Positions 1 to 38,189 of a stretch of DNA of 38,189 bases are shown here, piece by piece (the first letter of the stretch is position 1; every line of letters starts with the position of its first letter). The position numbers and the translations under genes were made by a program. Source of the DNA: Lenisia limosa. Taxonomy: Eukaryota; Protista; Breviatea. Where the stretch lies: positions 1 to 38,189 of the forward strand of contig LPNZ01010304.1 of assembly GCA_001655205.1 (NCBI GenBank), written 5' to 3'. The notes under the pieces were generated by a model. That model had not been told where the DNA came from and ran no database searches. It saw only the letters and a list, made by a program, of their open reading frames with translations.

Positions 1-3000
1 ATATCTATCACCACTCTAAGTGTTAGCCCACTGACTGCATTGCGCCTCATGACACACTTCACATTTGCTGCAGTGTTTATTGCAACTACCACAATTCTTA
101 GGGTCTTCCCAAACATCAATGCAGAAGTCTCCACAACGCTTTTTGCGATGGGCACAATCACAGACAAACTTGCCGTTTCTGGAGGAGCAAACCTAGAATA
201 TCAACCAATACTAATTGTGACGTACTTCATCCTTCTTCTTACAACACAAAGGCTCATCAATGTCCCATAGAGGACAGGGGAACTCATTGCTATTGCATTT
301 TGTCTTCTCAACACATTCTAATGATGGTAACGCAGGAAAGTTCCCAAACTGTCATTAACACAGAGGTAGCCGTCATGACAGCATTTCTTGCCGCAAACGG
401 GTTCGCCGTCAAGACATACACACATTTTACGCAGGAAGTCACAGGTCGAGTAATCAGGACATTGAAATCCACAAGTGAAGCAGTTTTGATTAGAGATTGC
501 TACACACTTGCCATGACACTCAATTTCTCCTGCAGCACATCCACAGTTGCCACTGGTACAAACTTGGGTTTAAGAGGAATTATTCTAAAGAAGCACCTAA
601 TTAACCTACTGCACTTGCCAAATTTGCACTGTTCTCCTTTTCTGCACGTCCGACCACATTTTCCACAGTTGTTGAAATTTTCAAAGAACCACTTGTATGT
701 AAGAAATGAAGCTCAAATGACGCTTACTGTTTTGCTTCTACACTTTTCATTGCATTCTTTTTTGCCGCTATCACATGCGCAACGATACTCGTAGGAAAAT
801 GAAGACTGAAGAAAGTTTAAGTGGTGAATGATAATTATTTTTTACCTTCTTCTTGCAAATCTGGTCACTTCTGCAGCAGGATCCGTCTTTGCAATTGATA
901 GCATTCTCGGGGCAATCTTCTTTACATTTACCCCAAACACATTTTGTATATTTTGGACACTGATGGCCACTGAAGGTTGTGTCAACATAATGTTAGGTCA
1001 TACCATTTGCCACAATTCTTGTCATCAGAGAAGAGTTGACGTTTTGGAACTATTGGGTAATTTCACGGATTTTTGACACAATTCTTAGCTTACTGCATTT
1101 GCCTTTGCAATTGACATAGTTACTTTTACATTTGCAGTGGTATTTACCTTTCTTCTAGCAACTTCAAACCACTTGGTGACTTACCTTTGTGCACTCCTCA
1201 GTGTCTTTGTCACAACATGTTTTCTTATCAAGACATGTGAGTTGGGAAGTCAAACATCCCTAAAAGGTAATGTATTGACAATTACAGTAGCTAACTTTTG
1301 TACAGGATCCGTTAATACAATTTTCATCTGATGCGCATTTGTTTTTGCATTTACCGCAGTTTTTATTCCATGATAAATAGGACTTAGGATTTACTACATG
1401 GTCATGGTTTTTCAAGCTGAATTATAACATACCGCATTTGCCTTGACAAATCTCATTTGGCTTGGCACAAACACATGTGTAGTCTCCCACAAAGCTACTA
1501 TACTCGCACACTTCATTTCTGAAAACAATGAAAAGGAGGGCATCTTACTTTTTACAGCACAATGTGTGTTTTTGTGGACAGATGTTCTCTCCTGCTTTAC
1601 AATTCGGAACTAATAGGATAATGATTTAAACGATAAAAGCAACAATTAGAGCGCATACCACATTTCTCCGCCTGAATACTGCAAAATTCCGTTGATCTGC
1701 AACGCTTCCCGCATCCGTAGCAGTTTTTCTTGTCAATCTAAGCAGTCACAATTATGATCAGGTGTCGATTTCAAATACAATACGCTACTTACATTAATAC
1801 ATTCACCATCACATTTGATTTGATTTTCATTGCAACGATCGCACTCAAAACTTTTGCAAACTAAATGATTAATAACAAGCAATACACATTGGGACAATTA
1901 TTCAGGTCAACAAACCACAAAAACGATCCTCGCATTTGAAGCCTTTTTCACATTTATTTCCACAGAAACCGCAGTGATCGTCATTATTGAAGAAGAACTA
2001 AGCATATTTAACGATAATAGCCGGCCTACTGGAATAGTTCTACATTTTCCTTCGCACTCTACATTGAAACCTAAACATCTACAGAAAGCTTCCTGAACAG
2101 TGACCAGAGCAAAGTACGATGATTATTCCTAGTTCCACGTTACCGACTTTTCCATTGATGAGGCACTGTTCGTCTTGGCGACAGCAAAATGTCCCAGTAC
2201 CATCAGGTGGACAAGGTTTAAGTCCCTGAGATGTGCATTCTTCAACGCATTTGCCATTCTTGCAACTTCCAGAGGGACACGTAATTCCACTGCAATATTA
2301 CGATCCAGACATTAAAACGCTAACCATTCGCCACAATTGTTCGGATCATTCTCAAATGATTTGGTTTTGACTACAGTTTACAATGGCAAAACTAATCTTA
2401 CTGCAGGTTCCACTACATTGAGTATAGCCTTCAATACAACGACAACTGTAGGCTGAACCATCCTTTATGTAAGTAACTTTGACTATCTCAAAATACCTTG
2501 TGGCACTCTTCTGAGCTTTTAACGCAACAGGTCAAACCATCACCACAAAGTGTCTCATACGGCCTGCAAATCTACATCTTTAAGCCAGAAACCTTGCCTT
2601 GCTTACTGGCTTGCAATCGCCCTCAATACAATGCGAACCCTCAGGACAGACAACACCACATTCACCACAGTTGAAATCGTCAGACTCAAAGTCGTCAAAA
2701 GACTCTGAAAATGTTATTTGACAAATTGAGAGTTGCTACTCACTGCAGTCTTCACCACAAAGTTCAAATGGAGGGTTGCAGTGGCAAATGGCATCACCAT
2801 TTTTGTCCAGAGAACATTCCGTGTTTCTTCCACAGCAAACATCCTGATCCAGTGGGCAAACCGTTTCACCAATATCTTCATCACATTCAAATTCTAGGAT
2901 TATCAACCCAAACCATTGGGCTTACTGCATAAACCATTGATGCATTCATTTGTCCCAGGGCAAACGTTCTGACAAGATCCACAGTTATTTTCATCTGTCA

Positions 3001-4252
3001 TGAAACTTTCTTCAAGAACTGGATTGTGAGACCAAAGCTTGAGGGATATTTGTCTCACCGCAACTTCCGCTGCATTCAATGTAGAGACCGGGACAAACAC
3101 AGATGGCAGGGCCAGCAAATGACTAAAAAGGAGTGAACTGTGATAGTAGTTAGCTGGTTACAAGACTTCCTAGCACCCCATTACAATCACGCATATTTGA
3201 TCTTCACGGCAGCAGAGATCAGGGTCAAGAGGACACACAACCTCATCAGAATCACACACCTCTCCAGGGGTACGGCAGTTACCTTCCCTACAAACCTAAA
3301 CAACTGTAAGACTGTTGTGACATCTTATGTCATGTGATGCAGCCTCAAACTTCTCCTTCTTTACACTGATTAGAACACGAGCCACAATATTTTGGGTTTG
3401 TCGTGACGTCAACACATCGACCAGAAGACTTACAATAAAGCTCAAATGGTTTACAGGCTTGAACAATCAATTTGCGACACAAACCGACCAGGAGGAACGC
3501 ATTTACCACTACTGCAAAACTTCCCATGACGGCAACGGTTGAAGCAGCTTCCGCTGAACATGGTATTATGATTGTTAATTTCCTTTACAATATTTGATTC
3601 TTACCATCTGTGGTTAGAATTCAATGGTTGACATGTTGTGCTTGTGTCACAAATCCCATATCCTGGAGAACAAGCTGGAAAGTGAACACAAAAGGCACCA
3701 GTTTACAAATGCATTGTCCATAGCGACATTCACTGTTGTAGCTACATTGGAAATTACAACGACCACAGTGATTCTTGTTTGTATTTGGGTTAATACACCT
3801 GGGAAAAAGGGTTGTGAAAAACAGTTTAATCAAAGTAATTTATCTTACATATCATTGCATTTCTTCAACCCGACAACGCCGTCGCATCCTGAATTATCAG
3901 AGTAAAATGACATGCAATCCTTTTACTTCTGATTGTCACAACAGTAAGACTTTACAAAAAAAGTAGTGAACTGCTCATACCATTTTGTTCACAACATTGT
4001 CCACTGATACATGTCTTTCCAACTAAAAAGTCATTTGAAATGAAGCCAATATCCCCCTCACATCCACAACTGTAACTACATGACCCGCAATTCCAGGCAT
4101 TTGTCATTGTATCAATTCCCCAACAACTCTGATCTGACTTTTCTAGGAGTAAGTAAAAACACTCTCTTCAAACTTGAAGACTTTGCATTCACTTTCAATA
4201 ACAAAATCAGTATCAATACCCATGATAGTAGGCTTGTGGTAGCCTTCATCAT
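1..4252 (-). CDS. Secreted cysteine-rich protein with at least ~12 STIG1-like repeats (C-x-D/N-x3-D/N-x2-NCG-x-C) alternating with Cys-rich spacer modules; many short introns; 3' end outside the window
   Basis: Spliced start from ATG 4252: MMKATTSLLSWVLILILLLKVNA (signal-peptide-like), then KSSKKSDQSCWGIDTMTNAWNCGSCSYSCG, CINPNTNKNHCGRCNFQC, CVDVTTNPKYCGSCSNQC, TDENNCGSCQNVC, FESDDFNCGECGVVC, ENDPNNCGEC and, near the left edge, CIDVWEDPKNCGSCNKHC. GT-AG introns of about 31-100 nt keep the frame in the portion traced. Confidence 0.85.
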
Positions 4253-5020
4253 TATCTGAAAATGAAGTAAATCTCTCGCTGTCGCACAAATCTACAGGAA
4301 TATGACTTGGTCTATTTATTGCTATATTTCACTTCTTCCACTTCTATTGTTCTTTTAGACCAGTTTTAGCAGGTTTTTTTGTTGGGGTTAAGATCCTCAT
4401 AAAAGGGGAAGGGGAGTACCTTCCTGTTTTGGTAATTGTCAAATTGCAACTAACCGAAAGCGTAATTGCATCCCCACGTTTTTTCATTATAAATAGCGAA
4501 AAGCACAACTTCCCTGTTCACCGGCGGGTCTAACTCCGATTTCATCTTCTTTTATATCTGGAACCAGAGAGGACCCGGCGGCAGATCGGGAAACAACAAC
4601 AATCCGAAAATGAACAAATAAGGAAACTTTGAGCCATGAGGTGTGTATATCTTTTGCCTTTCTATACTACCTTATACCTTATACTACCCAAGGAGGGTTG
4701 TGTGAGGTTTCTTATGGGACTCCCCAGTGCATCGGAGACTTTCTGTTTCTAGGGTGAATATACCCCCAGATTATTGAATGCATAAGTTTCAAAGTTCAAT
4801 GTGAGCAGCCCCACAAACTTGCTGCCTGTAACATAAACACAGGCGTAACCACAGGAAAGGAGGAGGAAAGAAACGAAGAGGAGAGGTGAACCCGAGCCAG
4901 TAACCTTCTCCCTTATAGTGCCCTGCTACAATAGCGTCCTCACAACGACACTAAGAAGCTGGCACCGACACCCATTTACGTCTTCCCTGCACCACCAACC
5001 TTTCATCTATCATTCGTAAA

Positions 5021-6699
5021 ATGATTGTTCTTGTGTTACTCTGTACTATCTTTGCTCAACTTGCTGGGGCGATTGTCTACAATGTATCAGGAACCCATGT
5101 TGTTGGAGATCTAGCTGTCTCTTCAGTGTCTTTCGCAGATTCCACTTCAGGTGAGAGGGCCATCATTTGGTGCAACTTTGTTTTATGGACAGGCTTTCAC
5201 CGCATAGTTGACACAGCACCACCAACAGCTGAAGAGGTCACTGCTTTGATTCAAGCTGCAGTGACACAGGCCAAGGATGAGATGAGTAGGGGGGATGAGG
5301 AGTTACCGCACTGTCTTATCTGACTGTGGTTGTTATTGATCTTTTAAGCTGAGTCCCTGATCCCGGTTAGAATGAACTTGGAAATGACTTTGGCATCATC
5401 AACGCCGTCTGTTGCTTTTGACGGTTGGTTGAAAACAATTCTAAAACTCCAGGCGGTGGGTATTTATCACATGTTTGAATATACTGGAGGTGATAAGATA
5501 CGGTGCTGCAGAAGTTTGTTTGTTTTGTTGTTCTCAACCCTTGTGTGTTTTTTTTTTCTCGCATTACCACTTCTCATCAAAAAAGGTTGGACATTAGCTA
5601 CAGGAGGTGGATCCTGTACCGCTGTTCAGCATCAAGTTGTATGAGGGATATATAATGCCATTCTCAGAATGTTGGAGAGTTTTTTTTTTTACAATTTCTG
5701 ATTACGATTGTGTTACCCCATCGAGGCAATAGTCCATATCATATACGTTCTTGTAACTGGGGTAGATTGACCGCAATGCACTACCTGGAGCGGAAACTGA
5801 AGGTTTGGAAATGTTTCTAATTTTTTTTATATTTGGGAAGGTGACATGAAATATATACCATATGATATATGATATTATAATTGTAGTTTATCTAAATACT
5901 ATACATTGATAACAATTTGTTTTCTTTCTTTTTTTATTATAACACAGGGTACAAGCTTCTCGCTTACATGAACCGCATCGCAACACATCATATCCAAAGT
6001 TTTGCGGTTTGTTTTGAGTATTCATCTTTTTTTTTTTTTTTTCAGTAAATCCGTTGCTCTTATTGTTCCAGATTTATGATATCACGTGTACAGCGACGTC
6101 CAATTTATACCCTGGACCATGGGCTCGGGTGTGAAGGATTATTGATATTTCCTCTCAAGTTTATATTATATCAAAAACTCTTGGTCCCCAGAGCCCATGT
6201 GCACATAGTGTTGTCGCTTCGCGCGATTGCACTTACCTTAATTTGCGTTGACAAACGCTTGTTTTTACTCATTACTCAGATTCCGACTTTCGGCCAAGCT
6301 AAAATGACTTTTGGAATGTTTTTCAAGAAACTGTCTGGAGATATTCGAGGTTGGTTTCGCTTTTTATTAATCAGTTTTTGAGTAATTCTTATATTTTAGG
6401 AAGTTTTGCGGATGACGCAGTTCTTGATGAATGGGTGTTGGCACTTGCCAAATATTCAGGACAGGAAAACGGCTACGATCATATTCATGCAAGAATGGAT
6501 GCTGGTGAGCGTAATCATCAGCACCTTCCTAGTGCTCTCTCTTACCTGATAGGTCAATCAGCCCATTACCTTGTTGCTCTTCCCGCTGTTGTTTATGGTG
6601 ATTTCAACCCAAGGTATGAAACTCAGTTTTTTGTTTGACACTGCCAGCCCATTTGATTGGTGGTTCTTCCCTTCATCGAATGAACGTTACGCACTTTGA
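5021..6699 (+). CDS. Secreted protein: signal peptide, helical/coiled segment, C-terminal domain resembling a phage tail-fibre distal domain; about 11-12 introns
   Basis: Spliced translation: MIVLVLLCTIFAQLAGA-IVYNVSGTHVVGDLAVSSVSFADSTSGFHRIVDTAPPTAEEVTALIQAAVTQAKDEMTESLIPVRMNLEMTLASSTPSVAFD...GWTLATGGGSCTAVQHQ-IDRNALPGAETEGYKLLAYMNRIATHHIQSFAIYDITCTATSNLYPGPWAR...IPTFGQAKMTFGMFFKKLSGDIRGSFADDAVLDEWVLALAKYSGQENGYDHIHARMDAGQSAHYLVALPAVVYGDFNPSPFDWWFFPSSNERYAL* (TGA 6697-6699). Terminal exons are phase-consistent; the junctions near 5424-5490 and 6130-6210 are uncertain. The gene call is solid; the homology is from recall. Confidence 0.75.
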
Positions 6700-6793
6700 C
6701 GCCCTAATTATTATTATGCTAATGAGCATATTATATTTGTAGCACTGTTAGTTGAGTTGATATGTATTGACTTTTACTAACCGGTTGCCACCA

Positions 6794-9626
6794 TTATATT
6801 GGCTGTTGACCCCCAACCAGGTAGAAGTGTATGGAAGCCCTGTTGATAAAACCGATGGTCAAGATGAGACCAAGATCCAGATTAAGTATGTAGTTTTCCT
6901 CCAAGAGGGTTAGATATTGGACTATCAGAGTGAGAATGACGTTAGGGCCACTACATTATCACTGAGTCTACTACTATTAACCTATTAACAAAAGGAACCA
7001 CTATCCTCACATAAAATATATTTGGTATTAAACTATGTATGCTGGGGAGGCACGCAGAAAATTGTGTGCATCGAGTTGTAAATTATTGAGTGAACATTAT
7101 ACTATAATCCAATATCTCTTTATAATCATGATGGTGTGGACGACTTCGGCCAGATACATCCTTATTGTTTTATTTCTCATTGCTATATTATACTATATGC
7201 ATATATGTACGTACATATATCGATATAGCATGATTTGTTTATGATATCTACATAGTATATGTATATACTATCTGATATATAGTTTATTACATGTCGATAT
7301 AGTACATAGATGTACATAGTATCATGTCCAGATAATACAAATAAAAGCTATTTGAAAATGAGTTCAGCAGTGGCAACAAAATGTTTGCCTGTGTAGGCTC
7401 TCATTCCGAAATGGATATAGCCCCAAGAAGAGGGGGTCAGAGTCTGAGGGGTAAAGGTCAGAAAGACTTCACCTGAAAGCAAGGAAGCAGCACCCACTTG
7501 TTCAAATGAAGCCACGTTGACGTCATAGTTATTACTAATGAGCGTGTTACATCCGGCTGAGCAACTGACAGTGTGGTCCTATTTTAGGGTCAGATTACAT
7601 CAACAGCCCAAATTTGGTAACTCTTTACCCAAGGCTAATTCTAAACCCTACATCATAGTGATAGTGAATGGAAGAGTTTTCATTCGGGTTAGAACTGAAT
7701 TGGAAAGCAACACCAGGACTTGAGGTAGACACTGGATGGGTAAGAGTGAGACAGCTGAAAATAAAAATTGAACAAATACATGTATTATACAAATGATATA
7801 TACATACATATTATTACAGTATGTTTTTTACACAATTAAAGGGATCACGTCATACTTGGTTCAAAAAAAAAAAAAAAANNNNNNNNNNNNNNNNNNNNNN
7901 NNNNNNNNNNNNNNNNNNNNNNNNNNNNNNNNNNNNNNNNNNNNNNNNNNNNNNNNNNNNNNNNNNNNNNNNNNNNNNNNNNNNNNNNNNNNNNNNNNNN
8001 NNNNNNNNNNNNNNNNNNNNNNNNNNNNNNNNNNNNNNNNNNNNNNNNNNNNNNNNNNNNNNNNNNNNNNNNNNNNNNNNNNNNNNNNNNNNNNNNNNNN
8101 NNNNNNNNNNNNNNNNNNNNNNNNNNNNNNNNNNNNNNNNNNNNNNNNNNNNNNNNNNNNNNNNNNNNNNNNNNNNNNNNTGGACAGGGATATTGATAAC
8201 ATAAAGATATGACATGATATGTCAAGAGATATATTTTTATGGCACCAGAGAGAATCCCTTGTAACATCCTCTCATACCAAGGTCATTAGTCGCAACAATC
8301 AGATGGACCGCTATAAGAGGTTAGTTATGATCATAAATAGAGTATTTCCGTGTAAACATTTGAAGCGAAATTGTCAAGATATTTTGTTGTGTTTGCCAGT
8401 CTGGACCCACTTGTAATATGGACCCGTGTGTTAAAATCAAGGCCACAGCCACAGTGTGTTGTAGGGGGTGAGTCATCAAGACCACAATTGTAAGACAAAT
8501 TATCTGATGTGTTAGACCTTCTCAAAAATCAACTTAAAATAGTGACATAGACATAGTATAAAAACTATTTGCAACAGGGTCAAGGCCACTCACGATCAAC
8601 ATAGGATATGTCTCTACAAGTAGAAGAAACAAATCGATCCACTGTTCCTTGAGATAGTCTACTCCAGTTTTCTGTAAGGTGAGAACACAGTAATATTATC
8701 CAAAAGATTGACTTGTTAAGTACAAATTCCCAATATCATGAAAGCAATCCCTCCAACCTCCTAATGTGGCATGGCTAAAGCAGTCCAACTCATACATATC
8801 AGCTACATGGTGAAACTATTTATTCGTGTAATGAATCGTATCGCAAACGTCAGAAACGGAAGCACCCCTACAGTCAGGATTGCCGAAATTGAAGAGTCCG
8901 ACTGTTCCGGCTGGAAGGTCTGCACAGCTTTTTGCTGCTTAGATAAGATCTTCATATCAAAAGGATACTCAAGGGGCAAGACCCAACCTTGGTACACTGA
9001 CGGAAGTTGCCACTTTGCAATAGGGGTACCTGTGCATTCCACAGAAACCTGGTGGTAAGATGTTCAACAAATTCCACCAAGCAAAATACTCCTTCCTATC
9101 TTACAGTTGAGTTGGCGGCAAAGCCACTCGAAACACCTTGCACAGCACAATTTTGGAATCCCAACACGTTATCATAGGAGTCACAAGTAATGGCCAGGTA
9201 TGCATGAGAGGGCAAGGTATGACAAACAAGGTTGGAGTTCTAAATCGTCATTGGAAGGCTTGAAATATTCCTTCATTAACAAAGTAAAGTATCCCAACTT
9301 ACCAAATCCACTTGAGTACTCAAAGTATTGAATGCTGACTAAAACTGTCAAAATAGACCTATGTATGTACTATTTATAATCTAGTCTTATTAATACACTA
9401 CTATATCATATATGATATATAGATATATATATATATATATTATATACATATGATATATGATATTATATATAAATATCACAAAAATAAGTTGACTGCAGTC
9501 ACAATAAACAATAAACAACCCAAGGCCTTCGGAGGAATTATCAAACACTCCCTCCAAACGTAAGTTACTGGACTGCTTGGCACAGAAGGCCGGTCCACAA
9601 TAGAGACCTCGAAAAGCATCTCCCCT
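6794..9626 (-). CDS. Multi-exon beta-rich protein of unknown function; spans two gaps, start not located
   Basis: Exon-like segments bounded by GT/AG: GEMLFEVSIVDRPSVPSSPVTYVWRECLIIPPKALG; NSNLVCHTLPSHAYLAITCDSYDNVLGFQNCAVQGVSSGFAANST; VSVECTGTPIAKWQLPSVYQGWVLPLEYPFDMKILSKQQKAVQTFQPEQSDSSISAILT; ENWSRLSQGTVDRFVSSTCRDISYVD; CLTLTHPVSTSSPGVAFQFSSNPNENSSIHYHYDVGFRISL; putative last exon GPNVILTLIVQYLTLLEENYILNLDLGLILTIGFINRASIHFYLVGGQQPI*. No family recognised. Confidence 0.55.
7066..7151 (+). repeat. Dispersed repeat family B copy (ends in atgatggtgtggacgacttcggcc)
   Basis: gagttgtaaattattgagtgaacattatactataatccaatatctctttataatcatgatggtgtggacg is shared with 37732-37810 and 38109-38189. Confidence 0.75.
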
Positions 9627-10319
9627 NNNNNNNNNNNNNNNNNNNNNNNNNNNNNNNNNNNNNNNNNNNNNNNNNNNNNNNNNNNNNNNNNNNNNNNNNN
9701 NNNNNNNNNNNNNNNNNNNNNNNNNNNNNNNNNNNNNNNNNNNNNNNNNNNNNNNNNNNNNNNNNNNNNNNNNNNNNNNNNNNNNNTGGTGAAGAGAGAC
9801 TTCTCCTCTAACCACTCAAACACTCAAACACCACTTCATTTTATGGTTGTTCCAGCTTGGTTCCAGTTTTTCGTTGTTTTTTTTGTCTGTCTTGCGTCAC
9901 TTGCGTTCTTGCGCAAACCACCAGCCGCCCGCGTGCACTCGCGCCCACGCAACTTGGAAAGCTGTTGCAAAAAAACTGAAAAAACCAACAATTGTTCTCT
10001 TGGAAATCGAATGGTAACGTATCGAGAGTAATTCAGGTGTAATTAACTAATTAACCTTGAATTAAATTGAAGAGTGGAAGACTATTCTGCTCACAAAGAA
10101 GCCTCCGGAACTTTTTTTACGGGCTTTTCCCAAATGAATTTCCTTTTCTCATGTAGGGAGGGGGAGGGGTGGGTCATTTTTCAAAGATATATCTCCACTC
10201 CTAGACATAGACCTTGGAGGAATATACTTTAGCGTGAACTTTGGGTAGTAAATGTGCTTTCACCCTCCACCACACAGTATCGTTGCAATTATAACAACTA
10301 CCAACGGCTATTAACATTT

Positions 10320-13300
10320 CAGTTACCAGTGTGCTGTTGTTTGCGCTGGCTGTCGCAGCTCCCACTCTCTCAACTTCTGGCACTTCTATCTTCACTAGTC
10401 TTGAAACAGACTCCTTTAAGGTTTTTTTCGGGTCAACATGTCCCCCCCCCCAAGCTTCAAGTAAAAATTTCAGTCGAGTGGCTCTCTTGACATCGAACAG
10501 GCTTCACTTCGCTCTTCGTCCCTGATCTTGGTCTGTTTAGACCGGACTTGATATTTCCCTGGAACATAGAGTTAATTTATTTTTGTTGACGGAAAATCGG
10601 TATATGCAATAATCGTATTTGTAACCTCTCCCTTATTAATACCAGCTCTTGTGTTTTTCTCAATGCTGGCTCTGGGCTTTTTTCTCCTACCCCCTTTTCT
10701 CTTCTTCTTCCTCCTTTGAGCTGTTTCTCTTTTCCTTACCCCCCCCCCCCCCNNNNNNNNNNNNNNNNNNNNNNNNNNNNNNNNNNNNNNNNNNNNNNNN
10801 NNNNNNNNNNNNNNNNNNNNNNNNNNNNNNNNNNNNNNNNNNNNNNNNNNNNNNNTTTGGACACTTTAGTCAACACTGTCATTTCTGCCAACTCTGTTTT
10901 GGAATGCACTCTTCCTGCGGGCATGTCCGAGTATGCATTGGGTGGTGAATTCTATTACATTGATCAACATAAGACTTTTTTTTCAACAGACCCTTTGGAA
11001 ATAATTTGTCACACATGCATGTTGTATTGTACAAATTGTGCTTCGTTTTTTTGAAAACGGACACATTACAGTATCTAACTCTCCAGAATCACGGTACCGT
11101 TCACTATTCCTCAAGCAGTGTCAGGAAACCGCATTCAGATCAAGGGACAGGGACTTGGGGTATCCACTTTGAAGTACGCAAACTCCATACCTTTATATCT
11201 TTCGTTGTCATCCCTCATTTTTACCCTTCAGCCTTTTATATAACACCACTGGATATGAGCTTCCAGCCTCAAGTGTTATGGGATCGTCTGCCTTCAGTAA
11301 GGGGGTTTACTTTGGTTGAATCATTGGCAAGGGAAATAGGAAAAGTTGAATCTAGTATCTATATGTATACCATGCACACTCACAATAATGGCTTGAATCA
11401 GATTATTACATTTCAGGAGACCATACTAATGTGTTAATTCTTCAGCCGGACTCAACGTTTGGGACTCCTCTGTGACGTTTATCGACTTCACCATGCAAAC
11501 TACAACGACGAAGGTTATGGTCACTGCAATGCGTGCGCTTCTGGAGGTTGAGGTTAGGAGAGGGAATGTCTTTGTGACATTGCAAATATAGTGAGTATTG
11601 ATGACAAAACAGGAAGTTGCGTTTGCGCCATCCACAATTTCTGATAGTGTTGCTATTGACGCGCAGTTCTCCAAAGTCATTACTTACAAGGCTTCAGTAG
11701 GTGGTTAATTTATTCAGATACTATATTTCATGAACTTCTCGTATTCTTTGCTTCTCAATTTATCTTCAGATTACCCAAGGTGATTACGGAATAGTCTGCA
11801 AATCGTCTACTTGTGATATCAGAGTGAGTTATTATAATTGTTGGACCATTTTGAGGTAACAATGCCAATCTTATTACTCTCAGTACACCACAACCACATG
11901 TAGCGATACTGGCATACGTTCTATTTGGAACTCAGCAGTAACTGTGACTAGCGGAAATATCGGTGGATTGATTAATGCAATGTAAGTGGTTTCCACAATA
12001 AAGGTACTCATTTCAGACCCCTATATTTTGTCATCTTAACTGTCTAGTAAAGCCAAAACTGGAACTGTTAATTTTGTATCGTCCGCTGTGACCTTGACTG
12101 CACAGCAAGACACCCAAAGCTCTTATGGATTAAACGTAGAATCGGTAAGTGCTATTTAATTCGGCTTCAACTAAAACAACTCATTGAAACTTTAATCTAC
12201 CGTTGTTTACTCACAGTACTGCCTTCACTTTTGCAGGTTAAGGTAGATATTGAGATTGACCTTATTATTTTGGGGCAACTTCTTTTGAAAGGGTAAAGAG
12301 GGTAGTAGCATTACTCATGCATGTAATATATCATACTATGTATATTTTGTTTCCCTGAACATCGGTTCCGATCCCAAATTTTGAGAGAACCGTTCCGGTC
12401 CTTGATCGGTCCAGTCTTTTATGGGAATCAACCGGTCCAGTCCGGTCCGGACTGACTCGGGACCGGTTCAAGATATATCATATAGTACATAATATATTAA
12501 ATACATCCTATCATCCACCTTCCATTTCCTCGGATTTGTTTTCTCACAGTTATCATTTTAAAATCGATAGTATGATGTTTGTACAATTGAAAGGACCGGT
12601 CTTGTCTGGTCCAGTCTTTTGATGAGTTTAGAACGGGTCCGGTTCGGAACGGACCGAGACCGAGGGAAGCACTACATATATATGATATATATATATATAT
12701 ATGTGGCTCCGGACATCATTCAAAATTCCCGGACACATCAAAACTCGCGGACAGCTTGAAGTTGACACCTTGTATAGGCCATTGCTAGTGTTTTTTTGAA
12801 AAAATGCTTCGACAGATACATAGAGAAATGGACCTCCTAATGTTCCCTAACTTTTTTTCAATTTTGAGCAAATGTCAAAATTTTGTGAATTTGGTCTCCC
12901 GGGGGTCCCCCTTTTGCCTTTTCACAGGATTATTTTCTGAANNNNNNNNNNNNNNNNNNNNNNNNNNNNNNNNNNNNNNNNNNNNNNNNNNNNNNNNNNN
13001 NNNNNNNNNNNNNNNNNNNNNNNNNNNNNNNNNNNNNNNNNNNNNNNNNNNNNNNNNNNNNNNNNNNNNNNNNNNNNNNNNNNNNNNNNNNNNNNNNNNN
13101 NNNNNNNNNNNNNNNNNNNNNNNNNNNNNNNNNNNNNNNNNNNNNNNNNNNNNNNNNNNNNNNNNNNNNNNNNNNNNNNNNNNNNNNNNNNNNNNNNNNN
13201 NNNNNNNNNNNNNNNNNNNNNNNNNNNNNNNNNNNNNNNNNNNNNNNNATTCGGGAGTTTTGATGTGTCCGGGATTTTGAATGATGTCCGGAGCTTTGAC

Positions 13301-14650
13301 TATACATATACATACAGATATATATTTATTACATAATATAATACATATAATGATATTAAATCATATCATATGTAGATATGATGTATGATATGATAATACT
13401 CTTTACTTCTCTTTTTTTTTTTATTCGCAGTTGTTTGGTACTTTTTTTTTTTCGAAAAAACAACCCCAAAATGGCGCAATAATTTTGCTGCACACTATAT
13501 AGTGTTGAATCTATAAAGGGATTTCATTTTGTATCAATCATAAGCTCTCTACCAAATTCTACATGGTACAAACCTTCTGGTTACGCTAATATTAACCAAT
13601 TTTTAGAACAAAGCTACACGCTTGGGCACCAGTCACTGTGACTACTACTCATAATAATTACCGTGAGTTACATTTATTATCTCACATTGTTTGTACTTTG
13701 ACATTGGTTTGTTAGTTTTATTAACCATTGTATTATATATCTTGAGTCATTTGTAATTGTAGTTTTTTTATGATATATCGAAGCATACAATATTTATATA
13801 TAAATATATGAAATACTAATACATGTTAACCCATATCCACCAGTGATATGAATCATATGACCGACTTCTAAATAGAAATGATGAAAGAAGATAGCACGAG
13901 GGATCATCCCGAGTGTATCAGAGTATCAGTAAGACTTGTCGGTCAATAATATACTACATAAAAAGCATGATGCTGAGGGCGCCTTCGGTTAGAAACTCCT
14001 TTTTTAATCATATGATATTATCTCAACTCTCCAGCCGTTTTCATTGGATTTGTGTCTGAGGCCACATTCCTCAATGCAGTGACAGTTACCGGCTCAGACT
14101 CATCAACAAGTAGGTTGTCACCTTTTCCTCTTTCTCTCTCTCTCTCTCTCTCTCTCTATTTTCTTTTTTTTAGCTTCAGCCTAACTTCTTAGCTGCGATG
14201 AGAGTTTACTCCAACTCCAAAGTACGCGTTGGTATCTTGTTTTTTTTTTTTATATACTATACTATACTATTTTAGTATACTATACTATATGTATACATGA
14301 TATATGAAATTTGGAAAATCCTCCCAAGGGATAAAAAGCGTTGTGTATTGAAATAATTGTTCAGGTACTGTTCTTCAGTCATGTAATTGTCACTGGGCCA
14401 ACTTATGAGTGGGTTTAGCGAATGGTGTAATTGTTAATCGCAATCCTGCGATGAATATTACTCAAATTATCAGGTTGTATGTCACAGAACACTCTAATAT
14501 CTCTTGCCAAAGCCCCTGTGTGGTGAGTTAGGGATTTATGTGGTCCGTCCTTCCAATACTTCGATAATCATTAACCAATCAGTACGGGAACATCAATTGT
14601 GGCAGCCCCAACGTTTGTACAACAGACTGAGACCTGTAGCCATCTTTTTT
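10320..14650 (+). CDS. Probable secreted or surface protein with IPT/TIG-like beta-sandwich segments; boundaries approximate
   Basis: Hydrophobic LLFALAVAAPTLSTSG near the 5' end. Exons LDTLVNTVISANSVLECTLPAGMSEYALG, ITVPFTIPQAVSGNRIQIKGQGLG (TIG-like), SKAKTGTVNFVSSAVTLTAQQDTQSSYGLNVES, PAVFIGFVSEATFLNAVTVTGSDSST and NGVIVNRNPAMNITQIIRLYVTEHSNISCQSPCV. Full splicing was not resolved, so this could be two genes. Confidence 0.45.
12345..12674. mobile_element. MITE-like non-autonomous element with GGACCG/CGGTCC subterminal repeats and degenerate ~12-bp TIRs (hAT-like by inference)
   Basis: Left end TTTTGTTTCCCT versus right end AGGGAAGCACTA (reverse complement TAGTGCTTCCCT). GC-rich clusters of ccggtcc/ggaccgg motifs lie at both ends around an AT-rich core. 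The flanks tatgtata and catatata match 6/8, a possible TSD but within low-complexity sequence. Confidence 0.5.
12706..13294. mobile_element. MITE or DNA-transposon derivative with ~45-bp near-perfect terminal inverted repeats; interior partly in a gap
   Basis: 12706-12751 gctccggacatcattcaaaattcccggacacatcaaaactcgcgga versus the reverse complement of 13251-13294, gctccggacatcattcaaaatcccggacacatcaaaactcccga. No clear TSD. Confidence 0.8.
14133..14157. repeat. (TC)n microsatellite in an intron
   Basis: Direct reading: about 12 TC units. Confidence 0.9.
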
Positions 14651-14936
14651 GTAATTATGTTAGTATTTCGTGTGTATGTTTTACCCGCACCAAATTGGGG
14701 GGGGGGGGGGNNNNNNNNNNNNNNNNNNNNNNNNNNNNNNNNNNNNNNNNNNNNNNNNNNNNATGTGGTGTACATTTACAATTGCCAAAAAATATATCAC
14801 ATATAAAAAAAAAAAAGATAACTGCAGCCAAAATTGCAAAGATCCAGCGCCACAGGCTCGCCACAAGTCACAGCTGCCTCTCGTCAGCGCAAAGGTCGAA
14901 GTCCAAAAGGAAGGCTGGAGGCAAGGGCTTTTCATA

Positions 14937-17307
14937 ATGTTTGAACGCGACAGCAGCGTACCCGAAGTGAGTTGCGAAGCCTTCTATGTTCCAAAATGTG
15001 TTATTTTATACAGAAACAAGTATATCTAAAGGCAAACATTTCAAATACTTTCACTTAACTCTTTTCTCAGGAAAGGAAACAACCAGGTTCTGATCTCACC
15101 TGTGATGCTGTTCTCTTTCAGAAGGTCTTGGAAGGGGACGCTGACCTCGTTGTCATGGAAATGAGTGTAGGCTGCGCAAGTTTCTTTCTCTTTCTTTCTC
15201 TGTATGTTTGCTGACATTTTTATAGTTGTCGGGAGTTCTCCCGAGTCGAATCAAAGTAACCATTGATGATGATCAAGTCTTTGTTGATGCCGTTCGTGGT
15301 CAAGCAGTCGAAAAGGAAAAGAATGATTATGTTTATAAAGATGAGGTGGGGGAAGGTAATGCCGTACTTGGCAACTACACACTTACCCTTTTAGATTTAC
15401 CATGGAAACATCCTGAGACAAGTTGAATTACTACCTGGTCTTCAAGGGAACCTTGCAGCTACCTCCTTTCACAATGTGGGAAATGTATTGAAGCATGTCA
15501 ATGTATTGAAGCATTCCACTCTTATCTATTGAAGCACACGAGTTGTACGACAAATTATAAAATGAAAATTCAATATCTCTTTTGAATATATTGAACAACC
15601 TATACCTTCTTTTTATGTCCCATTTCAACATATTGCCAAGTCTTTCAATAAGCTGAATCTTACCTAATAGATTGTCTACCTAATATTGATACTACATTAG
15701 GATTATTCCGTTAATTGAAGTGGTTGATTAGTATACGCTTCTTACTGTTTCGATACAGGGTATTCTCAGAGTTGAGATTCCTCGAGTTGCACCTCCAAAA
15801 ACCCGGCCACCTCAGGAAAACAGAAAAACAGATGAAACTCTTGAGGTAGGGAGAAACACTTTGATAAACTTTGAAGCAGGCTGTAAATGATAAAAGTGTG
15901 TGCTGTTGGTCATCGATATCGAATCACTAATACTCACAGGTGATAACCGGGAGTTGTCTGGGAGTATTAGACCGAGATGTTTCAGACGATGCTGTTGTTG
16001 AATGGATCTGTGCTGGAGTGGACCCTGGTACCTTCACAGCCTCCATTGAAGGAAATACACTGAGCATGAAAGGTGGGTGAATACTACAATGGACACCATA
16101 GTACATGTATCATGTGTTACTGTAAAGTTTTTTGTTCTTAAAGTAGTTATATTATGTGTCACATCATAGGCAAGATTCCGCCTTTCCAAAATCCCACCGT
16201 TGCCAAAGATGATGGCACCACTTTGGTGTCGGGGATAACTAGGGGTCCTATTGAACAGACGGTTACGCTTCCTTGTCTGACTTACCCTGAAAAGGCTAAA
16301 TGTGAGAGCTAATTAACTTTGCTCTGTGGATGAACATGCGACTTCGTGTGCATCGCGAAATCCTGCCCCTTTTACACCGCAGATTCTTTCATATCAGGGA
16401 GCCTTATAGCCGTTCTACCGAGGCGTCTCCCCCCTCTTCCGTCCCTTTCTGTGTTTTTGTCTCAAGAGGTCCAACGGTACGTCTAATACCATAAACTATT
16501 GTCTTGAAATTTTGTATGTGGGGGAATGAAGCACTAGTAATCCCCATAATTTGGCTTTCAATTGCTACGACAACAAAGCTAAGACCTCGCTACTATGCCC
16601 TCATTTTCTGGTCTTTGTTCTCATTCAGTAGCGAGGCATTTTTTGGCTTCCTCGGCATTTCTTCTCCTCAGAATGGTAGGACAGCCCTTGAATTTGAACC
16701 TCCATTGCAATTTTCTTCTTTTTTCATTAATCAGCCCAAAACTGTGCACGTTTCCTGGCGGCTTTCTTGGAGTTCACGAAAGAAGAACGTTTAGAATTTG
16801 CTAAGGAATTAGCAAGGAAAATGATGGATTTGTACGTCAAGCCAGATGGAGAAAAGGTTGGTCAGTTTGCATTATTTTCATTCCCTAAACAAAACTCGGT
16901 GTATCATCATCAAATAATACAACTGTATTTATTTTTCCCCGTGAAACCCTAATTAAATCCTATGATATGCTGTGCCAGTATCACTACTAATATAATTTGG
17001 CTTTAGATGATCAAGTGTCCAGAACCCCATAGAAACACCTGCATATTTGACTACACACGTGTGGAGAGGGAACGTGGTGAAGCCATCCCACATGTATTAG
17101 GGAACTATGTGATCACCTAGCTACTACTGTCTTCGATTGTATTGTTTTACTTCTTAGGGTGTTTTCAAGCCTGTGCTCCCACACGCTATCGAAGCCGTTC
17201 GGGGTGGTGGTACTCTTCTTGACGGTCACGGTCTTGAGGGTTCTCCGTACCTTGCATTTGCTTCTTCAAAACTCTATAGAACCCTTCATCGAAGGAAGCC
17301 TCTCTAG
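14937..17307 (+). CDS. Fusion protein: two tandem HSP20/alpha-crystallin domains followed by a C-terminal RGS domain (start may lie further upstream, at or before 14820)
   Basis: Phase-consistent splicing. ACD1: VLEGDADLVVMEMSLSGVLPSRIKVTIDDDQVFVDAVRGQAVEKEKNDYVYKDE|IYHGNILRQVELLPGLQGNLAATSFHN|GILRVEIPR. ACD2: DAVVEWICAGVDPGTFTASIEGNTLSMKG|...RGPIEQTVTLPCLTYPEKAK..YQGALIAVLPRR. RGS-like: SLSVFLSQEVQR|SEAFFGFLGISSPQN|AQNCARFLAAFLEFTKEERLEFAKELARKMMDLYVKPDGEK|MIKCPEPHRNTCIFDYTRVERERGEAIPH|GVFKPVLPHAIEAVRG. Stop TAG 17305-17307. Confidence 0.75.
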
Positions 17308-17607
17308 GTTATTTATTTATAGCATACTCTTAGGATGTGTTTTTATTAGTCGTAGATTTATTTATGTATTACTGTATCCTGTAGTGACCAAAAGCGAATT
17401 ACGCGCAGTTATTGGCTGAGGCATTGGTATTAAACTAAAGCGGTGCATACATTTAAACAAGGTGATTCAGAATTGTACAAATAAATATAAATAAAAATTC
17501 AGAAAGGTATAAATAAGGCGGAAGTATTGCACCGTATCTTTTTCCTATAAAGGTAGTGAATTTTCGAGAACATTAAGCTTACCAATATAGTTTGCAAGAA
17601 GAAAAGG

Positions 17608-19281
17608 TCATAACATCATTTTAACAGGAAAGTAGAACAGAACTGTGCTATTTGAGTCCAACTCAGAAAACACAACAACTGTCTTTTGCTTGTATATTGA
17701 AAGGTTCACCGTTTGGTTTTGTTGGAGCAACTGCAAGAGTGAGTTCTTCAAAAAAAACCAATCTACAAAAAAACAGTAAATATCATTTTAAATAATGATT
17801 TTTTATCCCCCCACATGTCTCAGTGACAAAAATGCTGAGAGGTCTTTGCCATTAACAGTAGCCTCAAACAAACTTTCTATATTGTCACCTCAACAATCAA
17901 GTAAGGTTCCAAACCATCGCTGTCTTCCTTCTTAGTACACCGAATATTCTGATACTTCACTTCAACACTAGCTGTTACTTCTGCGGCTCTAACAACAAAC
18001 TGTTGTTCCTGTCGAAGTCAAAAATCCATGAGGAAAAGAAGCCAGAGCAACCAGTCATTTCAGTCAAGCTTGCCTCACCACCTACATCGGAGTTGACCTG
18101 TAATGGTAAGTGGTTTAATACGGAAGGAAGCTACACATAACTGATAATATCGTTATTATAAAAACAGTGAGTAACCTCCGACCTTTATAATAAAATCATC
18201 GGAAAGAGCCATGAGATTGTCGAAAACTGTTCGAAGTCGGTTTAAACCCGGGGAACTTATAAGAACCTGAGAGTCAAATTAATCTTAACCCATGATCCCT
18301 ACGTCTGGATCGCCTAATAGAGGCATCTTGAACTTCTCAATGTCTGATGGGACCATTACGTTGACTTTAATGTATTGAACCACGTCTCTGTCCTGATGCT
18401 ATCAAGGCACTGGTTGGGGAACGTTCTCTATTCAAAGCAACAACAATTGTAGCCAAATCTCCCTCAAACATCAATTACAGTGGTGTAAAGAAGGTGTCCT
18501 TGCTATAAACAATGAGCAATAATCAACAAAAACGAAAATATCATGCTACCTCATGTCTTTCTTACCCCTTGTAAACTGACAAGCTTCAGTGACGCATTAG
18601 TGACCTTCCCTGTTCTGTTAACTCCTGAGATCAGCGCCTCCCTCTGGAAAAGAATAAATGGAAGAATAAGAAATCCAAATACAAAAGGTAAGGGGAAGGA
18701 ATAAAAAGTAAGGCACACCATAATGGGGAGCGGGGGGGGGGGGGTNNNNNNNNNNNNNNNNNNNNNNNNNNNNNNNNNNNNNNNNNNNNNNNNNNNNNNN
18801 NNNNNNNNNNNNNNNNNNNNNNNNNNNNNATCTTCATTCGAGGAGGTTACTTGAGATTTAGAGCAAAGAAGAGCCTGGTATTTGAGAACTATCAAAACAA
18901 TAGCGGAAAAAATTCTACATTCAAAAGTTATTTCGGTATTTATACACACATAGCCACCTTTTTTGAAGATCATCAAAAAATAAAGGTTCCAACTTACCAT
19001 TGATATACGGCCCCAGACTTGTGGTTGCTCATCAGTTTCGCCTCTTTGTATAAACTAAAAGGAAATGATATGTGCCAAAATGAAATACCTCTAAATGCAA
19101 ACCAACCTGAACTGTTGTTGGACTTATGATGATGGTCTCTGTTTTGGATTTAATGTCGACAGCACTTACCACCTCTGAAGAGTCAAGAAAATGATTGTTG
19201 ACGCGGGTTGAAAACAAACAAAAGCACAAACCACCAACTTGAAAAGAAGTCGTGAACAACACCCGTTAATTTTAGATGCAT
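17608..19281 (-). CDS. HUS1: Checkpoint clamp (9-1-1 complex) subunit Hus1
   Basis: Spliced: MHLKLTGVVHDFFSKVVSAVDIKSKTETIIISPTTVQFIQRGETDEQPQVWGRISM...EALISGVNRTGKVTNASLKLVSLQGQGHLLYTTVID-HQDRDVVQYIKVNVMVPSDIEKFKMPLLGDPDVLISSPGLNRLRTVFDNLMALSDDFIIKVNSDVGEQQFVVRAAEVTASVEVKYQNI...FEATVNGKDLSAFLSLRH...QKTVVVFSELDSNSTVLFYFPVKMML*. It is collinear with human Hus1 motifs (RIVTHDIPIKVI; EPVVPDPDVSIYLP.LKTMKSVVEKMKNISNHLVI; VSLQYFIP). One gap lies inside. Confidence 0.8.
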
Positions 19282-19418
19282 GTTGCTGAAATTTCAACGA
19301 AGAGAGACCTGTGAATAGAAGTGGCAAAATATCTGATCGGAGCCTGACAGATTGCCTTCTCAGATCTTTCTTTTTCGCCTATCAATATTCTTCTTTTTGG
19401 TTTTTTTTTTCTTTTTTT
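19282..19418. promoter_or_regulatory. Short divergent intergenic region (putative bidirectional promoter) between HUS1 and the LCIB-like gene
   Basis: Head-to-head start codons about 140-200 bp apart. No specific motif is claimed. Confidence 0.4.
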
Positions 19419-19487
19419 ATGGAGAAGAAGGGAAGAAGAGGGCGCGAAAACAGGAAGGTTTGTTATATTGGTAACTATCACACCCAG

Positions 19488-21310
19488 ATGTTTTTAATTC
19501 AAATCAAAGATTGTCAAAACAAAACATCAAAACATCAAAAGGAATTGTATAGAGTAGCGGCACAAACGTGTTCAAGCAAATTACTATCGAATCAGGGGGT
19601 AGAAAGGATTTACAACTCGTTAGAGACTCCTTTTTCGATCTACCACTCTCCTGACGACACCCACGTGGACTTACTGTCACGTTTAAACTCACTTGAAAGA
19701 CTAGTAATAGAAATCTAAGGAGATATTGTAAATTGACAAGTTAACACTTTGTCTACAATGAGGGACCTTGCCGACCAACTGCTTCTCAAGGCATCGACAA
19801 CCTTCGGGTTTCCAGGAATGTTTGTTGAGAAGTTTATGGCAGCCCTTCACTCGGAGTTGTTCTTAAGAGGGTATGCCATGTCTATTATTAGACCCCACTT
19901 TTCTTGACTGACGGCATGTCCCAACATATAATACATGTCTGTCATTCTTAAGGTATCAGAAGGACAACACACTTCCAATGCTCTCGCTATGTCGCGATGA
20001 GCTGTCCTCTTCTTTAGCCGACAAATTCCAGGTTGGGAGTGTAATTTACCCCAAATGAAAATGAAACGCCATGGAAACTACGATTATAAGTGTTCTATTA
20101 AAAAGACTAATGCATTAGCAAGATTGGGGCCAACCTTTCAACCTTTCTGGACTTGGTGGACAAATTCTCTGTGGTAAGAAGCGTTGCACCTGAACTTTTA
20201 TTATTTTTAATTGGACAATTTTGTAATTCTGATTTGGGATGAGGGGAATACTGATTCAGCATTTTAGAATACAATTATTCTGATATGGAACAAACAATAT
20301 AATTTTTTGGACCCCAAAACCAAGCATAAACCCTCTTTCTCATTATCAGGGTCCAGTGCAATTGCGGCAGGTATGAGTCATGTTCCGAGTCACGGTGCTG
20401 AAGGCGGCAGAGTGCTGGTGCTGGCTGGTGGACATATTGGGCTTGACAGTAATTGCGTGGGAAGGGGGGCTTGGTTTTTTGTTCTTCACGATGGAGAATA
20501 ATGTTGTAGCATTATTGAAAACCCAAAATACTATTCTCGATAGCTATTCTATATGTCAAAGAGCCTTATTATGTTTCTCAAAATACATCACATGTCAGTG
20601 CCTGTTTGACAATTCAGAACTTTGGTGTGGTAAAGCGAGATGGCATTCTTCAGTGCACTGACGCTTGTGGTGCATTACAGGGTGTCAAAAAGTGGGTGGT
20701 TGGTTCTATTTTTTTAAAAAAAAGGGGGGTCTAACTCATCTTTTTATTGTGCAGGATACTAAGAGCTCAACAATTCCCATCCTCAAAAGACTTCGAAATG
20801 CATCAACTTTATAAAGTGGGGACAAAAGAGTGGGATTTGGTCACTGGGCATTTTTTTGGGGTATGGATTGTGATGATTTATTTTAGAATATCGCTGGAGA
20901 CCTGTCCCGTAACTCAGCCCTGGAGACCATTCAGATCGCAAACCAAATGGCTATTCACCAGCAACTTGGTGAGATTCCAATAATTATTCTCAGTAAAACT
21001 ACAAGATCCAATGAATTTTCTACTTTCACTGTGTTTACCCTCAAGATGATTTATCAAACAAGTGCCCCTGGGAACATATCACTTTAGTAGCGGCAATTCA
21101 TGTACACACACCAAAGGTTGGAACAGACCTTCACACGCTGGACACACAATAAATATTTTTAAATATTCAATGATAACATTACAGGGCCTCCGAGATATAA
21201 TTGTCCCCACTCTGATGACGTGTCAAAGTCAGGAAGGGCTCACGGATATTCTTCCCGTGTTCACCAAGTCTGCTAAGAAGAACTTGGAGTATTTACAGTC
21301 AGAGCCTTAA
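19488..21310 (+). CDS. LCIB/LCIC-like (theta-type, beta-CA-fold) carbonic anhydrase family protein; alternative start at ATG 19419
   Basis: Spliced: ...FGFPGMFVEKFMAALHSELFLRG|YQKDNTLPMLSLCRDELSSSLADKFQ|QDWGQPFNLSGLGGQILCG|SSAIAAGMSHVPSHGAEGGRVLVLAGGHIGLDSNC|NFGVVKRDGILQCTDACGALQGVKK|ILRAQQFPSSKDFEMHQLYK|...ITLVAAIHVHTPK|GLRDIIVP...EP*. It follows Chlamydomonas LCIB motifs (DNTIAMTNLCRDE; FNTNGLGGVLTCG; AGLSHSP; PHIAI; CACGAL), and the Zn-ligand Cys/His/Cys positions are present. Confidence 0.88.
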
Positions 21311-21390
21311 GGCTGAGTTATGGTATTATTTATTGTGGGATGGTGAATGCAAATCTCTTTGAAATTAGTTCACTACATTGCCAAAAATAA

Positions 21391-23350
21391 TTAGCCCAAA
21401 CCATATTTACGCCTCCCTCCATTTTGCTGTCAATATGAGAGGAATAACAATTGGACAAACTAGCTTTTCATATTACAAATAATCACGAGAAATCAGACCA
21501 CATTCATACCGTTTGTCGAAGATATCTGATTCGCTTGTTGCTGAACCAATTGTTGAGCTGAAGCTGGGACTGAAGGGTGTTATTGAAAAACGCAAAAAGG
21601 TGACGGGCAGTTTTTTTTTAATAAAAATCCACCTTACCACATTGGCATCAATGCAGAGTTGATTTTTGTCCCTTTCGTTAGGATAGGGCATATCAAGGTG
21701 AGCATAGAACCAATCGTTCAGAATGTCACTTGTCCTAAGTGGTGAGCTCCTGATGTAGTCTGTCCACCCATCAAAAGAATGTCTACGAAAAACTAGTTTA
21801 TATTTTCTTTCTGGATCATCATATTTCCTTGAAAATACGGCCTTTGCCACTCACTCTTTTGGCAGGTTTCTTCTTCTCCTAGGTCCATCATCGTCTAAAG
21901 TGTAAATGGGTTTTCAAATGACATAGTAAAGCCACGAATATCACATCAACCACAAAACATCACAAGAAACACTTCAGTCCCCTCCCAACCTTTATCCTTT
22001 ATACCCATTGCCACTTCCTCCAAGCCTCTTTTGTAACGAATTCGGCGGTTTCCGAACCAGTTATTGATTTGGGCTGTCGTCTGAGAAGGTAATCATCCAC
22101 AGAATGCTCAGATGCCCCTATCTCTGTGTTTTCAACAAAGTAAGGTAATTATGTATTGTTAGAGGTGTTAACATACCCGCCCCCTACGCATTCAGCCTTT
22201 TTGGCAAGCCATTTCTTGGTCTCATCATCAGGGTAAGGCGATTCAATGTGCCCCAAAAACCAGTTGTTCAAAGTCTATAGAAATCAGTTGGCTGATATCG
22301 CAAAGTTTCCTTCATGAGATCAACCAACCTCAGTTGCATGCTTTGAGAGGGTTTTTCTCCCAGTGGAAACAGTTTTCTTTTTAGCTGCAGGACTGACCAT
22401 TTTCGGTCCTCTTGCGATGACAGGAACTTTCGCTCTACAACTCGTTATTTTATTATTGACTAAAGGTAAATAAATTGAATCAAAAAAACAAATCTGATGT
22501 AAACCCCACATTATGGACACACCGCTCACCTGATAGAAACGAACTCATCCGGCACGCCCGCTCGAGGAATTAAACGAGGGTCGCATTCGTACTGTTTGTC
22601 CAAGAGCTGAGGAATTAGAAAAGATGAATCACTCCATAGCTAAGTGGGATATCATATTATGATGATATATTATGTTTATCACAAGTACCCCATGTCTTCA
22701 TTGCCCAATCGGCGGCTCCAAACCTTAAAATCTGTACAATAATGAGGGACATCGGTGCTGATATCGAAATCATGAAGATCTTCCAGAGTATCAGCCTGCT
22801 GCTTACTAAAGGTGTCAGCTAAATCAGCAAATTTTTTGAATGCGAATATGTAGAAATAAGATGTATAAAAAGGCTGGACTATCCGGACACGATCTTAAAC
22901 AAGTTGGTTAGAGAGAATTGTCACGGATTAACGAAGATTTACTTTCCGTGACGTCATATTTTCCTAAAAGCATAATTGTTGTTCTCTTATCTCAATAACA
23001 ATTACTTCTATACTATATTGCAAGTTACGCTCGTTTACAGTTATTTTTGTCCTTCAACCGAGCCAGGTTCTCCAACGCAACCTGCTTTACACCGCTACAT
23101 GCGAATAGTAAACCAGTACCACCTTGTTGCAGGCTTTCTTTTCCTTGATTTTTCAGTTGGCTCCACTTCCATCCACTCCATATCATCATCCTGAGATAAT
23201 GAGTACGCAGCTACATTTGGAAGGCTAAAACAGCATTTCAGAAAAAAGAGTACAATTCCAGCTCACAACTCGCATTTTCCGTCTTGTCCTGTAGACTTTA
23301 CTCCAGTCCGGCGGCTCAGGGGAGTCTTCATCTTCTGGTGGATACTTCAT
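21391..23350 (-). CDS. Transcription factor with two tandem PBX-like TALE homeodomains; 5' end uncertain (may extend to 26070)
   Basis: HD1: GRKTLSKHATE|TLNNWFLGHIESPYPDDETKKWLAKKAEC|TTAQINNWFGNRRIRYKRG. HD2: RRRRNLPKE|TSDILNDWFYAHLDMPYPNERDKNQLCIDANV|SQLQLNNWFSNKRIRYLRQT|QNGGRRKYGLG*. Both carry the TALE PYP loop and the PBX-type N(K/R)RIRY helix-3 signature. Confidence 0.9.
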
Positions 23351-23389
23351 AACCGGCTACTGAGTCAGATGGAATTGAGAAGACGCTTG

Positions 23390-26070
23390 ACCTCTCAGTA
23401 TCGCAAAATATCATTGAAATCAATCCGATCTGTCTTCGGTATTATAAACAGAAATTACCAAGAGGTTCACTTTGGTACCAAAAAAGCGAAAAAAAAAAAG
23501 TGATTTCCAAGATGATTTGTCGATAAATTCAGTCTTGAAAGAAAGTGAAGCGAACTGTCGCACCCAAGCAATACCTCAATGTGGGCCTGCATTCTTCGCT
23601 TCCTACTCATCTTGGACGAGGTCATAATTTCCGCCCACATTTCATCCGTTTCGTTCTGTTCCATTAGTCATAGTGAATGTAGACCTACCGAGGATTCATC
23701 GATAAAAGATGAAAATGGGTCCTCCCATTTGACCATCGGAGACATTGCCGATCTTGAACGGCTGTAAAAGTCTGGCTCTGGGGATACAATGGACCTTGAT
23801 CTTTTGTGTGTCGCTTCCTCTTCTTTCTTTACTGTATCACTAGTTGTCTGAGGAGACACATCCTGGCATGTAGGCTTAGTAGGGGGTGCTTTCAGTCTGG
23901 TTGGGTTTGGCATTCTCTGCACTGCCTGGAAGGGACGAGTTGGGATAAATGCTGCTGTTGCATTCTGAAGACGGTTAGAATCCGATCCATAACGCAAACA
24001 AAAAACAAGAAGTTAATACCTTAAAAGTAGCGGGTGAGGGGTCTTCAATATGGGATAGGCTCGGATAGGGGGATTGGACACCAGGCGAACAGACCATTTC
24101 ACGAGAAATGTCGTTATCGAAAGAAGGGTGAAGTGCGTCAAGCGACTCGATCGGCTGAATAGTCATAAGAAATAAAAGTATTGGATTAGCCCAATTTGTG
24201 TTCTAAACTGAGATAATTAAAACCAATCAGAATTGCATCATTTAACACACAATCACACTATGTCCAGAAAGGAATGTAGTACAGCGGGCTTACAACGTTA
24301 CTATTGTCATCGCCGGAAAGTGGGTCGGGTTTGGTTTTGATTTCCTCAGATCGGAGACTTTCAATATTTGAGTCTGACAACACAACTTCAGTTGGGGGGT
24401 AGATCCCAGGGTGGAAAATTTGCGACAGGGGTGGAGGTGTGTGTGCAAGGGGAGGGTCTGGAACAGTAAATATTTCCAATATCTTATGTCCACATTTGCC
24501 ATCCAACATACATAAGGCAGGGTTCATAAGAGAGGAGTAAAGTTGAGGGACAGTAGCATGCCCAAACTTCAGAGCAATGGGCTGGAACCAAATGGCTTGC
24601 TACTGGGTAAGTGTCTGATGTGGCGACATTTACAAGAGGAATACAGAACCAGTTAATTTGAAACTTGATGCCCAAACATACCTTGACTTGAAGGAAAAGT
24701 GAAAGACCCAGTTCTTTGGGAAGCATAGTGAGTACGTGTCCTTGTAAGGTTAGAGATCAGAAAGGTACAAAACTGCAATAACTATTATTATACTTGGAAG
24801 ACTTTAGAAAAGAAAATGATATCTCAAAAGTGTATTAGTAAGTATACCTAATGTGATGATATCTTGGCTTCAAAATCATAAATGAAAAATTCAAAAACAA
24901 GGTTGTCTTTGTTCGAATCACTCCTCATTATAAGCCTTTGATAGTAATACGCAGAAGTATCAGAAAATGTCAATAGAAAGTATCAACAAAACAAAACATG
25001 TAAAAAAAGAGTTATGAGGCTTTCAATTCGAAAGTAATAACGTTTGACCCTCACCGATAGGCAATAACAAGCTATTGAACACGGCGTATGCCTCATGATG
25101 AACAGAGGCTTGACTAAATTGTCAAAAAAGACGCATACAAAGAATTATCGTAAAACATAAACTAAAACCAATATCATCCAAACCTTTCTTGGAGTGATAC
25201 TAGGAGTAGGGTATGGAAGGACACGGCTTTCAGGTACTGAGAAAATAGTGTCTAAATAGTGAGAAATGATCCACTTAAGAGTATATCATATTAATAATAA
25301 GATAAAAACCAACCAGCCTTACTGAAATATTGCTCATGATCATGAGATCAGGTATAGTGAAAGCAGCATCTGTGGGGAGCCAAGCAATGACTGCTGCGTG
25401 AATCGTTCGAAAGAATGCCTATCGTGGTGAAGAAGGAAGGTGTGATCGGTCAGTTTAAATACGCCCAACCTGAAAGGGTTGATGCTCTTTCTTGTACACT
25501 TCAGCCATGGCATATAATGTTGTTGACAGAATGCGTGTTGTTTCTTCGGCCTTCCACACCTCCCATTTGCGTCCACCCTATATTAATAACTCCAAAAACA
25601 GTAGTTTTGCGAGGGTTATTGTAATAGAGTATATGGTCTTTTTTAAAAACCCCACCGGGGAAATTTAAATGATAAGTGTATTTTCAAAACCGTTGGTAGA
25701 TTTGAACAACGACAGTTAGTCAGTTAAGTCCGGCCATAGAGCATTACAGAATAATCTGTCATATATTTGCTGAAATGGAAATCCACCCTTACTTACTCTT
25801 TCTAAAATAGAGCCATAACACGCCTTAAAAGAAATCTCGAAGGCTTTCAGTGGATTTGCCGACTAAGTAGATCGTCAATAAAAAGAGAAGAGAAGACAGT
25901 CCGTCACCAATACTACTTCTTCCATATTTTTTAAATATAAACCTCTCAGCAAAACACCAGCTTACCTGAATGAGCTCAGACTCCTTTAGCTGATTGACCA
26001 CCTCATCTTCAGTTACATGTGTTGGGTTTGAATACTGACTATTTCGTTTTCTATAGCCTCTTCCTGACAT
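23390..26070 (-). CDS. Uncharacterised multi-exon protein (helical N-terminal part, Ser/Pro-rich C-terminal part); either a separate gene or the N-terminus of the double-TALE gene
   Basis: MSGRGYRKRNSQYSNPTHVTEDEVVNQLKESELIQ|SANPLKAFEISFKACYGSILER|...KWEVWKAEETTRILSTTLYAMAEVYKKEHQPFQ|AFFRTIHAAVIAWLPTDAAFTIPDLMIMSNIS|TLFSQYLKAVSFHTLLLVSLQE..., then S/P-rich exons (SPGVQSPYPSLSHIEDPSP; SRSIVSPEPDFYSRSRSAMSP). The junction near 23390-23470 could not be resolved in frame. Confidence 0.55.
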
Positions 26071-26309
26071 GGTGAGGCAGAAAGGACCGTGTTTGGATTT
26101 TTTTTACATTGATGGCAAAAGAGGGAACCCCGGGTACCCGCTCCAAACAAAGGGAAAAATGGGATGTTTTCGAGCTCTTTTTAGGACCTCAAAACTTAAG
26201 GAGATTGTTTATCTTTAGTTTGAAGAGAAAATTGTGAAATATCGACTTTGTGTTTTTGTGAGCAGTTTTCCAACTCCCTAGTCCCCCCTGCGGCACTTTC
26301 GCTTGCACA
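26071..26309. promoter_or_regulatory. Short divergent intergenic region (putative bidirectional promoter) between the minus-strand gene at 26070 and ZMAT2
   Basis: Head-to-head ATGs 240 bp apart. Confidence 0.4.
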
Positions 26310-28003
26310 ATGTCGACAGATCTTTCAAAAACGGTGGGAAAAGAAGACAGTAAACAAATCTTATTTTCCCCTGTCTTGGTACAGCAATTCCTTTGTGTCA
26401 ATTGTGTACAGAGTATCTTTCTTTCGTTTTTCAAATTTTATATTTATTTTCAATCTCACAATATTGATACCCACTTACCCTCGTAGAAAGGCATTGACAA
26501 CACGTCAAGAAGAAAGTGGGATGTCGATTTCTTCCAAAAGATTGCTGAGGAGAGGAAAGAGAAGCAGGTATTTTTGGCTAGATTTTTCGTATATTGACAG
26601 CAACTATCATATAAATCTTCAACAATAACATTCAACATTATTGTTTCAGCTTGAAGAGGAATTAGAGAAACAGAAAGATGCACTTGCTCGTAGTATGATG
26701 GGTGAATTCGCGTTGGATTATTATTATGTTATTGTGTGTTGTTTTCTCTTACAAAATCGCTTGATATTGGCGATTGTGTTTGTCTTTCTCTTTATTACAC
26801 TTCTCAAAACTACCAAACCCATCATGTTGAGACACAGCTATATTTTTCCTATCATTTGTTCTAAACTACTTACAATTCACATTTTGCAACGTAACCCTAT
26901 CCGGCTGCGCTAATAATTTAGTGGGACAAAAGACGCCAAAAGCTCTTCTCAAACAGCGAGAGTACGACCCCCAGGTGTGACCATGGCCGTTGTTTCGAAT
27001 TTTAACCCACATTGTAACGGCTTGACCACTCCAGGTTGAGAAAAATCTCTTAAAAAGGATGGTTGTAACAGAAACGACCCCGCTTCAGCAGCAGGGTGGA
27101 TGGTGGTGTGATGTGTGTGAATGTGCACTGAAGGATTCAACATCATGGCTGGACCATATTAATGGAAGAAGACGTAAGGAGGGGAAGAGGAGTTCCCTCT
27201 TTCTTTTCTATTTTCTGGAAGAATAATTTTTGCAGATCAAAAGAAACTTGGAATGTCCATGAGGGTCGAACAGAGTTCAGTGAATCAAGTTCAAGCTAAG
27301 ATTCAACAGATGAAGAGGAAACGAGAAGACGAGGCCCTTGTGGCGGACCTCCCCATTGAATATGGTTGGTTGCAATCATATTTTTTCAAATGATGTTGCG
27401 TTCTGGGGGATATTTCACAATAATTGCGCGCTGGCTAGATACAGTCATGTCATTCACATTTACTTTTTTTGACACTGGCTTTTCGTGGCATAGCTATTGG
27501 GTATTGAGGTTGCACGTTGTTTGGCAAATTGGGTTAAAAGGAGATCAATATCTTCACAACAAGGTTCTGCATTTGCCTTTAGCCTTCCATTCAAGTTAAC
27601 CTAACATGATAGACTTTGAGACGCGTATCAATAACCAAGCTACACCGGAGGATACATTGGAAGCAAGGAGGGAAAAGAGAAGGAGAGCAAAGGAGCGCAA
27701 GAAGGCCGAGGAAGAGGAAATCGCCAAGGCGGTGAGCTGACTCTGAAAGAAAGACCATATTTCTTGTTTCATCATATTTTTCCCGAATAAGGGTAGTAAT
27801 TCCACAACACTTTACTCTTCTCGCCACTTTGCTGACTTACTATTTAGGCTGAAGATGAAATGGATGACGAGGAAAAAGAGATGAGAGCGTTGATGGGAAT
27901 GTAAATTATTGGATGTAACACTTCTGGAACTACCTTCTCCTTTTTGTCATGTTACATTCTCGTTTGGTTGTTTAGTTCATGTAAACTTAATACCAGCAGG
28001 TGA
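26310..28003 (+). CDS. ZMAT2: Zinc finger matrin-type protein 2 / U4/U6.U5 snRNP component Snu23
   Basis: Spliced: MSTDLSKT|KGIDNTSRRKWDVDFFQKIAEERKEKQ|...ALLKQREYDPQ|MVVTETTPLQQQGGWWCDVCECALKDSTSWLDHINGRRH|QKKLGMSMRVEQSSVNQVQAKIQQMKRKRE...DFETRI...EKEMRALMG. It matches ZMAT2 motifs RRKWD, GYYCxVCxCxxKDSxxFLDHINGKKHQRNLGMSMRVERS. The last exon and stop are uncertain. Confidence 0.92.
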
Positions 28004-28319
28004 TTAGTACATTAGTATAACGCAAGTATCAAAGTAGAGTTATGAGAGAGAGAAGAACACACGCTAAGCCAGTTAGTTGTAGTGGCCGAAATAATCATAT
28101 AAACACCCGGGAGTATACCCTATTTATGCTTTTTTTTTTTCAAGCGTTTTTCCTGGTTTTTAAATACAATTAAATACGTATTCAAAACGTTTATATATTG
28201 GTAATCCCTTGGCCCAATATAGATAATTCAGAAGAGGATATTCCCCTTCTGACTTCGTTATACGTGGAATTTCTGCCAAATAAGCAGAAATTTGTTTATC
28301 CTAGCCTTACAAATTCAAA

Positions 28320-31300
28320 ATGAGTACAATGTGCACCTCTCCTGGTTGGGTATTTCTCTTTTTGGCGATTCAAACTTCTTACCTCTTTCAGACCTCCAAA
28401 CGGTTGCCTCTTACCTCTCCATGGAAGGGTTTAGCCAAAAGGACTTTCCTGCGTCAAGAGGCCATCTCCCCCTTTCAACCCCTTTCCTTTCTAAGGTAAT
28501 AAGCCGACCTTTCTTGTAATTGAAGGCTCTTTTTCAGAGCATAATTTCAAATGGTCCAGGTGCTCTGTTTCCCCGGGTCAAGGCATTCCCTTTTTTGCAT
28601 TTTGACTTCCTTAATTTTTAGGCCTCACGAATGGTCCTAATTGAGGACGGCTTCAACCCCGTTGCCGCCCATGTTCTGTGCCTCCATCTCGAAGAGGTGC
28701 GTGGATCATCCCTAACAACCCGATTCTCTTATTTTGTTTTCTACAGGAAGTTGTAGCCACTCCCTTTGTCATCATTTTCAGATTCACAAAACTCAACAGA
28801 CTAAGGCCATTCCTGCTGCTCAACCAGGTGAGGGGCTACAAGCATGAATAACAACTTTTCTGGACTTCCTCCAGTAGTATATGATAAATTGTCATGTTTT
28901 GACCTCTTAGTGGTCCATGCTCCTGTTGCTGTCGCTGCTGCCCCTGCTGTCATCTCTCCTGCTCCGGTTTGCTCCATTTCTACCGGAGGCTTTATTATTG
29001 CATTCCTCCCCTCACTTCTCAACCTGACTATGGCAGGAGGATAAGATCGAAGCTGCTATTGCTGAACTCATCACTGTTGGAATCGTCAATGCCGAAATGA
29101 ACAAGAATCAAGGTAAGCAACGAACAGGGCAAAGCAAAGCCTGTCGCGGTGTTGATTTTTCTGTAGAAACGTCGGTCCACATGTTGAACCCCTCTATTGC
29201 CGATCGATACGCTGCTGCCCTCGAGGCCTACTATGTCGCAACTGACACCGCTTTCTCAAGTTTGAGGGACTGGTTAGGATAACAATTTGTGTTNNNNNNN
29301 NNNNNNNNNNNNNNNNNNNNNNNNNNNNNNNNNNNNNNNNNNNNNNNNNNNNNTTGAGTTTCAACCGAAAACTTGAGTTTTTATTTATCATATGATCTAT
29401 ATCTATCATGGATATACTAGTCCCCATAAATTTTGGTTAATTTGAATTATCTTGCTGATCCTGATCTGTTGACGGCTTTAGAGGTGGTTTCACACAAGCC
29501 TGACACTGTTGTTCTTGCTGCCCTGCCAGTACCCCATGTGCCCCAGAACGCCTCCTGCCTTCACGAAGCGGTGGGGATTTGGAATTTATCATTGTTTAAG
29601 GTGTTCTCATCTGTATTGCTTTATTGTAGTATATTCTATTACAATTAGTGTCGTGTTCTCAGTTTATGGATGGTTTTGGGCCAAATACATGTCTAATTGT
29701 CATTATTTTTTTGGTAATATAGTATTGTTATTGTTACACTGAGACTCTTGAACATACTCAAGTGACCATTCAGGCTATTATCTCTCTCCTCTTCTGCTCG
29801 CCCCTAACAATGCACTGTACTCTTCTCTTCGAACTTTCCCAATGCCAAGGCCAGGTTGCTGATGTTGTCAAAACTGCGTAGGCATAGCTTTTTGGAATTG
29901 TTCCTTCCAAACCTTTTATTCACTTCTTTAGATTTGCAAACTCCCCCCTTTCCATTTCATTGTAAGCGGGGAGTATCTTTATTATATCTTTTTTATTATT
30001 ATCAAATTTCGCACATGGAATTGGGGGGGGGGGTAGCGATTCAGCTCTATTATACTCTAACACACGCTAAGCTTGAATGAATAGATATTCCTCAACTTTC
30101 GTTTGCCACCAATTATACTATATTCTGTCTACTGGACTAACTCCGTGCTCACCACTCAGTATGACAATTGTCCATGGTTTGGCTACTGACTCCCATGTTC
30201 CCAATGACCACTGGAAGACCCTTGTCAACATCATGCCTTCCGCTCAGGTTCGCCATTTGAGTGATGAAAACTGCTTTGGAGTCGCTTTAGTCTTGTCACA
30301 AGGCTTGTCAAATATCATTCATCAATGATTTTTTCGATCTATTGAATTGAAACGTTTTTGGAAGGCTGACCCTTCAGACTGCAGCCGAATTTGTGGAAGC
30401 TCTCTTCGCTGCCCTCGAACAAGAATCTCTCAGCACAGGCCGTGGGAGGGGGGGGGGGGNNNNNNNNNNNNNNNNNNNNNNNNNNNNNNNNNNNNNNNNN
30501 NNNNNNNNNNNNNNNNNNNNNNNNNNNNNNNNNNNNNNNNNNNNNNNNNNNNNNNNNNNNNNNNNNNNNNNNNNNNNNNNNNNNNNNNNNNNNNNNNNNN
30601 NNNNNNNNNNNNNTTTCTGTGGAATGATGTCACCTGAGCTTTCAATTTTTGTCTTCTATACGACCCTTATCTCCTCACTGTTTTAGTGAACTTCAACGTA
30701 AGTGGCTTCGCTCCTGATGGTGACGAAAGGGATTTTCCTGGCGTCTGGGCCAGCTCAACGTTTTATTAGCGTTTTATTAACCCTTTAGCACGGCTTCGGC
30801 TCCCTTGCCGCTCTTCACATCTCCACCCCGGCTAACGGATCGTTGATTATCACCCCCNNNNNNNNNNNNNNNNNNNNNNNNNNNNNNNNNNNNNNNNNNN
30901 NNNNNNNNNNNNNNNNNNNNNNNNNNNNNNNNNNNNNNNNNNNNNNNNNNTTTGGTGGACATGGTGACCTTCCCTGCTTGGGTAAGCCTGCGGGTCTTTG
31001 AGGGCTAAAGAGAAATTTGGACTATTCCCTGAGAGTCGGATATTCGAATTACTCAGCAGTTTCTTGGCCTTTTGAACTTTTGGCAACCTTTTCAACTATC
31101 ACTATTATCAACTTTGAGGGAGATAATATGAATTATACATATCATATTAATATAATATCATAAATGTCTTGTTTCAACGATTCATTCATCAACATGGACT
31201 GGACGGCTTCGGCCGGAGTCAACCATGTTTTTCTCGTCTCTATGATTCATCACCTTGACAGAATATTACCAACGGACTGTTCCCCACCTTCACTTCCGGT

Positions 31301-34300
31301 CTCTTCTGGGACGGCAATGAGTGGGGGGCAATGATCACCACTCCTGATGAGAGTGCTTGTACGTGACACCATTTTCACATTTCACATTTCCGCGCATGCC
31401 TTACCTTTGACGTACACTGTAGAGCTGCCCTCCCCTCACCCGACCAGGCTTCGTTCGACCCCGAAGTTCACGGAGGTATGAATGGTGTTGTGTCTGCCTT
31501 GGGCTTACTATTTTACCAATCCTCGAAATATTGATTGCTTACCGATCTTTTTTCGAACCATTAATACCCCAAAATGACTCTTAAAAACTCGCTTCTTGGT
31601 TTACCCCGCAGGTGTGTTCAACAATTCAATTGGCGGCTTCCGAGTCATCACCCGCGCCAAGTCCTACAAGGTGAAGGGCGATCAACGCAAATTTCATTTT
31701 TTGATAATTTGCTCCTCTTTTTCAAGCGAAAAGGCACCCCCCCCCCCCCGTAGTNNNNNNNNNNNNNNNNNNNNNNNNNNNNNNNNNNNNNNNNNNNNNN
31801 NNNNNNNNNNNNNNNNNNNNNNNNNNNNNNNNNNNNNNNNNNNNNNNNNNNNNNNNNNNNNNNNNNNNNNNNNNNNNNNNNNNNNNNNNNNNNNNNNNNN
31901 NNNNNNNNNNNNNNNNNNNNNNNNNNNNNNNNNNNNNNNNNNNNNNNNNNATCATTTCCAACTATTCAGATTCCGTACTCTGGAGGACATCAACCACATT
32001 CCCTCCCTCGCAGCATACCACAAGGTTTCCTCTGTTGCTGTGTCAAAAGGTTGGTCTTTGGCTCTGTTTTTGATGTGTGGCAATGTAACAGTAATGCAAT
32101 TCTCAGGGACGGAGAAATATACTGCAGAATATAACGCACAATGATCCCCCTAATACCCCATTCTTCTCTCCTACCACCTATTAGATCATCACTTAACTGA
32201 TGGTTTAGGAGTTGAGAAAGCTGCTGCGGAGCTTGGTGTCGAAGTACCTGAAAAGCTGTACCACGAGTACAAATCACCCGAGTTGGCTTCTGTCCTATGA
32301 CTATTTCCTATCGAATGATATTGTCTTTTCCGACTTGTTGCCTTGCAATTGCTTTGGGCTTTATCTTTTGATTATTGTCCGCCTTTTGACCCACTAACGT
32401 AAAAGAAAGATCAAGAAGGAGGCAAAGCTGAAGCAAGCGGAGAGCACCGAGAAGACCAAAACAGCTGTTGTACCCCATATTGAGTGGGGAGGGGAGGGGG
32501 TCTAACGCAAATCGTTGTGATATAAACGATGTACTATGTACATATATTAAAATATATGTATATGTATATATAATATTATAGCTGTATGATAGGTGTTCCA
32601 ATTTATTTCTCTTCAGAATGGAGCGCATGCCCTCGCCGCCTCCCGAAGTGTCGCCACAAGAATCTGAGGCCATGACCACTATCGTTCACACCGGCATCGA
32701 AATCGACCACCACTTCAGAGAGACCAGATCCCAGGTCAGCGAGAGGGGGGGGGGGCNNNNNNNNNNNNNNNNNNNNNNNNNNNNNNNNNNNNNNNNNNNN
32801 NNNNNNNNNNNNNNNNNNNNNNNNNNNNNNNNNNTTTCAAACAATGTAATACCTTTTGTCACATAGCTCAGAAGGGGCTCTTTGTGTACCAGTACAGCCC
32901 TGAGCATCTAAAGAAGCTCCTCCCCGCAATATGCACACTTCTTGGTCACTCCAATAGCCGCCTGCCCACTGAAGGTCCGTCCCTGCTCTCACGCTACTAT
33001 GTGATACTCTTTGAAACAACAATAATTGTCTGTCGTTCTCTTGTGTTTCTCAAAGGTTTACCAGAGTTGATTTTGGACTTTTTTTTTTTTGTTTCATTAT
33101 GCTATTTTTACAACCGCCAGCCCTCCTGTGTAAGAAGCCACCACAATGGGTCACGGCTACTGTGGCNNNNNNNNNNNNNNNNNNNNNNNNNNNNNNNNNN
33201 NNNNNNNNNNNNNNNNNNNNNNNNNNNNNNNNNNNNNNNNNNNNNNNNNNNNNNNNNNNNNNNNNNNNNNNNNNNNNNNNNNNNNNNNNNNNNNNNNNNN
33301 NNNNNNNNNNNNNNNNNNNNNNNNNNNNNNNNNNNNNNNNNNCCTCCATGATATCCTTGTCTCATGCTTTAGGTCATCTACCTCCTCTCGCACGTTGCAT
33401 CCCTCATGAGCCACGTTGAGATGATCTACATGTTCACCAGTGACACCGGTCTTCCCTTCCTTGACACTAGCTTCACAAACCAAATCATGGACCTCCCTGT
33501 TCTCACGTCTCTGTATGGGGAGCATCGGGGCCCTATTATCTCTATATTTGCTATATATACGGTCCAAATGGTTGATGAAGAATTGGAGCCTAAGTTCATA
33601 GCTCATTTTTTTTTTGTGTGTGTTCTGGATCGATAATATTTTTTTTTTGTTTTTGGAATTTTTACGAACTCCTCTCTTCACAATAATTTTTTATTTACTC
33701 TTTTTGATATTTTTTTTTTATTNNNNNNNNNNNNNNNNNNNNNNNNNNNNNNNNNNNNNNNNNNNNNNNNNNNNNNNNNNNNNNNNNNNNNNNNNNNNNN
33801 NNNNNNNNNNNNNNNNNNNNNNNNNNNNNNNNNNNNNNNNNNNNNNNNNNNNNNNNNNNNNNNNNNNNNNNNNNNNNNNNNGGACCTCATGACCACGTTC
33901 AACGCCCATTTTACCGGCTTGTCCGATCCGATTGAGATTATGGACACTCTCTTCGAACGTCTTGCTGAGGAGGCTGCTGCCAAGGGACGTAGGCTGGGTT
34001 TACAGGGAGAGGGGTTGACACTTGGTGGCTTGTTTTTGGATTTGGATTTGGCATCATATGTAGTCATGAGAGGGTTGTTTGTTTGATTTCCCCATTTTAC
34101 CGGAGTGGTGGGATGCGGTGCTGAAGAAGAAACTGACCTGGGCTTTGTTTGTTTTGTTGTTAGCAACCCTCCTGTGTTGTCAGCCAACAAGTTTGTTTTT
34201 GGGCTTCTTTTGTTTCATACACATTTTTCAATCCCCCCNNNNNNNNNNNNNNNNNNNNNNNNNNNNNNNNNNNNNNNNNNNNNNNNNNNNNNNNNNNNNN

Positions 34301-37300
34301 NNNNNNNNNNNNNNNNNNNNNNNNNNNNNNNNNNNNNNCGAACAGCAGGCCATGCCCGACTTTATGAGCTTGAACGTAGTTGGGGCCAGCCTACTGTTGT
34401 AACTGTACTACTATTTTAAACGTTGGGGACGGCTTTGGCCCGATAACCTTATTTCTCATCGTCTCTGATGCGGACTTCACCAGCTTTCCTATGAAAAAAG
34501 GCCTAATACAACTGGATTTCCGTTTCAATACATCACCAACCTAGGAAATTGTGATCAATGATGAGGAGTTCGACAAGGATGTCTCGACCCTAATTCGCTG
34601 CGACACCCGTACTCTTATCGTGAGAGGCTGGGAGACTTGGACTTTCTTTCTGCCTTTCTTCTCTGGTGCTTCGTTTAATATTTATCTCCAAAAAGTATCT
34701 TGCTTCTCATAATTTTAGAAAACCAATACGCCTATCCCTGAGAACATCCAAGCCAGTATGGGGAGTTGAATGTTCATTTTGTGATAGGGATGATCGAAAT
34801 ATATCGTATCAATATTGGAGCTTGAAAGTTTGAAGGTACTTCTGACCTAAATTTTGAGACACTGTGCCCGACCACCTTGTTTTATTTCTCATCTCTCTAT
34901 TTTATAATATCATCTGCACACTATTTCAATACATGAGCTTAGCTGCAAGCAACTTATTTGTACAATACTCACCCGCTTCCCAATTTTGATTTTTATAAAA
35001 TCAATAGTTTTTTACACTTCCTAGTGATTCTCGAAAACAAGCCGTCCAAGGTTGCTTTGGCCAAGATTCCCCATGCCAAGCTCCGTACCGTCTTCTTCCT
35101 CGCCACAAAGCACAGGGTTGTATGAGGGCTTTGAGCGGCTCAATGCCAAATATTCTCTTGCTTTTGGGTTCTGAGTGCGTTTTTGGGTTTTGTTCACGAT
35201 AAGTCGTGTTTTCGCCTAGGGCTTTGTTTGTTTTGTTGTTCTCAACTCTCGTGTGTTGTCAGCCAACAGAGTTGATTTTGGGCTTTTTTTTTTTGTTTCA
35301 TAAATCTTCCAATTTTACTCCCCCACCCCTCATATGGATAGGGCGCGCACCGAGTTGGCCGTCCCCAGTTGATTCTGAGCTCTCGAGTCGGCGTCTCTGC
35401 TTTCAACGAAAAGATGAGGTTCCTTCCCCGCACTCTTATGGCTGGTGCTGCCATCCTCGCCAGGTTTACGGAGGAATGCATCAAGGTTTTGCCATCCAAT
35501 AGAGTTGACCGTTTTTTGTTCTAATCATAAATTTCCTTTTTTTTTTTTTTTCTTCCTCTTTGCAGAATTTGTGAATATAACCAGCTTATTAACCTGGAAG
35601 TGATAACTGTCTTACTCCTCAGGATAGAGGAGGAATAATTCAGCTCCATAATAGGCTCGTCCCATTTCCCATTTCCCATTCACAACAACCAACTCACACG
35701 ACAGGTACCATCAGTTCTACGAACCTGCAGTTCGCGAGGGAATCCACCTTGCCAAGTCCCTCCCGAGCCCCGTGTACCTCTCAAACATCTCCCAGGTCGG
35801 GGCGAACTATTCTGCTCTTTGCAAGCTAGAAAACACAACACCGAATCAATTTGTTGACGTCATACATAATACAGTATTCCCAAGTACTCCTTCAGTATTA
35901 TATCTCTGCTCCCAAGCTTGATCCAAACGACATTCAGTGTTGGAACAGCGATTGACGACATAGGAATGGCACGCATTATCCCCCGAATTTGCCCAAAATG
36001 GACCGGAAGTTCTCTTTGTGGAGGCGCCTGAAACCTGCTGCTACATTAGTGCAAGGGTGGGTGGGGTGCCATCTCACTGGAATCTTTAATACTGATAAAT
36101 ATTGAATTACACACGAGGGAAATCCGCCTAACCGCTGCAGAACAGACACCCTAAGTCCGCCAAGCCAGCTGAGACCAAGGCTGATGACAAGCCCAAAAAG
36201 GAAGCGGTTGAGAAGGTTGGTCCCCGCACTCCCACCCCCTTGAATTGACAAATACCACTTCTTATTTTTTAAGAGTATTTAATATCACGTGACTAAACAG
36301 ACTGAAAAGGAAGAGGCCGAGCTGACCGAACAACAAGCCGCGAAAAAGGCCAAGATGCTTGCAAAAAAGGAGGCATTGAAGGAAAAAAGGAAGCAGAGGA
36401 AGTTGGAGATCAGGGAACTTAAGGCAAAGGAGCGTAAGGAGAAAGAGGAAAAAGAAAAATTGGAGGAGGAGGAAGAAGGTGATAAGGAAGAAAAGGATGA
36501 GGTTGAGAAGAAGGAAGAAACAGAAGAGAAGAATGAAGAAACCGAAGAGAAGAAGGAAGAAGAGAAGAAACAAAAGAAACAAAAGAAGGAAAAGGAGCCT
36601 GAAATGAAGGGTGATACCATTGTCGACCCCCACATCCAGGTATATTGTGGTAACTGAAAGTACTCCCGGTACTTCTCATCCAATTGGACTCCCCTTTTGT
36701 TCAATTGGGCGCCACACTATACATTTTGTGTTGTCTTACCCCTACCCACAATTTGATATTTTGTTATTTTGAAGTGCCGGTGTGATTCTTTCATCAAAGT
36801 TATTTATTGTTTCATAAATTTTCCAATTTTACTCCCCCCCCCCCCTANNNNNNNNNNNNNNNNNNNNNNNNNNNNNNNNNNNNNNNNNNNNNNNNNNNNN
36901 NNNNNNNNNNNNNNNNNNNNNNNNNTTTGCCGGGCTCATCATTGACTCGCAAAGAAAGAGAATTGAGGTAACTTCTGCCTCTTGTTTAATGCACGTCAAA
37001 GTGATACAGGCTTACCATATTAGGAAACCAAAAGGCGCTATTTCCCTCGCTACACTCCGGCGTATGTTGGTGCTTTCTCCTCTGGCTTGATCGAGCTCGT
37101 TGGATCCCCTCTCAGTACGAGGGATATGGAGCTTCTGGCTGCTCTCTCTTCACGTTGATATTAAATCAGGTGCAATATCTTTGATATAATGTTCCTCCTC
37201 ACTCCTTCTAACTTTCCATTGCAGAGGGTCACTAAGATAATAAATACTGGACAACTTGTGTTTTCGAAGCATGACGTTTTCGATGATCGGACACGTATTA

Positions 37301-38050
37301 TATGATATATTATATAGTTCCTGACATACATCACGGCCCAGATGCGCTGCTCAAGGTCTTGCCCCACGTTGTTCTCGCAGCCACGCCACCCGTCACCCCC
37401 CGCTACACCGCTGGAAACCCCCATGCTGCGGTGAGCTGCAAATATCAATTGGATACTGCCCAAATCCACGTTTATTTCAGCAATCTCTAACAAAATTCAA
37501 TTATTGGCACGAATCTTGTTTTGAATTGGGTTGTTTTTTCCCCAACTCTTGTTGCCATGTCCATGACATTTGGCTCATTTATTGACTTTTCTCATGCCCC
37601 CCTCCCCCAGGCGCTGTATATGATGTGCGCCTCACCCAGCCTCATTGGTCACGTGTCGGCTGTCCAGACCCTGCTCTTTGCTAAGTGCAAGCCCATCTAC
37701 ACTGTCATGAAGTGGGTATTGTGGATGAAGAATACAGAGGCAAATGATTAAATGAATTGATATTATACTCTAATCCAATACCTCTTATAAGTGTGATGGT
37801 GTGGACGGCTNNNNNNNNNNNNNNNNNNNNNNNNNNNNNNNNNNNNNNNNNNNNNNNNNNNNNNNNNNNNNNNNNNNNNNNNNNNNNNNNNNNNNNNNNN
37901 NNNNNNNNNNNNNNNNNNNNNNNNNNNNNNNNNNNNNNNNNNNNNNGTTCCACGTGCTGCATCAGCTCTGCTTCAGACAGTTCCCGGTCTTCGATGTTCT
38001 CAAGCAGCTCTACCACAAGTCTGCCAATGCCACGGTATGCGGACTTGAAA
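28320..38050 (+). CDS. Large multi-exon gene (or genes) of unknown function; possible N-terminal SAM-like domain and Lys/Glu-rich low-complexity region; interrupted by 10 gaps
   Basis: More than 30 exon-like segments with GT/AG ends and C-ending codon bias, e.g. DLQTVASYLSMEGFSQKDF...ASRMVLIEDGFNPVAAHVLCLHLEE; EDKIEAAIAELITVGIVNAEMNKNQ; NITNGLFPTFTSGLFWDGNEAALPSPDQASFDPEVHGGVFNNSIGGFRVITRAKSYK; VIYLLSHVASLMSHVEMIYMFTSDTGLPFLD; ILENKPSKVALAKIPHAKLRTVFFLATKHR|LILSSRVGVSAFNEKMRFLPRTLMAG; KE-rich exon 36289-36639. No catalytic motif recognised. Confidence 0.6.
34140..34238 (+). repeat. Dispersed intronic repeat family A, copy 1 (~100 bp, T-rich, ending in poly-C)
   Basis: gggctttgtttgttttgttgttagcaaccctcctgtgttgtcagccaacaagtttgtttttgggcttcttttgtttcata...atcccccc aligns with 35219-35330. 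Partial copies occur at ~5514-5550, ~33063-33097 and ~36807-36846. Confidence 0.8.
35219..35330 (+). repeat. Dispersed intronic repeat family A, copy 2
   Basis: gggctttgtttgttttgttgttctcaactctcgtgtgttgtcagccaacagagttgattttgggc(t)ngtttcataaatcttccaattttactcccccacccct, collinear with 34140-34238. Confidence 0.8.
37732..37810 (+). repeat. Dispersed repeat family B copy (truncated by a gap)
   Basis: gcaaatgattaaatgaattgatattatactctaatccaatacctcttataagtgtgatggtgtggacggct, a direct repeat of 38122-38189. Confidence 0.8.
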
Positions 38051-38108
38051 TGAAATTATTCTTGAGAGCAAGACAATGAGTAATGTGATATATATGATAT
38101 TATAACTA

Positions 38109-38189
38109 TACAGAGTTGTAAGGCAAATGATTGGGTGAATTAATATTATTCTATAATCCAATATCTCATAAGCATGATGGTGTGGACGG
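38109..38189 (+). repeat. Dispersed repeat family B copy (truncated by the window end)
   Basis: gcaaatgattgggtgaattaatattattctataatccaatatctcataagcatgatggtgtggacgg. Confidence 0.8.

Follow-up and report, generated by a model that had tools for sequence, protein, structure and literature searches.

The gene at positions 5021-6699 on the forward strand of Lenisia limosa contig LPNZ01010304.1 (38,189 nucleotides in all, hereafter the window) encodes a protein whose C-terminal half is, on well-supported sequence evidence, homologous to phrog_8748, a family that domain fusions and gene order identify as the distal part of the P2-type tail fibre. The explanation that we prefer, and hold to be rather probable, is that this nuclear gene received its C-terminal half by transfer of a fibre tip of the type represented by gp25 of Vibrio phage VP882, and that its product is exported and binds bacterial surfaces. 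A eukaryote seems to have kept, for its own use, the part with which a phage recognizes its bacterium.

Gene structure and expression

The locus is a spliced, transcribed gene of 11 exons; its 10 introns, all GT-AG, measure 34-162 nt, and its coding sequence of 777 nt specifies a product of 258 amino acids. A 990-nt contig from a polyA RNA library, which belongs to the same study as the genome assembly, aligns to positions 4856-6747 with 0 mismatches. This exact match establishes the spliced gene that the initial annotation had placed at 5021-6699, and it corrects the number of introns from about 11-12 to 10. The joints in the RNA contig, all of them GT..AG, lie at 5151-5207, 5286-5348, 5424-5585, 5639-5765, 6129-6279, 6350-6399, 6505-6552 and 6614-6647. 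One exon (5948-6006) falls in a repeat interval skipped by the aligner and was placed by means of its GT-AG sites, the open frame and the sum of lengths: once it is included, the exons total exactly 990 nt and the reading frame is uninterrupted. The 4.8 kb upstream (1-4855) are RNA-silent in the same run, indicating that the RNA contig derives from a transcript and not from DNA carry-over.

EukProt holds an independent Trinity transcript protein of 258 amino acids (EP01086_Lenisia_limosa_P006470, P0002 below) that is identical to the product at 257 of the 258 positions, the sole difference being N253S. P0002 was first retrieved by HMMER with a 70-aa in-frame piece (window 6402-6612) and is the reference sequence in all protein analyses. 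The C-terminal peptide that had been spliced together from the genomic sequence (MTFGMFFKK to ERYAL) is exactly residues 171-258, and the transcript retains the C-terminal motifs. The RNA and DNA evidence come from one study, the search of sequencing runs having found no independent study that includes the locus. The features of the gene are as follows.

4856-5020, plus strand: 5' UTR, from the start of the RNA contig; transcription possibly starts further upstream
5021-5150, plus strand: exon 1, aa 1-44; aa 1-17 (nt 5021-5071) hydrophobic, a probable signal peptide; sequon NVS at position 21 (RNA contig, hydropathy)
5208-5285, plus strand: exon 2, aa 44-70; the long helix (aa 51-78) begins here and runs across intron 2 (nt 5228-5374) (RNA joints, AF2)
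5349-5423, plus strand: exon 3, aa 70-95; end of the helix, poorly modelled linker and start of the predicted beta-sandwich (about aa 93, nt 5417) (RNA joints, AF2)
5586-5638, plus strand: exon 4, aa 95-112 (RNA joints)
5766-5802, plus strand: exon 5, aa 113-125; sequence homology to phrog_8748 begins (aa 124, nt 5799) (RNA joints, hhalign)
5948-6006, plus strand: exon 6, aa 125-144; ..LLAYM....HHIQ, aligned to EILTAMG....HFQP of the family (GT-AG sites, frame, 990-nt sum)
6072-6128, plus strand: exon 7, aa 145-163 (RNA contig)
6280-6349, plus strand: exon 8, aa 164-187; motif T..(F/Y).KLSG.I.G (RNA joints, alignment)
6400-6504, plus strand: exon 9, aa 187-222; motif.EW and G-Y-D-H-I-H (Y212-H216, nt 6474-6488) (RNA joints, alignment)
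6553-6613, plus strand: exon 10, aa 222-242; motif LPAVVYG (RNA joints, hhalign)
6648-6699, plus strand: exon 11, aa 242-258 and the TGA stop; W-W-F-F-P-S, homology ending at aa 253 (nt 6681) (RNA joints, hhalign)
6700-6747, plus strand: 3' UTR, to the end of the RNA contig

The scaffold contains 16 N gaps, the nearest of which (7879-8180) lies between the gene and clearly eukaryote-type downstream genes. This arrangement could be taken as a sign that the locus came from contaminating bacterial or phage DNA or from faulty assembly. We give this explanation practically no weight. Ten GT-AG introns are spliced out of a polyA transcript, which excludes contamination; in addition, the transcript was independently assembled in EukProt and the GC content is 35% in the introns and 46% in the coding sequence, as compared with 41% for the window.

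Homology of the C-terminal half to phrog_8748

A search of the PHROG library with P0002 returned one significant match, phrog_8748 ("unknown function"; E 6.3e-6, 27 bits). The match joins residues 170-246 to positions 164-246 of the 261-position profile and is thus collinear with a family of nearly equal length. An HMM made from 38 bacterial and phage members, with the query left out, gave P0002 a score of 30.5 bits; the best of 2000 shuffles reached 9.0 bits with the same HMM, and the reversed P0002 scored still lower. Alignment of P0002 to the family alignment with hhalign yielded a probability of 93.4% (E 2.5e-7) over 124 columns, with residues 124-253 set against positions 98-231. The likeness to a phage tail fibre, proposed in the initial annotation, is therefore upheld by all three profile comparisons.

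A weak tblastn match (E 5) on a Photobacterium toruni plasmid pointed to a 242-aa protein of the same family (phrog_8748 E 1e-18), whose gene sits among the tail and baseplate genes of this phage-plasmid. BLASTP aligns it to P0002 with 27% identity over 111 aa, and the two proteins have in common the motifs K-(L/V)-S-G-x-I-x-G, D-x-W, Y-x-H-x-H, P-x-V-V-x-G and W-x-x-P-S. The P. toruni protein served as seed for collecting 16 proteins, VP882 gp25, 13 IMG/VR loci, 16 bacterial genome loci and 7 metagenome loci. The motif order that the initial annotation had given for tail fibres (..M....HF; T...Y/F.KL.SG.I.G;.EW; GY.H.H; P..V.G; W..P) is present in the family alignment. Of the host genera that it named, Vibrio is represented by prophages and phage-plasmids, as are Photobacterium, Pseudoalteromonas, Marinomonas and others; Pseudomonas is not among the members found.

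The identity of P0002 to each family member is 22-33%, the top pairwise scores going to the stand-alone form of 240-250 aa found in phages and prophages. Such low values, the blank Pfam scan and the lack of a BLAST match in phage records might suggest that the similarity arose by chance or convergence and that the gene is a lineage-specific orphan. A Pfam scan of P0002 gave no match, even at E 10, and membership in PF12571 (the P2 gpH-type N-terminal fibre domain) or in the tail-collar family PF07484 was rejected on this ground. NCBIfam and PDB sequence searches returned noise only; tblastn with the full protein and with the 70-aa read-through piece against 50,697 phage records produced either nothing or chance matches; exact peptides taken from the query alone had no match in IMG/VR; and Pfam and PHROG scans made exon by exon yielded nothing useful, the exon pieces being too short. 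Against chance stand three independent profile tests that are significant, shuffled sequences that score far lower, and five motifs whose order and spacing agree. The shuffle controls and the profile statistics rule out chance similarity, and we regard an orphan origin as very improbable.

The significant match covers part of the protein. Only the C-terminal 130 or so residues align significantly, the N-terminal half giving no significant alignment with either hhalign or PHROG. True members of phrog_8748 match profile positions 1-258 or 10-248, whereas P0002 matches only the C-terminal part. The invariant R....R..KNQ block near the N-terminus of the family is absent from P0002, in which L84, T88 and P89 stand for R, N and Q. 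Of 35 positions at least 90% conserved in 37 members, P0002 keeps 11 (E124, M132, T173, K179, G183, W198, Y212, H216, L228, G237 and W246) and lacks 24; the C-G, H-P, G-E and R-D pairs are lost. With these conserved positions lost, the function of binding bacteria has possibly changed or disappeared.

P0002 and its phrog_8748/VP882 gp25 relatives resemble each other in length (258 aa as compared with 238-256 aa), in having an N-terminal helix followed by a beta-sandwich, and in the order of the motifs E..(I/L)...M, T..(Y/F).K(L).SG.I.G, W, Y.H.H, G and W..P. Unlike them, P0002 is encoded at a nuclear eukaryotic locus with 10 introns, and a hydrophobic putative export signal replaces the phage N-terminus. 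Its gene also differs from theirs in having neither an adjacent chaperone gene nor a tail module; when the window was searched for a fibre chaperone by tblastn with two small downstream phage proteins, only chance matches were obtained.

phrog_8748 as a distal tail-fibre domain

The prototype of the family is gp25 of Vibrio phage VP882 (YP_001039836; phrog_8748 E 5e-87). Members of about 240 aa occur in prophages and phage-plasmids of Photobacterium, Vibrio, Pseudoalteromonas, Marinomonas, Zooshikella, Thiotrichales and Caedibacter. In the VP882 genome, homologues of baseplate V/W/J/I are followed in order by gp21, gp22, gp23, gp24, gp25, gp26 and the tail sheath. Within this series, gp21 matches Pfam PF12571 ("phage tail-collar fibre protein N-terminal"; E 4.6e-9), gp24 is annotated "tail fiber protein", and gp26, with 68 aa, matches phrog_4912, "tail fiber assembly" (E 1e-7). 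In prophages of Thiotrichales bacteria and of Cysteiniphilum litorale (loci L029 and L030), a single polypeptide carries PF12571 with the phrog_8748 domain immediately after it (in L030, PF12571 E 1.8e-9 and phrog_8748 E 7.9e-11). The phage-derived plasmid pKAP of Caedibacter taeniospiralis has the domain inside a 506-aa protein with tail-fibre segments and Gp10_C, encoded downstream of the major head protein gene. The PF12571 fusions and the VP882 synteny identify phrog_8748 as a distal tail-fibre domain, in agreement with the distal P2-like domain suggested at the outset, and so give a role to a PHROG family listed as being of unknown function. A literature search found no mention of the identifier phrog_8748.

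The domain is also found outside phages. It forms the C-terminus of proteins of 339 to about 1000 aa from a proteobacterial metagenome-assembled genome (MAG) and two metagenome contigs (L027/L038, L036 and L037). Repeats of the G-N-V-G-I-G-T type are present in L036 and L037, N-terminal signal peptides in L027/L038 and L036, and the neighbourhood of L027, in the MAG, shows no phage hallmark. Since the domain can end bacterial signal-peptide proteins in a non-phage neighbourhood, the donor need not have been a phage. Thus, the Lenisia gene could stem from a gene on a bacterial chromosome whose product, a fibrous protein secreted or exposed at the surface, ends in this domain, rather than from the gene of a phage particle. 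We consider such a donor unlikely, though worth keeping in mind: the best pairwise scores of P0002 are with the stand-alone phage or prophage form, and its length and helix-plus-domain layout match that form, as does the collinear match to a profile of 261 positions. Phylogeny (see below) gives no decision either way.

Divergence and origin of the Lenisia gene

Two word-indexed searches, one with the full-length sequence and one with residues 150-258, found among 5.8 billion proteins only the protein itself, and an HMMER search with the 70-aa piece against 1.84 billion representatives found the protein itself and repeat junk only. A broad, vertically inherited eukaryotic family, which the initial annotation had named as evidence against a transfer, did not turn up in these searches. 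Judged from them, the gene is provisionally considered lineage-specific. In a maximum-likelihood tree (LG+C20, 141 shared columns) P0002 has a branch about 10 substitutions per site long and no supported sister. The branch being saturated, the tree yields neither a donor clade nor a date.

The ten introns, the difference in GC content between introns and coding sequence and the lack of a eukaryotic relative in the searches above point to an old transfer into the Lenisia lineage. The saturated branch and the retention of just 11 of 35 conserved positions are likewise those of an old transfer, for which the donor may have been a phage or a bacterium. No evidence for flow in the opposite direction, from eukaryote to phage, is found among the origin data listed here. 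The transfer to a eukaryote and the later intronization of the gene, both part of the initial annotation, are thereby supported, with the donor widened to a phage or a bacterium having the same domain. In the scenario we prefer, the source would be a phage, a prophage or a bacterium of the marine gammaproteobacterial pool, from which the gene would have passed horizontally to Lenisia, there to gain 10 spliceosomal introns and an export signal at its N-terminus and to take on a composition like that of its host, while its sequence diverged nearly to saturation.

Protists are well known to have received genes from phages and bacteria, and among the known transfers from phages or bacteria to eukaryotes are those of phage-type lysozymes and cdtB/APSE toxins in insects. 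In these cases, as in that of the P0002 gene, a eukaryote took up a gene of a phage or bacterium, which became intronized and expressed. The cases known to us, however, concern enzymes or toxins, whereas the transferred part of P0002 is a host-recognition (adsorption) domain. In a search of the literature, no account of a eukaryote that had co-opted the tip domain of a tail fibre came up.

Layout of the product and predicted fold

Along the product, a hydrophobic N-terminus is followed by a single long helix and then, in the C-terminal part, by a predicted beta-sandwich. Residues 2-17 have a mean Kyte-Doolittle value of 2.4 and are accompanied by an A-G-A motif that resembles an A-x-A site; judging by eye from the hydropathy and this site, the N-terminus is a probable signal peptide. 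AF2 run on the single sequence gave an unusable model (pLDDT 36). When provided with an alignment of P0002 and 37 family members, it returned a model with pLDDT 68 and pTM 0.57, in which residues 51-78 form a helix (pLDDT 80-86) and residues 93-250, approximately, a beta-sandwich (block-mean pLDDT 75-88). This model reflects the family alignment and hence represents the fold of the family, not independent evidence on the eukaryotic protein. Both the helix and the C-terminal domain of the initial annotation are thus modelled, the beta-rich domain spanning some 160 aa rather than 190.

Among solved structures, the phage JBD30 baseplate (8rk3) gives the top match, through residues 173-380 of its chain E (Z 10.1, 157 residues aligned, rmsd 3.4), well ahead of all subsequent ones. 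From the length of the chain and the description in the paper, chain E is probably gp54. The "foot" domain of gp54, which is a receptor-binding protein, is described as a wedge-shaped sheet with a helical spur; its likeness to sugar-binding domains and to the CBA120 tailspike has been reported, and O-antigen binding has been proposed for it (PMC11445458). The P0002 model has a wedge-shaped beta-sandwich and a flanking helix as well, and the same carbohydrate-binding modules (CBMs) and tailspikes as structural neighbours as has this protein of a Pseudomonas phage, the two differing at the sequence level, where identity is 15% and no relation is apparent.

Next in rank, with Z values of 7-8.3, are CBM4, CBM22, CBM29 and CBM11 and the C-terminal domains of the CBA120 TSP4 and K2-2 TSP tailspikes. 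The model resembles CBM4/9, CBM22, CBM29 and CBM11 (galactose-binding-like, CenC-like sandwiches) in overall fold, with 110-128 residues aligned; there is no match to them at the sequence level in Pfam, and at Z 7-8.3 the likeness is possibly just that of a common sandwich. Cupins with H-x-H metal sites are also among the fold matches (Z 6.8-7.5). The best matches in BFVD are tail fibres and tail proteins, several of them annotated as CenC-like carbohydrate-binding, and a shape search of the Atlas placed a viral cluster first (TM 0.45/0.56), followed by hydrolases bearing CBM_4_9. The predicted fold of the domain is accordingly described as a CBM-like beta-sandwich.

Possible function

The segment that Lenisia seems to have acquired corresponds to the tail-fibre tip with which a phage recognizes its bacterium. 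A protein that is expressed from an intron-rich gene and is probably exported has retained it, in an organism that relies on bacteria both on its surface and as food. According to the mechanism we propose, the hydrophobic N-terminus would direct export of the protein; the helix at residues 51-78, standing in place of the N-terminal coiled coil of the phage protein, would mediate oligomerization, probably into trimers; and the beta-sandwich would bind a surface polysaccharide or some other structure on the bacterial surface. We infer that the protein could be a secreted trimeric lectin for bacterial glycans, of possible use in prey capture, in holding or choosing epibionts, or in defence.

It is conceivable, at perhaps somewhat shorter odds than a bacterial donor but still with low probability, that a domain of the same fibre-tip origin was repurposed. 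It might act on the organism's own surface or matrix (in adhesion, cyst or glycocalyx) or, through its H-x-H motif, as a metal-dependent, cupin-like protein. The change at 24 of the 35 family-conserved positions, the very long branch of P0002, the H-x-H cupins among the fold matches and the window's lack of a fibre chaperone homologue would all be compatible with such a shift. However, core motifs are kept, including K-L-S-G, W198, Y212 and H216; the top fold match is a phage baseplate chain, probably the receptor-binding gp54, which ranks far above the cupins; and the putative export signal suits an extracellular binding role. The binding of bacterial surfaces therefore remains the function we favour.

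This function fits the organism. Lenisia limosa is an anaerobic breviate that feeds on bacteria and carries Arcobacter epibionts, and microcosms of breviates are rich in Vibrio (PMC12453579). If the domain still binds bacteria, the protein would be a concrete molecule for studying how a simple eukaryote chooses or holds its partners or prey, and receptor-binding proteins would join the phage parts that eukaryotes have domesticated. A more specific proposal, which we put forward as a speculation with little likelihood at present, is that the protein is a phage-derived surface device with which the breviate recognizes particular bacteria, either for retaining its Arcobacter epibionts, which scavenge hydrogen, or for capturing gammaproteobacterial prey; were this so, a partnership between a eukaryote and bacteria would be mediated by domesticated phage receptor-binding proteins.

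The phrog_8748 family in bacteria and plasmids

Fusion to a tail-fibre N-terminus was found for phrog_8748, the phage family that matches the C-terminal half of the 258-aa Lenisia limosa product, in Cysteiniphilum litorale and a Thiotrichales bacterium. In these proteins the domain is joined to PF12571, the N-terminal tail-fibre domain of P2 gpH type:

L029, 5605-6651: PF12571 + phrog_8748 fusion
L030, 5776-6645: PF12571 + phrog_8748 fusion

On domain architecture, the fusions supply a predicted function for a PHROG catalogued as "unknown".

Two further members were found on plasmids:

L001: Photobacterium toruni plasmid pCECT9189-2, 67 kb, with an integrase and a complete tail/baseplate module
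L022, 5698-7218: 506-aa protein with a phrog_8748 domain, on plasmid pKAP of Caedibacter taeniospiralis 51K

Because it carries both the integrase and the full tail/baseplate module, pCECT9189-2 looks like a phage-plasmid. The tail module contains a 310-aa gene, assigned to phrog_20948, whose label of "chemotaxis protein" is probably wrong. In the pKAP protein, aa 120-330 make up the phrog_8748 domain; tail-fibre segments and a Gp10_C domain are also present. The gene that encodes it is located downstream of one for a major head protein. pKAP is an R-body plasmid and its carrier an endosymbiont of Paramecium, so that the family is represented in an obligate protist symbiont.

The domain also forms the C-terminus of long bacterial proteins, from 339 to approximately 1000 aa:

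L027/L038, 5524-6543: long protein with N-terminal signal peptide
L036, 1990-3543: long protein with N-terminal signal peptide and G-N-V-G-I-G-T-type repeats
L037, 592-3597: long protein with repeats of the same type

No phage hallmark was found in the gene neighbourhood of L027, which suggests that the fibre tip has been co-opted by bacteria too.

At least five family genes are present in the genome of Thiotrichales bacterium 19X7-9, on five separate scaffolds (L021, L023, L024, L025 and L028). The open frames of these copies lack an ATG start upstream of the conserved region; the copies may use a non-ATG start, or depend on translational coupling to, or frameshifting from, the preceding gene.

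Surroundings of the Lenisia gene

The polyA run gave zero RNA coverage over positions 1-4855 of the window, where no long ORF was found either; the upstream neighbour of the gene is silent or absent across 4.8 kb. The scaffold contains 16 N gaps (7879-8180 and 15 more runs). Since the first of these follows 1.2 kb after the gene, linkage of the gene to the eukaryote-type genes of the window rests on scaffolding:

14937-17307: eukaryote-type gene region
21391-22440: eukaryote-type gene region

Within intron 3, at window positions 5515-5549 adjoining a T-run, hundreds of contigs from the DNA run map to the same site. Summed word depth in that run reaches approximately 37,000 there, against 32-35 in the flanks, and many differing loose ends occur on both sides. 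The segment looks like a short dispersed repeat of very high copy number, or a low-complexity element.
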